Positions 1 to 64,000 of a DNA stretch of 64,000 nucleotides are shown in pieces. The stretch's first letter is position 1. Every line of letters begins with the position of its first letter. The stretch is taken from contig JAUWBN010000002.1 of NCBI GenBank assembly GCA_030601675.1, positions 2,150-66,149 of the forward strand, in the 5' to 3' direction. The DNA is from Hadesarchaea archaeon (GTDB lineage Archaea; Hadarchaeota; Hadarchaeia; Hadarchaeales; Hadarchaeaceae). The notes under the pieces are model-generated. The model did no database searches, was not told the DNA's origin, and was given only the letters and a program-made list of their open reading frames with translations. A program made the position numbers and the translations under genes.

Positions 1-2
1 CC

Positions 3-1286
3 CACCTTTCCACGGAAGTTTCCTCGAAGCTGGCCGGCAAGGAGGTCGTGGTGATGGGGAGGGTCGGCGATGTCCGCGACCTCGGCGGCATCAAATTTTT
101 CATCCTCTCCGATATCTCTGGCTCCATCCAAGTCACGGCACCAAAGGCTAAAGTCGGCAAAAAGCTACTCGCCAAGATAGACGGCCTGACCCAAGAGTCG
201 GCGGTTGCTGTAAGGGGTAAAGTAGTCGCTGCAAAACAGGCCCCACGCGGCGTTGAAGTCTTTCCCTCCGAGATCAGGGTTTTAAACCTCGCCTCCGTTC
301 CCCTGCCGCTCGACCCGAGGGGACGGGTAAAAGCTAACTTAGATACTCGTCTGGACGCTCGCGCTCTGGACCTCCGTCGCTCGGAGTCGCTCGCTATATT
401 CAAAATTCGCCACCAAGCGCTCCAGACCGCACGGAATTACTTCATGTCAAGGGGGTTCATTGAGGTCAACACGCCGAAAATCGTGGCGACAGCAACCGAG
501 AGCGGGGCGGCCCTTTTTCCCATCTCCTACTTCGAACGCGAGGCTTTCCTGAGCCAGAGCCCCCAGCTCTACAAAGAGGTGCTCACGGGCTGCTTCGAGC
601 GTGTCTTCGAGGTTGGGCCGATCTTCCGCGCCGAGGAGCACGACACGCCGCGGCACCTGAACGAGGCAATTTCAATCGATATCGAGGTCGCGTACGCGGC
701 GGCGGAGGATGTGATGAAAATTCTAGAAGATTTGATTGTTGAAGTATTCTCGGACGTCAAACGAAAATGTGCCGAGGAGCTGAAGCCCCTCAACCACAAG
801 CTGGAAGTCCCAAAGAAGCCATTCCTGCGCGTAACCTACGACGAGGCCCTCAAAAAATTAGAGCGGGCGGGGGTGAAAGTCCCGTGGGGTGAGGACCTGC
901 CGACTCCAGCTGAGAAAAAACTCGGCGAACTCGTCGACGGGGCCTATTTTGTCGTTGACTGGCCGATGATTCTCAAACCATTTTATACCATGCCAAAAAA
1001 AGACACGCCAAAGTTAAGCGAGGCTTTTGACCTAATGCATAAAGGGTTAGAACTGGCATCAGGCGGGACGCGCATCCACCAAGAGGAGCTCCTCGTAAAA
1101 CAGCTTAAGCAAAAGAGATTGAACCCACAGGGCTTTGAATCACACCTTCAGAACTTTCGGGCCGGGCTTCCGCCGCATGCGGGTTTTGGTTTGGGATTGG
1201 ACCGCCTAACAATGGTTCTTACCGGCGCCGATAATATCCGGGAAGTGGTCCTGTTTCCGCGCGATAGGACAAGAATAACTCCTTAA
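3..1286 (+). CDS. aspS: aspartate--tRNA ligase, archaeal, probably non-discriminating; 5' end outside window
   Basis: OB-fold RDLGG, motif 2 FRAE, motif 3 GFGLGLDR. Frame is open to the window edge (HLSTEVSSKLAGKEV). Pro in QAPRG suggests the non-discriminating type. Confidence 0.95.
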   Translation, partial: HLSTEVSSKLAGKEVVVMGRVGDVRDLGGIKFFILSDISGSIQVTAPKAKVGKKLLAKIDGLTQESAVAVRGKVVAAKQAPRGVEVFPSEIRVLNLASVPLPLDPRGRVKANLDTRLDARALDLRRSESLAIFKIRHQALQTARNYFMSRGFIEVNTPKIVATATESGAALFPISYFEREAFLSQSPQLYKEVLTGCFERVFEVGPIFRAEEHDTPRHLNEAISIDIEVAYAAAEDVMKILEDLIVEVFSDVKRKCAEELKPLNHKLEVPKKPFLRVTYDEALKKLERAGVKVPWGEDLPTPAEKKLGELVDGAYFVVDWPMILKPFYTMPKKDTPKLSEAFDLMHKGLELASGGTRIHQEELLVKQLKQKRLNPQGFESHLQNFRAGLPPHAGFGLGLDRLTMVLTGADNIREVVLFPRDRTRITP

Positions 1287-1289
1287 CTC

Positions 1290-2477
1290 TCACATCAAGC
1301 CCTTGAGCTTCCACAAAAGTTTTGGACTAACTTTCATGAACACCTTTAGCATGTCAGTCAGGCTTATCCTGTCGAACTCTACTCCCTGCAGAGCTATCGC
1401 CAGCTTGTCGAGCTCCTCATCGGACATACCCAAAAGCACTTCCTTTGCCCTGAGGTAGCGCTCCAGCTTCTTTTCCATCTGCTCGCGCCAGCGCCACTCA
1501 TACTCGCCCAGTCTTTTCTCCGAGGTGTCACCTTCGCTTACCGCCTTAGCCGCCACCTCTCCCGCGATGTTACCAGCACGCATGGCAGGATCGATGCCGC
1601 CACCCGTTAAAGCGTTCACCTGTCTCGCCGCGTCACCAACCACGAGCAAGTTGTCCTTCACCGTCCGCTTGATGGGCCCGCTAACCGGCACGCCCCCCCC
1701 GTTTATCTCGATTATTTTCCCTTTCGAAAGGCTCGGCATGCGCGCGACGAAATCTCGGAGGTACTCGATCGGCCGTCGCTCGGCTCGGCTTCCGAGGACA
1801 CCCAGCCCAACGTTCGCCATATCCTCGCCCTTCGGGAACACCCAGCAATACCCACCGGGCACGATCTTGTTCCCAAAATAATATTCCATCATCGAGGGGG
1901 ATTCGAAATTTATTCCCACCATCTGAAATTGAACGCCTGTTTCGATGTCATCCAATTTTAGAGCTGTGTTTAGTCCCGCCCAGCGAGCCACCCTGGAGCC
2001 AACGCCATCGGCTGCGATTATGATCTCTGCTCTTACCTCAAGCCTGCCGCTCGCTCCCCGCGCTCTTACCCCTTTGGGCTTGCCGTTCTCTAAAATCAGT
2101 CCATCGACCATTGTTCCGACCTCGATGTCAGCCCCTTCCTTAACTGCAAGGGTTGCGAGATGCTTGTCGAAAATTTTGCGGTCGAGGATGTAGCCGACCT
2201 TGCCAACGACTTTTCGTTCGGCTATGCGCACCTCGATGCCCGAAGGCGAAACAAGCTTCACCACATTTGTCTTGCCAAGTGCCCAGCGGGGGTTCGGCTT
2301 AATGTCTAGCTCCTTCAAAACATCTTCATTCAGGGCCTCGCCACACTGCACCGGTACACCCAACTCGCGGCGCTTGTCAAACAACAAGACGCTTGCCCCC
2401 TCACGTGCAGCAGCTCGTGCAGCCATCGACCCGGCTGGACCCGCCCCTACCACCACGATGTCATACTTTTCTCTCAA
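1290..2477 (-). CDS. digeranylgeranylglycerophospholipid reductase (geranylgeranyl reductase family)
   Basis: GAGPAG FAD motif, PVQCGE, YCWVFP and GDAA...GGGI motifs. Confidence 0.9.
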   Translation of the reverse strand: MREKYDIVVVGAGPAGSMAARAAAREGASVLLFDKRRELGVPVQCGEALNEDVLKELDIKPNPRWALGKTNVVKLVSPSGIEVRIAERKVVGKVGYILDRKIFDKHLATLAVKEGADIEVGTMVDGLILENGKPKGVRARGASGRLEVRAEIIIAADGVGSRVARWAGLNTALKLDDIETGVQFQMVGINFESPSMMEYYFGNKIVPGGYCWVFPKGEDMANVGLGVLGSRAERRPIEYLRDFVARMPSLSKGKIIEINGGGVPVSGPIKRTVKDNLLVVGDAARQVNALTGGGIDPAMRAGNIAGEVAAKAVSEGDTSEKRLGEYEWRWREQMEKKLERYLRAKEVLLGMSDEELDKLAIALQGVEFDRISLTDMLKVFMKVSPKLLWKLKGLM

Positions 2478-2640
2478 CCGCTATCGCCCCTATCGGACAA
2501 ACCTTGGCACAGAGCCCGCATTCCGTGCAGCCCTCTTGGATGCGCACTTCGGTGGTTGAAACCTCAATCGCGTTTGTGGGGCATACGCCTGAACAAGCAC
2601 CGCACAGAATGCATACGCTCGCATCTACCTTCACACTCAT
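2461..2640 (-). CDS. 2x[4Fe-4S] ferredoxin, 59 aa (not in ORF track)
   Basis: Hand translation MSVKVDASVCILCGACSGVCPTNAIEVSTTEVRIQEGCTECGLCAKVCPIGAIAVERKV; two CxxCxxCxxxCP motifs. Confidence 0.95.
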   Translation of the reverse strand: MSVKVDASVCILCGACSGVCPTNAIEVSTTEVRIQEGCTECGLCAKVCPIGAIAVERKV

Positions 2641-3911
2641 TCAAACTCCATCAGGGTACGTTGTCCCCCGAGCTTTTGAGCTTTGGCCAGCTCGAGAGGG
2701 ATTTCGAGGTGACCGTATCGTCCCCCTCCACCCGGGATTACCCTTAACTCGCCCCCTCTAAATGCCCTGATCACTGCCGCAATTTTCCCCCCGGCTGCAT
2801 TCGCGAGTTCCTCCGCGGGCACATCTATGAGAACTTCGATCTCGTTGCCGAAGCGCGTGACGAGCTTTTCCCACATCGATTGGACCTCCGGCGCGTGAGC
2901 ATTGTTTTCTCCCAGCGCCAATGCAATGACCTCGGCGAGCGGCGCTATTCGCAGATAACTCGGGCGATGGGGCGGATGTTTTGGCTCTGGGTAATCGGCG
3001 AGCTCGTTGACGCGGTCCCGGACCCCCTTCTTGACCCACCCGCCGCACTTGTCGCATCGCCATCGTGCCGACTTCGCCTGCTCTAGCTCGAACTGCTTGT
3101 AGCAGCGAGAGCATGCCGAGCGATGATATTTGCCGAGCCTTGGGTCGAAGCCAACGTTGAGCACGATACGCCGCCCGTTTTCCCGCTTGATCGCCTTGAT
3201 GACCTCAGCGTAAGTTGGCTCCGCCAGCTCGAAGCGGTTGAACTCGCGCCCCAGTTTGTCTGGCCAAGGGGAGTGGGCATCGCTGTTCGACATGAAGGTG
3301 ACCTCTTGAAGCTCCGCGATTCGGTCGGCCATGAGGGTATCCGCACTCAGCCCAAGCTCCAAGAATTTCACGTCAGGGGCTCGATCGCCGTAGCAAGCCC
3401 GCATGCTATCAAATTCCTTGTACATGCTCGTCCAAGGGGTGAACGCGTGCCCAGGACCGATCAAACAATCGTGTGCTAATGCTATGTCAACGATCTCAGG
3501 AGCACCCAACTCAACTCGTGCACGCCCATCTACATTTATATCACTTGAATGCTTCGCTAGCTCCTCACGCACGCTTTCGATGGCGGCGAGGGCGGGTAAA
3601 AAAATTAGGTGGTGTACGCGGTGTTTGTCTTCGACCTCGACCGTTAAGATGAAGCGAGTGTGGTAGCGGGGGTGCTCGAAGGTGCCCTCCGCGACCTCTA
3701 CCAGCTCCGCCTTAATGCTCTCAACCCATCTCGGGTGAAAAACATCGCCCGTGCCCACGAATGCCAGTCCCTTGAGTTTGGCCTGCTGCGCGATCGTGTC
3801 CAAAACCATCCTTGTGGAAGTCGCGCCCGAGTATCTGGAATGTATATGTAGGTCGGCGGGGTAGGTTTGGAGTTCTGGCAAGTCAATACCTACTCGATGT
3901 TGCGGGTTCAA
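2637..3911 (-). CDS. endonuclease Q family (TIGR00375-like PHP domain plus Zn finger); true start may be ~30 nt downstream
   Basis: DLHIHS, SDAHS, GKYH..CxxC..CxxC, GGGGRYG, C-terminal PIP-like QRTLMEF. Confidence 0.88.
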   Translation of the reverse strand: MNPQHRVGIDLPELQTYPADLHIHSRYSGATSTRMVLDTIAQQAKLKGLAFVGTGDVFHPRWVESIKAELVEVAEGTFEHPRYHTRFILTVEVEDKHRVHHLIFLPALAAIESVREELAKHSSDINVDGRARVELGAPEIVDIALAHDCLIGPGHAFTPWTSMYKEFDSMRACYGDRAPDVKFLELGLSADTLMADRIAELQEVTFMSNSDAHSPWPDKLGREFNRFELAEPTYAEVIKAIKRENGRRIVLNVGFDPRLGKYHRSACSRCYKQFELEQAKSARWRCDKCGGWVKKGVRDRVNELADYPEPKHPPHRPSYLRIAPLAEVIALALGENNAHAPEVQSMWEKLVTRFGNEIEVLIDVPAEELANAAGGKIAAVIRAFRGGELRVIPGGGGRYGHLEIPLELAKAQKLGGQRTLMEFE

Positions 3912-3944
3912 CGTTTTAAAAGCTTAAGAGAATTCTGCTTATCC

Positions 3945-5288
3945 TCATATCCAAGGCTCATCCACCGACCAAATGTCCAAGAGGTCACGCTGGCTCCAGC
4001 AACTGCTGCAATAAATTGGATTTTCAAAAATCACCACCACCTGCATTGCACATGTTGAATTATCACAATGTTCTAACCCAAGGCAATGTCCCACCTCGTG
4101 AAGCAAGATAGTTCTCTCGCGATCGAGGCGCTCGGGTAAGTACTTTCCATTTAAAGCCGCCCCATAGTCCTCTCTCGCCAACCCCCCCCTTTGCTCCTCT
4201 TCCTCAAGTTCGTTCGCGTAAAAAACATAGAGGTGAGTCGTGGGGTTGTCGTGGGACTGGCTCTCTATCAGTACTAACTCCTGGATACTGATCGACTCGG
4301 GCGAAACGCCAATTGCTGCTAGTTTGCTATTTGTAATCTCGTCTTGAATCACCTCAACCACCACGCCCAAATCGTGCTCAAAATAGGACTCTATGTAGCT
4401 GATCGCCTCTGGCGCCGGAGCGTGGCCTGACATATAGTCTATCTCAAGGTAGAGGCGTGGATATGCTGGAGCATTTTCGATTTGTTGCGCCACACTCGAT
4501 GCATCAAAAAGGTCGGTGTTGTAGAGTACTTCCAAGAGATCGCTCAGTCCATCTCCATCCGTATCTGTTGCTCTGGGGTCCGAAAGATAGGTGTTGTACT
4601 CCACCCAATCGCTTAGGTTATCCCCATCTGAGTCTTTGGAAAGTGGGTCTGATGAAATATCGTGGGATACGTCGTTCACCGTTATCGACCACCCACTTAC
4701 CTCCAACCCATCAAGCAACCTATCGTTGTCGGTGTCGTTGTCTGATGGATTCGTCCCATAAATGCTGATCTCTGGGCCATCGAGAAGCCCATCGTTGTCG
4801 GTGTCTGTACTGTCCGGGTTAGTGTGATGGGTGTGGTACTCGTCCCAATCGTTTAAACTATCTCCATCTGAATCGCTGGACAATGGGTTTGATGCCACGT
4901 GCTGAGTTTGGTTGTTTACCGTTATGGACCAACCATCTAATTCCAACTTGTCGGCTAGGTTGTCGTCATCGGTATCCGCGCTATTGGGATTGGTGAAGTA
5001 AGTGTGACATTCATTCCAATCGTTTAGATTATCCTCATCTGAATCTACGGAAAGTGGATTCGATTTCACGTAGACCGAGGGGCCGTTCACCGTTATCCAC
5101 CAGCCGTTCACCTCCAAGCCGTCGGATAGCCCATCGCCGTCCGTATCTGGATTTCCGAAGTCAGTCCCCAGTAGAATCTCGTCCAAGTTTGACAGCCCAT
5201 CCCCATCCGAGTCCATCAGAAAAAACACGGGAATGACAATGGCTAATGTCACGATGATTGCCACGAGGACCAGAATGGCTTTTCTCAT
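3945..5288 (-). CDS. membrane-anchored protein with Ca-binding DxDxD (TSP3-like) repeats and C-terminal metzincin-type Zn protease domain
   Basis: N-terminal hydrophobic helix, nine D[ST]DxDx[LI]xD-like motifs, HEVGHCLGLEH. Confidence 0.75.
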   Translation of the reverse strand: MRKAILVLVAIIVTLAIVIPVFFLMDSDGDGLSNLDEILLGTDFGNPDTDGDGLSDGLEVNGWWITVNGPSVYVKSNPLSVDSDEDNLNDWNECHTYFTNPNSADTDDDNLADKLELDGWSITVNNQTQHVASNPLSSDSDGDSLNDWDEYHTHHTNPDSTDTDNDGLLDGPEISIYGTNPSDNDTDNDRLLDGLEVSGWSITVNDVSHDISSDPLSKDSDGDNLSDWVEYNTYLSDPRATDTDGDGLSDLLEVLYNTDLFDASSVAQQIENAPAYPRLYLEIDYMSGHAPAPEAISYIESYFEHDLGVVVEVIQDEITNSKLAAIGVSPESISIQELVLIESQSHDNPTTHLYVFYANELEEEEQRGGLAREDYGAALNGKYLPERLDRERTILLHEVGHCLGLEHCDNSTCAMQVVVIFENPIYCSSCWSQRDLLDIWSVDEPWI

Positions 5289-5332
5289 TACTACCCTCGT
5301 ATCACAAACGTCGATTATCTAGAAAAACAATT

Positions 5333-6100
5333 CTACCCGATGTACCAAGCCTCTTCCTCTTCACGCCGCCGCTCCTTGCGCACGCGGAGCTCCATCTCCC
5401 TCCGAATCCGATCAAGCGTGCGCTCCGTTTCCCTCGCGCGGCGTTCGAGGGCGCTCATGTCAATCTTGATGCCCAACACACCAACGAGTACCTCGAGTAC
5501 CACCTGCGCAGCGCGGTGATCGACCACCATACCATGAGTTTCACCAAGCAGGCATATCCCCCGCATCCCGCGCAGCCTTCCTAGCCCCAGCAACAGGCCG
5601 GCGGCTCCGATTATCGGTCCCCCTCCCTTCTCCACCGTGACGCCGTGCTTGCGGAACTCCTCTAAGAGTGCGTGGTCGCCCACTCCCACAACTCTCGGCT
5701 TCCCCTTCGAATACTTACCCGTCGCGTACCCGCCAAGGGTGAAAAGCTGCTTCACATTGAACTGCTCGATAACATCAAGGATGCGCTCAACGACCTCGTA
5801 GTGCCCCTCGGGGGAAACGGGCTGCACATCCCCGACCAAAATTACAACGTCTTTGCCGTCGGTGCGTGCCCAGTAAAATTCGTTCCTCAGCGGCTTTAGC
5901 GTGCCGTTCGCTTGGACCGCAACGTGATGGGGAAAGTGGGGTGAGCAGAGCTCGGCAAATTTCTTGGCGTGAAGCTCCTCCAGCAAGTGCTCCGCCGCCA
6001 GCTTCCCAACGTACCCCATACCCGGCAAGCCCTCGATCAGGATCGGCGCCTTTAGCTTGGGCTTCGAGATGACGTTGACCGTCGTCTTTTCCATATTCAC
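5333..6100 (-). CDS. proteasome assembly chaperone (PAC2) family protein
   Basis: IEGLPGMGYVG, TLGGY, IIGAAGLLLG, LLGET; conserved position after nop10. Confidence 0.9.
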   Translation of the reverse strand: MNMEKTTVNVISKPKLKAPILIEGLPGMGYVGKLAAEHLLEELHAKKFAELCSPHFPHHVAVQANGTLKPLRNEFYWARTDGKDVVILVGDVQPVSPEGHYEVVERILDVIEQFNVKQLFTLGGYATGKYSKGKPRVVGVGDHALLEEFRKHGVTVEKGGGPIIGAAGLLLGLGRLRGMRGICLLGETHGMVVDHRAAQVVLEVLVGVLGIKIDMSALERRARETERTLDRIRREMELRVRKERRREEEEAWYIG

Positions 6101-6258
6101 GCCTCCCCAGCCTGCTTTTTCAACATCCGTCGGTATTTACCGTAGGGGTCGAGCGGGGAGAATTTGGGTGGATGGGGTGAGATCGTCCGCCCTCCACAAC
6201 TTGGGCACACGTCCTTGAGCGTGTACGCGCCACACGACTTGCACTTTTTTAGTTTCAT
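6097..6258 (-). CDS. nop10: H/ACA RNP protein Nop10, 53 aa (not in ORF track)
   Basis: Hand translation MKLKKCKSCGAYTLKDVCPSCGGRTISPHPPKFSPLDPYGKYRR. Confidence 0.95.
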   Translation of the reverse strand: MKLKKCKSCGAYTLKDVCPSCGGRTISPHPPKFSPLDPYGKYRRMLKKQAGEA

Positions 6259-6261
6259 CCA

Positions 6262-7053
6262 CTACCCCGCCCTGTGAAATTCTCCTCTCCCACCCGCCTT
6301 CTTCACGGCTGCGATGGCCCCCTCAACCGCCTTCTGCATCGCGCTCTCGGCTGCTTTATAGGAAGGGGCAGTGACCTCGATGCGATACCGCGGCGAGCCC
6401 ACGTAATAGAACTCCACGTCGATCTCGTTTCCCTTCGTAGAGTCGCGGGCGTCCGTCATGGCTGATTTTACCACTTCTACGCCGTTGGGGGAGGGGCAGC
6501 TCAGATCTGTGTAACCAACGACCTTATAAGACGGTGGTTCGACGGCGGAAGCCGCGACCTCGCTGAGCGCGTCCACCCAACGCCGCTCCTTAACTACCTC
6601 GGTTAGGGTGCCCTTATCCTTCGCAGCTGACTCGAGTGCCGAGTAGAGATCACCAAATTTGTCCTGCAGCACAAAGCCCACCTCCTCGTAGGCTTCGTCG
6701 AGACTCTTTTCGAGCTTGCCCGCCGCCAGCTCGAGGAGCTTCTCGGCCCTCTGCTCCCGTTTCAACTGCTGCGTCTTCCACCGACGCTCGCTATCCTTGA
6801 CCCTGCGGAGCGAGAGATCGACATGCTTTCGTTTCGAATCCACATCCAAAACCTTGCACACTGCCTTTTGTCCCTCCCGAACGTAATCACGAATGTTTTT
6901 AATCCAACCCGAAGCGACCTCCGATATGTGGACCATCCCCTCCTCCCCGCCGTATTCATCGAGCCCCATGAATGCGCCTTGGGTGAAAACCTTCGTCACC
7001 GTGCACATGACGAACTCATCGATGGTTGGCCACTCCGACTTGCGCCTCACCAA
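6262..7053 (-). CDS. eif2a: translation initiation factor aIF2 alpha
   Basis: S1 domain with VHISEVASGWIKNIRDYV, IDLSLRRV-like motif, YVGSPRYRI. Confidence 0.95.
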   Translation of the reverse strand: MVRRKSEWPTIDEFVMCTVTKVFTQGAFMGLDEYGGEEGMVHISEVASGWIKNIRDYVREGQKAVCKVLDVDSKRKHVDLSLRRVKDSERRWKTQQLKREQRAEKLLELAAGKLEKSLDEAYEEVGFVLQDKFGDLYSALESAAKDKGTLTEVVKERRWVDALSEVAASAVEPPSYKVVGYTDLSCPSPNGVEVVKSAMTDARDSTKGNEIDVEFYYVGSPRYRIEVTAPSYKAAESAMQKAVEGAIAAVKKAGGRGEFHRAG

Positions 7054-7066
7054 TTTAACGCCTCCT

Positions 7067-7246
7067 TCACTCCATCTCCTCGAGGATCATGACCTTTATC
7101 TCCGCCTTCCCCCCACGGGGCACCGCGAGCGTCTTGCCACACACCTTGCATCTGACGACGGAGCTAACATGACTGTACACCAACTGTTCGTTCTCGCAAT
7201 CACTACATCGGACCCTCAAAAACCTCGAACGCTGTTTTTCTTGCAT
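7067..7246 (-). CDS. rps27e: 30S ribosomal protein S27e, 59 aa (not in ORF track)
   Basis: Hand translation [50 protein letters not shown]. Confidence 0.95.
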
Positions 7247-7254
7247 TTCTCCAC

Positions 7255-7533
7255 TTACTCCTCAAACTTCACACTCTTCGCCCTGAAACCGCGGTGGGGG
7301 TGGGACTTCCCGCAGACTTTGCACTTGAGCATCAAGACGACTTTTTTTGCCGTCTTTGTAAATTTCTTCTGCTCAGACCTCGGCTGGCTGCCATAACCGG
7401 ACGTGACACGCCCGAACTGGCGCTGCCCCCAGCTCAACGGGCGGGCGGAGCGCTTTTTTAGCTGAGAAACACCGTGCTCCGTGTGCTTCCTACAGGACGG
7501 GCAATAGGTGCGGAGTTTTTTTGGGATTATCAT
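7255..7533 (-). CDS. rpl44e: 50S ribosomal protein L44e
   Basis: [20 protein letters not shown]...GYGSQP...LKCKVCGK; start moved to ATG at 7533. Confidence 0.93.
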
Positions 7534-7582
7534 ACTATCTCTCGAAAAACTTCGGCCTCTTCCCAAAAAAAGGTATCGCCGG

Positions 7583-8137
7583 CTAAACCTTGACCTCGAT
7601 CTTTCTCGCGAGACCATGCTTCACCATGAGCTCGGCGCTGCGCCTCGGCAGGCTGGTTATCTCGCCCCTCTTGAACGGTCCGTATTGTCGGAGGTCGTCG
7701 CCGACTATGGGTGGAACCTCGGTCTGCACGATCAATAAAACATTTGTTATCTCGCGAGGCGCCGCGAGTTCCGCCTTCCCGGTCATCGTTGAGGAGACGA
7801 GTTCGGTGTAAAGCTTCTCCAAGCTCTGCCTTATCTCGCTGAACGCGTAGCGCTCGCGTTCCAACAGGGGGGCCGGCAGCCTCCCCTGCGCTATTTCATC
7901 GATGGCCTTAAACACTCGAGAAAGGTGGATCTCCTGGACCATCCAAAACACATTTCGGAGTTCTTCCTGCAGCAGCTCCCCTCGCAGGGGTTCGCCGTGC
8001 TTGAGCTCGAAGTTCAGCTGTGCCACATATCTGGCTGCATTTTGGTAGAATTCCTCTGAAATCTCCGCGAGTTCGCGTGAAGTTTTTTCCGCCAACCACG
8101 CCCGCTTCACGTCCTCATATGAAAATTCGGTCATCAA
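7583..8137 (-). CDS. GINS subunit, Gins51 type (A domain then B domain)
   Basis: ELAEISEEFY A-domain, C-terminal IVGDDLRQYGPFKRGEITSLPRRSA B-domain; follows priS. Confidence 0.8.
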   Translation of the reverse strand: MMTEFSYEDVKRAWLAEKTSRELAEISEEFYQNAARYVAQLNFELKHGEPLRGELLQEELRNVFWMVQEIHLSRVFKAIDEIAQGRLPAPLLERERYAFSEIRQSLEKLYTELVSSTMTGKAELAAPREITNVLLIVQTEVPPIVGDDLRQYGPFKRGEITSLPRRSAELMVKHGLARKIEVKV

Positions 8138-9090
8138 TGCCCACGCTCACGTACAAATTTTGGGACTGCGTCTTCCAGCTTGAAACGCTCCATATCCCGC
8201 ACGAGTACGCATTTCATACTGACGCCGGAGTGTAGGCTCGAGGGCAAACGCAAAATGCGCTTTGTGTCGATTGTGACCTTCCCATCGGTGAACCCTGAGT
8301 TCAGCCTAACCAAAAATTCCAAGAGTTGCCGAAAGGTCTTTGGGCCAAGCCCTCCGAGCGTGGAAATCTCATCCAGTTTCCCCCCACGTATCACACCCAG
8401 AACCCTCTCCTTCTCTGCCATGAGCTTTTGGACTACTGACTTTCTTAGTCCACGAGTTTTCGAAAGATGTTCTTCACCTAACCCCTCAAAGGTCCGCGCG
8501 AGGCGCTCCCTGAAGACTTTAGAATAGCCGAGCGCCATCGTAACATCGGTTGGGATCACGCCGCCGGTGATGTACTCAACGATTTGACCCCGCTCGGTCT
8601 GCTCCAGCGTCATTATCGCGTCGTCGATCACTCGGATGTGAAAGCCGCGGCCGGAATATACAAAGTTGATGTTGCGCAGCCCCAGATCCTTGCTCATGGT
8701 TTCAGCAAACTCCATCGCGACTCGACGGGCCTCATCGATGCATCGTTCACAAACGCTCCCGGAGGCACAGCCGCAACTCTTCAAGGGGAGGTCCTTTGCG
8801 TCGATGTCTAAGGCAAGTTCGGATTTCATCCACCCCTTCCGCATCGACGGCTGCTCGTAAAGTGCGACGCTGGCGAACACGGAATAGGGGGCCCTGTTCT
8901 GTAAATACTCCGCCAGCTGCTCGACGGTCATGAACTGATTGTACCTGTGGCTCGGCCCTGTGCCATCCAAATCGAACCCGAACTCACGTAGGGAGAGGGT
9001 GTGAAGGATGAAATCGGGCAACTCGCGTTTGTTCCATTCCTCAGAGTAAAATTGCCTTCGCTCCTCAAGGGTCGCTTCACGCATTTCCAT
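8134..9090 (-). CDS. priS: DNA primase small subunit
   Basis: REFGFD, ELALDID, YSGRGFH, DGKVTIDTKRILRLPSSLH. Confidence 0.95.
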   Translation of the reverse strand: MEMREATLEERRQFYSEEWNKRELPDFILHTLSLREFGFDLDGTGPSHRYNQFMTVEQLAEYLQNRAPYSVFASVALYEQPSMRKGWMKSELALDIDAKDLPLKSCGCASGSVCERCIDEARRVAMEFAETMSKDLGLRNINFVYSGRGFHIRVIDDAIMTLEQTERGQIVEYITGGVIPTDVTMALGYSKVFRERLARTFEGLGEEHLSKTRGLRKSVVQKLMAEKERVLGVIRGGKLDEISTLGGLGPKTFRQLLEFLVRLNSGFTDGKVTIDTKRILRLPSSLHSGVSMKCVLVRDMERFKLEDAVPKFVRERGH

Positions 9091-10362
9091 TTATCCACCC
9101 GCGCCTGACCTCGCGTGCTCGGACAGCCTTCTGAAGTAATAGGTAAGTGGATTCTTTATCTTACGACAGAGCTCATCCGGATCGCAGAGCGGTGCGGCCG
9201 ACAGCAGTATTTTCGAGCAATTCGGTACGCGGTACCACTTCGATTTTCCGCTGCTCTCTAAGTGGGGCTCGGTCGTCATTCCGAACCCGAGATGGTAGTA
9301 AATGTTCGCCTTTTCTTGGGGTTGATCCTTGAAAAACGGGGGTTTGCATCGCTCGGCCGCATCGAAGATTGGCGCCGCAATCTCATCCCGAATGACTGAA
9401 ATGTCCCTGATGAAATCACCGATTCGGGTGGCGGCCTTGCCCGAAGGAGAAGCACGCGCGTAAGAGAGAAATGAAGTCAGTAAAACGGTGATCGCGTAGT
9501 TCCTCATCCCGGAGCCGACCCCACCCATAGCTATCTTCACGCATGGGGGAAAGAACTCTAAGCGAAGCTTTCCCATCGGCACGCGCGCAAACCTCTCGCG
9601 AAGACCGAGCTCTGGAGGCAAAAGTGACGATATGCGTTCACCAACCTCAGTAAGTCGCTTGGACGGTGCCCCGATGTCGGAGAAGCGCTCGTATACCGAT
9701 GCCACGTATTCCTCAGTTCGCACGGCTATGAAATCTGAAAAAAGATCCCAGAGATCGCGAGGGGTGATCACCGCCCTCCCGTTCACCAGATAGAGCTTCG
9801 TTAGCTCGGCGCGTCGATGCCTGAGCAGGGGTGCAAGGTCCGTCCAGCGCACCGCATACCTAGGTAAATACTGTGGGAGTAGGCGATCGTCTACTGTTTC
9901 TATGCCGTCCTCCGCGAGGCGTCGGTCGCGTATCTTGTAGAGGTCCTCCCGCGGGATCTCCACACCGCCGAGCTTGACACCATTGCCGCCCTCCAGCTGG
10001 ATGAGCTTGATCGAACGCTTAACCACCTCCAAACACAAATCCTCGTGACCGCGTTTGAAAAGGTCGTACATACGATATTTAATCGTCTCCTTTGTCGCGT
10101 CACTTATCAGACGGGCCTCACGTGAGTAGGGGTACGACACTGCTGCCACACCTTGGCACATGAGGTAAAAGGAGAGTACGTCAGCCCGAATTGTCTCAGC
10201 ATCGGGCCCGACCACCATGTCCTTGCTCGACCATTTCACGCGTGCGATGGTCCGATCGACTATTTCCTGCGGCATCGAATCCAGCGGGGGTGATGTCTCC
10301 ACCAGCTTCTTTGCCTCCGCTGCAAATGGATCTAGCGTTGCCACATACTCGGGAGCGATCAA
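9091..10362 (-). CDS. priL: DNA primase large subunit
   Basis: FFPPCVK, RNYAITVLLTSFL, C-terminal Fe-S cysteines (PNC, LC..C); adjacent to priS. Confidence 0.85.
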   Translation of the reverse strand: MIAPEYVATLDPFAAEAKKLVETSPPLDSMPQEIVDRTIARVKWSSKDMVVGPDAETIRADVLSFYLMCQGVAAVSYPYSREARLISDATKETIKYRMYDLFKRGHEDLCLEVVKRSIKLIQLEGGNGVKLGGVEIPREDLYKIRDRRLAEDGIETVDDRLLPQYLPRYAVRWTDLAPLLRHRRAELTKLYLVNGRAVITPRDLWDLFSDFIAVRTEEYVASVYERFSDIGAPSKRLTEVGERISSLLPPELGLRERFARVPMGKLRLEFFPPCVKIAMGGVGSGMRNYAITVLLTSFLSYARASPSGKAATRIGDFIRDISVIRDEIAAPIFDAAERCKPPFFKDQPQEKANIYYHLGFGMTTEPHLESSGKSKWYRVPNCSKILLSAAPLCDPDELCRKIKNPLTYYFRRLSEHARSGAGG

Positions 10363-10434
10363 GGCCCAGCCTCACCAACGGTTCATTCTTGAATAATTTG
10401 GCGCCATCGCATTTAATCGTTGGGGGCGATGAAT

Positions 10435-11190
10435 TTACTCCGCCTCGATTCTTGGGGCCAACAAGAACCGCAGCCTGCCTTTGCCCTCTGCGACCTGGAA
10501 GTCCAGCTGAATCGGTAGGTCAGTGCCCAAGTTGATGGTGATGATGTCCGATGGCCCCGCTGCCTTCGCCATGTCGCTGAGATATTTTATGTTGAACATC
10601 ACGCGTGCCGGTTGCTTGACGCTGAGCTTCAGCAGCGCCTGATCGCCCTTGCGCAGTTTGAGCTCGGAGGTGCCCTTATCGCTCTCAGCGGAAAGGGTAA
10701 ATCCATCCTCGCTCAATTCGAATTTTACGTTGTCCCCCACGATCTCGGCATCCTTCAATCCGTCTTGGATCACCCCTGCCACCACATCGACGGTCGCGGT
10801 GAACTGAAGCTTTGGCTCGGGCAACTCCGCCTCGCTTACATCAATGAGCGGCAAGCTGAGGCGCCTCGTCGATACACCCCTGAATGTGAGAGTCAAACGA
10901 TTTTTCTCCTCGTCGAGCTCGAGGGTCAGCTCATCTTCGGCCTTGGCGCGTGCAAGGATCTTGTTCATCTCGGTGAGGCCTATGCCCAAAGTCGTTGGTT
11001 GGTTGACCTTGTACTCCTCGAACGCCGAAGCCGGCAACTCGAAATCCAACAGCGCAACGTGCGAGGGGTCCATCGCCTTCATCTTGATGCCCTCGGGGGT
11101 GAACTTGAATGCCGCCTCGTCGATGAGGTTCACCATCGCGCTCACGCATGTCTTCCAAGTCTTCGAATCCGCCATCCGAGCACTCACCAT
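10435..11190 (-). CDS. pcn: PCNA sliding clamp
   Basis: IKMKAMDPSHVALLDF, FNIKYLSDM, FLLAPRIE; start moved to 11190. Confidence 0.95.
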   Translation of the reverse strand: MVSARMADSKTWKTCVSAMVNLIDEAAFKFTPEGIKMKAMDPSHVALLDFELPASAFEEYKVNQPTTLGIGLTEMNKILARAKAEDELTLELDEEKNRLTLTFRGVSTRRLSLPLIDVSEAELPEPKLQFTATVDVVAGVIQDGLKDAEIVGDNVKFELSEDGFTLSAESDKGTSELKLRKGDQALLKLSVKQPARVMFNIKYLSDMAKAAGPSDIITINLGTDLPIQLDFQVAEGKGRLRFLLAPRIEAE

Positions 11191-11191
11191 T

Positions 11192-11545
11192 TCACCTCGC
11201 CTCCTCGAGTTCCCCTTCCAATTTTTTGACCTCGCGCCTGACCTCCTCATACAACCCCAAGTCCAGACCATCAACACGCTGTACGATCTCGGCCCGCAGC
11301 TCGTGGGCACCAGCGACGTTCAGCGGCATCCCGAACACCCTGACCCTTGAGCCTACCTCCACGCCCTCGACCACCGCTGGATCATCGAAAACCACGGTGA
11401 GGCGACTGGAGCCATCGTCGAGCATGAATTCGGCCTCTTTTTTATCAACGACTAATCCGATTACCCTCACGCGCTCATCGCCTATTTTTATCTCAGAGAT
11501 TTTCCTGCTGCGCGCCGGCTTTACGCGCGGTCGAAGTTCTTCCAT
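11192..11545 (-). CDS. single OB-fold protein resembling the small RPA subunit (RPA14/Rpa3)
   Basis: PARSRKISEI..DERVRVIGLVV..FMLDDGS..VRVFG..AEIVQ pattern recalled from Pyrococcus RPA14; C-terminal helix. Confidence 0.7.
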   Translation of the reverse strand: MEELRPRVKPARSRKISEIKIGDERVRVIGLVVDKKEAEFMLDDGSSRLTVVFDDPAVVEGVEVGSRVRVFGMPLNVAGAHELRAEIVQRVDGLDLGLYEEVRREVKKLEGELEEAR

Positions 11546-11595
11546 GTTTGGGTCCCCACCATTTGTCTTCCTATTACGTTTAATCATTCCATGTT

Positions 11596-11922
11596 TTAGG
11601 TATATTCCCTCCAGGTGTGACCACACTTTGTGCAGCGGTAGAACCGTGTCGTTGCTTCGTCTGCTGCACGCGTCTGCCTCAGCCACCAATAGGCTGTGTC
11701 GTGCCCGCATTTAGTGCAACGAATTCGCGTGGTAGGTAGAGCTGGCTTTAATTCTTTTTCGACAACTGTTATTTCTTCTTCTGGCTTGGCTCCCTTGACA
11801 ACTTTATACTCCTCTAATTTTGCCTCTTTCGCGACATAACCACAAACATTGCAGACCAAGATTGGCCCCTTCTCGATCTGCTTTGGTAGCATCAGCCCTC
11901 CGCACTTCGGACAGAACTGCAT
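11596..11922 (-). CDS. tfs: transcription factor S (TFS)
   Basis: MQFCPKCG; C-terminal Zn ribbon QTRAADE..TRFYRCTKCGHTWREY with acidic DE pair. Confidence 0.95.
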   Translation of the reverse strand: MQFCPKCGGLMLPKQIEKGPILVCNVCGYVAKEAKLEEYKVVKGAKPEEEITVVEKELKPALPTTRIRCTKCGHDTAYWWLRQTRAADEATTRFYRCTKCGHTWREYT

Positions 11923-11926
11923 GCGC

Positions 11927-12319
11927 TCACCTCAGCCCCGCATCCTTTAAAATCCGTGCGTGATCGAAGGCAAGGTCGCGCCAAGGGATGCGTTTGAAAA
12001 TTTTTACGTCTTGAGCGTCGCTGCTTGCTCTTAACCTGCCGCCCGCCCGTCTTGCCGAAAAACATACGCTGACGACGTGCCCCCGCGGGTCGCGCTTTGG
12101 ATCTGAGTACACGCCCACGAGCTTCCCCAGCTTGACTCTTAAACCTGTCTCCTCCCTCACCTCGCGCGCCGCTGCATCTTCGGCCCTCTCACCATAGCAC
12201 ACGAAACCGCCGGGCAAAGCCCACCTCCCCTTATACGGCTCATTCCTTCGCTTGACTAACACCACGCCCCCGGGGGTTCGGATGATAACGTCGACCACGA
12301 GCATCGGGTGCCGCCTCAC
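11927..12319 (-). CDS. NUDIX hydrolase
   Basis: [24 protein letters not shown] Nudix box, [14 protein letters not shown]. Confidence 0.9.
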
Positions 12320-12323
12320 GCCA

Positions 12324-12872
12324 TCAGCTCCCCTGGAACCAGAGCGATAGGTGACCGAGCTCCGGGATCACGAAAATTACCTTGCCTCTAATTTGCTCGG
12401 GCTTGAGGGGTGAATCTAGGGAGGTTACGTTATCCCCCTTTGTCGTGGTCCTGGCTATCCCGTTCTCGTCGCTCCACATAACGACGACCCTGTGGACGGT
12501 CGGTATCGGCCTACCAGTGTCAAACAGAATGACATCGCCTATCGAGATCTCCGTGACAGAACTCACACCTTGAATGATAAGCATGTCTCCGCGCTCGAAC
12601 CCGCCCTGAAGTGGAAATTGGGAGGTGTCATAACCATTCGTTTCGAAAATCTCCCTCCAACCCTCGCCATCGTGCTTCATGCTGTTGGACACTACCGCCA
12701 TCCAGTACGTGTCGGTCCGCAGGGCCAAGACCAGAACGCCGCTCACGCCGAAATAGAGGATTGATAGAATCAAGACGAATTCCAACACTTCTCGGACTAT
12801 CTTACGGCCAAATATCTTTACTGCAAATCCCTTGGCCACACGTAGCTTCTTCCGTGATTTTTTCGCCCTCAA
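12324..12872 (-). CDS. signal peptidase I (S26B)-like
   Basis: N-terminal TM helix, VVSNSM (catalytic Ser), RGD, VHRVV, TKGDN. Confidence 0.8.
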
Positions 12873-12873
12873 G

Positions 12874-13479
12874 CTAGGCCCTCCCGTAACTTTCGCCGCG
12901 CACCATGGCCGTGGCGATTAGGTGCGCGACCCTCAACGGCTCTGGAATCAGGCTACGTGTCGAAGTCAATTTTACAACCTGCTCAGCATCGGCGCGCCTC
13001 ATGCCGACGAACTGCACGCAAATGGGCGCCGCTCGACGTTTAGTCCTCACTGAATAAATCTTACCCGAGCCCTTAACTACTTTCCACCGCTCATGCCAGT
13101 TTGGAAGGTGCTTAATTGCCTTCCTGACATCCGCCATATTTGGTCGCTCCCTAGAGACGACAATCACCGGCAGACCTGTCTGTTTGAACACCACCTTGAT
13201 GTCGAGAACATTAAAGCCGGCAAAGGTCACGCCGTCCGCCATCACTATCCTGAGCTGCCCCCGGTGGCGACTCCGGTTGATCATCCCGACCACCCGCTCG
13301 GTCACGTCGGTACCGTCCTGCTCGATTGTGGTGCTCAAAACCCCGTCGAGCCATCGGCCTCCCCTGAAAACAACCCCTACGAGTGGGACTTTCCCTCCCG
13401 CACGCGGCTCGAATGGCCCGTCATCTATGCCGAGAATCCTTATCTCTGGCTTTATCTGCCAAAATTTGACTTTTTGCAA
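12874..13479 (-). CDS. DUF99 / endonuclease V-like protein
   Basis: ILGIDDGPF, DGTDVT, DGVTFAGFNVLD, IPEPLRVAHLIA. Confidence 0.85.
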   Translation of the reverse strand: MQKVKFWQIKPEIRILGIDDGPFEPRAGGKVPLVGVVFRGGRWLDGVLSTTIEQDGTDVTERVVGMINRSRHRGQLRIVMADGVTFAGFNVLDIKVVFKQTGLPVIVVSRERPNMADVRKAIKHLPNWHERWKVVKGSGKIYSVRTKRRAAPICVQFVGMRRADAEQVVKLTSTRSLIPEPLRVAHLIATAMVRGESYGRA

Positions 13480-13509
13480 CTCATGCCCCCGCGAGGAGCG
13501 CTCCGCGGT

Positions 13510-13791
13510 TTATTTCTTGAGCCCTCGCTGCAGCTGCTGCTGTAGCTCCTTCAACTGTTCCGCCACCCGTCGAGCTGCATCCGTGAGGGCGCGCTCGGGC
13601 GTCTTTCCTTTTTTTGTCTTCACGTAGAACTTGGGGGGTTCCGTGAGGGGGTGTTCGATCACATAGGATGCCGCAACGACGTGTTTATCATCGTGCAGGG
13701 TCTTGCGTAGGAGGTTGCAGAGGGTGTGATCCTCCCCCCGCACCTTTATCAGTAGACTACCCTCGCCCTTTTCGACGAGCTCAAGCTCCAC
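13510..13791 (-). CDS. rpoL: RNA polymerase subunit L (Rpo11)
   Basis: GEDHTLCNLLR..ASYVIEHPL. Confidence 0.95.
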   Translation of the reverse strand: MELELVEKGEGSLLIKVRGEDHTLCNLLRKTLHDDKHVVAASYVIEHPLTEPPKFYVKTKKGKTPERALTDAARRVAEQLKELQQQLQRGLKK

Positions 13792-13793
13792 GG

Positions 13794-14033
13794 CTACACC
13801 TTACCTAACTTGCCCGCGCCGACTTTGAGGATTGCGGGATTTTTGAGGAGCTCCATTATCTTGCGCTCCAGCTCACGTGCTTCGTCCTTGGAGCCGAACA
13901 CCTCTATCTTAATCGCCTTGGGGCGCGACTCCGCGGCCAGATCCACTTCCAGCTTCCCGAGCTCATCCATCAGCGCGATAAGCTGGGAGGTGTCCTTCAC
14001 CCGCACGTTGATGGTTCGCTTACGTTTTTGCAT
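13794..14033 (-). CDS. 79-aa hypothetical protein, possibly the N-terminal domain of DUF2067
   Basis: ATG overlaps csl4 stop; fills csl4-rpoL gap; RTINVRVKD...IKIEVFGSKDE pattern. Confidence 0.5.
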   Translation of the reverse strand: MQKRKRTINVRVKDTSQLIALMDELGKLEVDLAAESRPKAIKIEVFGSKDEARELERKIMELLKNPAILKVGAGKLGKV

Positions 14034-14611
14034 CAGAGGGCTCCCTGGCGGTAATCGCTCGCGAGCTTCCTGAACTCTAGATTGCCGCACTCCGGACAGC
14101 GAAGTTTGGAATCCTCTCGCTCGAGCAGCGTACGACAGCGCGAGCAGGCCGCCACGATCACCCCTATATCATCGCCGGCGGTCGAGAGCTGAACTGGCTC
14201 CCTGCGCGCGTTCAGGACCTGCGCGCGGACGATGTCGCCGGGCTTGAACTGGTGGCGCATCTCCTTGACGTAAGCGGTGTGAACCTGAGAAACGTGAATT
14301 GTACCCATGTTCGGAAGGGGGAGCTCCCGATCTTCGCGCCCGCGCAGGACTCCTATGTACACGTTCGCGCTCTGGTCCCGTACGGCCTCGATCCGTCCGA
14401 CCACCATGTCGCCACGCTTCAGTGCCGGTGGGCCTAAGGTGCGGGAGAAGACCGAGATGTGCTTGGTTTGAACATCGACGAGCACCACTCCGGTACAGGA
14501 GGAATAGATCTTGCCGCCCTCCTCGTATGCCCCCTCGCTCGGGACGAACTCCTCCGTGGTTGCGAGGAAGTCTCCGGGGACGACGAAATCGCCTGTTTTT
14601 ATTTCTGCCAT
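14033..14611 (-). CDS. csl4: exosome RNA-binding subunit Csl4
   Basis: VVPGDFL..EEF, S1 domain, C-terminal CSRC..CPECG..E.RK Zn ribbon. Confidence 0.93.
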   Translation of the reverse strand: MAEIKTGDFVVPGDFLATTEEFVPSEGAYEEGGKIYSSCTGVVLVDVQTKHISVFSRTLGPPALKRGDMVVGRIEAVRDQSANVYIGVLRGREDRELPLPNMGTIHVSQVHTAYVKEMRHQFKPGDIVRAQVLNARREPVQLSTAGDDIGVIVAACSRCRTLLEREDSKLRCPECGNLEFRKLASDYRQGAL

Positions 14612-14668
14612 GTTGGTTTCACCTTGACAACTAACCCAACCGAGTTTAAATTACTATCCTTAGGCTTG

Positions 14669-15673
14669 CTAGAAATCTCCCTTGGTTACCTCGTCCATCC
14701 GGTAGGGCTGGAACTTTGCCTTTCCAATCATGACTTGGGTTTCAAATGGTGTTAAAACAGGTTGTTCGAACCGCTCCGCGTCGTCGATGGGTATGCGCGG
14801 GCAGGCGGCGCAGATGAACCCATCGAGCCCAAAATCGCCCAGCTCCTCTGGCCTCACCTCATCGACCGCAAGTACATGCGCGACCTTACCGGCCCGCTTG
14901 AGATCCACAGCTAACTTCACCGCGAGCTTGAAGCGGGCCTGCCCGGGCTTGGTGCTCACGATGACGCCAAACCGCTCGCCCGCTGCAGCTCGAGCGATCA
15001 TCGCCTTTCTCCTCCGCATAAAAACGTTGACATCCGGGGCGAGTACATTGAAGCCCTCCGAAATCGGGTTTACGGCTAAAACCTGCTTGCCGGTCGCGAG
15101 CGCTGCACCCAGCGGGTGAAACTCACCCGTGCCGATGTAGAGAAAACCGTCTACGCGAGCGGCGACCGAGCGGGCACAGCCAAAATCGCAGCCCAGGAGT
15201 TGCCCGGGGTACTTCGCGCTCGGTCCCGGCCTGCCGATGAACGTTTTAATCCCGCGCGAGCGAAGGAGCTTCGCGACCCCCCGCAGGTGGGCGATGTGCT
15301 GAACGGTGGTGAGCAACCCCACGCGCTTGAACTTCAGCTCGGGCAGCGCTCGCTCAACCATCCTGAGCGGGTCGGCCGGCATGCGCGCCTCGATGTAGAG
15401 AGTCGGCAAGCAGGTGGACATCCCCATGTCTGCATGCCCATAGTGAACCAACACGTCGCACCCAAGCTGCTTTGCCTTTGCATCGGCTGGATCACAAGCA
15501 CCATAACAACTGTCCGCCAACACGAGTGTTTCAACGTCCACCCCAGCGAAAGGTTCCACAATTTCTTGTAGGTGCCGCTTCAGCCCCGCGGGGAGTTGAA
15601 TCCCCGCTCGCTTCGCTCGATGTTGCTTTAAAAACCGCTTGACTCGCGCCCGTTCGAAATCGTAAAGGTTCAA
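14669..15673 (-). CDS. dph2: diphthamide biosynthesis enzyme Dph2
   Basis: QLPAGLK, SCYGACD, HYGH, GQLLGC, ACPR Fe-S cysteines. Confidence 0.92.
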   Translation of the reverse strand: MNLYDFERARVKRFLKQHRAKRAGIQLPAGLKRHLQEIVEPFAGVDVETLVLADSCYGACDPADAKAKQLGCDVLVHYGHADMGMSTCLPTLYIEARMPADPLRMVERALPELKFKRVGLLTTVQHIAHLRGVAKLLRSRGIKTFIGRPGPSAKYPGQLLGCDFGCARSVAARVDGFLYIGTGEFHPLGAALATGKQVLAVNPISEGFNVLAPDVNVFMRRRKAMIARAAAGERFGVIVSTKPGQARFKLAVKLAVDLKRAGKVAHVLAVDEVRPEELGDFGLDGFICAACPRIPIDDAERFEQPVLTPFETQVMIGKAKFQPYRMDEVTKGDF

Positions 15674-15722
15674 ACAACTTTCACCATTTATTGGTCAATG
15701 TACAAAGTATAATGGGTATCGT

Positions 15723-17051
15723 GTGTTGTCGACCAATGTTAAATGGCTTCGTGACATCATCGCGTCCGAACAAGTTGGCGAGCTCGCGGCATTTAGAGAA
15801 ATCAAAGTTGCCCGAGTCCCCTCGAGCTCCCTCTGCCTGCTGTGCAAGGGCGGACGGATGCTCTGTGGTAAGCTGAGATGTCCAATCGTGGCCAAAGCGC
15901 AATCGCTCGCCAAATCGAGCCTGCAGATCACCTCCCCCCGCATCCAGGGCTCAACGCCTCCCGGGGTGTTCGTCGGGCGCATAGGCTATCCCAAAGTTTA
16001 CATCGGCCCCATGGTCCCTCCCTACCGAGGCGACACCGAAATTCTCGACACCCCTGAGCTATGGCTTGGGAAAAGTATTCAGGACATCATCGACTATCGC
16101 TTCGCCTTGATCCGGGGAACGGCGCGTGCGAGCGTGTACGACGCCCAGTCCGGCGGGAAGCTGATCGACGTGCTCCAAGAGCTGGCGATGGGGAAGCGGC
16201 CCGTCGACGCCGAGGCTTTGCTCACCCGAGTACCAAACCGAGTGATAACCCTGAGTGGGGAAACCCAACCATTTGGCCCCTCCGCACCGCTGAAATCTTT
16301 CAAGGCGTCCGACGTGAGTGTCGATCGCAGGGTGGAGCGAGCATTCTACGACCGCGACCTGAAGGCGGGCGATGCGGTCGTCGGGCTCTACGAAGATGAT
16401 GTTTTGGTCACGCGCATCCAACGGGCTTTCAGCTTAGGGATGTTCGGCTTCCAAAAGCGGAGAAAGCTCGTCCCGACCCGCTGGAGCATCACGGCAGTCG
16501 ACTCGATCCTGTCGCTCGAACTAATCGATCAAATGAAGCAGCACGACACAATCGATGAGTACCGCGTCTACTCCTTCGAACACCTCGACAATCGGTTCGT
16601 CGCGATCCTGATGCCTGAACGCTGGAGTTTCGAGTGGATCGAGGCTTGGTTCCCTGGAACGACTTGGAACCCGGACGAGCGAACGACCGCACCAGCGATG
16701 ATGGGGGACTTCGAGCCCTACCGGGGGCGGACGACCTACCCGGATGTCGGGGGTTGCTACTACGCTTGCAGGCTGGCAGTTGCCGAGAGGCTCAACCAAG
16801 AGCGAAGGCAGGCCTCGGCACTCGTGCTTCGAGAAATTCACCCCGGCTACATCCTGCCCGTGGGCGTCTGGAACGTGCGGGAGAGCATCAGGCAAATGAT
16901 ACAGCTTGAGCCGCAGAAATTTGATAACTTCCAAGCGGCACTACGGCACGCTCAGACGAAACTCACGATCCCGCTGCGCAAGTGGATTAAAACAAGCGAG
17001 CTGTTGAAGCGGGCTCTTTTCCAGAAAAAGATTACGGAGTTTGCCGCATGA
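15723..17051 (+). CDS. nreA: Nre family DNA repair protein
   Basis: CxxCKG..LCG..CP, GSTPPGVFVGR.GYPKV, VPTRWSITAVD, PVGVWNVRE, C-terminal PIP QKKITEF. Confidence 0.9.
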   Translation: MLSTNVKWLRDIIASEQVGELAAFREIKVARVPSSSLCLLCKGGRMLCGKLRCPIVAKAQSLAKSSLQITSPRIQGSTPPGVFVGRIGYPKVYIGPMVPPYRGDTEILDTPELWLGKSIQDIIDYRFALIRGTARASVYDAQSGGKLIDVLQELAMGKRPVDAEALLTRVPNRVITLSGETQPFGPSAPLKSFKASDVSVDRRVERAFYDRDLKAGDAVVGLYEDDVLVTRIQRAFSLGMFGFQKRRKLVPTRWSITAVDSILSLELIDQMKQHDTIDEYRVYSFEHLDNRFVAILMPERWSFEWIEAWFPGTTWNPDERTTAPAMMGDFEPYRGRTTYPDVGGCYYACRLAVAERLNQERRQASALVLREIHPGYILPVGVWNVRESIRQMIQLEPQKFDNFQAALRHAQTKLTIPLRKWIKTSELLKRALFQKKITEFAA

Positions 17052-17884
17052 GCATCGAGTACTCCACCATTAACTGCAAAACCGCACTCTCGCCCAGCAA
17101 GTTGCCTGGGCTGCGCTATTCGCTTAACCCATACCTAGGCTGTGAGCACGGCTGTAGGTACTGCTATTCTCCATCAACGCTTCGCGATGAGTGGATGGGG
17201 CTGAACTGGGGGAGATTCGTTAGGATAAAGCAAAACATCGTTGAGGTACTGGCGCGTGAGGTGAAACGGAAGCCAAAAGGCACCGTTGGCGTCAGCACGG
17301 TATGCGATCCCTATCAGCCGCTGGAGGCAAAACTCGAGCTGACGCGAAAATGCATCGAGCTGTTATCAAGGCGCGGCTTTCCCGTGTCGATTCAGACGAA
17401 GTCGAGCCTAGTGCTTCGCGATGTCGACTTGATCGTGCCAGAAAAATTTGATGTCGGGGTAACGATAACCACGATGGATCGCAAACTGGCAGGCAAGTTC
17501 GAGCCAAGGGCCTCGCTGCCGGATGCGCGTGCCCAAGTGCTCGAGGAGTTCTCGTCACGGGGCGTGGAGACGTGGCTCTTCCTTGGACCAATCATCCCCG
17601 AGATAAACGACAGCGAGAATGGCCTGCGGCAGGTAATCGAGGTTGCCCACCGAACTCGCAGCAAGCTCGTCTACGATAGGTTTAACATGAAACGTTGGGT
17701 GCTCAACAGGCTCGCGCCAGTGCTCGAAGAGGAGCGCCCCAGGCTTGTGGAACGACTGCCTGATCTTATCCGGGAGCAATCGGAGAGCTGGCGCAGAACC
17801 TGCTCGATGGTGGAGTCGATCTGCAGGGAGCTGGGAGTGAGGTGCGAGCCAGCTTTTCGAACTCATCCATTCACCAACAAATAA
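17048..17884 (+). CDS. radical SAM protein, SplB/Rv2578c-like
   Basis: LNPYLGCEHGCRYCY, STVCDPYQP, IQTKS; 4-nt overlap with nreA. Confidence 0.85.
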   Translation: MSIEYSTINCKTALSPSKLPGLRYSLNPYLGCEHGCRYCYSPSTLRDEWMGLNWGRFVRIKQNIVEVLAREVKRKPKGTVGVSTVCDPYQPLEAKLELTRKCIELLSRRGFPVSIQTKSSLVLRDVDLIVPEKFDVGVTITTMDRKLAGKFEPRASLPDARAQVLEEFSSRGVETWLFLGPIIPEINDSENGLRQVIEVAHRTRSKLVYDRFNMKRWVLNRLAPVLEEERPRLVERLPDLIREQSESWRRTCSMVESICRELGVRCEPAFRTHPFTNK

Positions 17885-17933
17885 CTCTTTTTAGCGTGAA
17901 ACACTTTTAATTTCCAGAGGGAGGGTAAAGAAC

Positions 17934-19328
17934 TTGGTCCGTGTGCTGTTGATCAATCCCCCGAACAAAACGCAGATGACTGGGGTACTTTTTGGAAACA
18001 TGTGCAAACCCCTAGGCTTGCTCTACATGGCTGCGGTGCTCGAGCAACACGGAATAGAGGTCGGAGTTATAGATGGAGTCGGCGAGGAGCTCAAGCATGA
18101 GGAGCTAGAGGACAGAATTGCGGAGTTTGGTCCTGATGTAGTTGGAATCGCATGCATGATGACTGAAACATACTCCGATTCTGCCGAGATGGTTAGAATA
18201 GCGAGACGGGCTGCTCCAAAAGCGAAGATAATCTTGGGGGGGCACAACGCCTCCTTCGTGGCAGAAAAAATCATCGAGAATCTGCCTGAAGCGGATTACG
18301 TTGTTGTTGGAGAGGGGGAGTATACATTTCTGGAGCTGGTGCGCTCAATGAGCAATAAAAGCAGCATCAGACGGGTAAAAGGCGTGATGTACAGAAACAA
18401 CGGTAGAGCGACCTTCACGGGGGTCAGAGAACCCGTTCAAAATTTGGATGAACTTCCATTCCCGGCCAAACGCCTACTACAGCAGAACGCCCGCTACGGA
18501 TACTTTTTGTACGGAGGGTACAGAATAGCGCTCAAAAATCTTTCAGGGATAATCACCAGCCGCGGATGTCCCTTCGGGTGTACGTTCTGTTCCTGCACCG
18601 CTTTTTCAGGCAGGAAAGTAAGGGCGAGATCACCGGAAAATGTGGTAAAAGAGATGGAATATCTCGTCAACGAGCGCGGTGTCAAGCAGATATTTATCGT
18701 GGACGACAATTTCACGGTGTTTCCGAAGCGCGTCATGGAAATATGTAGACTTATCAAAGAAAAAAACATCAATGTCAACTGGTTCTGTGAGGGCAGGGTC
18801 GACACGGCTTCTGAGGAGATGTACAAAGCTATGGCCAACGCTGGGTGCTGGCTGATCTTTTTGGGTCTCGAGAGTGGGAGCCAGCGGATTCTAGATTACT
18901 ATGAAAAGAAGACGACGGTTGAAAAGGGGTGGCAGGCGGTTGCTCTTGCTCAAAAAGCTGGCATAGATGTCATTGGTTCCTTCATAGTTGGGGCCCCGAT
19001 TGAGACCGAGGAGGATTATCAGAAGACGCTCGATTTTATCAAGCGTGCCGACATGGACGTGATAAGTATAAACTCGCTTAAAGTATTGCCGGGTACAGAA
19101 CTCTGGCGGAGGTTCGAGGAAAGCGGTGCGATCAAGCCCAGCGATTGGAACAAATATTTTGAGATATTTGACGTATACGATGGGCATTCAAAGGAGAAGA
19201 TACGCAGGTGGATGAGGACCGCTGAAAAAGGATTCTACCTCCGCCCAAACTACATAGTCAAAGAGATAGGAAGGTTATTTGGGCGGCGTAGAAAACTGAT
19301 TTTCTATGTCCTGCGGAATCTTTTCTGA
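17934..19328 (+). CDS. B12-binding radical SAM protein (class B methyltransferase-like)
   Basis: PLGLLYMAA, GGHNA, SRGCPFGCTFCS, DDNF, GLESGSQ. Confidence 0.9.
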   Translation: MVRVLLINPPNKTQMTGVLFGNMCKPLGLLYMAAVLEQHGIEVGVIDGVGEELKHEELEDRIAEFGPDVVGIACMMTETYSDSAEMVRIARRAAPKAKIILGGHNASFVAEKIIENLPEADYVVVGEGEYTFLELVRSMSNKSSIRRVKGVMYRNNGRATFTGVREPVQNLDELPFPAKRLLQQNARYGYFLYGGYRIALKNLSGIITSRGCPFGCTFCSCTAFSGRKVRARSPENVVKEMEYLVNERGVKQIFIVDDNFTVFPKRVMEICRLIKEKNINVNWFCEGRVDTASEEMYKAMANAGCWLIFLGLESGSQRILDYYEKKTTVEKGWQAVALAQKAGIDVIGSFIVGAPIETEEDYQKTLDFIKRADMDVISINSLKVLPGTELWRRFEESGAIKPSDWNKYFEIFDVYDGHSKEKIRRWMRTAEKGFYLRPNYIVKEIGRLFGRRRKLIFYVLRNLF

Positions 19329-19329
19329 G

Positions 19330-19416
19330 TGGAGCCGCCGGTGGGGGTCGAACCCACGACCTATCGCTTTCCCGACAGGTTACGAGGCGATCGCTCCACC
19401 GCTGAGCTACGGCGGC
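19330..19416 (-). tRNA. tRNA-Thr(CGT) with 12-nt intron (19369..19380) at 37/38; CCA encoded
   Basis: Acceptor GCCGCCG/CGGCGGC, anticodon stem ATCGC/GCGAT, GGTTCGA T-loop, U discriminator. Confidence 0.92.
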
Positions 19417-19760
19417 CCAATCAAAATTTGTGCGCCAAACACTTTAATCGTTTCTAAACAACTGCGCTAGGATTTGCATCGGGACTTATCGAGCGGAGGA
19501 TTACGTGCGCTTTAGCATGCGAAAGGATAAAAAATCAGATCTGAATCTAAATGCGCTAATCATGAAAACGACCTCGAAGATAAGTGGCAGCGGTGGAGGG
19601 GTCATGTGGAAGCGGTGGGTGGAAGGATCCCCGTTCAAAAATTCGACGCTTTCTTGAAACAGTTAAAACGGGAGGTATCTGTTACTTGACCGGTGTTTTT
19701 AACCATGCTTTAATGTTTGTGACAAAATTCCAGCGGGAGTGCGGTGCCTGCACAGCGTAA

Positions 19761-19848
19761 TGGCGCCGGGGCAGGGATTTGAACCCTGACGACCCAAAGG
19801 GTCAACAGCTCTCGAGGCTGCCGCATTACCTGACTCTGCCACCCCGGC
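19761..19848 (-). tRNA. tRNA-Ser(CGA); CCA encoded
   Basis: GCCGGGG/CCCCGGC acceptor, GCAGC-CTCGAGA-GCTGT anticodon arm, long variable arm, G discriminator. Confidence 0.95.
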
Positions 19849-19894
19849 TCGTGTAAAACTGTGCTTTTTTACTCTTAAATTAAATCGACTACAT

Positions 19895-22800
19895 CTACAT
19901 AAAATCCGCGAGGCTGAGCTGACGGTGAGCATCGCTCTCGAAGACCGATTTTATATCGCGCTGCACCAACCTTAGGCGCTGCTTGGTGTAATCGCTCGCC
20001 TCGTAATCGTGCGCTATCTGCATCGCAACCTGCAAGTACTTCTCGACGCCTCCCCGCGTGACCGTGAGGATGAGCTTCCCCCCGCACCGCGTACATTGGC
20101 CTCTTAGTGGGACGCGACGATATTTTGAGTTGCAGCTCGTGCACCTGAACTGTTGGCTCGCGAACGCCCGCAGGTTCCCCTTCAGGTCAGGGATGAAGTG
20201 GTGCTCGATAAGCCGCTCGGCGACATCCCGTTCGTCCACAGCCCTGATCTTTCTAGTTAGCTCGAGCTGCGCCGAAGTCTTTTGCTCCATCGTCTCAAGT
20301 GTCTTGTAGCGGCTCGCGTGAGGGCCGGCTGCGATGTCGCCCGTGTCGAACGAAAACTTCAGCCCCACGTACTGGGCCTCACCCCCAAGCCTTTGCTCGA
20401 CGGTCTCCATGAGCTGCGCCAGCTCGCTTGGACTCGCATAGCGAAACGTGGATTCATAGAACTCGAGTGGGTAGCGCTCCATCACATCCATATTATACGC
20501 CTCCTTGTCGATCTCACGGGGGTCGATGCGGGTGTTCAGGATTAACGGGGCGTCCATCATCCCCCCGCGCTTCGAGGGCAGGAAGCGCTTGCTGAAGTTG
20601 AGCAGAGCATCGAGCAGAAGTATAACTGTATCTTCGTCCCCGTCACAGTCTCTTCTTTTGGCCGCATGGAAAAACGGGTGCGCGTACCCAACGTTCGCAT
20701 CGGTGAAACCTATGACGCGCCCAACGATGCCTACCGATGTATGCGGCGCTAAACCGATGACCAAATGCCCCGCCAGGTCCACCGGTTGGCTCGCGTTGTA
20801 GTACGGCTTCAACCCATAGAACTTCTGAAGCAGGTCGTCGACGAACTTCGACACGCGGAGCAAATACTCGGCGCACGTGTTCGAGAGGATGATGTCCTGC
20901 ACCTTGAGCTCAACGAGCTGGTCATCCCGCTCCAGCGGCTTCCCCTCGCAATCCAGCTCATATCCCAATTCGCGCAGCCGTTCCACAGACATATCCACCT
21001 CCCGCGGCCTGAAGTGGGTGAGCGGCACATCGGTTGCATCAAACCTAACTGTACCGTCCTTGAATACGTAAACGCGATGCTTCGCCCGCAGGATCCCCTT
21101 CTCGAGAGGCTCTGGAATTTTATGGGCGCTCGTCATACCTCTGACGCCCTTGACCTCCGGTGGCGCTTCCTCCTGCAATCGCTGCAGCGCCTCGTCGAAA
21201 AGCGGCTTCAGCTCAACCCTCCGCCTGTCAAAGTACTCCGTGCGGACGTTGCACGCGAGGCAACGCTCTTCATTTGTCGGTCGCTTACAACGGGGGCACG
21301 CCCGTACGTAATTTGTGATTGTTCCGCACTTCGGGCATTTTCGGGTGAAGCCAATGGTCCCGCACTTCGGGCACTCCAGTCTCGTCACCTCTACATAGAT
21401 TTCACCGCGCTCGGCTGCCTTCACCACGCTGCGCGTCGCCCCGCCGCGCAAGCTGACAGGGAAAAGCACGTGCACCGGAGGTTTCATCAACCGTGGGTTT
21501 GCCTTCTCCGGCCTGCCCATCCTGCACCCTATGCGCGTTGGGGCTTTCCGCTTCACGGGGAACCCAGCCAGAACCTGGACGATCTCCATGATATCCTTCG
21601 ACGGATTTTTGTGCAACGTCTCCTCGAGGCGCTCGCTGGTCAAACGCTGCCCATCGAGCAGGCCCAAACACCTGCACAATGGTAGAGCGTTACCCTCGAC
21701 CAAGACGCGCCCATCCTCGACCCTATGCGGCACCCCAAGGGCCTCGAGCACTCGCTTGGGTGTCTGATTCAGGACCAAACGAAGCCCCTTGAGCTTACCA
21801 TCCTTGAACTCCGGCTCACCTCCCGTTAACCAACTGCCCAGTTCCCGGAGCTCCTCGATGCTGATATCGTGGAAAAGATATGTGTACGCGGGATGGAGCG
21901 GGACCCCGAGTTTCTCGGATAGTTCCACCGCCAGGGGTGGGGCGGGCTTCAAATATGGGGGTGAAAGGTATGGGGATAGGTCCGCGTCGAATTTCTTTCC
22001 CGCCAGCGCCCTTTCGACCTCCTGGGCCCACCACTCCTCGCAGTAACCGGCTGGCATGAGCGGGTGATTGTTCTCGAGAAACTCGCCGAAACCTATGAGG
22101 ATGTCCCCTAGCGACAATATCTCGTCGACTCGATCCCTGAGTTCAAGTGCTTGCTCGACCGAATTCACCTGAACCACCGAGCCATCGTCGAGCTTGACTA
22201 TCGGCCCTTCGATCGAGTCCGCAGGCGTTACAGCGCCGCTCTTACCTGGTCGCTCCATCTTGAGCTGGGTCCCAACCGCTATGAAATCGTCGCATATCGT
22301 CATCGTAGCGGGGTGGACGCCGACCGCAGCTATGCCCGTATTCCTCGCACGCCCGTAGCGAAGTCTGAACCCTCCTTCCCGGCTCGGATGAGAAAAAACG
22401 GGCCTGCCGGCGATCACATCATCCAGATACTTGTTCCCTTTTGGGTAAGCCAGCGCAGCCTTTTCCTCTGCCTGCACCTTGGCGATCGACTCGGAAAGCC
22501 AACCCCAGCCGTCGATGTTCAGCTTGCTCACGTGCTTCATTATCTTCGGCGCCTTCTGCAGAACTCCCTCCACCAAGGCCAAGACCGCCCCTCCCCGGAC
22601 GAGGTTGTGCCCTATCCGCTCGAGGTCGCGGTAGGCTGTTACAGAGATATCCCGTTCGGTCGGTTCGCCTGTTATCTCCACCGGAATATTGCGCACGGCG
22701 GCGCGGATGTCGTCAGCGGACGGAGGGGTGTATTGGAGGTGGGCGATATCGGTAGCGTAGAGGTCCGCCTCCTCCACAAATCGCTCAATCTCGTTATCGG

Positions 22801-23323
22801 TCGGCTTGTAGGGACCCAAGTACAACTTTCGCCGCACGAAATCCCCGGTGAGGACGGCGAGCGCAGTTGCTGTGCCCCCCGCCGACCTGATCGGGCTGGC
22901 GAAGTAAAGCGCGAGGTAGGGTGAGCCATCAAAATTTTTTCTTATTTCAACATGGGTTATGCCCTCGAGCGGTGCTGTCACGATACCCTCGGTTATTATC
23001 GCGAGCGCCGTCCGGACTGCCTGCTCCGCTGCCTGCTGCTCTTGAAATCCTCCAAAGTGTCCGTCGACGATCATCTCGGCTATTTTTAGACTCAGCTCCT
23101 CCCGTGGCATCTCCTTCTCGAGCTCGCGTATCACCTCCGCCACGCCAGGTGGTCCGACAAGTTCCTCGACCCTCGCGGCGAGGTCTTCGGCCTGGGGGAT
23201 TTCCAGTTCCAGCTCTGGGTCGTAACCCAACGCCCGGGACTTCTTGGCTATCTCATAAATTTCATTGATTTGCCGCTCGAGTTCTTTGAAGTAAGCCTTC
23301 ATTTCCTGCGTGGCACCCATCAT
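19895..23323 (-). CDS. polC: DNA polymerase D large subunit DP2 (no intein)
   Basis: YFASPIRSAGGT, GFRLRYGR, RDCDGDED, C-terminal Zn fingers, PIP QLSLADF. Confidence 0.97.
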   Translation of the reverse strand: MMGATQEMKAYFKELERQINEIYEIAKKSRALGYDPELELEIPQAEDLAARVEELVGPPGVAEVIRELEKEMPREELSLKIAEMIVDGHFGGFQEQQAAEQAVRTALAIITEGIVTAPLEGITHVEIRKNFDGSPYLALYFASPIRSAGGTATALAVLTGDFVRRKLYLGPYKPTDNEIERFVEEADLYATDIAHLQYTPPSADDIRAAVRNIPVEITGEPTERDISVTAYRDLERIGHNLVRGGAVLALVEGVLQKAPKIMKHVSKLNIDGWGWLSESIAKVQAEEKAALAYPKGNKYLDDVIAGRPVFSHPSREGGFRLRYGRARNTGIAAVGVHPATMTICDDFIAVGTQLKMERPGKSGAVTPADSIEGPIVKLDDGSVVQVNSVEQALELRDRVDEILSLGDILIGFGEFLENNHPLMPAGYCEEWWAQEVERALAGKKFDADLSPYLSPPYLKPAPPLAVELSEKLGVPLHPAYTYLFHDISIEELRELGSWLTGGEPEFKDGKLKGLRLVLNQTPKRVLEALGVPHRVEDGRVLVEGNALPLCRCLGLLDGQRLTSERLEETLHKNPSKDIMEIVQVLAGFPVKRKAPTRIGCRMGRPEKANPRLMKPPVHVLFPVSLRGGATRSVVKAAERGEIYVEVTRLECPKCGTIGFTRKCPKCGTITNYVRACPRCKRPTNEERCLACNVRTEYFDRRRVELKPLFDEALQRLQEEAPPEVKGVRGMTSAHKIPEPLEKGILRAKHRVYVFKDGTVRFDATDVPLTHFRPREVDMSVERLRELGYELDCEGKPLERDDQLVELKVQDIILSNTCAEYLLRVSKFVDDLLQKFYGLKPYYNASQPVDLAGHLVIGLAPHTSVGIVGRVIGFTDANVGYAHPFFHAAKRRDCDGDEDTVILLLDALLNFSKRFLPSKRGGMMDAPLILNTRIDPREIDKEAYNMDVMERYPLEFYESTFRYASPSELAQLMETVEQRLGGEAQYVGLKFSFDTGDIAAGPHASRYKTLETMEQKTSAQLELTRKIRAVDERDVAERLIEHHFIPDLKGNLRAFASQQFRCTSCNSKYRRVPLRGQCTRCGGKLILTVTRGGVEKYLQVAMQIAHDYEASDYTKQRLRLVQRDIKSVFESDAHRQLSLADFM

Positions 23324-23533
23324 CTACCCACCAAATCCCCTAAACTGTTGATAACAGGGTCGGAACCAATTCTAATCTGAATTTTTTTCATGTCTAATCA
23401 CGTTGAGCGCGGGGGCCGGGCCGATTGGTAGAGAGCAAAAAATCGTCTTGCCGAGGAGGATTTTCTACCTTTCGGCCAATCACCACCCAACCCCCGTTTC
23501 GCCCTGTTATTTTTATCGACCGCTTGAGCGAGC

Positions 23534-25111
23534 TCACGCAAAATGAATCACCCTAGCCTGATGGGTTTGTAGATCGATGACGGGCACGATTCCTGGCGTG
23601 GGCTTCACTCCAAGCCTCCGCATATAAATGGTCGTCTCTTGGAAGGTTCCCGAGTTAACCACTTCCACGCCGCGATACCGCTCGTACCCGTAAACGTGAA
23701 TGTGGCCGCAGTGAAATACGTCAGGCACCTCCTCTATCACGAGGTAATCCTGCTCCTCTGGCGATATCGCCGTGCGCCCCCCATAGACCGGGGCGAGGTG
23801 CCGCTTCTGCAGGAGTTTGATCATCGGGGGCGTGGATTTCTGCCGGTTCAGCCCGGGCATCGTCGCTATTAAATCGTCGAAGCTCCTGCCGTGATAGATC
23901 AGAAAATTAACATCATGAAGGGATACCCGTGCTGGATTCCCGACCATGACCGAGTTCAGGTCGTAGAGGCCTCCCGCAATATCTTTTTGGATCGCTGGCT
24001 GGGGCTCGGTGGGGCGAACGGCATCGTGGTTCCCGGGCGCTATGATGATGGTGATGTGCTCAGGCACTTGGGCCAAGAGCTTAGCTGCGGCGTCATATTG
24101 CTTGATGACATCGTTGATGAGCAACTCCTCCTCCTGCTGGGGATAAATCCCAACCCCATCGACTATGTCGCCTGCGATTACCAGGTACTTGACCCTGCTC
24201 GCTAGCTCCTGCTGCTGGGCGTTGCCCGCCTCACCCCGCAACCAATTCACAAACTTCATGAACGTATCTTCGAGGAACATCTCGCTCCCGACGTGCAGGT
24301 CCGATATCAGCGCCGCGCAGGCGGGATCCTCAGCGCGGGAGAACTCGTGTGTGATGGGCAAGTCAGGCCAGATGATGTCCCTGACTAACAACCTGGGGGC
24401 GCGGTCTCCGCTCCGCACATCCCCCACGACCCCAACTATCTCATCCACGACCACTTCTGCCGCCTTTCGCATGAGCTCCCTCCGGCCTTTGAAGACCCAC
24501 GCCGATACCAGACCGTTCAAATCCTCCATCTCTAAAACTACGTGCCCCCCCGAGGTCTCCCGCTTATCTGAGACCATCCCGATCACCTTCACCAATGTCC
24601 TATCCTCGAAGCTCCTCAGATTGCTGATCGGGACCGCATCGTGAAAGTCGATGCGCTTCCGAAGGATGCGGCTCAAGCACTCATAACGGTCCCTGAACAC
24701 GTTCACGAAGTCCTTCAGCTTTCCCTCCGTGTAGCTCCGCCCGGTGATATCCTTAAGCACCTTGACCCGGGGCTCGAACTCGCCGGCCTTCGGTTTGAAT
24801 TTGATGCGGGTGGGCCCTGGTAATTTTTCTGCAATTTCCCCAGCTCTGGGGGCCTCCCCTGCTTCAGGTAAGCTCGGTCCGGGTGGAGGAACCATGGGCG
24901 TGGGGGCTGTTTCAACGTCCACCCCTTCCAGAATTTTTGTGATGAGATTGGCCGTTACCAAAAGGGGCTTGCTCTCCATTTCCCTGATTCTAACCAGCAC
25001 CCGCTCGACTGCGGACTCCATATCATCCTGCCTGTGCAGTGTGTTGAGCGCGTCCGGCGTCAGCTGCATGTCCGCATCCATGAACTTGCGAACCAACGAG
25101 GTGTCGTCCAT
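23534..25111 (-). CDS. polB: DNA polymerase D small subunit DP1
   Basis: OB fold plus ISDLHVGS, AGDIVDG, PGNHD, YHGRS, CGHIH phosphoesterase motifs. Confidence 0.95.
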   Translation of the reverse strand: MDDTSLVRKFMDADMQLTPDALNTLHRQDDMESAVERVLVRIREMESKPLLVTANLITKILEGVDVETAPTPMVPPPGPSLPEAGEAPRAGEIAEKLPGPTRIKFKPKAGEFEPRVKVLKDITGRSYTEGKLKDFVNVFRDRYECLSRILRKRIDFHDAVPISNLRSFEDRTLVKVIGMVSDKRETSGGHVVLEMEDLNGLVSAWVFKGRRELMRKAAEVVVDEIVGVVGDVRSGDRAPRLLVRDIIWPDLPITHEFSRAEDPACAALISDLHVGSEMFLEDTFMKFVNWLRGEAGNAQQQELASRVKYLVIAGDIVDGVGIYPQQEEELLINDVIKQYDAAAKLLAQVPEHITIIIAPGNHDAVRPTEPQPAIQKDIAGGLYDLNSVMVGNPARVSLHDVNFLIYHGRSFDDLIATMPGLNRQKSTPPMIKLLQKRHLAPVYGGRTAISPEEQDYLVIEEVPDVFHCGHIHVYGYERYRGVEVVNSGTFQETTIYMRRLGVKPTPGIVPVIDLQTHQARVIHFA

Positions 25112-25120
25112 AAAAACCCC

Positions 25121-26401
25121 CTACACGAGCGTCAGCTGCCGCGGAAGTTGGAGTGCTTCGAGGCTGACGATAGGGTGCTCCCCCTGAACCGCCGCCCTCG
25201 CTTGGATCGGCGTGATGCTCAGCGTTATCTCCTTGGTCCGCCCGTAGCGACCCTTGCTGATGATCTGGGCGTTGATGATCCCTAGCATGTCGAGTTCGGA
25301 AATCAGGTCACTGACGCGGCGCTGCGTTAGCACATCCAACCCACTCTGCCGGCATAGCGCGCGATAGACAGCGTACACGTCGCCGGTCACTATCTTGCGG
25401 GAGTTCTTCTCCGTCAAGAGCACGACGCTGAAGAGTACCAATTTCGACTGCGAGGGCAACGTTCGAACGACCTCCACCATCTTGTCCTTCTCCATCTTCT
25501 CGAACGCCAGTTGGACATGGGTCACGGTGACCATCTCCACGCCCTCGCGCTCGGCTAGCTCGCCCGCGATACGCAGCAAGTCGAGGGCCCGCCTGGCATC
25601 GCCGTGCTCCCTCGCCGCGTGAGCCGCGCAGAGTGAGATCACGCCGTCGCCCAACACCCCGTCAGCGTAGCTCATCTCCGCTCGCTTCTCCAATATGTCT
25701 TTGAGCTGAAGCGCGTTGTAAGGGGGGAAAACTAGCTCCTCCTCGCTGAGGCTGCTCCGAACGCGGGGGTCTAGGTAGTTCATGAAGTTCAAATCGTTGG
25801 AGATGCCCACGATACTCACTTTCGCTTTTATCAGGTCGGAATTCATACGGGTCAAATTGTAGAGAACCTCATCACCGCTCTTCAGCACGAGCCTATCGAT
25901 CTCGTCCAGTACGATTACCGCGAGCTGTGGGTCGTGATCGAGCGCTCTGAAGAAACATCGATAGACTTCATCCGTCGGCCAGCCCGTCATCGGGACGCTT
26001 TCGGGAAAACCTAGGGAATTCGCGTGCTCCCTGCCGTAGCGCTCCCTGAGCTTATCCAAGAAGGTGTTCGCGAGTGTCGCGAGAATTCGGTACTGGGTGT
26101 TGACGACCTCGCAGTTCAGATAAACTGGCTCAACCATCCGAGGCGCATGACTGCTCACGCGCTTCAGCTCCTTCACCACGTACTTCACGCTAGCCGTCTT
26201 CCCCGTCCCCGTCTTGCCGTAGATGAACAGGTTCGACGGCGTCTCCCCTCTTAGGGGGGCCACGAGTATCCGCGCGAGCTGATGAATCTGCTCACCCCGG
26301 TGCGGTAGTTCCTCGGGTGTGTAGCTCGGTCGTAGATACTCCCGGTTTTTGAATATCGGCTTCGTCACCAACAGCATGTCGAACAGGCCTTCCGAACTCA
26401 T
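25121..26401 (-). CDS. cdc6: Orc1/Cdc6 replication initiator
   Basis: ELPHR, GKTGTGKT, VLDEID, GDARRALDLLR, GRYGRT; GGAGGTG precedes ATG at 26401. Confidence 0.95.
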   Translation of the reverse strand: MSSEGLFDMLLVTKPIFKNREYLRPSYTPEELPHRGEQIHQLARILVAPLRGETPSNLFIYGKTGTGKTASVKYVVKELKRVSSHAPRMVEPVYLNCEVVNTQYRILATLANTFLDKLRERYGREHANSLGFPESVPMTGWPTDEVYRCFFRALDHDPQLAVIVLDEIDRLVLKSGDEVLYNLTRMNSDLIKAKVSIVGISNDLNFMNYLDPRVRSSLSEEELVFPPYNALQLKDILEKRAEMSYADGVLGDGVISLCAAHAAREHGDARRALDLLRIAGELAEREGVEMVTVTHVQLAFEKMEKDKMVEVVRTLPSQSKLVLFSVVLLTEKNSRKIVTGDVYAVYRALCRQSGLDVLTQRRVSDLISELDMLGIINAQIISKGRYGRTKEITLSITPIQARAAVQGEHPIVSLEALQLPRQLTLV

Positions 26402-26888
26402 TTTTACCCACCTCCTCTCCTGCCTTCTCAAGGGACTCATTCAACCGCTTGCTCCAGCCATCGAGCGTCGCAGCCAAGCGATTGATCAGGAACCGCTCTT
26501 GGGGCGGTAAGGGACCAGCTCCCTCTGGGGAAAGCGCCGACCGACCCAGCTTTGGAATCCTGACCTCCATCAGGGCTGAGACTTGGGTCTGGATCTCCTC
26601 GACTTTCCCGTGCTCTCCAGCCGCCCGTGCAAATGCGATCTCTTGAGCGATTGATGAATAGAAATCATCTGGAAGGGGTGTGAGCTCAGATTCACGCTCC
26701 TCCGCCAAGAGGAGCTTCCGGAGTTCTACTGACGTGAGTTTCTGGAGGGGCTCCACGAACCCATGACGCTCGAGGACCGCGGCCTCCCACGTCTCAAGCT
26801 CCGTTTCCTCTCCCTCTGCCAGCGGGCCCAGCTGCCTGCCCACCAACTTCATCGCCAGTAAATCCTTAAGGACCCGAACGCGTTTCAT
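26292..26888 (-). CDS. GINS subunit, Gins23 type (B domain then A domain)
   Basis: RVRVLKD..GPL..GEE.ELE.WEA.VL B-domain, LTPLPDDFY A-domain; directly follows mcm. Confidence 0.75.
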   Translation of the reverse strand: MKRVRVLKDLLAMKLVGRQLGPLAEGEETELETWEAAVLERHGFVEPLQKLTSVELRKLLLAEERESELTPLPDDFYSSIAQEIAFARAAGEHGKVEEIQTQVSALMEVRIPKLGRSALSPEGAGPLPPQERFLINRLAATLDGWSKRLNESLEKAGEEVGKNEFGRPVRHAVGDEADIQKPGVSTTELHTRGTTAPG

Positions 26889-28901
26889 TTACTTCACCGC
26901 TCGTGTGACCATGCCCTGCTTCGGCTCGTACAGGTGGCCCCTAATTTTCTCTTGCTCGATCAGCTCTTCCACAAACGATTGTCTGATCCCCTCGGACCCG
27001 GCGATGCGGATTATTTCCTCGACCGGCGCCGCCCCGCCGTACTGGCCCTCAAGCTCCTTAATGATATCCAGCACGCGGCGGATGTTATCCCGCTGAGATT
27101 TGGCCTTGCCCGTCATGAGCACGTCGATATCCAGTTTTCCCGTCTCGGTGTCGATCCCAGCCTCCTGCAAGGAGCGCTTGACGAGATTGATCGCACGGTT
27201 TGCGTCCTCAACGGTCACGCGATCGCTCAGCCGCATTCGGGTGTTCGCCTTCGTCAGCCGCACGATGGCCTCGAGTTGCCTCACTGTGATCGGGAGAGGT
27301 GCCTCGCCTCGCTCGGCTACCCTCCTCCAATCGACGAAGAAATCCTCGATCGTCTTCATGGCTTCCTTGTCATCAAATTTCGGATCGAGGTTCTGGCGCG
27401 CGTAGATGATGATCTTGCGCAGGAAATCCAAGTGGAGGGGCGGCTTGACCACCTTCGTGTGGGCGCGGTGCAGTTCTAGGATGTGGTGGGCCATGGTCCG
27501 ATCTCTGTCGGCACGCGGTTCGTCGCGCATGATGAAGATCAAGTCGAATCTCGAGAGGATCACGGGGTCTAGGGGGACTTGCTGTGCAATCGTGAGGTTC
27601 TTCTCAAACCTGCCGTATTTTGGGTTGGCTGCCGCGAGCACAGCGGTACGGGTGTTGAGAGTTGCGATGATGCCCGCCTTGGCCACGCTAATCGTCTGCT
27701 GCTCTAACGATTCTAAAATCGAGCTCGAGTCCTCCGGTCTCATTTTCTCGAACTCGTCGATGCTGGCTAAACCGCCGTCCGCTATCACAAGGGCCCCAGC
27801 CTCGAGGGTCCACCCACCACTTATCTCATCGCGGACTGCCGCAGCCGTAAGGCCGGCACCCGTGGCCTTCATGCCCGAGGTGTAAAGGCCGCGGGGAGCG
27901 ACGTTCGCGGCCCACTTCAGGATTTGACTCTTCGCAACACCTGGGTCACCTGTGAGGAGAACATGGGTGTCGCCTCGAATTCTCGTTCCATCTCGCAAAT
28001 CGATTGCCTCGCAGCCGAATAGCTGTAGCGCGATCGCCTCCTTGATCGCGTCATACCCATAGATGCTCGGAGCAATTGACTGGATAATCTTGTTTCTGAT
28101 CCAAGGGTCCTTCGCAAATTCCTTAATTTTGGCCTTGTCCTCTGGGGTCAGCTCGGCCTCCTCGACACCCTTCTGCAGGACCTCGATGTGGCTGATGAAT
28201 AATATCTTCCGGAACGTCTTTTTACGCTCTTGGCGTCTGCCCTCCTGAAAGACTCGCAGCACGCCCGTCAACATCACATGGTTCCCCGGCACCGCCTTAT
28301 CAACAAAATCATCCCTGACTATGCCATCCAACCTTCGGGGCATCCGCCCGCCGCGCAGCTTCTCGGGGGGCTCCTGTATGCACAGGCTCTGCCAGTCGCG
28401 AAACTCCGAGTTCTCGATCAAGAGGTCGAACGGGCCCCTCTTACCGCAGTTGGGATTTTCGCATACAAGAGGCTCCCTGAAGAACTCGCCGACCTGAAGT
28501 ACCCTATTTTCCTCGCCGCAACGCCTGCACTTGAATACCGCCTCTGTCGCCTCAGGCTTCACCTCGCCCGACCGCGTCAGGATCCCCTCGACCTGGATGA
28601 ACTTGCCCACGTGCCCGGCGCGGATTTTGCGGATCTCCATTGTCATTGATTTATCGAGTCCCATCACGCGCAAACGCATTCCGGGAAGCTTCGTTATCCC
28701 CTCCAAGATCTCGTCCGCCGTGTCTAGGAAATCTATTGGATTGTCAAGCAAGCTTTTCGCGAGTTCCATGTCAAACTCCAGGAGCCGGTCGAACGAAATG
28801 ACGAGCGATTTCCGCCCCTTCCCCGCTATCCTGCGCAGCTCCTTGAGGGTCTCCCTGCGGTGTAGGAACTTCTCTAGCTTTTCCTTAGCCTTGGACTCCA
28901 A
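26889..28901 (-). CDS. mcm: MCM replicative helicase (no intein)
   Basis: C4 Zn finger, GDPGVAKSQ, IDEFEKM, AAANP, SRFD, winged-helix tail. Confidence 0.97.
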   Translation of the reverse strand: MESKAKEKLEKFLHRRETLKELRRIAGKGRKSLVISFDRLLEFDMELAKSLLDNPIDFLDTADEILEGITKLPGMRLRVMGLDKSMTMEIRKIRAGHVGKFIQVEGILTRSGEVKPEATEAVFKCRRCGEENRVLQVGEFFREPLVCENPNCGKRGPFDLLIENSEFRDWQSLCIQEPPEKLRGGRMPRRLDGIVRDDFVDKAVPGNHVMLTGVLRVFQEGRRQERKKTFRKILFISHIEVLQKGVEEAELTPEDKAKIKEFAKDPWIRNKIIQSIAPSIYGYDAIKEAIALQLFGCEAIDLRDGTRIRGDTHVLLTGDPGVAKSQILKWAANVAPRGLYTSGMKATGAGLTAAAVRDEISGGWTLEAGALVIADGGLASIDEFEKMRPEDSSSILESLEQQTISVAKAGIIATLNTRTAVLAAANPKYGRFEKNLTIAQQVPLDPVILSRFDLIFIMRDEPRADRDRTMAHHILELHRAHTKVVKPPLHLDFLRKIIIYARQNLDPKFDDKEAMKTIEDFFVDWRRVAERGEAPLPITVRQLEAIVRLTKANTRMRLSDRVTVEDANRAINLVKRSLQEAGIDTETGKLDIDVLMTGKAKSQRDNIRRVLDIIKELEGQYGGAAPVEEIIRIAGSEGIRQSFVEELIEQEKIRGHLYEPKQGMVTRAVK

Positions 28902-29370
28902 AATTTCTCACCCCAACGACAGCGGCTGAAAGAAGAGGTCGTGGAACGTATTTAGGGAGTGTGGTGAAAATTTTGAACTTCGAGTTTAAAGTCAGAGAAA
29001 TTTTTGCACGCATTATAAAATTATCTATGTCACAATTTTTCACCTCCAGAAAACTGGGCGCACCGGCATTAAACGGTGAATTTGGTGCTTTTATTTGAAT
29101 ACGCACTTCTGTTTCCCCAATAAAACCTAAAAGGGGATTTTTTAAAGTCATTTTTGGGGAGAGGTCACCGAAAGTATTCCCAATCCCAAATTCCTAGGTT
29201 TATACAGTTTATTTTCAAAATAGCTCTAAAAAAGCGGATTTTCTGCAAAACGCCATTTTATCTTCCGAGTTCGAGTGGAAACAGTCGAAAACAGGGGAAA
29301 TGTAGGTCTAAAAGCTTCGAGTTCTGGGTTAACCTTCAAATTTTAAATTTTGGAGACGCCTTTTTGTGTA
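28902..29370. other. candidate replication origin (oriC) with ORB-like elements and AT-rich core
   Basis: GTTCGAGTGGAAACAGTCGAAAACAGGGG at 29269..29297; inverted CTGTTTCC at 29109..29116; long AT-rich gene-free gap upstream of the mcm-cdc6 operon. Confidence 0.65.
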
Positions 29371-30669
29371 CTAACGTATTTTCGCGTATTCGTAAGCTTC
29401 AGTAGCCGACTCAAAACAATAATGAACTTTCTGATAATCGCGCCTGAACTCGGCCACATCAGCTGCGACGCGCTTGGTTTCCTCCCCATCGACGACCACC
29501 CGCTTGATAAACTCCGCTATCTCCCCCATTTGACGCTCCTTCACGCCGAGTCGCGTCACCTCGGAGGTTCCCAGCCTTATCCCGCCCGGGTTTTTGTAGT
29601 GTCGCCCCTCGCGGATGTCCCAGGGTAGCAGGTTGCGGTTGAGCACGATGTTGGCCTTCTCGAGCCGCTGTTCCAAAGCCCCTCCATCTCCGTACTTGGT
29701 GATGTCGACGACGATCGTGTGTGAGGCCGTGAAGCCCAAATCCGGACACAGGGCCGCCAGACCCCGGTCATAAAGCGCCTTTCCTAAAGCCTTCGCGTTT
29801 TTCACTATCTGTGCGGTGTACTCCTTCCCGAACTCCAACATCTCCGCGAGCACCACGGCTACACCGGCGACTGCATGCAGGTGGTGATTGCTCACGACCC
29901 CCGGGAAAACGGCTTTGTTTATGGGCTCCGCCAGCTCCTTCGTGCACAAGATCATGCCGTGCTGGGGCCCTGGGAGGGTCTTGTGGGTGCTGCAAGTCAT
30001 GACCTCCGCCCCTTCGCGCAGGGGGTCCTGGAACTGCCCGCCCGCGATCAACCCCGCGACGTGAGCAGCATCGTACAGAACGCGCGCTCCATTTTCACGC
30101 GCTACCTCGCTCAGCTCCTTGACGGGGTGCGGGAAGAGGAAAACACTTCCACCGAAGGTCAGGAGCTTTGGCTTGACCTCGGCAATGCGCTTCGTCGCGG
30201 CGTCCACATCAATGTTCATGCTCTTCTCGTCGAGGGGGAGGTATTCTATCTCTAGCCCATGGACCGCCCCGGCCGTCCCTCCAAACTTCTTCTTTCCCAT
30301 GCTGATGTGACCACCTGAAGCAATCGAGATGCACATCATGGTGTCGCCTGGCTCCGTGAGGGCTGTGTAGGCCGCGAGGTTTGCAGTGAGCCCCGAAACC
30401 GGCTGCACATTCGCGTGCTCGGCTTTGAAGAGTTTGCGGGCCAGCTCCATCGCGAGCAGCTCGACCTGGTCGATGTAGATGCACCCGGCGTAGACCCGCT
30501 CCCCTGGCCAGCCTTCGGCATAGCGATTCCCAAAATCGCAGGTGAGCGCCTCCCGCACCGCTGGCGAAGGAACGTTCTCGCTGGCTATTAGCGGTAAAAC
30601 TGTTTTGAACCACTCGTGATGCTTCTGCAAAAGCTCCAAAGTGTGCTCGTAAGCTTCTTTTGCCTGCAT
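29371..30669 (-). CDS. glyA: serine hydroxymethyltransferase
   Basis: LIASEN, RYAEG, GGHISM, DAAHVAGL, STHKTLPGPQHG. Confidence 0.97.
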   Translation of the reverse strand: MQAKEAYEHTLELLQKHHEWFKTVLPLIASENVPSPAVREALTCDFGNRYAEGWPGERVYAGCIYIDQVELLAMELARKLFKAEHANVQPVSGLTANLAAYTALTEPGDTMMCISIASGGHISMGKKKFGGTAGAVHGLEIEYLPLDEKSMNIDVDAATKRIAEVKPKLLTFGGSVFLFPHPVKELSEVARENGARVLYDAAHVAGLIAGGQFQDPLREGAEVMTCSTHKTLPGPQHGMILCTKELAEPINKAVFPGVVSNHHLHAVAGVAVVLAEMLEFGKEYTAQIVKNAKALGKALYDRGLAALCPDLGFTASHTIVVDITKYGDGGALEQRLEKANIVLNRNLLPWDIREGRHYKNPGGIRLGTSEVTRLGVKERQMGEIAEFIKRVVVDGEETKRVAADVAEFRRDYQKVHYCFESATEAYEYAKIR

Positions 30670-31889
30670 CAGACCCTCTCCATTTTCTTTAGGGCCTCCT
30701 CATAGCTCAGGGCCACGCGGGGGTGCTCCGCAACTTTCATTGCCTCTTCGGGGTCTTTAAGCACACACCCCGTCGCCACGCACACCACGCACTCATCCCG
30801 CTTGACGGCTCCCTGACGCACGAGCTTTTTGAGCCCCGCGATCGTGGACGCGCTGGCGGGCTCCACTCCTATCCCCTCCAAGCGGGCCATCGACTTTTGG
30901 GCCTTTATGATTTCTTTGTCGCTTACCGCCTCGGCAGCGCCCTTTGAGGTCCGAATCGCTCGAATCGCCTTTGGACCGTTCACGGGGTTGCCTATGCGAA
31001 TCGCCGTGGCTATCGTTTCGGGTTTTTTAACAGGTTTGAATTTATCAAGTCCCCCCTTGACAGCGTCGACGATCGGCTTTGCCCCTTCGGCCTGGATTCC
31101 CATCATCGCGGGTATCCCCTTCGTCAGCCCGACCGCGTCGAACTCTAAAAAGCCCTTGTAAATCGCCCATATGTTGGCGCAGTTTCCCATGGGGACCACC
31201 ACGCGGTCTGGCACCTTCCACCCGAGCTGATCGGCGATTTCGAACCCTATCGATTTCTGGCCCTGAAGCCTGAACGGGTTTAGGGAGTTTAGAAGGTAGA
31301 TGTCCTTCCGCTCCTCACATATCCTGCGCACGAGCGCAAGCGCTTGGTCGAAATTTCCTTTGATCGCTATCGTCCGCGCACCGTACACCAGCGTCTGCGC
31401 CAGCTTGCCCCGTGCCACCTTACCCTTGGGGAGCAAGACCACGCAGCGTAGCCCGGCCTTGGCCGCGTAGGCCGCCAGCGACGCCGAGGTGTTGCCCGTC
31501 GAGGCGCACGCGACAGTCCGGGCCCCCAGCTCGAGCGCCTTCGTGATGCCGACAGTCATCCCCCGGTCCTTGAAGGAGCCCGTTGGGTTGGCCCCCTCAA
31601 ATTTCACGTAGAGCTCCCGGACCCCGACCTCGCGGGCGAGACGGTCGCAGCGGTAGAGGGGCGTCCCTCCCTCGCCCAGGCTGACGATTTTCGATTCATC
31701 CAAGATAGGTATGAACGCGCGATACTTCCAGACGCTCGGCGGCTCGGCCCTCAAGCGCTTGCGATCGAGCCTCCGCTTCAGCTCACTTGGCTCGAACTCG
31801 ACCTCGAGCAAGCCTCCGCACTTTGGGCACGTGTAAAATCTCTCGTGGATCTTGAACTTGCCGCCGCACTCGATGCACTCCAGCCGCAA
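30669..31889 (-). CDS. thrC: threonine synthase
   Basis: N-terminal CxxC..CxxC, GEGGTP, NPTGSFKDRG, ASTGNTSAS, EPASA. Confidence 0.95.
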   Translation of the reverse strand: MRLECIECGGKFKIHERFYTCPKCGGLLEVEFEPSELKRRLDRKRLRAEPPSVWKYRAFIPILDESKIVSLGEGGTPLYRCDRLAREVGVRELYVKFEGANPTGSFKDRGMTVGITKALELGARTVACASTGNTSASLAAYAAKAGLRCVVLLPKGKVARGKLAQTLVYGARTIAIKGNFDQALALVRRICEERKDIYLLNSLNPFRLQGQKSIGFEIADQLGWKVPDRVVVPMGNCANIWAIYKGFLEFDAVGLTKGIPAMMGIQAEGAKPIVDAVKGGLDKFKPVKKPETIATAIRIGNPVNGPKAIRAIRTSKGAAEAVSDKEIIKAQKSMARLEGIGVEPASASTIAGLKKLVRQGAVKRDECVVCVATGCVLKDPEEAMKVAEHPRVALSYEEALKKMERV

Positions 31890-31891
31890 GT

Positions 31892-32905
31892 CTAGCCCCC
31901 GAGCGTTCGGTGGATGTCTATCAGGTCACCGAGCAGTGAGCTGGAAGTCTCCTTCGGTCCCGCCCCAAAGCCTGTGATCGAGATCTCCCGCGCCAGATCG
32001 AGCTCAAAGGTCACCGCGTTCAAGGTGCCGCCAACGGCAAGGGGGTGCCCGAGGGGGACGAGCTTCGGCCCCACCTCAAGCGAGCCGCGTTTCGCAATGC
32101 CGATGAGCTTTATCATCTGCCCCGCCTCCTTGGCCAGCCGAATCGCCTCGGGCCGAACCCGTTTGATGCCCGCCACCTTGACATCCTTGAGCCTCGCGTT
32201 CATTCCCAGCAGGGAGTTCGCTAGGATGGTGATCTTGGAGGCGGTATCGATGCCCTCGATATCGAGAGTCGGGTCCTTCTCGGCGACCCCCAGCTCCTGG
32301 GCCTCCCGGAGGACGACCTCGAAGGGGGCACCCTCCCTGCTCATGCGCGTGAGGATGTAGTTCGTGGTGCCGTTGAGCACGCCCCGAATCTCGCGGATCT
32401 CGTTTCCAGCCAACAGCTCCTTCGCGAGCCCCACCACCGGCACGGCTCCACCCACCGAAGCGGAATACCTGAACTCCACGCCGCATCGACGGGCCAGCGA
32501 GTCGAGCTCCCTAAAGGCGACCACGAGGGGGCCCTTGTTCGAGGTTATGACGTGCTTCCCCGCCCGCATCGCGCGCTTGATGTGGGTCAGCCCCGGCTCC
32601 CCCGTTTTGATGTTGGTTGGCGTGAGTTCGTAAACGACATCGGCCTCGACCCCCTCGATTACCCGAAGGGCGAACTTGCCCCGCTTCCCGCCCCTGTATG
32701 CGGCCACCGTTCCCGCTTTCCCCGCGACCCTGAGCAGCCTCGTTAAATTGAGCCCCTTCTCATCAACCGCGGCGCCGAACTCGTCGACGGCTGCAACCAC
32801 GCGGGGGATCAAACCATGGCTCCTGCGCAGGAAACTCGCCTTTTGAATAAGGACGCGGCTAAGCCCCCTGCCCAAGTTTCCGAACCCAACGAGCACCAGG
32901 CGCAT
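31892..32905 (-). CDS. hom: homoserine dehydrogenase
   Basis: GFGNLG, TSNKGP, SVGGAVP, GVLNGTTNYIL, AEKDPTLDIEGID. Confidence 0.95.
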   Translation of the reverse strand: MRLVLVGFGNLGRGLSRVLIQKASFLRRSHGLIPRVVAAVDEFGAAVDEKGLNLTRLLRVAGKAGTVAAYRGGKRGKFALRVIEGVEADVVYELTPTNIKTGEPGLTHIKRAMRAGKHVITSNKGPLVVAFRELDSLARRCGVEFRYSASVGGAVPVVGLAKELLAGNEIREIRGVLNGTTNYILTRMSREGAPFEVVLREAQELGVAEKDPTLDIEGIDTASKITILANSLLGMNARLKDVKVAGIKRVRPEAIRLAKEAGQMIKLIGIAKRGSLEVGPKLVPLGHPLAVGGTLNAVTFELDLAREISITGFGAGPKETSSSLLGDLIDIHRTLGG

Positions 32906-33403
32906 CTACCCCGCCTCGAGCGAAGTTATTAAAAGCAACTTTTTTCGGGCGGCTATGCGCTGGAGGTTGGAGATCGCTAAGCTCGCGCGCTTCTCATCGT
33001 CTGTCGTGATCGTCATTCGGGCTGCTGATTCTTGACCTAGCCCGCCCATCGCGAGGCTCAGATCAGACACCCTCACCCCCCTGAGGGCATCCAGACGATC
33101 GATCGTGTCCCGGATGTCGGTGTGGGGGCCTATCAACAAAGCTGTCGTCCTCGCGGCGCCCTCTCGCTCCCCGAGCTGGGTGACCCGTACGCCCCTCGCC
33201 CGAAGCGTCGCCAGAATTCGGTTGAGCCTCGCCCGATCACCGACCTCGAAGACCAACATGACTGGTATCCGCCCGAGTGGCGTCTTCCGCTCGCGCTGGT
33301 GCATGATGCTTTGAATGTTTCCTCCTAGGCGTGAGATCGGCTCGAGCGCCTTGAGGAGCTGCCCAGGGACATCCTCGAGCTCCATCACGATTTTTACGAG
33401 CAA
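32906..33403 (-). CDS. ACT-domain allosteric partner of homoserine dehydrogenase
   Basis: LEDVPGQL..L.PIS..GGNI.S..H; directly upstream of hom. Confidence 0.85.
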   Translation of the reverse strand: MLVKIVMELEDVPGQLLKALEPISRLGGNIQSIMHQRERKTPLGRIPVMLVFEVGDRARLNRILATLRARGVRVTQLGEREGAARTTALLIGPHTDIRDTIDRLDALRGVRVSDLSLAMGGLGQESAARMTITTDDEKRASLAISNLQRIAARKKLLLITSLEAG

Positions 33404-33465
33404 TCCTTCACCCTCCTTCGATTACCTGAACCGTGGCTAAAAACCCCCTGTTTCAAATGAGGACG

Positions 33466-33495
33466 AATCGCCTTAAATATTACTTCGAGGCGATT
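33466..33495. promoter_or_regulatory. 8-bp inverted repeat enclosing a TATA-like box upstream of the ACT-hom-thrC-glyA operon
   Basis: AATCGCCT-N14-AGGCGATT around TTAAATA. Confidence 0.4.
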
Positions 33496-33521
33496 AAATC
33501 TCAGTGACTCAGGCAAGACGA

Positions 33522-34715
33522 TCAAAGTTGGAGGAATTTGTCCATGAGTTTGTAACCCTCTAAAATGCCAAATGATCCCCTCTTAGCTGAAAATTCATCG
33601 AAGGATTTCACCGCATCCCCCGGATCCCTCGTCGAGTAAATCGCGAATGGCACGGGGTCTGGGACGTGGATCCTAACCTTTATCGGCGTTGGGTGGTCGG
33701 CTAGGATCGAGATGACGTATTCATCTTTTAACCCATCCAATATTTTTGCGAGCAGACGGGAATCGATATTTTCAATCGCTTCGATTTTCCTCTCGACGTC
33801 GCCCGCATGCCCGGCTTCATCCGGCGCCTCAACGTGGATGAAAACCAAGTCATGATCCTTCAACGCCTTTAGCCCAAACTTGGCCTTATTTTCATAGTTC
33901 GTGTCGTAATAGCCAGTGGCCCCCGGAACCTCGAGCTTGCTCATGCCAGCGCGTACCCCTATACCTTTAACTATGTTTACGGCCGACACGATGGCTCCTT
34001 TAATCCCATATTTTTTAACCAAGGTTTCCATCCTCGGCTTTTTTCCCTGTCCCCATACCCAAATCATGTTGGCTGGTTTCCTCCCCCTTTTTACCCTAGC
34101 GATGTTTGTCGGGTGATCTGAGAGGATTTGTTTTGAACTCAGGATCATCCCATTCAAAGTTTTGGCAACTTCGCTGTTCTTCGGCTTAACCAGGTGCCCG
34201 CTGAGTCTTTCGCCAACGATATCATGGGGCGGCGTGGTTTTGATTTTATCCGAGCCCCTCGGTGCATTTCTCATTACAAACAGATGGCGGTAGCTAACGC
34301 CCGCGTAGAAATCGCCCAAATGTCCATAAGCCCCCTTCACCGCGCTTATCAATTCCTGAGCTTCCTCGGTGGTTATGTGGTCGGCACTGTAGTCCGCCAT
34401 TATCCCCTTTTCCTCCGTTACCAGGTTACATCTGAAGGCGAGGTCCTCTTTCCCCAATTTAACGTCCATGCCCGCGGCCTCCAAAGGGCCCCTGCCGGTA
34501 TGATACTTCCTCGGGTCGTAGCTCAATATTGACATTATCGCGATATCGGTTTCCGGCTCCATCCCCCTCGGGACGGTTTTCAGCAGCCCATTCCTGCCGT
34601 GGGAGGCTATCCAATCCATATTCGGTTTATTTGCGACCTGCAGGGGGGTTTTGCCCCCGAGTTCCTCTAAGGGGTAGCCAGCCATCCCATCCCCAACGAC
34701 AATGATAAATTTCAT
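33522..34715 (-). CDS. apgM: cofactor-independent phosphoglycerate mutase family (ApgM; proposed homoserine-kinase subgroup)
   Basis: GDGMA, GKTPLQVA, YHTGRGPLEA, HVEAPDEAGH, ADHPTP. Confidence 0.88.
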   Translation of the reverse strand: MKFIIVVGDGMAGYPLEELGGKTPLQVANKPNMDWIASHGRNGLLKTVPRGMEPETDIAIMSILSYDPRKYHTGRGPLEAAGMDVKLGKEDLAFRCNLVTEEKGIMADYSADHITTEEAQELISAVKGAYGHLGDFYAGVSYRHLFVMRNAPRGSDKIKTTPPHDIVGERLSGHLVKPKNSEVAKTLNGMILSSKQILSDHPTNIARVKRGRKPANMIWVWGQGKKPRMETLVKKYGIKGAIVSAVNIVKGIGVRAGMSKLEVPGATGYYDTNYENKAKFGLKALKDHDLVFIHVEAPDEAGHAGDVERKIEAIENIDSRLLAKILDGLKDEYVISILADHPTPIKVRIHVPDPVPFAIYSTRDPGDAVKSFDEFSAKRGSFGILEGYKLMDKFLQL

Positions 34716-34758
34716 TTGCCCATCCCAGATTGATTATCTCAAATACTATTTTTGATTT

Positions 34759-34778
34759 TGTAAACTCCCCAGTTTACA
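34759..34778. promoter_or_regulatory. perfect 8-bp inverted repeat upstream of apgM
   Basis: TGTAAACT-CCCC-AGTTTACA. Confidence 0.45.
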
Positions 34779-34834
34779 CATCAAGTTTGTTCACAATAAA
34801 CAGTCCCCCATTCTGAGGCAGGTAAGAGGTCAGG

Positions 34835-35443
34835 TCAATTAGGCCTCATGCGGGGATATCGTCTTCGCCTCGGGATCGAGATGATCAACAGCTCCTCCTT
34901 CAACTCGACCTCTCGCTCGCTTGGCGCCGCATCCGGAGGGAGTTCGAAAGCTCCGAAATATGCCTCGCCGCTGGGCTTCCGCGCGATGACCTCGAGCGTG
35001 TTGCCGAGTTGCCTTACTTCAACGTCCTCCTTTTTAATCCCGGGAGTCTGCATCGTGAGCACCACTTCATTGAGGCGCTCGATTTTTCCAACATTCGTTT
35101 CCAGCATCTTGGATATCGGTTTGACCTCCCTCGGTTTCTCGGCGGGCTTTGGCCGCTCCAGCTTAGGCGCTTCCACGGGCGAAATTTTCGCTGGGCGTTC
35201 ACCGATCCGCGTCACCTTGACCTCGGGTTTTCCCTCACCGAAGTCCCTTATTTCTATCTTAAATCCAACGGCGCCCGGTATTCGCTCGAACTTGCTGACA
35301 TCAACCTTGAACTCTTTTCTCATACGCTCGAGCTCTTGGTCGAACTCTAAGTCTCGAAGAAAATGCTTCCTAAAGTCCCGCAGAAACCGCTTGAAGAACT
35401 CATCGTCGAATGGGTCGTATGATATGTGCTCACCAAAAGTCAA
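34835..35443 (-). CDS. small heat shock protein (Hsp20/alpha-crystallin-like); start uncertain
   Basis: YDPFDDEFF N-terminus, PGAVGFKIEI..FG.GKPEV, QTPGIKKEDVEV..LEVIA. No in-frame ATG near the expected start (TTG 35443, or ATA 35425 after GGTGAG). Confidence 0.75.
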   Translation of the reverse strand: MTFGEHISYDPFDDEFFKRFLRDFRKHFLRDLEFDQELERMRKEFKVDVSKFERIPGAVGFKIEIRDFGEGKPEVKVTRIGERPAKISPVEAPKLERPKPAEKPREVKPISKMLETNVGKIERLNEVVLTMQTPGIKKEDVEVRQLGNTLEVIARKPSGEAYFGAFELPPDAAPSEREVELKEELLIISIPRRRRYPRMRPN

Positions 35444-35514
35444 GTGTTTCGACTGGCACTTATACTTTAAGGAGTGGGCGACGACTCTCGTAGAAAAATG
35501 AAACCGCGCTTCGA

Positions 35515-35655
35515 TTATTCCCTTTCCAGCTCCTCGTAGGGCTCCACTTCTGAGTAGAGGCACTCACCATTCGAGTAGTAGCCGCACTCTGAGCAACACT
35601 CGTTCCGGTTCTCGCACCCATCGTACATGCAACACCGAGGACAACACTTCGGCAT
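35515..35655 (-). CDS. 46-aa cysteine-rich small protein
   Basis: MPKCCPRCCMYDGCENRNECCSECGYYSNGECLYSEVEPYEELERE; GGTGG SD-like upstream; TTAAATA box near 35700. Confidence 0.7.
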   Translation of the reverse strand: MPKCCPRCCMYDGCENRNECCSECGYYSNGECLYSEVEPYEELERE

Positions 35656-35760
35656 TTCTTCCCACCGAGAATTTCGTTTTTGATATGAGAAAAATCGCTT
35701 ATTTAAGGCTTTCGAAGATTTTAGGAAAGTTTTTATGGAAGTTAAACCAATTTTTTTATT

Positions 35761-36043
35761 GCGCCGGGAGAGCAAACCGGAAGGGCCCCTAGAATTGATC
35801 CTGGTGGATCCCACTGCTAGGGGTTTCAAGCGGGCTGGGCCAGCTCGAAGGAACCCTGAACGGCAGGCTGACGGGGTTGATTCAAAAGCGCTCGAAGGGT
35901 TGCGGCGTGGAGAACTCGTAAGGGTAATCCGCACGGTCCGTGATGGGTCGGAACGACGTGGTTCGGCGGGCTGCCCAAAAAGTGGTCCGGGCGGGCTACG
36001 TTGTCTGCAGTCATCGAGTTGCCCGCGGCTCTTATCTCGGCGC
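35761..36043 (+). ncRNA. candidate structured non-coding RNA (~283 nt), family unrecognised
   Basis: Termini pair (GCGCCGGGA/TCTCGGCGC); many internal helices with G-U pairs; BRE/TATA-like GAAAGTTTTTATG about 30 nt upstream. Confidence 0.65.
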
Positions 36044-36094
36044 ACCCTTTGATAAAAAATTTAAGGTCGAAGAAACAGATTTTTTCTGGTTGTC

Positions 36095-36205
36095 ATGCCC
36101 AAGAAGAAAAGACCCGAGTACGAGCGGAAGCTCAAGCTCATCCGCCAACGCATCCTCGCGCCAAGTGATGTCGCCAAGCGTCTGCGAAAGAAATCGAAGA
36201 AATAG
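36095..36205 (+). CDS. 36-aa highly basic small protein (not in ORF track)
   Basis: MPKKKRPEYERKLKLIRQRILAPSDVAKRLRKKSKK, 16 of 36 residues K/R; AAATTTAAG box about 35 nt upstream. Confidence 0.6.
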   Translation: MPKKKRPEYERKLKLIRQRILAPSDVAKRLRKKSKK

Positions 36206-36217
36206 CGCGGTGCGTAT

Positions 36218-37093
36218 GTGGATGTAATCCGGGAGTTCGACCCCTGGGGCGATCCCCTCTGTACCTGCCCGAAAAAGTATGGGTTCAACCCTTACACGGG
36301 CTGTCCCCATCGTTGTATTTATTGCTACATCACCTCTTACATCCCGCGAGCTTTTGAATGTAGGGTAAAGAAAAATTTATTGAAGCGTGTTGCGCGTGAT
36401 CTCAAGCGGGTTGACAAGCGTCGCGTCATCAGCATGTCGAACAGTTCTGACCCATACCCGCCGATGGACGCCAAACTCAAATTAACCCGTGCTTGTCTCG
36501 AACTTTTTTCACGCGAAGGTTGCCGCGTACAAGTGGTAACGAAATCTGACCTCGTCACCCGCGATATAGACATACTTTTACAGCTATCCTCGGTGGTCAG
36601 TTTTACGATAACTACTCTGAAAAGAAATTTGAGTCGAAAACTCGAGCCGCTGGCACCTCCGCCCAAGCGAAGATTGAAAGCGATGAAAAAACTCTCGAGT
36701 GCTGACGTGCCGGTGGGTCTGCGTCTCGACCCGATCATCCTAGGATTAAATGATGTCGAAATTGATCGAATAATTGAAGCTGTCGCTAGTGTTGGTGCTA
36801 AGCACGTAACTTCGTCAACGTTTAAGCCACGCCCCGATGGTTGGCATCGTTTTCAGCGAGTTTTTCCTGAAACCGCGGCCAAGCTCACGCCGTTATACTT
36901 CGAGCAAGGCAAACGGCACCACAACAGCTGGTACTTGCCACGGGAGGTTAGGCTCGAGCTCATGAAACGAATCAGAGAAACATGTACCGCCCATGGACTC
37001 ACCTTCGCCTCCTGCCGTGAAGGACTGCAGGAATTGACGACCGGTGCAAGCTGTGACGGGAGTCATTTAATTTCGAGGAAGGGTTCAAGCTGA
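36218..37093 (+). CDS. radical SAM protein, SplB-like
   Basis: DPW..LCTCP, FNPYTGCPHRCIYCY, SNSSDPYP, VVTKS. Confidence 0.88.
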   Translation: MDVIREFDPWGDPLCTCPKKYGFNPYTGCPHRCIYCYITSYIPRAFECRVKKNLLKRVARDLKRVDKRRVISMSNSSDPYPPMDAKLKLTRACLELFSREGCRVQVVTKSDLVTRDIDILLQLSSVVSFTITTLKRNLSRKLEPLAPPPKRRLKAMKKLSSADVPVGLRLDPIILGLNDVEIDRIIEAVASVGAKHVTSSTFKPRPDGWHRFQRVFPETAAKLTPLYFEQGKRHHNSWYLPREVRLELMKRIRETCTAHGLTFASCREGLQELTTGASCDGSHLISRKGSS

Positions 37094-37094
37094 C

Positions 37095-37730
37095 CTATTT
37101 TAAGACCTTTCCTGTTTTCAAGTACCAAAGGTAAAGATCCAACTCGCCAAGTGTGAGCCCGAGCTTCCGCGCGAGCTCCTCGAGCTTTCGCTCTATCTCC
37201 AGATATCGTCCGCGCGTCAGCGAGCGGGGCACCCCATCGATAGATCCATGTTCGTGCAGCACGCTGAGCACATGCCGGTCCAAAATCGCCACATCATCAA
37301 ATCCCACGTTGCGCAGGAAATGACTCGATTCCTTATAGCCTACGCCCCTCACGTTCTCGGCCAGCCACTCACGAGCCTGTCGCGCATACGTGAATCCCTC
37401 GATGATATTCTTTATGCCGAGAAATCTGCGTGCCTCGACGATGAAGCGTGCCCGGGTGTTCGGGAATCTGTGCCCCGCAGCCTTTAGCCTGTGCCTGAGT
37501 TCCTCGAGCGGGAGCGTCAAAAATCCCTCGCTGCCCAGCTCGCGTTGAATCTTCATCCCCAGCCTCGCGGTCGAGTTCGCCGTCAGGATGCAAAAGCAAA
37601 GCTCCGAGAACCATTCCTCGTTGCCCTCGCGGCCGAGATCCTTGAACTCTCGAATCCTCCGAGCTATGCGTTTGTATACCTCGCCACGCCTCAGCTCATT
37701 TACCTTGCCCGCTAAGTCCGCGCTCACCAA
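37095..37730 (-). CDS. ogg: 8-oxoguanine DNA glycosylase/AP lyase (archaeal Ogg)
   Basis: ELCFCILTAN, HRFPNTRA, GVGYKESSHFLRNVG..VAILDRH, LDLYLWY. Confidence 0.93.
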   Translation of the reverse strand: MVSADLAGKVNELRRGEVYKRIARRIREFKDLGREGNEEWFSELCFCILTANSTARLGMKIQRELGSEGFLTLPLEELRHRLKAAGHRFPNTRARFIVEARRFLGIKNIIEGFTYARQAREWLAENVRGVGYKESSHFLRNVGFDDVAILDRHVLSVLHEHGSIDGVPRSLTRGRYLEIERKLEELARKLGLTLGELDLYLWYLKTGKVLK

Positions 37731-37778
37731 CTTGCCCCAACTTTATGGGGATACAAACTGTTTAATGCGTTACCTAGG

Positions 37779-38594
37779 CTAGGTGATTGCGAGCTTTGTT
37801 TGGACTGGAGCGAGCTGCCATGGACGGGCGTGCTTCACCAACTCACGTGCCACCCTTGAAGGTTGCACCCACTCGAACGCTCGCGCGTCGGCTGGGCTGG
37901 CGTCAAGCACGGAAAACTCTGCCACTTCATCTGGGGCAATGGGGACCGAAACCAAGCCCGACTCCGGGTTGAGGCTCATCGGCGCCAGCAATAGGCCTCG
38001 CCTTGCCCGAAGCTCGGAAAGGAGGCAGGTGTCCGTCCCTCGCTTTATCCTAAGGGGAGAAGAAGCGCCATCAATGTGAATATTCGACCAGCGCTCGACT
38101 AAATAGCTCGCAATATAATTCGTCAGTCTTCCCTGCAGGTCTGTCAGCGCGTCGCCATCCCCCACCCAAGCTTCGTTGGGGATGGCTTCGAGTGATATCA
38201 ACAGGTCAAACCCAAGTCGGCCGGAGTACTTGACCCAAGGCTCGGAAACACCGCCATCGGCCAGCGCCTCAATCACCGAGGCCGTCACCGTCCTAGCGAA
38301 CCTCAGCCCTCCACGCCTCGCCCGCACGGTCCAGACCAAGTCGTGCCCTAGCGGGCGGGAGAAGTCCTGGCCGGGATAACGCCAGTAGGAACAGTAGAAT
38401 GCCGTCGCTCTCGAGGCCAAGGCCCGGTCGAATGCCGCTGCCGAGTCCAAGACGATGGGGTGCTCGCTGAGGTGGCGCTGTATGCCCTTGGTGCGGGCGT
38501 TGTAGAAAGCGCATTCTCGTTCGCCGCTGCCCTTGCTAGCACGCGCGAAATCCATGATCGCTCGTCTCGCGTCCAGGCGCCTGTAGTAGTTCAT
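37779..38594 (-). CDS. archaeo-eukaryotic primase (AEP)-superfamily domain protein with degenerate catalytic motifs
   Basis: GHDLVWTVR, VKYSGRLGFD and APMSLNPESGLVSVPI line up with AEP motifs I, II and III. Confidence 0.6.
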   Translation of the reverse strand: MNYYRRLDARRAIMDFARASKGSGERECAFYNARTKGIQRHLSEHPIVLDSAAAFDRALASRATAFYCSYWRYPGQDFSRPLGHDLVWTVRARRGGLRFARTVTASVIEALADGGVSEPWVKYSGRLGFDLLISLEAIPNEAWVGDGDALTDLQGRLTNYIASYLVERWSNIHIDGASSPLRIKRGTDTCLLSELRARRGLLLAPMSLNPESGLVSVPIAPDEVAEFSVLDASPADARAFEWVQPSRVARELVKHARPWQLAPVQTKLAIT

Positions 38595-38665
38595 CCTTTC
38601 CCCTCAAACGAGCGATTGGGCGGGCTTTTTAAGCGGTTTTTGAGGAGGGGGGACACCGAAAGTAT

Positions 38666-39321
38666 TGATACTATTGTACTAGTAAAATTAGATTGCTCTT
38701 CTCAGTTGGGTCAAGTAGGGCTCAAGCCTGCGCGAGAACTCCTGCCCATCGGTCCAGTCAAGGGCGATGAACTCCTCAGTCATGCGCAGGGCGTGCCGCG
38801 CCCGTTCGGCGAGCTCGGGGGCCAACTTTCCCTGCCTGGCCGCGGTTAGAAGCTCATCGATTTCGGTGGCGAGCCTCACCCGTTCTCGTCCAAGCACAAG
38901 GGGACCAGCGAGCGCCGCCTCCATTGCGCGTGCTCTGAGTTCGGCTGGTAGAATGGCGTCGAAGCTGTGGAGCTCGAGGGGCTGCCACCGGGGATCTGAG
39001 AAGAATGCCTCGAGGCGGGCGGCTGCTGCCTTCGGGACGGCGAAGACGCTTTTCCCAAGCTTGACGTGGGGGATCGTCCCGAGCAGGCCTTGTGCAACGT
39101 GAGTATAGGTCTTGGTGGAGCCATCCTTCAGGTCTCGCTTCGTGGAGCTTGAGTACCCAAAGAGCCTGCGGTAAAAAAGTGTCTTGGGGGTGCCCGTGAA
39201 CTTAATGTCGAAGCTGAAGACCCTCGCAAGAGTCGTTTTTTCTCGCTCCTCCACATGACCTACCCCTTGATTTCCACTGCAACTTTATTTAATATTTTTG
39301 TCTTTTTATGATACTATTGTA
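38666..39321. repeat. 13-bp direct repeat TGATACTATTGTA at 38666..38678 and 39309..39321
   Basis: Exact match read in both intergenic regions. Confidence 0.85.
38688..39254 (-). CDS. hypothetical protein, N-terminal Cas2/VapD-like ferredoxin-fold domain plus helical C-terminal domain
   Basis: VFSFDI..FYRRLFGY..GLL..KLGKSVFAVP; fold call is pattern recall only. Confidence 0.45.
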   Translation of the reverse strand: MEEREKTTLARVFSFDIKFTGTPKTLFYRRLFGYSSSTKRDLKDGSTKTYTHVAQGLLGTIPHVKLGKSVFAVPKAAAARLEAFFSDPRWQPLELHSFDAILPAELRARAMEAALAGPLVLGRERVRLATEIDELLTAARQGKLAPELAERARHALRMTEEFIALDWTDGQEFSRRLEPYLTQLRRAI

Positions 39322-39569
39322 ACATATTGTTATTAGTTAATAGTTTTTCTTAATCAAACTCCCGTTCGCACATAACGCTCCACACACGTAGCCAGCCGCA
39401 AACTAAGTGCCAACTTGCGGATTATCATCTTCCTTTAAGCGGTTTGCCCACGGAGCCGCCGAGAGTGATCGTGATCTCCACGGGAAATCGAGGGCATGGG
39501 GTTTGGCGGGCGGTTAATTGTCAACGAAAGTTTTTAGCCGTTCGACGCGCTTCTTCGAGTGGTGGCAAG

Positions 39570-40568
39570 ATGGAGCGGAGGTTCGACCTCATCACGCGCG
39601 GCACCACCGAGGTCATCACCGAGGCCGAGCTGCGCGAGCTCTTGAAGGGGGAAAAGCTGGCTGCTTATTGCGGTTATGAGCCTTCTGGCAAGATTCACTT
39701 CGGTCACGCGTTGACGGTTCAAAAGCTGGTGGACCTCCAAGCCGCGGGGGCACGGGTCATCGTCCTGCTCGCGGACCTCCACGCCTACCTCAATGACAAG
39801 GGAACCCTCGAGGAGCTCCGACGCGTTGCCGAGTACAACCGGCACTGCTTCATCGCCCTTGGGCTCGACCCCAAACGCACGGAGTTTATGCTAGGGTCCG
39901 ACTTCCAGCTCAAGCCGGAGTTCTCGCTCGACGTGCTCCGCATGGCCGTCGACACCACGCTGCTCCGCGCCCGCCGCAGCATGGCCGAGATAGCCCGCCA
40001 CCTAAAGGATCCGGATGTCGCGCAGGTGCTCTACCCGCTCATGCAGGCGGTCGACATGGCCCACCTAGGCATCGATGTGGCGGTCGGGGGCATCGACCAG
40101 CGGAAGGTTCACATGGTCGCGCGCGAGAAATTACCGGCGCTGGGTTATCGGAAGCCCGTCTGCGTGCACGTGCCCTTGCTCCACGGGCTTGACGGCGCCG
40201 CCAAGATGTCCTCGTCGAAGGGCAACTTCATCGCTGTCGACGACGAACCGGCAACGATTGAGGAAAAGGTGAAAAAGGCGTTCTGTCCGCCAAAGATCGT
40301 CAAAGATAACCCGATCATCGAGTACGCCGAGCATGTCGTCTTGCCAGCACTCGGCAGGTTTAGGGTTTCAAGAAAGACGGAGCATGGGGGCCCGCTTGAG
40401 ATAGAGGGCGCGGCCGAGCTCCGGAAGTTGTATGCAGCGGGCAAGCTACACCCCACGGACTTGAAGGCGGCGGTCGGGTCGGCGCTGGTTCAGGTGCTTG
40501 AGCCCGTCAGACGATATTTCGAGGAGCACCCGGACGCAAAGCTCGCGCGCCCCTCCGAGGTTCTTTAG
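39570..40568 (+). CDS. tyrS: tyrosine--tRNA ligase (archaeal)
   Basis: YCGYEPSGKIHFGH, YPLMQAVD, GGIDQRKVHM, KMSSSKGN; start moved to ATG 39570. Confidence 0.96.
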   Translation: MERRFDLITRGTTEVITEAELRELLKGEKLAAYCGYEPSGKIHFGHALTVQKLVDLQAAGARVIVLLADLHAYLNDKGTLEELRRVAEYNRHCFIALGLDPKRTEFMLGSDFQLKPEFSLDVLRMAVDTTLLRARRSMAEIARHLKDPDVAQVLYPLMQAVDMAHLGIDVAVGGIDQRKVHMVAREKLPALGYRKPVCVHVPLLHGLDGAAKMSSSKGNFIAVDDEPATIEEKVKKAFCPPKIVKDNPIIEYAEHVVLPALGRFRVSRKTEHGGPLEIEGAAELRKLYAAGKLHPTDLKAAVGSALVQVLEPVRRYFEEHPDAKLARPSEVL

Positions 40569-40578
40569 ATCACTTGAC

Positions 40579-40598
40579 TTGTTGTAAATATAACAATT
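40579..40598. promoter_or_regulatory. palindromic operator-like site upstream of dnaG
   Basis: TTGTTGTA-AATA-TACAACAA preceded by TTGAC. Confidence 0.5.
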
Positions 40599-40770
40599 AA
40601 ACTACTACCGCAGCCTTTTTAGGCGAGGGCGCGAAAACTAAAATTGATCATCAAATCAAGCCAGAATCACCATCAGGCTCATTCTGGCTTTCGAGGGCGT
40701 GGTGCCCTTGGAAGGAAAAAAACTGCAAGAACTAGTAGCCGAGCGAATCGGCAAAAAGGAGGTTTCTTCT

Positions 40771-41940
40771 ATGCGAGAGGATATTGGTACGACCAAGTAT
40801 CTCATCCACGCCAAAATAGAGACGAGCGGCGTGGCGGAGCGCCCCGATGTCGTGGGCGCAATTTTTGGGCAAACCGAGGGTCTGCTGGGGGATGAGCTGG
40901 ACCTGCGCGAGCTGCTCAAGACAGGCAGGATGGGGCGCATCAAGGTGAACATCAGCTCAACCCAGGGAAAATCGTCGGGCACGATAACGATACCCTCGAG
41001 CCTCGATCGGGTCGAAACGTCAATCATCGCCGCCGCACTTGAAACCATCGACCGCGTGGGGCCCTGTGAGGCGACAATCAAGGTCGAGCGAATCGAGGAC
41101 GTGCGCGACGCCAAGCGGAAGTTCATCGTGGGGCGCGCCAAGGAGATCCTTGAGCTCGTCGGGGAGGCCGCCCCCGAGACCCAAGAGATAGCTAAGCAGG
41201 TCAAGGAGTCCGTGCGCCTCGAGGAGATCGCCGAGTACGAGGACTTACCCGCCGGCCCAGGGGTGCGGGATTCCGATGCAGTAATAATCGTCGAGGGGCG
41301 CGCTGATGTACTGAGCTTACTTCGCGCGGGCATCCGAAATGTCATCGCCATCGAGGGAACGAGCGTGCCCAAGGCGGTAATCGACCTGAGCAAGGACAAG
41401 ACGGTGACCGCTTTCCTCGACAGCGATCGGGGCGGGGACCTAATCCTGAAGGAGCTACTGCAAGTTGCCGACATCGACTTCGTCACAAGGCCGCCCCAGA
41501 ACCGCAGCGTGGAGGACCTCACGCGAAAGGAAGTAATCAAGGCGCTGCGGAACAAGGTGTCAATCGAGCACGCACTGGCCGAGCTCCGAGGAAAGCCCGC
41601 GCCAGAGGCTGCGCCCGCCGCCGAAGGGGAAGGCCTGGAGCTCCGGGAACTAGAGGGCGTCATCGGCAAGCTGCGCGGCACCCTGAGGGCACAGCTACTC
41701 GACGAAAAATTCAAACAAATTGAGGAGGTCCAAGTGAGGGAGCTGAAGGAACGGCTGCCCAAGACCCTGAACGTTAAAGCCGTGGTGTTCGATGGAGTCG
41801 TGACTCAAGAACTCGCTGACATGGCAGCCGAGCGCGGCGTGCAATACATCGTCGGAATGCGCTCGCGCGTTGAAGCGGCGCCTCCAAACGTGCGCGTGCT
41901 GACCGTGGATGATCTCCGAAAGTTGAGGTACCGAGGGTAG
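40771..41940 (+). CDS. dnaG: archaeal DnaG (primase-like, exosome-associated)
   Basis: DVVGAIFGQTEGLLG, IIVEGRADV, FLDSDRGG; GGAGG before ATG 40771. Confidence 0.95.
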   Translation: MREDIGTTKYLIHAKIETSGVAERPDVVGAIFGQTEGLLGDELDLRELLKTGRMGRIKVNISSTQGKSSGTITIPSSLDRVETSIIAAALETIDRVGPCEATIKVERIEDVRDAKRKFIVGRAKEILELVGEAAPETQEIAKQVKESVRLEEIAEYEDLPAGPGVRDSDAVIIVEGRADVLSLLRAGIRNVIAIEGTSVPKAVIDLSKDKTVTAFLDSDRGGDLILKELLQVADIDFVTRPPQNRSVEDLTRKEVIKALRNKVSIEHALAELRGKPAPEAAPAAEGEGLELRELEGVIGKLRGTLRAQLLDEKFKQIEEVQVRELKERLPKTLNVKAVVFDGVVTQELADMAAERGVQYIVGMRSRVEAAPPNVRVLTVDDLRKLRYRG

Positions 41941-42399
41941 CTAGACCTCAAGCTTGTAGTCCATCGTCACGGCCGCCTCGCCGTCCTCGTAATAGTAGGG
42001 GATCTCCTCCCGCTCCCGAAAACCGAGCTTAAGATAGAACTGCTGCGCCTCTGCATTGCTCTTTCGCACCTCTAGCCGCACGAGCTTCGCCCCATTCGCG
42101 CGGAGGCGACTGATGATGTGCTCCATGAGGGCCGAGCCTATGTTCCGCCTCTGGTAGGGCGGGTCGGTGGCAACGGCTAAAATGTGACCGGTCGCTCCCC
42201 ATCGGATCACCCCGATTACGTAGCCCAGGATCTTGCCGTCAGCCTCCGCGACGAGAAAACCATCGGGGTGCGTAGCGTACAGATGGTTGAGCAGGCTCAG
42301 CGGGTATGGGTCCTTAAAGCACTTGTACTCTATGCTCAGGATTGCCTGCATATCTTTCGACCTTACATCCCTTATCCTCACGAGCTGCTGGGCTACCAC
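41941..42399 (-). CDS. rimI: RimI/Ard1-like GNAT N-acetyltransferase
   Basis: GHILAVATDPPYQRRNIGSALM, LEVRKSN..AQ.FY, YYEDGEAA. Confidence 0.85.
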   Translation of the reverse strand: MVAQQLVRIRDVRSKDMQAILSIEYKCFKDPYPLSLLNHLYATHPDGFLVAEADGKILGYVIGVIRWGATGHILAVATDPPYQRRNIGSALMEHIISRLRANGAKLVRLEVRKSNAEAQQFYLKLGFREREEIPYYYEDGEAAVTMDYKLEV

Positions 42400-42558
42400 G
42401 TGGATGCCTCAACTATGTTTTAAGCGACCACGGATAAAATCATTTGGAGATGGGATGGTTACGCCTAAAAAAAGGGGGACGAGATTTGAGTATTATGTTG
42501 CTCATCCCCACTAACGGCAGACCACTCAAAGAACTCCTCGAGGTCTAGGGGAAGAAAA

Positions 42559-43266
42559 ATGGGCTTACTCGGTCGAATCCGCGATGCTCTGAGACCTGGG
42601 CCGCCGAAGCCCCCACCGAGGTTCGAACCCTTCGAGGCCGTGGAGGAACGCCGGGGCGCTTACGCCGACTTCGAGCGAGCGCTCCATAAGTACGGCCTCA
42701 TCATGCTGATCGTCGGGAAGCGCGGCTCGGGCAAGACGGCGCTGGGGATGCAATTTCTCGCGTGGTACAACCATTCGACCAGCAGGCGATGCTACGGCAT
42801 AGGTTATGATGCCGCAAAGCTGCCGCGGTGGATCCACAAGGCAAAAGGAATCGAAGAAATCCCAAATGACTCCGTCGTGCTCGCCGATGAGGCTGCGATC
42901 CTCTTCTTCTCGCGGGAGGCGATGACCTCGATGAACAAAATGCTCACCAAACTCATGACCGTCGCGCGCCACAAGAACCTCAGCATGGTGCTGATAACGC
43001 AGTCCTCGGCTCTTATCGAACTGAACGTGCTTCGCTTGGCAGACGTGCTCCTGCTCAAAGAGCCATCGCTGCTTCAGGCGAGATTTGAACGAAAGGCCTT
43101 GCAAGACATCTTCAACGCTGTCGACAAAACGTTTAAAAAGCTAAGCGAGCGGGTGAACCACTTTTATGTCTACTCCGATGAGTTCGAAGGGCTTGTACGC
43201 TATGGCCTGCCCAACTTCTGGAACGAGAGCATAAGCCGCGCCTTCCGAGAATTCCGCGGCCGGTGA
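42559..43266 (+). CDS. P-loop ATPase, Zot/A32-like (FtsK-HerA superfamily)
   Basis: Walker A GKRGSGKT, Walker B VVLADE, ARH, ITQ. Confidence 0.6.
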   Translation: MGLLGRIRDALRPGPPKPPPRFEPFEAVEERRGAYADFERALHKYGLIMLIVGKRGSGKTALGMQFLAWYNHSTSRRCYGIGYDAAKLPRWIHKAKGIEEIPNDSVVLADEAAILFFSREAMTSMNKMLTKLMTVARHKNLSMVLITQSSALIELNVLRLADVLLLKEPSLLQARFERKALQDIFNAVDKTFKKLSERVNHFYVYSDEFEGLVRYGLPNFWNESISRAFREFRGR

Positions 43267-43378
43267 CGGATTCACCACTAATTATTTTTTCTTGTGTGAA
43301 CGGCAAAAATATTTTTCGGGACTCAAACAAGAATCTATTTATGCGATTTCCTTCAAGAAAACTCGAAGAGGTGAACCG

Positions 43379-43672
43379 ATGTCAGTTCCGCCTGAGTTCG
43401 CTTGGCTTGTCCCGGTTGTCGTGCCTTTTATTATAGGTTTACTGGTAGGCGCCGTGATCAAACGTGCTATGAAGCTGATGGTGATTATCGCCGCTCTCGT
43501 TATCGTCCTCGTCGCTACTGGGGTCCTGAGCCTGACTTTTCGGGATATCTACGACAAGGCGATGGAGTTCCTGCCGAGATTAATTGATCTGGGCGGAGGG
43601 GTGAAGGATGTTCTACCGTACTCATCGGCGGCGTTCTTGGTTGGCCTTGCCCTGGGGCTGTGGCGAGGATAG
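43379..43672 (+). CDS. small membrane protein, FUN14-like
   Basis: GLLVGAVIKRAMKL, three hydrophobic segments, GAGGTGA SD. Confidence 0.6.
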   Translation: MSVPPEFAWLVPVVVPFIIGLLVGAVIKRAMKLMVIIAALVIVLVATGVLSLTFRDIYDKAMEFLPRLIDLGGGVKDVLPYSSAAFLVGLALGLWRG

Positions 43673-43705
43673 GCTAAAGTTCATTACGGCGATAAAATTA
43701 GTTCG

Positions 43706-44482
43706 ATGGCTACAACTCCAATTCGCGGCACCCCGGCACTTACGATTAAATCAGCTAGAGAACGCGCGCTCATCGTCGCCGACTTGCACTTGGGCATCGA
43801 AGGGGAACTCGCGAGCAAGGGCGTCTCGCTACCCAGCCAAATTCCAAAGGTCAAGGGACGGCTCTTAGAGCTCATCAAGAAGCGCAGGCCCGACCGCCTG
43901 ATCTTCTTGGGCGACGTCAAGCACAACGTTCCCATCGCCAGCTGGCAGGAGTGGCGCGAACTCCCCGGCTTCTTCGAGGAGCTGGCGCAACTGGTTCGTG
44001 TCGAGGTCATCCGCGGGAATCATGATGGTGGGCTGGAGGGCATGATACCGCGAGCGGTAAAAATTCACGGCGCACGGGGCATCGTGCTTGGCAAACGTCG
44101 TCGCGTAGGGCTGATGCACGGGCACACTTGGCCTTCCCCCGAAGTGCTCAACACAAAACTACTCATAACGGCGCATAATCACCCGGCGGTCGAGTTCCAT
44201 GATGAACTCGGTGGGCGAATAGTCGAACCCATCTGGCTCCGGGCTAAGCTTGATGCATCGAGGTTCCCAAAAAAGCTTCAAAAGCAGATCGATCACAAAT
44301 TACCGGAGCTGCTCGTGATGCCAGCGTTCAGCGAGCTCGTGGGGGGTGCTGCGGTTAATCGGAGGATACCCAAAGAATTGATTGGACCGATGTTCAAGGC
44401 CGGTGCCGTAAAATTAGATGAAGCCGAGGCCTACCTGTTGGATGGCACTTTTTTGGGTCGGGTACGTGATTTGAGAAAGTAA
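43706..44482 (+). CDS. ICC-like metallophosphoesterase
   Basis: ADLHLG, LGDVKH, RGNHDG, HGH, AHNHP, MPAF. Confidence 0.88.
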   Translation: MATTPIRGTPALTIKSARERALIVADLHLGIEGELASKGVSLPSQIPKVKGRLLELIKKRRPDRLIFLGDVKHNVPIASWQEWRELPGFFEELAQLVRVEVIRGNHDGGLEGMIPRAVKIHGARGIVLGKRRRVGLMHGHTWPSPEVLNTKLLITAHNHPAVEFHDELGGRIVEPIWLRAKLDASRFPKKLQKQIDHKLPELLVMPAFSELVGGAAVNRRIPKELIGPMFKAGAVKLDEAEAYLLDGTFLGRVRDLRK

Positions 44483-44549
44483 AACGGTGCCTCCTCTAAA
44501 GGCTTTTATACGGGCGCAACGTTAGACTTCGAGGGATTTCACGATAGAT

Positions 44550-45905
44550 GTGCTCATCATCGGAGCCGGTCCCGCCGGGCTTTTTGCAGCACACGAGCTA
44601 TCAAAAAATTCGAAGCTCTCCGTGACCGTCGTCGACTGGGGGCGGGAGATAGAGAAGCGCACCTGCCCGGCCGTCGAGACTGGAAAGTGCATAGGGTGCA
44701 AGCCCTGTCACATCATGTGCGGTTTGGGGGGCGCGGGGGGCTGGTCGAGCGGCATCCTGAACCTCCGCCACGACATCGGGGGCGACCTCAGCAAGCTGAC
44801 TAAAAGCGTCCCGAAGGCCGAAAAACTCGTCAAGGAAGTAGATGACATTTTCGTCGAGCACGGTGCCCCGAAGGAGGTCCACGGCACGGGGTCGAAGGAA
44901 ATAGAGCAGCTCACGAGACGCGCGGCTGCGGCTGGCGTGAAGTTCATCCCCATCCCCCAGCGCCACATAGGGAGTGAATACCTACCTGATCTTATCAATT
45001 CGTTCAAACGAAAACTTGAAAAACAAGGTGTGAAGTTCATGTTCAACTCCAAGGTTGAGCAGATCGGAAAAAGTGAGGTCATCATCAAGGGGAAGCGAAT
45101 TCGTGCAAAGTACATTCTTGCGGCTCCGGGGAGGGTTGGCGCTGACTGGTTTGCGGAACAGGCCCAAATCCTTAGTGTAAAATTAACTCACGGTCCAATC
45201 GACATCGGGGTGCGGGTAGAAGTGCCAGCCGCCGTCTATGAGCCAGTCGTCAAAGTGAACCGCGATCCAAAATTTCATATCCGCACTAAGACCTTCGACG
45301 ACTTCGTGCGAACCTTCTGCACTAATCATCAAGGATTTGTCATGGAGGAGCGCTACGACGACCACGTGGGTGTCAATGGGCAATCACTGCGGGCAAAAAA
45401 ATCGCAAAACACCAACTTCGCTTTTCTCGTCCACATCGAACTTACAGAGCCAGTCACCGATACCACAGCTTACGGGCAATCAATCGCTTACCTAGCGACG
45501 ACCATAGGGGGTGGGCGCCCACTACTCCAACGCTTGGGCGATCTCCGCTCCGGGAGGCGGTCTACTTGGGAACGGATCAAACGAGGACATATGGTGCCAA
45601 CCCTGCGAAGCGTGACCCCTGGCGATATCTCTATGGCTATGCCCGGGAGGGTCGTGACGGACATCACCGAGGGGCTCGAACACTTGGACGAAGTTGCCCC
45701 GGGCGTCGCTGAGGACTCAACGCTGCTTTACGCACCCGAAGTTAAACTGTACGCAATGCAAATCCACATCGACGAAAACATGGAGACAAATGTACCAAAT
45801 CTATTCGTCGCCGGGGATGGGGCGGGGCTCTCACGGGGCATCGTCGCCGCTGCCGCAACAGGTCTGCTTGCCGCGAGGGGAATAATCGCCAAGACCAAGG
45901 CTTAA
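44550..45905 (+). CDS. NAD(P)/FAD-dependent oxidoreductase with Cys cluster insert
   Basis: GAGPAG, CP..CIGCKPCHIMCG.GGAG, VRTFCTN, AGDGAG.SRGI. Confidence 0.85.
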   Translation: MLIIGAGPAGLFAAHELSKNSKLSVTVVDWGREIEKRTCPAVETGKCIGCKPCHIMCGLGGAGGWSSGILNLRHDIGGDLSKLTKSVPKAEKLVKEVDDIFVEHGAPKEVHGTGSKEIEQLTRRAAAAGVKFIPIPQRHIGSEYLPDLINSFKRKLEKQGVKFMFNSKVEQIGKSEVIIKGKRIRAKYILAAPGRVGADWFAEQAQILSVKLTHGPIDIGVRVEVPAAVYEPVVKVNRDPKFHIRTKTFDDFVRTFCTNHQGFVMEERYDDHVGVNGQSLRAKKSQNTNFAFLVHIELTEPVTDTTAYGQSIAYLATTIGGGRPLLQRLGDLRSGRRSTWERIKRGHMVPTLRSVTPGDISMAMPGRVVTDITEGLEHLDEVAPGVAEDSTLLYAPEVKLYAMQIHIDENMETNVPNLFVAGDGAGLSRGIVAAAATGLLAARGIIAKTKA

Positions 45906-45906
45906 A

Positions 45907-46986
45907 CTATTCAATCACTTCGAGCTTGGGCAACAATTCACGTTGTCGGGGCGTGAGTTCGATCGTGTGCGGGCGCTCTGGGATGCTAACCTCTTTTATC
46001 TCCCCGAAGAGAAGCGTCGAGAAGTAGCGGAACCCGTGATCGTTGAGCATCGTCGCCACGCGCTTGAGCTCAGGGCGGCGTTCGTGCAACTTTAAACATG
46101 CTTCCACGTTCGCTCCGCTAGAGATTCCGAGGAAAAGTCCCTCGTCGCAGGCGATGCGCTTGGTCATCCAGATGGCTCGCTCTGAGGAGACCAAAATTAT
46201 GCCGCCGAGCAACGAGAGATCAAAGATCGAGGGGATGAATCCATCACCCACACCCTCTATCTGGTGCGTCCCCCAGCGCTGCTTCGAGAGCACAGGGCAC
46301 TCGGCTGGCTCGACTGCGTATATTTTAATGTTCGAGTCCTGCTCCTTCAAGTATTTCCCGACTCCAGTGAGCGTTCCGCCAGTTCCAACCGCCGCGACGA
46401 ATGCATCTAGTCTGCCTTCGACTTGCTCCCATATCTCCGGCCCGGTCGTCTCGTAGTGAGCCTGAACGTTCGCCTCGTTGTTGAATTGGTTCACCCAGAA
46501 ATAACGCTCTGGGTCGAGCGACACAAGCTCCTTCGCCCGCTTCACCGCCAGATCGACGTCCGACTCGGCCCCGGGGAGTGTCATTATCTTCGCCCCGAAC
46601 GCGCGGATCGCCTTCATCCGCTCCTCGCTCATCCCCTCAGGTATTATTATCAGCACATGGAAGCCGAGGTGGGCCCCGAGCATCGCCGCCGAGATACCGG
46701 TGTTGCCCGTGGTGCTCTCAACCAGCGTCATCCCTGGGCGGAGTTCTCCTTTTTTCATTGCGTCTTTGATTATCTTCAACAGAATTCGGTCCTTCAAGCT
46801 CCCCGAGGGGTTCATAAACTCAGCCTTCCCGAAGAGCTCGAGCTCCGGCTTGCCGGCGAGCTCGGTGAGCTTGCGGAGCTTGATGAGTGGCGTAAGCCCT
46901 ATGAGCTCGGTTACATCTCCCGCCGCCTTCTGGTAGCGACCCCAGGCCACAGTATCAACCTTTGTAGACTTGTGCCCATCAGCCAT
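45907..46986 (-). CDS. PLP-dependent cysteine synthase family protein
   Basis: KAEFMNPSGSLKDR, STTGNTG, GTGGT, IEGVG, GISSGA; start moved to ATG 46986. Confidence 0.88.
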   Translation of the reverse strand: MADGHKSTKVDTVAWGRYQKAAGDVTELIGLTPLIKLRKLTELAGKPELELFGKAEFMNPSGSLKDRILLKIIKDAMKKGELRPGMTLVESTTGNTGISAAMLGAHLGFHVLIIIPEGMSEERMKAIRAFGAKIMTLPGAESDVDLAVKRAKELVSLDPERYFWVNQFNNEANVQAHYETTGPEIWEQVEGRLDAFVAAVGTGGTLTGVGKYLKEQDSNIKIYAVEPAECPVLSKQRWGTHQIEGVGDGFIPSIFDLSLLGGIILVSSERAIWMTKRIACDEGLFLGISSGANVEACLKLHERRPELKRVATMLNDHGFRYFSTLLFGEIKEVSIPERPHTIELTPRQRELLPKLEVIE

Positions 46987-47020
46987 ATTTAAACCCGCGA
47001 CCTTAGGGTGTTGGGGGCCC

Positions 47021-48289
47021 ATGAAAACCATCGCTGCCTTTGCGCTCCTCTTATGCGTGACCGCCTCCGGCGCTCTAGCTCAGGAATGGCCCACCTTCGG
47101 GCACGATGCCGAGCGTACCGGCTACTCGAACTCCTCGGCCCCTGAGACCGATCAAATCGCATGGACGTTCAACGGTGCTGGAAGCTTCTCCTCGCCAGCG
47201 GTCGCAGGCGACAAAGTTTTCGTCGGATGCGAAGACGGGTACCTTCACGCGATCAACGTGATCAACGGCAAGGAGGTCTGGAAATACCAAACGGGAGGGG
47301 GGGTTCTCTCTTCCCCAACGGTGGGCAATGACATCGTGTATTTCGGCTCAAACGACAACCGCGTCTATGCATTGTACGCGGATAACGGGAAGCCAGCCTG
47401 GCAAAACCCGCATGAAACCGAGGGCGCGGTGCTCTCGTCGCCAGCGGTTGCGGGTGGAAAAGTGTTCATCGGGTCAACGGACAACTACGTGTATGCTTTG
47501 AACGCGAATGATGGCAGGGAAAATTGGAAGTTTGGAACCAGAGGAAAAGTGACCTCGTCGCCCGCGGTTGCTGATGGCAAGGTTTTCGTTGGTTCGTGGG
47601 ATAATCGCGTGTACGCCATCAGCGCCGAGAGTGGAACGAAACTCTGGGAATTCCAAAGCACCGACGTTATCTTATCATCGCCGGCCGTGGTTGACAATCG
47701 GGTTTACATAGGATTGCGAAGGATCTTGGGCTCAGAAGGATGGAGCGTAGTCAGCTTAGATAGCTCAGATAACGGCAACCTAGTGTGGGAATACCAAACT
47801 GGGGGCCACATCGAATCCTCACCAGCCGTGGTTGAAAACAGCGTCTACGTGGGGTCGGATGATGGCCACATTTATTGCTTGGACGCGCGCGATAACGTGG
47901 AGAATCGCGAGATATGGAAATATAAAACTAACGACCGCGCGCAGTCCTCGCCAGCGGTCGCGGACGAAAAGGTGTTCATCGCCTCGCAGGACGGATACCT
48001 CTACGCGCTCGATGCGCAAGATGGCGACGAGATCTGGAAGTGCCACATAGGGGCGACGACGAAGCAATCGCCAGCCGTAGCTTACGGGAAGGTCTTCATA
48101 GGGACGAGCGAGGGCAAGCTCTACTGCTTCGGGAGCTGGGGCTCGGTGGCGGGTGGCGACATCGGGAAGGGTGCCATCTACTTGTTCATCACCGCCTTGC
48201 TCGTGCTCGCGCTCTGGGGGTTGACCCGCCTGAAGCCGCCGAAGCCGAAACGGGTCAGGAAAAGGAGGATTAGGAAAAAGAGGAAATAG
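47021..48289 (+). CDS. secreted PQQ-like beta-propeller repeat protein with C-terminal TM anchor and basic tail
   Basis: Signal peptide, about 8 SSPAV...G...W repeats, terminal hydrophobic helix then KPKRVRKRRIRKKRK. Confidence 0.85.
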   Translation: MKTIAAFALLLCVTASGALAQEWPTFGHDAERTGYSNSSAPETDQIAWTFNGAGSFSSPAVAGDKVFVGCEDGYLHAINVINGKEVWKYQTGGGVLSSPTVGNDIVYFGSNDNRVYALYADNGKPAWQNPHETEGAVLSSPAVAGGKVFIGSTDNYVYALNANDGRENWKFGTRGKVTSSPAVADGKVFVGSWDNRVYAISAESGTKLWEFQSTDVILSSPAVVDNRVYIGLRRILGSEGWSVVSLDSSDNGNLVWEYQTGGHIESSPAVVENSVYVGSDDGHIYCLDARDNVENREIWKYKTNDRAQSSPAVADEKVFIASQDGYLYALDAQDGDEIWKCHIGATTKQSPAVAYGKVFIGTSEGKLYCFGSWGSVAGGDIGKGAIYLFITALLVLALWGLTRLKPPKPKRVRKRRIRKKRK

Positions 48290-48382
48290 TGGTGGGGTCG
48301 CCGAGATTTGAACTCGAGTCACCGGCTTTTCCGCCCGAAAGCCCCGAAGCCGGCAGGATAGACCAGGCTACCCCACGACCCC
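48290..48382 (-). tRNA. tRNA-Pro(CGG) with 15-nt intron (48328..48342) at 37/38; CCA encoded
   Basis: GGGGTCG/CGACCCC acceptor, CCGGC/GCCGG anticodon stem, BHB motif with UUCG/CGGA central helix. Confidence 0.93.
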
Positions 48383-48406
48383 GAGGAAACTCAACCATCA
48401 AAACAT

Positions 48407-49603
48407 TTACCTTTTGCTGCCCGCTTTGAGCAGTCGTTCGAGTTCCCGCTCGAGCGTCGCCACCGGGATGTCGGGCACGCTTATCCGCTGGCTCTTCCCG
48501 CGGCGCCCCTTGCCCGAGGGCTGGAGGTCCACTATCCCAAGTCCCTCCATCCGCTTGAGGTAGTCCCAAAGCTGGGTGTGCTTTCGGGGCCCTTCACCGT
48601 GCTCCTCGCAGACGACGCGATAGCTGCGCTCCACCTCGCCCGTCAGCGTGTAGGCCCGCTTCGAAACCTTTAACTTTCGCGTTACGGCCAGCAGGAAAAG
48701 TTTCTCATGAAGTTGAAGGTCGCGAATCACCTCTCTTTTGATCTCGGGATAGACCTCGGCCTTGGCTCGGCGCGCGTGCTCGGGCATCACGGTATCAGCG
48801 CCCTCCCCATCCGCAGCCATCCCGGCGCGCCAGAGGAGCTCGAGCGCGAGTCGAGCATCACCCCATCGCGCGGCTATGTCGGCGATGAGCGCCACCGTGT
48901 CCTCGTCGACGGTGCCCGCTTTGAACGCCTCGCGGATTCGGTGGTCGAGGATGTCCGCAAGCTGAGGGGCGGTGTAGCGATCCAGCGCCAGCACGTTGTG
49001 CATGAAGGTGCTTTGGGTCGCGACATCGAGCGAGCGCAGGAAGTCCTTGTCGCGCGCGATTGCCACGATGCTTATGCGGTTGGGTGCCCCCGACTCCTCG
49101 GCCGCGCGGGTGAGCGAGTAAAGCAGGTCGGCCCCGTTGAGCTGGACGAAGTAATCGAGCTCGTCGAGGGTGAGCGTGAGGTAGGCGTCGTGCTTGTTCA
49201 GGTAGTCCACGACCATATCGAGGAGTTTCTCGGGACCCAACCCACGGGCGGGCCATCGAGGGTAGTAATGCTTCACCAGCTTCATCAACACCGCGTAAGG
49301 GGTCTTGTCCTTGCGGCAGTTGACGTGAAGGTATTTGAGGTTTAATCCCCGCCCCTTGGCCGTGGGCTCGAGCTCCTCGCCGAACCTCCGAGCGAGCGCG
49401 GTCTTCCCCACACCCACGCTTCCCGTGATGAGTACCCGCTGGCTTGCTCGGTTCTCGATGACCGACTTGAAAACTCGTGTGAGCTGACGGAACTCATCAT
49501 CGCGGTGCACGAGGACGCGTGGCACGTAGTCTGGCAAGAGCTTGCTCGCATCGCGAAAAACCGATTTACGCCCGAGCTCCTCCTCAAAGATCTCCCCGAA
49601 CAT
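48407..49603 (-). CDS. cdc6: second Orc1/Cdc6 paralog
   Basis: LVHRDDE, GSVGVGKT, LDELD, GDARLALELL, winged-helix GRRGK. Confidence 0.9.
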   Translation of the reverse strand: MFGEIFEEELGRKSVFRDASKLLPDYVPRVLVHRDDEFRQLTRVFKSVIENRASQRVLITGSVGVGKTALARRFGEELEPTAKGRGLNLKYLHVNCRKDKTPYAVLMKLVKHYYPRWPARGLGPEKLLDMVVDYLNKHDAYLTLTLDELDYFVQLNGADLLYSLTRAAEESGAPNRISIVAIARDKDFLRSLDVATQSTFMHNVLALDRYTAPQLADILDHRIREAFKAGTVDEDTVALIADIAARWGDARLALELLWRAGMAADGEGADTVMPEHARRAKAEVYPEIKREVIRDLQLHEKLFLLAVTRKLKVSKRAYTLTGEVERSYRVVCEEHGEGPRKHTQLWDYLKRMEGLGIVDLQPSGKGRRGKSQRISVPDIPVATLERELERLLKAGSKR

Positions 49604-49649
49604 CCTGCCCCTTTTCAGATTTATCCCGCTTGTGACATTAAAGCGCTAC

Positions 49650-51110
49650 CTAAGCCAGCAACCAGACGTAGGCAGCAACCACGACCGCTGCTGTGACGAA
49701 TGAGAAGACTCGCACAGCTCGGGACCAGCTCCAACCCCGCCTGTACCGCATGAAGGAGCCCGCCGCGATCGAGAGGACCACAGCGCCTGCACTCATCACG
49801 GCGAACGCTGCGAGAAGGAGGGGCAACTCTTCGTACGCCCAGCGCAGCTCCTCGAGGTCCTCCCCCGCCAGCTGCCGAACGAGCTGGGCCCCGAACGAGG
49901 CCACTTGTCCCAGCCTTACCTTATCCACGGCGTCGAGGTCGTCGGCCAAGGTGTGAATCGGCCAAAGAATCTCTCCGTGCTGCGGGTTGACCCAATAAAC
50001 CCAAGTCCCTGGAATGTCCATTTTCGTGAAGCTCGCGTAGTCGCTGCACCCCCTGACGTCTGACGAGTCCCCCGATTTCGCGTATAAACCCAAGTTCTCC
50101 GCCAGCTCTTGGGCGTAGGCATCGAGCCATTCGGTTGTGGCAACCTCCTGCGAGTCCCTGAGCCCCACGCGCAACCCATCCTCAGGTCCAGGAGCTATTG
50201 AATCAAAAACGATTGCGACGACGATGTCGTTCTCAACGTGTTCGAGCACGAATGCGTCACTCCCCAACAGACCGAGTTCTTCGCTCCCAAAGGTTGTGAA
50301 AAGAATGGTGCGTGGGAGGTTCTCAGTTGAAAGCACTCGCGCGATTTCGAGCACGACCGCTACACCCGAAGCATCGTCAACCGCGCCAGGGGTCAGGACG
50401 GAATCATGGTGGGCACCAATGACCATGATCTCCTCGCTCTGCCCGGGCAGGAGCGCCACGACGTTATGAGATACAGCACTCTCAACCTTGGCCTTAAACT
50501 GCAGCTCAACCTCAACGTTATCCTGTTCCAAAAGTTCGATCAGATGTTGCGCATCCCATCCTGAGATCCACAGTAACGGTGCCCTCGGTGGATTTGACCA
50601 TTGTGGCTCAAAGTAAGGAGGCCAATTATCTAAATAAGTGAGCACGGCTAGCGGAGGCAAGTCGACAAGTGCGCTTGAAACATTTTTTCTCTCAACCAGG
50701 ACCACGCGCTCACACAGTTGTTCTAAGTTCTCCGGCTCCTCCGTCACGTGCACAAGTCGCCCAGTAACGGTGTTGTCCGTAGAGGGGGAGTAAATTAGTG
50801 GCACGAAAGCTATGTCCATTTGTTCAGGAGAAATTATACGCAACCAATTTTCCTCGATTGCGTATGAGCTCTCGATGGTAAAGTTCTCAATCCATGCTTC
50901 TAAGCCGTAGCTCCGAAACTCGTTCTCGATATAGCTCGCGGCCATCGCTTCCGCCTCGGTGCCAGCAAAGCGTGGAGCGATGTTCACCAAGTTCTCCACG
51001 TGCCCGTAAGCTCGGTCGGCTGAAACCTCTGCCCCCTGAGCCAAAGTTGGGCTACAGAAGATCGCAGCTAAAACAAACACCAACAAAATACAGTGTAAAC
51101 TAAACCTCAT
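49650..51110 (-). CDS. membrane-anchored M28 family aminopeptidase with PA domain
   Basis: Signal peptide, GAHHDSV..GAVDDASG, GSEELGLLGS, SDYASF, IHT..D, C-terminal TM helices. Confidence 0.85.
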   Translation of the reverse strand: MRFSLHCILLVFVLAAIFCSPTLAQGAEVSADRAYGHVENLVNIAPRFAGTEAEAMAASYIENEFRSYGLEAWIENFTIESSYAIEENWLRIISPEQMDIAFVPLIYSPSTDNTVTGRLVHVTEEPENLEQLCERVVLVERKNVSSALVDLPPLAVLTYLDNWPPYFEPQWSNPPRAPLLWISGWDAQHLIELLEQDNVEVELQFKAKVESAVSHNVVALLPGQSEEIMVIGAHHDSVLTPGAVDDASGVAVVLEIARVLSTENLPRTILFTTFGSEELGLLGSDAFVLEHVENDIVVAIVFDSIAPGPEDGLRVGLRDSQEVATTEWLDAYAQELAENLGLYAKSGDSSDVRGCSDYASFTKMDIPGTWVYWVNPQHGEILWPIHTLADDLDAVDKVRLGQVASFGAQLVRQLAGEDLEELRWAYEELPLLLAAFAVMSAGAVVLSIAAGSFMRYRRGWSWSRAVRVFSFVTAAVVVAAYVWLLA

Positions 51111-51574
51111 TTGGGTTCCTTTCGGACGGCGGAATATTTCTTTATGATGTGAAATAACCTGATTTCGCCGATTATGATGTTATTTCGCCTTGTCACAGGG
51201 AGCCTTCTTACCCCGTGTTCCATCATCTTGCTTAGCACATCCCCCACCGTGTTCTTGGGGCCGCACTTGACGAGTCTTCTATGCATAATGCTCTCAGCGG
51301 TGCCCCAATACAGTGTCCTTAGGTCTGGGAGCCCGAAAGCGTAGGGAGCTCTTCTAGGGGACAAGATACTTAAGACATCGTGCTCCGTTATCACACCAAC
51401 GATTTTTTTGCTTTTTTTGCCCTCGGTGACCCACACGTGGGTCTTTTTTGATAAGATGTCCAGAACGCGGTCGACGTGCGCGTCTTTTTCAATGAGGGGC
51501 ACGTCCCTCCTCTGCATGATTTTTTCAACTTTGAGTTCGTAGAATTCAGGGCCCACTCTTTTTGGTTCCGCCAT
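51107..51574 (-). CDS. CBS domain pair protein
   Basis: IVGVITEHDVL, GVRRLPV. Confidence 0.85.
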   Translation of the reverse strand: MAEPKRVGPEFYELKVEKIMQRRDVPLIEKDAHVDRVLDILSKKTHVWVTEGKKSKKIVGVITEHDVLSILSPRRAPYAFGLPDLRTLYWGTAESIMHRRLVKCGPKNTVGDVLSKMMEHGVRRLPVTRRNNIIIGEIRLFHIIKKYSAVRKEPK

Positions 51575-51608
51575 TCTTTCTCCTCCAACTAAAACTCTTG
51601 GTACACTA

Positions 51609-52787
51609 TTAAACCTCTTTCTTGTTTTTGATCATCTTCAGGGCTTTCCATAGCGATGGCGGCGTGATGAGGGTGGTGATAATGACCATCACAAGGATGG
51701 CAGAGGCTATATCGGCGCCTATGATGCCATGATCAAGCCCAAGTTTGACCAAGATCAATTCCACACCTGCTCTCGGCATCATGGCAATACCGACAGCAAA
51801 GGATTCCCTATCGCTGAATTTAGAGGCCTTCGCGCCAAGACCGCACCCCACGACCTTCCCGATGATCGCTACAATTACCAATACTGCGGCGAATGTGCCA
51901 ACGGTTGTAAATGCGCCAAAATCGAAGTTCATACCTATCCATACGAAGAAAATTGGTATGAAAAATCCACCCCCGATTAGTGAGATGTGTTCCCTGAGTC
52001 TCCTAGCAAAATGAGTTTGACCAATGACCAGTCCTGCTATGAAAGCTCCTATAATCGCGGCCAGCCCGATCTCTGTAGTTATCAGGCCAAACGCCAGAAC
52101 GGTGACCAGCCCTAACAACAAGAGGCTTTCTCCCCCAACCGTGATTTTTTCAGAGAGTTTCCTGAATAATTTGATTCCAGCGGTTAGGGAAATCAGGAAA
52201 AATAAGACAGTGAGGACGATGAGCAAAGATATTTCTCCAAGAGGTATTGCACCAGTAGCCACCACGGTGATGAAAATGCTCATCATCACCACACCGATCA
52301 CGTCGTCGATGACTGCTGCCCCCATTATCAGAGTACCTAACCTAGTCCGCAACATCCTCAACTCCGTAAGGACGGAGGCTTTTACCCCCACCGAGGTTGC
52401 CACCAAGCTTATGCCCACGAATGTCGCGATGAGGTGAGAAAATCCGAAATAGATCGTCGCGAGATATCCGAGGATAAACGGTAAGATTACGCCAGAAACG
52501 GCGACAACGCTAGATGCGACTTCTAGCCTTTTGAATTCTTCGAAGTTCAAGCCAAGACCTGTAGAAAAAAGCAGGAGTAAAATTCCGATTTCAGCGATGC
52601 TAGATATGGGGCCTTCGGCAGCTGAGGGCCCCGTTGTCGATAAAATTATTAGATTCCCGAGGATTATCCCAAGAAGCAATTCTCCCAAAATTACGGGCTG
52701 TCTTAACCCCTTCGATAGAAGTCTGCCCAATCCCGCTGCAACGAGGATCACCAAGAGGGCCGGGACAAATGTCAGTTCCAGAGCCAT
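51609..52787 (-). CDS. cation:proton antiporter (CPA2, NapA/KefB-like)
   Basis: Multi-TM; ATSVGV, AAVIDDV, IIGAF.AG, MPRAGV. Confidence 0.9.
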   Translation of the reverse strand: MALELTFVPALLVILVAAGLGRLLSKGLRQPVILGELLLGIILGNLIILSTTGPSAAEGPISSIAEIGILLLLFSTGLGLNFEEFKRLEVASSVVAVSGVILPFILGYLATIYFGFSHLIATFVGISLVATSVGVKASVLTELRMLRTRLGTLIMGAAVIDDVIGVVMMSIFITVVATGAIPLGEISLLIVLTVLFFLISLTAGIKLFRKLSEKITVGGESLLLLGLVTVLAFGLITTEIGLAAIIGAFIAGLVIGQTHFARRLREHISLIGGGFFIPIFFVWIGMNFDFGAFTTVGTFAAVLVIVAIIGKVVGCGLGAKASKFSDRESFAVGIAMMPRAGVELILVKLGLDHGIIGADIASAILVMVIITTLITPPSLWKALKMIKNKKEV

Positions 52788-52843
52788 AATGACGCCAAAG
52801 AGAACAACACGCGTTTATCACCTATAAATTTAATTTTAGATAG

Positions 52844-53419
52844 TTGGTGAAGTGTTTGATAGTCGAAATCATCACGATAGGCGAGGTCGAGCGCCCGCTG
52901 CTGGAGGACCTGGCTCGCGAGCTCACGAAAGCCTACGCCCCGCTCGTCGAGAGTTGCCTCATCGGCGCCTCACTCCAAATGCCACCGGCCGCATACAACG
53001 CTCGACGCAACCAGTACGACGCAGACCTAATCTTGGAGCGGGTGCTGCACAGGATAACAGGTGAAAACCGAGTGCTCGCGTTGCTCACTACCGACCTCTA
53101 CACCCGCTCACGCAACCTCAACTTCATCTTCGGCCAAGCACAATGTCTGGGCAGGGTGGCGCTCGTCTCGCTTTGCCGCCTCGACCCAACTTTCTACGGG
53201 GCGCCACCCGACCGCAAGCTTTTCCTTGAGCGCGCGACGAAGGAAGTTGTCCACGAGCTCGGGCACACTTTCGGGCTCGGGCACTGCGCGAACCCGAGCT
53301 GCGTCATGTCGTTCTCAAATTCCATTCTCGATGTGGACAAGAAGAAACCTGCTTTCTGCAAGACCTGCAGGCGAAAACTGCACCGTCAAACCACTTTGAC
53401 CATACACGTCTGGCGGTAG
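52844..53419 (+). CDS. amzA: archaemetzincin Zn metalloprotease
   Basis: HELGHTFGLGHCANPSCVM...FCKTC. Confidence 0.92.
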   Translation: MVKCLIVEIITIGEVERPLLEDLARELTKAYAPLVESCLIGASLQMPPAAYNARRNQYDADLILERVLHRITGENRVLALLTTDLYTRSRNLNFIFGQAQCLGRVALVSLCRLDPTFYGAPPDRKLFLERATKEVVHELGHTFGLGHCANPSCVMSFSNSILDVDKKKPAFCKTCRRKLHRQTTLTIHVWR

Positions 53420-54492
53420 CCCGTGATTACGCGGATGTAGCCCCGGAACTCGCGGTCGAGCTCTGCGTCGTCGGTATCGACTTTTAGCGTGGGGGTTGCC
53501 CTCAGCTTGTGGGGTGTCGCCAGCACCCAGACGTTCTCCTTACCCACGCGCCTCACCACTGCCGGGCTGAGTTGCTGGTTCCCCCGCCCCACGATGAAAC
53601 CCTGCCTACCGATGGGGCTTACAATTATCGTTGCTGATTTTTTCCCGATTGCCTTCAAAAGCTGTTGCTCGTTCACGTCGCGTGCCACGAGTTTGTAGTC
53701 TTGAAGCAAGTCGACTCCAAGCAACGTTGAGTTATAAATTCCCAATTCCTCAGCAACTGCTCGAGTTGTGGTACCGGGACCAAGTGCGTATATATGCCCG
53801 CGTTCCATGAGCTCGATCACCCAGCGCGCGATTGCTTTTTGGTCAGCAAGCTCGTAACCGGTGCTTCCCTCCTTTGTCGCTTGCATCATGACTGGTTCGT
53901 ATGGCACCCGCACATAGCCCTTGAGCTTCGCTACGAGACGGTTCTCGCGGTAAGCTTCTTCATCTATATCCATGACCTCTGCCTCTCGTAGTGGCAACCC
54001 CTCGCTCAAGAAACGTGCTACAACTTCACCTGCTGTTTGGGGTGTGTTGGCGAAAGCGGCGCTGTGCATCTTCACGCCGGTCGGGATGCCCAAAATCGGC
54101 ACTTGAGTTCCTATCGCTTTGATTATATCACTCATCGTGCCATCGCCGCCAGCAAGGAGGATGAGGTCGACATCCTTCTCCAACATTTCCCTAGCAGCGC
54201 GCTTGGTGTCCTCAGCGGTGGTTTTGCCTGAGGTTATGTGCCCAATCACTTGAACTTCCAGACCCGCCTCGCTTGCCTCTGCTGCCCCCATCTCAGCTGG
54301 ATAAGTTATCAGCTCGAACTTCACCCCAGCACGCTTTAAACTCCGCAGCGTTTCTACCGCCCTAGCTGGGGAAACCGGCTCAGCGCCGAGTTCCAGAGCT
54401 TTCGCAATTATGTCCGCGCCACCCGTGCCTTTCAATCCGACTCGTCCACCCATGCCTGCGATCGGGTTGACGATGAGACCGAGCTTTTTCAT
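53386..54492 (-). CDS. ATP-NAD kinase-like (AcoX-type) protein
   Basis: [33 protein letters not shown]. Confidence 0.85.
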
Positions 54493-55985
54493 TTCTTCGC
54501 CGATTTACGATGTGCGCCCCAGCTCAAAATAGGTTCACGCGAGGCCTTGGCTTCGTCAAGTTTCCCTATCGCTGTTGTCGTCGGGGCTGAGCGTAGCTTC
54601 TCTGGATTCGAGCGAGCCTCTTGGGCTATCGTATTGAGCGCGTCAACAAAATGATCGAGCTCCTCACGGGGCTCTGTTTCCGTAGGCTCGATCATCAACG
54701 CTTCAGGCACAATGGGGGGGAAGTAGTAGGTTGGCGCGTGTATGCCGTGATCGAGCAGGCGCTTCGCAACATCACGCGCGGTTACGCCCGTCTCCAGCTT
54801 TAGGGACTCCGTGCTGAAGACGACCTCGTGCTTACATGGACCGCTCGCGTCGAACTTCAGCTCATAGCCCTTGACGCCGAGTAACTTGTGCATAATGTAG
54901 TTCGCGTTGAGTACAGCCGCCTCGGTCACCTCGTTCAATCCTTCGGCACCCATAAGCAGGAGGTAAGCATACGCCTTCACGAGCACGCCGAAGTTTCCGT
55001 AGAATCCCTTGATTTTGCCGATCGAGTGCGGACGATTGTAGTCGAAGTAGTAGCGTTTGCGTTTGCGGTCGTATTCAACCACGGGCACGGGGAGGAACTT
55101 CTCGAGTTCCTTCTGCACACCGATGGGCCCAGCCCCCGGGCCGCCCCCGCCGTGAGGGGTTGCGAAGGTCTTGTGTAGGTTGAAGTGAACGATGTCGAAG
55201 CCCATGTCGCCCGGACGCGTCTTACCCAAGATACCGTTCAAGTTCGCGCCGTCGTAAAACAACAGGCCGCCGGCATCGTGAATCACTTCGGCGATGTCGA
55301 TGATTTGATCCTCGAACAGGCCCAACGTGTTCGGGTTCGTCAGCATCAAAGCTGCGGTGCGTTCGGAGACTGCTGCCTTCAGAGCCTTGAGGTCGACGCG
55401 CCCACGAGCATTTGACGGCACGGTCACAACCTCATAACCGGCCATCGCCGCGCTCGCTGGATTCGTGCCGTGTGCAGAGTCAGGTACTATTACCCGATCA
55501 CGTTTGTCGTCGCGCCCGGATTTGTGATAAGCACGTGTGAGCAACATCGCGATAAACTCGCCGTGTGCACCAGCAGAGGGTTGTAAGGAAACGCGCGCGA
55601 CGCCTGCGATTTCCGCGAGGAAACGCCCCAGCCTGTACATTAACTCGAGCGCCCCCTGCACCGTCTCCTCAGCTTGATGGGGGTGAATGCAGCTCGCGGT
55701 TTCGAGTGCAGCAAGCTCCTCACAGACCTTCGGGTTGTACTTCATCGTGCACGAGCCGAGCGGGTAGAAGCCCGAGTCAACGCCGTAGTTCATCTGCGAG
55801 AGGCGGGTGTAGTGCCGAACGACCTCCGGCTCCGAGAGCTCGGGCAGCTCTAGCTTCTCGCGCAGGAGCTCCTTGGGCACGTTTATACGCCCACGTGGTT
55901 TTCCGGGCAACGAGCTCCCAACGCGCCCCGGCTTGCTGAGTTCGAAAATTAACGGCTCAATCCATCGCGCTTGCTGATAGCTCAT
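54489..55985 (-). CDS. gcvPB: glycine cleavage P protein subunit 2
   Basis: [36 protein letters not shown]. Confidence 0.95.
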
Positions 55986-57370
55986 CGCCGCCCCCCCAAG
56001 AGCTCCTTTAGCGCGTTCGCCAGGCGGTCGATGCCCTCGCGTGAGTGCAGCTCGGTCGTGCAGAGCAAGGCCGCCGCCCCCAGCTCCGGAAACTCCGTGC
56101 GAAGTGGTTTACCACCTTGGATGCCACGCTTAAGCAGCCCAGCATTGAGTTTTTGGATTGATATACGTGTGTCGGTGCAGTTCAGCGTGAACTCGTTGAA
56201 GTGGGGGGCATCGAAGATCGGCGCCTTCAAACCTTTAATCGCGTTTAGTTTTTTCATCGCATAGCTTGCGTTGCTAGCGCAAAGTTCAGCGAGGTCGTTC
56301 AATCCTCGTGGGCCTAACGAAGCAAGGTAAATAGCTGCTGCCACCGCGCAGAGCGCCTCGTTCGTGCAAATGCTCGATGTTGCTCGTTCGCGGCGGATGT
56401 GTTGCTCCCGCGTCTGCAGGACCATGCAGTAGCCGCGCGTCCCGCCGTCGAGCGTGGTCGTCATCCCTATCAGCCTACCTGGCATTTGTCTCATGAGCTT
56501 CGTCTCACCGCGACATGCGAAGATCCCCAGCGATGGGCCCCCGAAGCTGACTGGGTTACCGAGCGGCTGCCCCTCACCCACGACGATGTCGGCACCGTAG
56601 TCGCCGGGGGGCTTGAGCAGGCCGAGTGAGATTGGATTGACCCCCACCACGAAAAGCGCTCCCGCTTTATGCGCCGCGGCCGCTATCTCGTCAACCTGCG
56701 TCTCCAAAAAGCCCAAATAGCTCGGGTTCTCGATGTAAACACCCGCGACCGCTTGGCCCAGCTCTTTCCGAAGCTGGCCCAGGTCGAGCTGTCCCGTGGT
56801 GCGGTCGTAGCCAATTTTCACGGGCTCCAATCCCGGCCCGGAAGTGTAGTTTTGCAGGGTCGAAAATCGCTCGGGGCCGATGAGCTCCGGCACCAAGAAC
56901 TTCTTCCGTCGGGTGACCCGTGCACACATCAGCGCCGCCTCGCCCAACGCGGTTGCCCAATCATACATCGAGGAGTTCGCGACCTCGAGCCCGACCAGCT
57001 CGGCGATCATACTTTGGTACTCGAACAACGCTTGGAGCATGCCCTGGCTTGCCTCGGGTTGATAAGGAGTGTAGGAGGTGAGAAACTCGGAACGCTGCAC
57101 GAGCGAGCGGACGTGTGCGGGTACGTGGTGGGGCCAGACACCTCCCCCGAGAAAAGAGAGCATTTGGGTGAATGGTTTGTTTTTCGCGAGTATCGCTTGC
57201 ACGTGGCGTTTGACCTCGAGCTCGGGCATCGCGGGTGGCAGCTTCAGCTCGCGCTTGAGGCGAATTTTGGGCGGGATGTCGGCGAAGAGCTCGTCGATGC
57301 TCGCGGCCCCGATCTCGCGCAGCATCTTTTCTCGAATCTCCCGCGTGTTCGGGATATATGGGTGGCCCAT
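55982..57370 (-). CDS. gcvPA: glycine cleavage P protein subunit 1
   Basis: [35 protein letters not shown]. Confidence 0.95.
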
Positions 57371-57379
57371 CGCATCGAC

Positions 57380-57814
57380 TCACTCGAGTTTCTTCAGAAA
57401 TTCCACGTATGCCTTAGCGTCCATTAAATTTTTGAGTTCTGCCTCAAGCGCGCCCGGCTCAAGCACGCAGATCCAGCCTTCGTTGTAGGGGCTCGTGTTG
57501 ATAAGCTCCGGGCGTTCCTGAAGCGCCGCGTTTGTCTCTTTAACTGCGCCACTCAGCGGGCTATAAACGGCTGAAACGGCTTTGATCGACTCAACTGCCC
57601 CAAGCTCCATCTCCTTGGTTTTTGGCGCAGTTGCCTGCTTGACTTGCTTGCCGACCTCTGGTAGCTCAACGTAGACAACATCACCCAGCTTGCTCTGTGC
57701 GTAATCGGTTACCCCCACGCGGGCTAGCTTTCCCTCGAGCTTGACCCACTCGTGCTCTCGGCCGTAGTAAAGGCCCTCGGGCACGTCATAATTGCCTGCT
57801 TTCACCATGTTCAC
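57380..57814 (-). CDS. gcvH: glycine cleavage H protein (lipoyl carrier)
   Basis: HEWV, GVTDYAQ..LGD, VESIKA lipoyl Lys, N..PY.EGW. Confidence 0.95.
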   Translation of the reverse strand: MNMVKAGNYDVPEGLYYGREHEWVKLEGKLARVGVTDYAQSKLGDVVYVELPEVGKQVKQATAPKTKEMELGAVESIKAVSAVYSPLSGAVKETNAALQERPELINTSPYNEGWICVLEPGALEAELKNLMDAKAYVEFLKKLE

Positions 57815-57859
57815 CTCGCCAGCTAAAACTCGCGCGCCAAAACTTAAAGGTTACAGTGG

Positions 57860-58825
57860 CTAGGCAGTGCCCAACTGGTTATGGATAGCTACGAAATCTT
57901 GAGGTGATAGCCTCTTTGGATAGTTGTAGATCGGTCCTCTCGGCGATTCATTGTAAAACGGGCGGTTGCATCCCGGGCAGCCCGACGTGCGGAATGGCTC
58001 GCCTGATTTGGCTGTTCTATTTAGGACATCCCGCTCAACCCCGAAATCCGCGACCCACCCGCTCTCGAAACGCATCCGCTCGGCCCTGCTCAGGTTGTTA
58101 ACGATCAAAAATCTAGCGAGCTGAATCCTACGGTAGCTGGCAACATCCGGCTGAGGGTGGCTCGAGAGCGGGGTGCCTGCGATGGGGGTGAACGCGAACA
58201 ACGCGATCGTGATGCCTTGATCGTGCAAAAGCTGGATTCCCTCCACCATGTCCCGCTCGCCCTCACCCAACCCCACGATGAGATGGGTCGAAACTCGATC
58301 GCCGAAGACGGCTCGAGCGTGTTCCAGCGCCCCGAGATGTGCCTGCCATTTGTAGTCACCGCCCTTTATGCGCTCGAAGAGTTCGGGCGTCGCTGCATCA
58401 AGGGCAATGCTCGCCCGCTCGGCCCCGGCTTCAGCGAGGCGCTCGATATCTTGTCTGGTCAGCGGCTGGCAGGAGACGGAAATTGGAAGTCCGCATGCGC
58501 TGCACACGCACGTCACGAGCTCACAGAGATCATCGACGACGTTCGGGTAGTTGACAGCTTGGATACAAACGCGCTCAAATTTATTCGAATTCTCTTTCAA
58601 CCCCACGAGAACTTTTTTCAACTCGCAGCGGGGCCAGATGACGCGCGATAACATTCGCAGGTCGGCCGTGGCCTCTCGCGCTTGGGGGCAGAACTTGCAG
58701 TTCGCGCTGCAGCGACCTTCGTAGTAGGTCAGCAGGTGGGCGGTCGTCGGGGCTACCGCGAGTTGCCCCCGCCATAGACCCAGCAGGATGCCCGTGCCAA
58801 AAGCGACCCTTACGTGCTCGACCAA
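57860..58825 (-). CDS. lipS2: radical SAM lipoyl synthase subunit LipS2
   Basis: CSANCKFC plus TSGCPGCNRP motif. Confidence 0.8.
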   Translation of the reverse strand: MVEHVRVAFGTGILLGLWRGQLAVAPTTAHLLTYYEGRCSANCKFCPQAREATADLRMLSRVIWPRCELKKVLVGLKENSNKFERVCIQAVNYPNVVDDLCELVTCVCSACGLPISVSCQPLTRQDIERLAEAGAERASIALDAATPELFERIKGGDYKWQAHLGALEHARAVFGDRVSTHLIVGLGEGERDMVEGIQLLHDQGITIALFAFTPIAGTPLSSHPQPDVASYRRIQLARFLIVNNLSRAERMRFESGWVADFGVERDVLNRTAKSGEPFRTSGCPGCNRPFYNESPRGPIYNYPKRLSPQDFVAIHNQLGTA

Positions 58826-59757
58826 GTTGATACCCCTGTCAACTCACTCGGGACTGAACAGCATGCATCGAACCTCAGCACCTGAAGCCCGAGCTTGCGC
58901 GCAGCTTCTATTGCACGCTCGCTCGGAACCTCCATTCGATCGACGCCCGAGCGCAAAGCTTGAAGTTCGAGCTCGACCCGCCCAGCGTCGCGCGGCCGCA
59001 TGCAGCCCAGCGCCAGCATCGCCTCCGGAAACTTGAGTCGGGCCTCTGCGATGAGTTCGCCGACCTCCGCTGGACTCGGCCCGGTAATGCGCTCAAACTC
59101 GGTTCCGAGCGTTGGCATGAGCACGAGCAAAACCAGCGCATGTGGGCTGATCTCAGCTGCGAACTCAAGCGCCGCTCGTTCGCCCTTGACCTCGCCCGCG
59201 TGCAGGCCTATGCAAATATGGGGGGCGACGTGAGGAAGCGAGCGCTTGAGCACGTGGAGCGAGCGTCGGTAATCCTCGGCAGTTCGATCAATCCCGAGCA
59301 CGAGCTTTATCGTCTCATCGTCGCCTATCAGGTCGAAGTCGGCCAAGTCGACGCCTGCGCGGCCCAGTTCGTGCGCGAGCCAGCCCGGCATTAGGCCCGT
59401 GTGGGCGCTGATGAATAGTCCCGTCTCGCGCTTCACCCGCTCGATCGCGTCGAGGTAATTTTCAAATGGCAAGTAGCCCTCGTCATTGTAGCCCCCGCTG
59501 AGCAGCACCCCGCGTGCGCCGTTCGAAGTCAGGTTTAAGCATGTCGTAAATAAGACATCGGGCGTAAGGCAAGGTAGCATGTGTCGTAGGTAGTGGCGAT
59601 TGCAGTGCTTGCAGTTTAAAGCGCATTCATCGCCAGTAATCGAGAGAGTGGGAAACTTCGGGTGAGGGTAGCAAGCGTAAAATGTGGGATCGCGTTTAAG
59701 CTTCATCGAAAATGCGCGGCGTTGGAGTTCAGTAACCATCAACGTTTTTTCAACCAT
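58810..59757 (-). CDS. lipS1: radical SAM lipoyl synthase subunit LipS1
   Basis: CALNCKHC plus GCMR and C-terminal CC motifs. Confidence 0.8.
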   Translation of the reverse strand: MVEKTLMVTELQRRAFSMKLKRDPTFYACYPHPKFPTLSITGDECALNCKHCNRHYLRHMLPCLTPDVLFTTCLNLTSNGARGVLLSGGYNDEGYLPFENYLDAIERVKRETGLFISAHTGLMPGWLAHELGRAGVDLADFDLIGDDETIKLVLGIDRTAEDYRRSLHVLKRSLPHVAPHICIGLHAGEVKGERAALEFAAEISPHALVLLVLMPTLGTEFERITGPSPAEVGELIAEARLKFPEAMLALGCMRPRDAGRVELELQALRSGVDRMEVPSERAIEAARKLGLQVLRFDACCSVPSELTGVSTWSST

Positions 59758-60494
59758 CCGTTTGGCGCGTACTTGGGCTTAAGTTTCGCTGCCAGCTCGA
59801 ACTCCTCGCTCGTCAGTTCCCCCTCAACTAGTTTGGCACCAAGCAAGCGCTCGAACCCAGTCCGCATCGCGGCCCTGACCTCGTCAAAACTCGGCTTTCT
59901 GCCCAACTCCCGCACCACCGTCGTTACTCGCTCGAAGACCGAGGCGATGAATTTATCAGAGATCTTCTCCGGGCTTACCTTCAATAACTCAAACATTTGT
60001 CGGATGTTTGGATCAATGAGAATTGTGCCGTGCTGAAGGACTGAACCCCACCGGCGGGTCTGAGCGCTGCCTGAAATTTTTTTTCGGTTACTCAACACAT
60101 CGTTGACAGGTTTGAACTCCGCTTGTAACCCCAACCGCTCAAACCCGTGAACTAAGCCGCCGCAGATCAAGCGATAGGACTCGATGACATCGTCGGGGAC
60201 ATCACCTTGCTTGCACACGACACTGTAGGTGAGCTCGCCGTCGTGGTCATGAAAAACTGCACCCCCACCCGTTATTCGTCTCACAACGTCTACACCGTAA
60301 CGCTTCGCCACCTCGAGGTCGACCTCGCGCTCGACGCTCTGGAAGCAGCCGATCGAAACCGTCGAGGGGAGCCAGCGCCAAAATCTGATGGTGTTGGGTG
60401 ACTTGCCCTCCGCGTTTAGTTTGAGCAGCGCCTCATCGATCGCCATGCTCGTGAACGCATCATCCACGCGCAGAGGTAACAAACGCCACTCCAC
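59739..60494 (-). CDS. lplA: lipoate-protein ligase catalytic domain
   Basis: RRITGGGAVFHD, KKISGSAQ, QHGT. Confidence 0.92.
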   Translation of the reverse strand: MEWRLLPLRVDDAFTSMAIDEALLKLNAEGKSPNTIRFWRWLPSTVSIGCFQSVEREVDLEVAKRYGVDVVRRITGGGAVFHDHDGELTYSVVCKQGDVPDDVIESYRLICGGLVHGFERLGLQAEFKPVNDVLSNRKKISGSAQTRRWGSVLQHGTILIDPNIRQMFELLKVSPEKISDKFIASVFERVTTVVRELGRKPSFDEVRAAMRTGFERLLGAKLVEGELTSEEFELAAKLKPKYAPNGWLKKR

Positions 60495-60770
60495 CTACTC
60501 ACCCGCTGCGCGCAGAATTGCCTCGACCCAGTGCTCGGGCTCCACCATGGGGGTTTGCACGCCGGTCGAGCTGTAAAATCGCTGCACTGCTGCCAGCAAA
60601 CTCTCCCTATCAGCTTTGACGCCAACCAGTGCCTGCTCAAGTCGTTCAAGCGCGTCCTCGGGATACATGAAAAAATCACCACTGATTGAAACGTGCGAGA
60701 TGGCATCGTCCGTAAGCTCGAGCTCGACCTTGATTACACCTTTAGGCGCCTTGAACTCCGCGTACCCCAA
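60495..60770 (-). CDS. lipoate-protein ligase accessory (C-terminal) domain, LplB-like
   Basis: KAPKGVIKV..ISGDFFMYP..LE..L.G. Confidence 0.85.
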   Translation of the reverse strand: MGYAEFKAPKGVIKVELELTDDAISHVSISGDFFMYPEDALERLEQALVGVKADRESLLAAVQRFYSSTGVQTPMVEPEHWVEAILRAAGE

Positions 60771-60774
60771 GCGA

Positions 60775-61305
60775 TCACCTCAGCGTCCGCCCCCAGGCAT
60801 CGACCATTTCCCCGCTCAAATCACATAAAATAATTTCTTTGAGTGATTTTGCAGCGGGAGCGAACTCTTTCAACGCCTTGATCATCGCCTCCGCGGCGCC
60901 CTCAAACGGCACCCCGCCGACGCCCGTTCCCATGCCGGGTAACACGATGCTTTCAGCGCCCGCCTGCTCTGCACAATCGAGTGCAGCTTTGGTCGCGAGG
61001 TAAACCTTTTCGCCCGTCGTGGGTATCGCAGGGCGCTCCATGGTGGGGGCGTGCACGACCCAGCGTGCTTGAAGTTTACCCGCGGCAGTCGCGATCGCCT
61101 TTCCGACCGGCACCGGCGCGTGCTTTAGCGCTTCCCGTTCGATCTCCTCGCCGCCCGCGCGCTTCAGTGCCCCAGCCGCCCCCCCGCCCATATTCATCAG
61201 GCTGTTCGCGGGGTTGCAGACCGCATCGACCTTTTGTTTCGTCAGGTCCCCCCGCTTCACGATGATGCTCAAATCCCCCAGTTTTAACACTCGATCCCAG
61301 CGCAT
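60775..61305 (-). CDS. macrodomain protein (ADP-ribose binding/hydrolase)
   Basis: GDLT..VDAVCNPAN..MGGG.AGAL, VHAPT, PGMGTGVGG. Confidence 0.92.
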   Translation of the reverse strand: MRWDRVLKLGDLSIIVKRGDLTKQKVDAVCNPANSLMNMGGGAAGALKRAGGEEIEREALKHAPVPVGKAIATAAGKLQARWVVHAPTMERPAIPTTGEKVYLATKAALDCAEQAGAESIVLPGMGTGVGGVPFEGAAEAMIKALKEFAPAAKSLKEIILCDLSGEMVDAWGRTLR

Positions 61306-61342
61306 TTTCGCGTCCCCACTTTATAATGAAATCGTTGTTGAC

Positions 61343-61360
61343 TTGTTATATATATAACAA
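61343..61360. promoter_or_regulatory. perfect 18-bp palindrome in the promoter region of the macro-lipoate-gcv operon
   Basis: TTGTTATATATATAACAA preceded by TTGAC. Confidence 0.55.
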
Positions 61361-61414
61361 CTAAATGCCAAGGGATTTATTTCGTCGGGGCCGAAAATTC
61401 GACGCGGGTTGAAA

Positions 61415-61536
61415 ATGAAATCAAGCGTGAGATCGATAGCCTTTGACTTCTTGTTCGGCGGGGCCATCGTCGTCGGGGCCCTGCTCGTGGCATCGCTGTC
61501 GGGACCGACTGCGGGCGGCATCATCGCGGGGGCGCC
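61415..61536 (+). pseudogene. 5' fragment of a membrane-protein gene (DUF3147-like)
   Basis: [32 protein letters not shown], after which the sequence switches to antisense minD. Confidence 0.5.
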
Positions 61537-61659
61537 GTCAAAAATACATACATCGCGCCCGAGACTGCCGAGGGCGATACCGAGATTTGCTGTCAACGTG
61601 GTTTTTCCTGTACCACCCTTTCCCGAAGCGATCGATATCGAGCGTGGTCGAGCGCGCAA
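61531..61659 (-). pseudogene. 5' fragment of a MinD/ParA-type ATPase gene
   Basis: [35 protein letters not shown], then abrupt loss of similarity; GGAGG SD before TTG. Confidence 0.8.
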
Positions 61660-61789
61660 ATTCCAGCCTCCAAATTTATTGCGAGCGAGCGCTTAAAAGC
61701 TTGGAGCTCAGGATTCGCGCGCCAGCCTCCGTAATTTTGCAGCGCGGACGTTAGTTTTATTTACAGCAACAAATTTTCGTGGGGCATTT

Positions 61790-62257
61790 TTACGGCGATA
61801 TCCTCCAAATCCAGATTATCCCAAGGGTTGCTAGAACCATGAGCATGCCCGCCATAACGACACCGGCCGCGATTGCCAGCGCCGCACGTTTTCGATCGAT
61901 GCCCGCAGTATAGGCTATGAGCGCACCGGTGTACGCGCCGGTGACAGGCAGGGGGATGCCAACGAATGCCGCGAGCCCAACCAAGCTCAACCTCTGATGC
62001 TTACGAGCCCGCTTTACAAACCACTGGAAGATGTGATCGACAAATTTTACTCTACGGCGGACTGGCGGGAGGATGAAATCTAGTATAACGAATGCGATTG
62101 GAATTATTAACAGATTCAGCGCCACGCATATTGTGAACACGGAAACTGGGTCATATCCAGCAGCGATGGCGAGTGGAATGGCACCACGCAGTTCAATGAA
62201 GGGCGCCACGGAGATAAGAAAAACTAACCACTCTATCACTCCCATACCTCCAAGCAA
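61790..62257 (-). CDS. small multidrug-export-type membrane protein
   Basis: PFIELRGAIPLAI, FVGIPLPVTGAYTG. Confidence 0.85.
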   Translation of the reverse strand: MLGGMGVIEWLVFLISVAPFIELRGAIPLAIAAGYDPVSVFTICVALNLLIIPIAFVILDFILPPVRRRVKFVDHIFQWFVKRARKHQRLSLVGLAAFVGIPLPVTGAYTGALIAYTAGIDRKRAALAIAAGVVMAGMLMVLATLGIIWIWRISP

Positions 62258-62290
62258 TATTACTATGGGGGTAAATCAGTATTTGCTGGG

Positions 62291-62932
62291 GTGACGATGC
62301 GGTACAAGCTCATCGCCTTCGACATGGACGGCACGCTGGTCGAGGAGGACAGCTGCTGGGGCGTGCTCCATCGCTGCTTCGGCACCCAGGAGGCCGCACG
62401 GAAGAACCTCAAGGCCTACGAGCGTGAGGAGATAGATTACCCGGAGTTCATGCGCCGTGACATCGCGCTATGGCGCCCGCCGCCGATGCTCGAGCAGGTC
62501 AGGCGCGTGCTCACCCCTTGCAGGTTGGCGCCGAACGTCGAGCGGGTAGTCGGGGAGATTCACCGGAGGGGCTATCGGACGGCGGTCATAACGGGCGGGC
62601 TTGACCTGCTGGCGGAGGAGGTCGCGCGAGGGCTTGGCATCCGATATGTATTCGCGAACGGGCTGGCCGCTGATGAGAAAGGCCACCTGACCGGTGAGGG
62701 CATCTTCCGCGTTGAGCCACGCTTCAAGCACGAACTGTTGGCGGGGCTGGTGAGTGAGCTCGGCATAAACCTGCAGCAGTGCGTCGCGGTCGGCGATAGC
62801 AAGTACGACGTGAATTTTTTGAAGCACGCGGGGTTGGGAGTGGCGATAGGAGCGGACTTAGAACTCGCGAGGGTCGCCGATGTCGTGATCCGCGATTTTG
62901 AGCATCTCCCCCAGCTTTTGGATTACCTCTAG
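62291..62932 (+). CDS. HAD-IB phosphatase, SerB-like
   Basis: FDMDGTL, ITGG, K, VGDSKYD. Confidence 0.85.
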   Translation: MTMRYKLIAFDMDGTLVEEDSCWGVLHRCFGTQEAARKNLKAYEREEIDYPEFMRRDIALWRPPPMLEQVRRVLTPCRLAPNVERVVGEIHRRGYRTAVITGGLDLLAEEVARGLGIRYVFANGLAADEKGHLTGEGIFRVEPRFKHELLAGLVSELGINLQQCVAVGDSKYDVNFLKHAGLGVAIGADLELARVADVVIRDFEHLPQLLDYL

Positions 62933-62977
62933 TCAACTTAGCAAACCTTAAGAGCGCCAGAGTATCCAATAAAATGC

Positions 62978-63598
62978 GTGTCCGTATCATCCTCCAAAAA
63001 ACCTGAGAAATATGAGGCGCCGAGCTGGAACCACATCTACGAGCTCTGCATCCAAGTTGTAGATCAGATCAGGCGCAGCGGCTACAAGCCAGATCTACTC
63101 GTGGCAATATCCCGGGGCGGGTGGGTTCCCGGAAGGGTTCTATCTGACTTACTTGAGAACCCAAACATCGCCACCATCAAGGTCGAGCATTACATCGGTA
63201 TTTATAAGACGCGCGCCCGCCCGAAGATAACACAGCCCTTACCAATTGAAGTTGATGGAAAACAGATATTGCTGGTGGACGACATCGCCGACTCCGGAAA
63301 AAGCCTCAAGCTGGTCAAGAAACACTTGTTTGACCAAGGTGCGGCCGATGTTAAAATTTGTGCGCTTTACTGCAAGCCGTGGTCGATCGTGACCCCAGAC
63401 TTCTTGGCGCGCACGACCGACGCATGGATATGTTTCCCCCACGAGATCTATGAGACCATGAAAAAGATAATTTTGAAGTTGAAGGGGAGGGGCAAGTCAC
63501 GGGAGGAGATAGAGGCCGAGCTCGTGCGGATTGGCATGAGGCCCCCGATCGTCAAAAAGTTTACCCCACAGATTCTAGCTGGAGAGGATAACTGCTAG
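62978..63598 (+). CDS. type I phosphoribosyltransferase (purine PRT-like)
   Basis: AISRGG, LLVDDIADSGKSL, WICFPHE. Confidence 0.88.
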   Translation: MSVSSSKKPEKYEAPSWNHIYELCIQVVDQIRRSGYKPDLLVAISRGGWVPGRVLSDLLENPNIATIKVEHYIGIYKTRARPKITQPLPIEVDGKQILLVDDIADSGKSLKLVKKHLFDQGAADVKICALYCKPWSIVTPDFLARTTDAWICFPHEIYETMKKIILKLKGRGKSREEIEAELVRIGMRPPIVKKFTPQILAGEDNC

Positions 63599-63996
63599 CG
63601 CTTGAGGGCAATTCGTTGGCCGCGGAGGAACCTCGCGAGCCCCTCGATGTCCTTGACGTCCTTGTGAAGGATCGCTTTGAGCTTCCCCCGAAACTCGACC
63701 ACCGGCTCAACCCCAAGCCTCTTCAAGTGCTCGGCACAGAACTTTGCGAGTTTATCGCCGGCTCGGTCGAAGTCGGTCAAAATGATGATCTGTTTAAAGT
63801 CGGTCAATCCTTCAAGGAAATTCAGCAGGGTTTTGCTGCTGCCTGAAACTTTGAAAATGCGTCCCTCCATCCCTAGCTCGCGCATGGTCCTCTCATCATT
63901 CACACCCTCGACCAAGATGGGCACACCTTGAGCAGAGCATTCTCTTAGTTCGCTGAGCAATTCCTCGATTTGTTCGAGAGCCTCGAGGTTTAGCAT
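63595..63996 (-). CDS. small TOPRIM-domain protein
   Basis: ILVEGVND, ILTDFDRAG, KDIEGL. Confidence 0.85.
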   Translation of the reverse strand: MLNLEALEQIEELLSELRECSAQGVPILVEGVNDERTMRELGMEGRIFKVSGSSKTLLNFLEGLTDFKQIIILTDFDRAGDKLAKFCAEHLKRLGVEPVVEFRGKLKAILHKDVKDIEGLARFLRGQRIALKR

Positions 63997-64000
63997 GTTT

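Follow-up and report, generated by a model that had tools for sequence, protein, structure and literature searches.

Positions 35761–36043 of the + strand almost certainly encode a real, new, structured non-coding RNA. They lie in a 64,000-nucleotide stretch of Hadesarchaea archaeon DNA (the window, to which all plain coordinates refer), which belongs to a genome of 0.94 Mb in 35 contigs, 86% complete, labelled G000. The segment reads GCGCCGGGAGAGC...GCUCUUAUCUCGGCGC. An earlier note on this DNA had proposed a stand-alone, promoter-equipped large ncRNA missing from the catalogues, and this proposal is borne out by the covariation of its helices, by the lack of any Rfam match and by the location of the SRP and RNase P RNAs elsewhere in the genome. 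Judged from sequence comparison, the molecule is a genuine uncatalogued, lineage-specific structured RNA that matches no catalogued family. As to its mode of action, we lean towards an RNA that acts in trans, stands alone, is specific to one family, is processed by EndA and RtcB into a circle and serves as a scaffold or regulator.

The boundaries of the RNA are defined by homology. A BLASTN search of relatives, which the earlier note had suggested, was run with positions 35741–36063 against 61 related genomes and found one copy per genome in 28 of them, among them the full set of 14 species in the genus of G000 and the majority of genera in its family; the homology spans the query from position 16–21 to about 304, which are the RNA's own boundaries as originally claimed. 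Covariance model R1, built from 27 species, matches 35761..36043 end to end at 296 bits. Upstream, the TATA-like element TTTTTATGG at 35730–35738 is centred about 27 nt 5' of G35761, and a TTTATGG/TTTTATA block precedes the first G at constant spacing in all 27 homologues, so that the BRE/TATA-like box recognized in the earlier note proves to be a fixed feature of the gene. The short T run noted after the last helix is likewise conserved, with 3–7 T at the matching site past the closing helix in every homologue. With a conserved BRE/TATA box of its own before it and an oligo-T run behind it, the RNA gene can be read as an independent unit. The + strand folds with −133.5 kcal/mol (z = −3.5; none of 200 shuffled sequences was equally stable) and the − strand with −102.2 kcal/mol (z = −2.0). 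The features of the locus are collected in Table 1.

Table 1. Features of the RNA gene and its immediate neighbours, in window coordinates.
Feature	Position	Strand	Basis or remark
46-aa Cys-rich protein, divergently transcribed	35515..35655	-	First gene of the Cys-rich and hsp20-like pair
Archaeal promoter: purine-rich BRE-like GGAAAG, then TATA-like TTTTTATGG	35724..35738	+	Sequence; conserved block
Primary-transcript body of the RNA gene, 283 nt	35761..36043	+	First G to last C of the outer helix
Outer helix H1, 5' strand GCGCCGGGA	35761..35769	+	Pairs with 36035-36043
Central 4-bp helix of the BHB-like motif, leader strand GAGC	35770..35773	+	Pairs with 36028-36031
5' unpaired triplet AAA, followed by invariant CCGG (35777-35780)	35774..35776	+	3 nt in 25 of 27 homologues
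Predicted mature RNA, ~258 nt, probably circular	35776..36033	+	Inferred from motif, EndA and RtcB
Helix P(b), 5' strand GGGCC	35783..35787	+	Pairs with 36027-36031 (GGCUC)
Joining strand of the central three-way junction, CUAG	35789..35792	+	Invariant (27/27); kept in the divergent G034 copy
Arm 1, helices H4-H5-H6-H7	35792..35883	+	Covariation
Arm 2: stem H8, four-way junction, three hairpins	35890..36019	+	Covariation
3' bulge UUA	36032..36034	+	Predicted 3' cut after 36033
Outer helix H1, 3' strand UCUCGGCGC	36035..36043	+	Pairs with 35761-35769
T-run, oligo-T archaeal terminator	36048..36050	+	A few nt 3' of the outer helix
36-aa very basic micro-protein	36095..36205	+	Directly downstream of the RNA

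The secondary structure was obtained from a MAFFT alignment of the 27 species, for which RNAalifold gave a consensus fold of 91 base pairs. In an independent count over the same species, 96.1% of the cells form standard pairs, and double changes are found in 45 pairs compared with 22.8 ± 2.7 in column shuffles, none of which (0 of 500) reached 45. When the pairing partners were slid by 1–3 columns as a control, only 12–22 pairs with double changes remained. Most of the double changes are carried by H4, H6, H7, H8, H11 and H13. Several G-U pairs, e.g. those at columns 208/247, 210/245 and 218/235, are invariant across the alignment, which fixes the + strand as the functional orientation, in agreement with the strand preference that the earlier note had drawn from G-U pairing. 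The outer helix H1, first seen as pairing between the 5' and 3' ends, comprises 9 bp that are 99.6% paired in the 27-species alignment, with double changes at three pairs (G-C to A-U and A-U to G-C). Arm 1 contains an invariant internal-loop helix with bulges (GGAUCCCACUG/CAGCAGGCU) and ends in a terminal loop with an invariant GGCC; double changes affect 8 of the 12 pairs in H4, 5 of 8 in H6 and all three in H7, while H5 is invariant in sequence and offers no variation to score for covariation. The sequence AAAAGC joins arm 1 to arm 2. Among the hairpins of arm 2, H9/H10 carries a GNNA loop and a 3 × 3 GAA/UAA internal loop, H11 a GUGAW loop, and H12/H13 is long and rich in G-U pairs; here double changes occur in 11 of the 14 pairs of H8, 4 of 6 in H11 and 4 of 8 in H13, and H9 and H12 are 98–100% paired. 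Many invariant nucleotides sit in junctions and internal loops, the pattern expected of a compact tertiary fold or a protein-binding surface.

The alignment also sorts the internal helices drawn from the single sequence. The 13-bp helix 35953–35965/35992–36004 corresponds to H12, and the GUAA loop is a genuine GNNA-type loop. The helix 35831–35837/35841–35847 survives in its 3-bp core, which is H7; the hairpin at 36016–36031 forms in G000 and is specific to that genome. Two proposed local helices give way to long-range ones. The strands of GCCCCUAG/CUAGGGGU (35785–35792/35817–35824) belong to the covarying helices P(b), H4 and H6, and UGCGG/CCGCA lacks covariation and is replaced by H8 and by GUGGA/UCCGC (H9). 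Of the suggested long-range or pseudoknot pairings, CCACU/AGUGG is broken by an A-C mismatch in half of the sequences and was rejected; CCGGA/UCCGG is pairable in 89–100% of the sequences, with its CCGG side invariant, and competes with pairing at the base of H13. Further covarying stacked pairs were looked for, and the scan returned spurious 3-bp runs only. The strings GUGAUGG and CUGA were considered by eye as parts of a K-turn or of C/D boxes and set aside, as the required G-A pairs are absent or variable.

To our knowledge, very few archaeal RNAs of large size and complex fold exist besides rRNA, SRP RNA and RNase P RNA, and the size of the candidate and its closed-end architecture, both alike in SRP and RNase P RNA, raise the question of a divergent or permuted paralogue of one of these or of another catalogued RNA. 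Searching the whole window with Rfam 15 at gathering score returned three tRNAs only. When all 4227 models, among them those for group I and group II introns, H/ACA and C/D sRNAs and Hgc RNAs, were applied at E ≤ 10 to the 601 nt from 35600 to 36200, the output was noise (E 0.4–9, eukaryotic or viral families), with neither a full nor a partial match. The archaeal SRP model (Archaea_SRP, RF01857; threshold 96.5 bits; helices 5, 6 and 8) found nothing in 35600–36200 at E ≤ 10, and the region is equally without a match to RNaseP_arch (RF00373; threshold 84 bits; P4, CR-I to CR-V). The absence of SRP and RNase P signatures reported from inspection by eye thus holds with covariance models, and the Rfam search advised at the time yields no SRP, RNase P or other family. 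The canonical SRP RNA lies at C35:44386-44696 (170.8 bits, the sole RF01857 match in the genome) and the canonical RNase P RNA at C1:38640-38926 (203.7 bits); since both are on other contigs, the candidate is a third RNA of this size class and not a divergent form of either. The string AAAGUGGUCCGGGC in G000 faintly recalls the RNase P CR-I element, but it lies inside hairpin H13 and is not conserved, the consensus of the homologues being AAAGGCGGUUCGGGC. Taken with the Rfam result, this makes a paralogue extremely unlikely. The likeness to group I intron P4/P5 mentioned in the earlier note falls as well, because it rests on the unsupported UGCGG/CCGCA pairing and no Rfam intron model matches. 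A search of the literature found no paper on a structured or circular Hadarchaeota ncRNA.

A coding origin, from the 105-aa ORF 35735..36052 or from an antisense ORF, is the least credible of all the readings considered, and its probability is close to nil. The ORF is open in G000, and its conservation in relatives had been named in the earlier note as grounds for abandoning an ncRNA; the frame is, however, not conserved. In most homologues the ORF breaks into different frames, the longest stop-free stretch switches frame and strand between species, of 76 pairwise gap runs 72 have a length not divisible by three, and the substitutions in the helices are compensatory.

The ends of the RNA resemble the exon–intron boundaries at which archaeal tRNA introns are removed. 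All 27 aligned species have the 9-bp outer helix followed by a 4-bp helix, and the latter covaries across genera (GAGC/GCUC, GGGU/GCCC, GGUC/GGCC, AGGU/ACCU). For the 3' bulge, a size of 3 nt fits each of the 27 homologues, with an ambiguous register in two of them (G024 and G026), and its sequence varies (UUA, UCA, CUA, AAA, CAA, UAA, AUU). A central 4-bp helix, two staggered 3-nt unpaired sites and an outer helix, i.e. the elements of a bulge-helix-bulge (BHB), are therefore all present, whereas the inner helix of the strict hBHBh' form is reduced to 1–2 bp (C-G, C-G) in most members. As the inner helix is this short, we classify the motif as the relaxed bulge-helix-loop form, as in the tRNA-Thr and tRNA-Pro introns of the same window, which are 12–15 nt long, combine a 4-bp helix with a 3' bulge of 3 nt, and have their 5' site in a loop that lacks an inner helix. 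A divergent copy of the RNA in genome G034, which lacks the CCGG segment, retains the motif and adds a true 4-bp inner helix, CUCC/GGAG. This tRNA-intron-like motif does not appear in the earlier note.

The genome encodes both EndA (PF01974, 110 bits) and RtcB (PF01139, 606 bits). The Hadesarchaea EndA is reported to be an alpha-4 enzyme with an L3 loop, which is linked to relaxed substrate specificity (PMC5829648). Cut sites were assigned by the rule of cleavage after the second bulge nucleotide, which we re-derived on the tRNA-Thr intron of this genome. On this basis the RNA is rather probably processed at the BHB-like motif and circularised. The main alternative, which we hold to be unlikely though far from negligible, is a linear mature RNA of about 283 nt that ends in a 13-bp terminal stem and undergoes no EndA cleavage; the 4-bp helix and the 3-nt bulge would then be ordinary parts of that stem. 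The inner helix, mostly 1–2 bp and thus not canonical hBHBh', is a counter-point to the circle and a point for the linear form. The outer helix is near-invariant across genera, which goes beyond the needs of a discarded stem, suggests part of the functional molecule and fits a linear RNA that keeps its paired ends; moreover, the SRP and RNase P RNAs of this genome have no BHB-like flanks and likewise end in plain terminal helices. Against a linear product, the exact geometry of 4 bp and 3 nt persists in 27 species and the G034 copy although the sequence changes, it equals the tRNA-intron motif of the genome itself, and a second covarying helix, P(b), competes for the same strand.

P(b) provides a possible switch between precursor and circle. 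Its 3' strand GGCUC is the strand also used by the 4-bp helix of the leader, and its 5' strand GGGCC is an internal near-copy of the leader strand, which it tracks genus by genus. Pairing in P(b) stands at 93%, and three of its five pairs show double changes, a number of covarying pairs that was reached by 29 of 500 shuffles. Circular RNAalifold on the trimmed molecule recovers the helix, which would close a 9-nt loop, UU|ACCGGAA, across the predicted ligation junction. Four species with a 3' insertion form an equivalent stem instead, AAGCCUC/GAGGCUU, in which GAGGCUU is inserted. In the model, P(b) can form only once the leader has been removed; it could also be merely an alternative conformer.

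For the circular product, the following sequence of events can be envisaged. Transcription would start from the gene's own BRE/TATA promoter, and the transcript would fold into two large arms closed by the 9-bp and 4-bp terminal helices. EndA would then cut after 35775 and after 36033, and RtcB would join 36033 to 35776, which would yield a circle about 258 nt in size. Removal of the leader would leave GGCUC free to re-pair with GGGCC and so produce a three-armed molecule, and the ligation junction UU|A would come to lie in a loop of 9 nt in which the invariant CCGG is exposed. Contact surfaces would be provided by the invariant internal loops in arm 1 and by the four-way junction in arm 2, and the circle would act as a stable scaffold or regulator bound by one or more proteins encoded away from the RNA gene. 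Such a protein-binding scaffold or regulator, rather than a ribozyme, is what we tentatively propose. It is improbable, in our estimate, that the ~258-nt circle represents a new archaeal RNA class acting without a dedicated protein, with circularisation serving as its maturation and folding switch; within that same reading, and with equally small odds, such a protein-free circle would be a new ribozyme or would self-assemble through its self-complementary CCGG and GGCC loops. A catalytic or RNA-only role in general, either as a new ribozyme class or as a multimer held by the invariant CCGG of the junction loop or the GGCC of the arm-1 loop, has a marginally smaller chance still. It could account for the many invariant nucleotides outside helices, in junctions and internal loops, for the GNNA loop and the 3 × 3 GAA/UAA loop, both typical of tertiary docking, for the two invariant palindromic tetranucleotides in predicted loops and for the lack of a partner protein linked to the gene. 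Yet we see no sign of a substrate, a cleavage site or an oligomer, the G034 copy dispenses with the CCGG segment, and palindromic 4-mers easily arise in loops by chance.

The gene order around the RNA is largely conserved in the family: apgM, hsp20-like, the Cys-rich 46-aa protein, the RNA, (the basic 36-aa protein), an SplB-like radical SAM gene, ogg and p271. The earlier note had suggested that the RNA may act with the two flanking small proteins, neither of which has a Pfam match. The Cys-rich gene adjoins the RNA at 21 of 27 loci and is found in 43 of 66 genomes, among them RNA-less genera and another family. The basic micro-protein occurs in 10 of the 66 genomes and is missing from about two thirds of the RNA-bearing ones; in the family that carries the RNA it comes right after it wherever one contig holds both (in G061 they are on separate contigs). 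Because neither protein co-occurs strictly with the RNA across the 66 genomes, they are not obligatory partners. The same neighbourhood bears on a cis-acting, riboswitch-like leader of the basic micro-protein or of the radical SAM gene. Many genomes do have the radical SAM gene or the basic micro-ORF 22–175 nt downstream of the RNA and in the same orientation. In at least eight genomes, however, the RNA is followed by ogg or p271 on the opposite strand; moreover, every homologue has a T-run after its closing helix, and the 5' end pairs with the 3' end, with no alternative terminator/antiterminator pair. Since the downstream gene differs or lies on the opposite strand in these genomes, a cis-leader role is ruled out for practical purposes, i.e. 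very unlikely.

Circular RNAs excised at BHB motifs in Archaea include tRNA introns (such as the tRNA-Trp intron with its C/D box sRNA), pre-16S and pre-23S rRNA intermediates and the permuted Thermoproteus SRP RNA. Like these, the present RNA has its body closed off by a terminal helix containing a 4-bp helix and 3-nt unpaired sites, EndA and RtcB are encoded in the genome, and the predicted product is covalently closed. Unlike the introns, it has no host gene, and its leader and trailer together amount to only about 25 nt; it is also neither an rRNA nor an SRP RNA, its body of about 258 nt adopts a new fold, there is hardly any inner helix, and the circle is a prediction. With archaeal SRP (RF01857) and RNase P (RF00373) RNAs it shares a length of about 280–310 nt, its own promoter, paired ends, a single copy, a multi-helix covarying structure and a similar level of conservation. 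In contrast to them, it matches no model and lacks the SRP helix-8 and RNase P P4 signatures, and it is confined to one family and has been lost repeatedly, hence it is neither universal nor essential.

The bacterial RNAs OLE, GOLLD, ROOL, raiA and HEARO also had no assigned biochemical function when they were discovered. They resemble the Hadarchaeota RNA in being lineage-restricted, strongly covarying and complex in fold and in having come from comparative genomics. The Hadarchaeota RNA differs from them in being archaeal, in sharing no sequence or model similarity with them and in lacking a phage or mobile-element context; it is smaller than GOLLD, ROOL or OLE and, unlike the bacterial orphan RNAs, is probably processed by the tRNA-splicing machinery. 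The omega RNAs of IS200/IS605 elements in Archaea have circular isoforms (PMC12558985). They are similar in being structured, 200–300 nt long and possibly circular, but the RNA described here has no adjacent TnpB or IscB, sits at a single-copy syntenic chromosomal locus, has its own promoter and shows no variable guide end.

Strong covariation and conservation close to that of SRP RNA, in a molecule that matches nothing catalogued, point to a cellular function, so far undescribed, in this uncultured phylum of the subsurface. If the RNA does circularise, its gene would stand on its own and owe its main product to the tRNA-splicing enzymes; the covarying helix swap between precursor and mature form would be a natural case of circularisation as a folding switch, and the molecule would offer a compact natural scaffold for making circular RNA.

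The distribution of the RNA was examined with R1 and with sequence patterns. R1 detects it in 31 of 66 Hadarchaeota genomes, all of the same family (f1) and covering 10 of its 12 genera; laxer filters add, in a further genus, the divergent G034 copy (259 nt, 67.7 bits), which lies at the same locus. R1 was also run on 401 genomes, of which 335 lie outside the phylum; applied to the best four candidates of each, it found no copy outside f1, and the weak G034 copy was missed in this search too. A pattern scan of GTDB species genomes identified carriers named Hadesarchaea, Hadarchaeota or Candidatus Hadarchaeum, and its other matches are chance occurrences in high-GC bacteria. Among the 80 loci listed from a metagenome scan with a loose pattern, none is a true copy, and the viral contigs scanned gave a single match, by chance. 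By these surveys, the RNA appears to be specific to one Hadarchaeota family.

Across genera the RNA is 60–81% identical to that of G000, compared with 72–85% for the SRP RNA in the same genomes. Two genomes have a clean deletion of the RNA at the syntenic site, leaving 133 nt between the radical SAM and Cys-rich genes in G018 and 90 nt in G021. In genus g11 the syntenic spacer consists of unrelated AT-rich sequence, except in G030, which retains a decayed remnant of the 3' domain, and in G068, which has a divergent copy of the RNA without the H9/H10 hairpin. The RNA thus seems strongly constrained where present, yet dispensable: useful but not essential, because several lineages have deleted it. 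This repeated loss within the family offers natural presence/absence contrasts for finding its partner and role. A further copy, scoring 273.7 bits, is found on a contig labelled Bathyarchaeota (L088), where the gene neighbours are as in Hadarchaeota; the contig is probably mis-binned or mislabelled.

Loss of the structured RNA gene has occurred repeatedly. In two genomes, G018 (locus L167) and G021 (L190), it was removed by clean deletions, and in g11, one genus of the family that carries the RNA (f1), an AT-rich spacer occupies its place (L181-L186). Decay is also seen, as G030 retains a degenerate remnant of the 3' domain (L182:1186-1424). The copy in G068 (L331:2011-2282) is without the arm-2 hairpin H9/H10 and has AAAG in place of CUAG, the joining strand of the central three-way junction.

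Two small proteins flank the RNA. The Cys-rich protein, encoded by the first gene of a two-gene pair with an hsp20-like gene, is kept in 43 of the 66 Hadarchaeota genomes, spanning two families; it has no match in Pfam and may be a metal-binding stress micro-protein. The basic micro-protein is present in 10/66 genomes and, in f1 genomes that have it, its gene lies directly 3' of the RNA wherever one contig holds both; within the genus to which the window belongs, the majority of species have lost it. Farther downstream in the syntenic block, the radical SAM and glycosylase genes are arranged tail-to-tail with a 1-nt gap, in what looks like a DNA-repair pairing, and the 271-aa protein, for which Pfam gave no match, is conserved across the whole family. 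The same Hadarchaeota gene order (radical SAM, ogg, p271) accompanies an RNA copy scoring 273.7 bits against the covariance model on L088 (JBBIVD010000178.1), labelled Candidatus Bathyarchaeota; either a wrong label or a binning error is likely for this contig or its bin.

Coordinates of protein and tRNA genes in the window
Feature	Position	Strand	Remarks
Cys-rich protein, 46 aa	35515-35655	-	10 Cys (CCPRCC...CC..C), acidic tail
Very basic micro-protein, 36 aa	36095-36205	+	conserved (MPKKKRPEYERKLKLIRQRIL...)
SplB/DUF1848-like radical SAM	36218-37093	+	
8-oxoguanine glycosylase (Ogg-HhH)	37095-37730	-	
271-aa protein	37779-38594	-	syntenic block
tRNA-Thr(CGU)	19330-19416	-	intron at canonical position
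tRNA-Pro(CGG)-like	48290-48382	-	intron at canonical position

Both tRNA introns, 12-15 nt long, are of the bulge-helix-loop type: the helix has 4 bp, the 3' bulge reads AAA, and an inner helix is missing; ARAGORN miscalled the tRNA-Pro(CGG)-like gene as having a 4-base anticodon. Elsewhere in the window's own genome, the SRP RNA is found at 1501-1811 of L001 (G000:C35). An apparent tRNA gene (GCCGGGGUAGCCUAGCCAGGU...) lies only a few nt 3' of it, which suggests that the two are co-transcribed.
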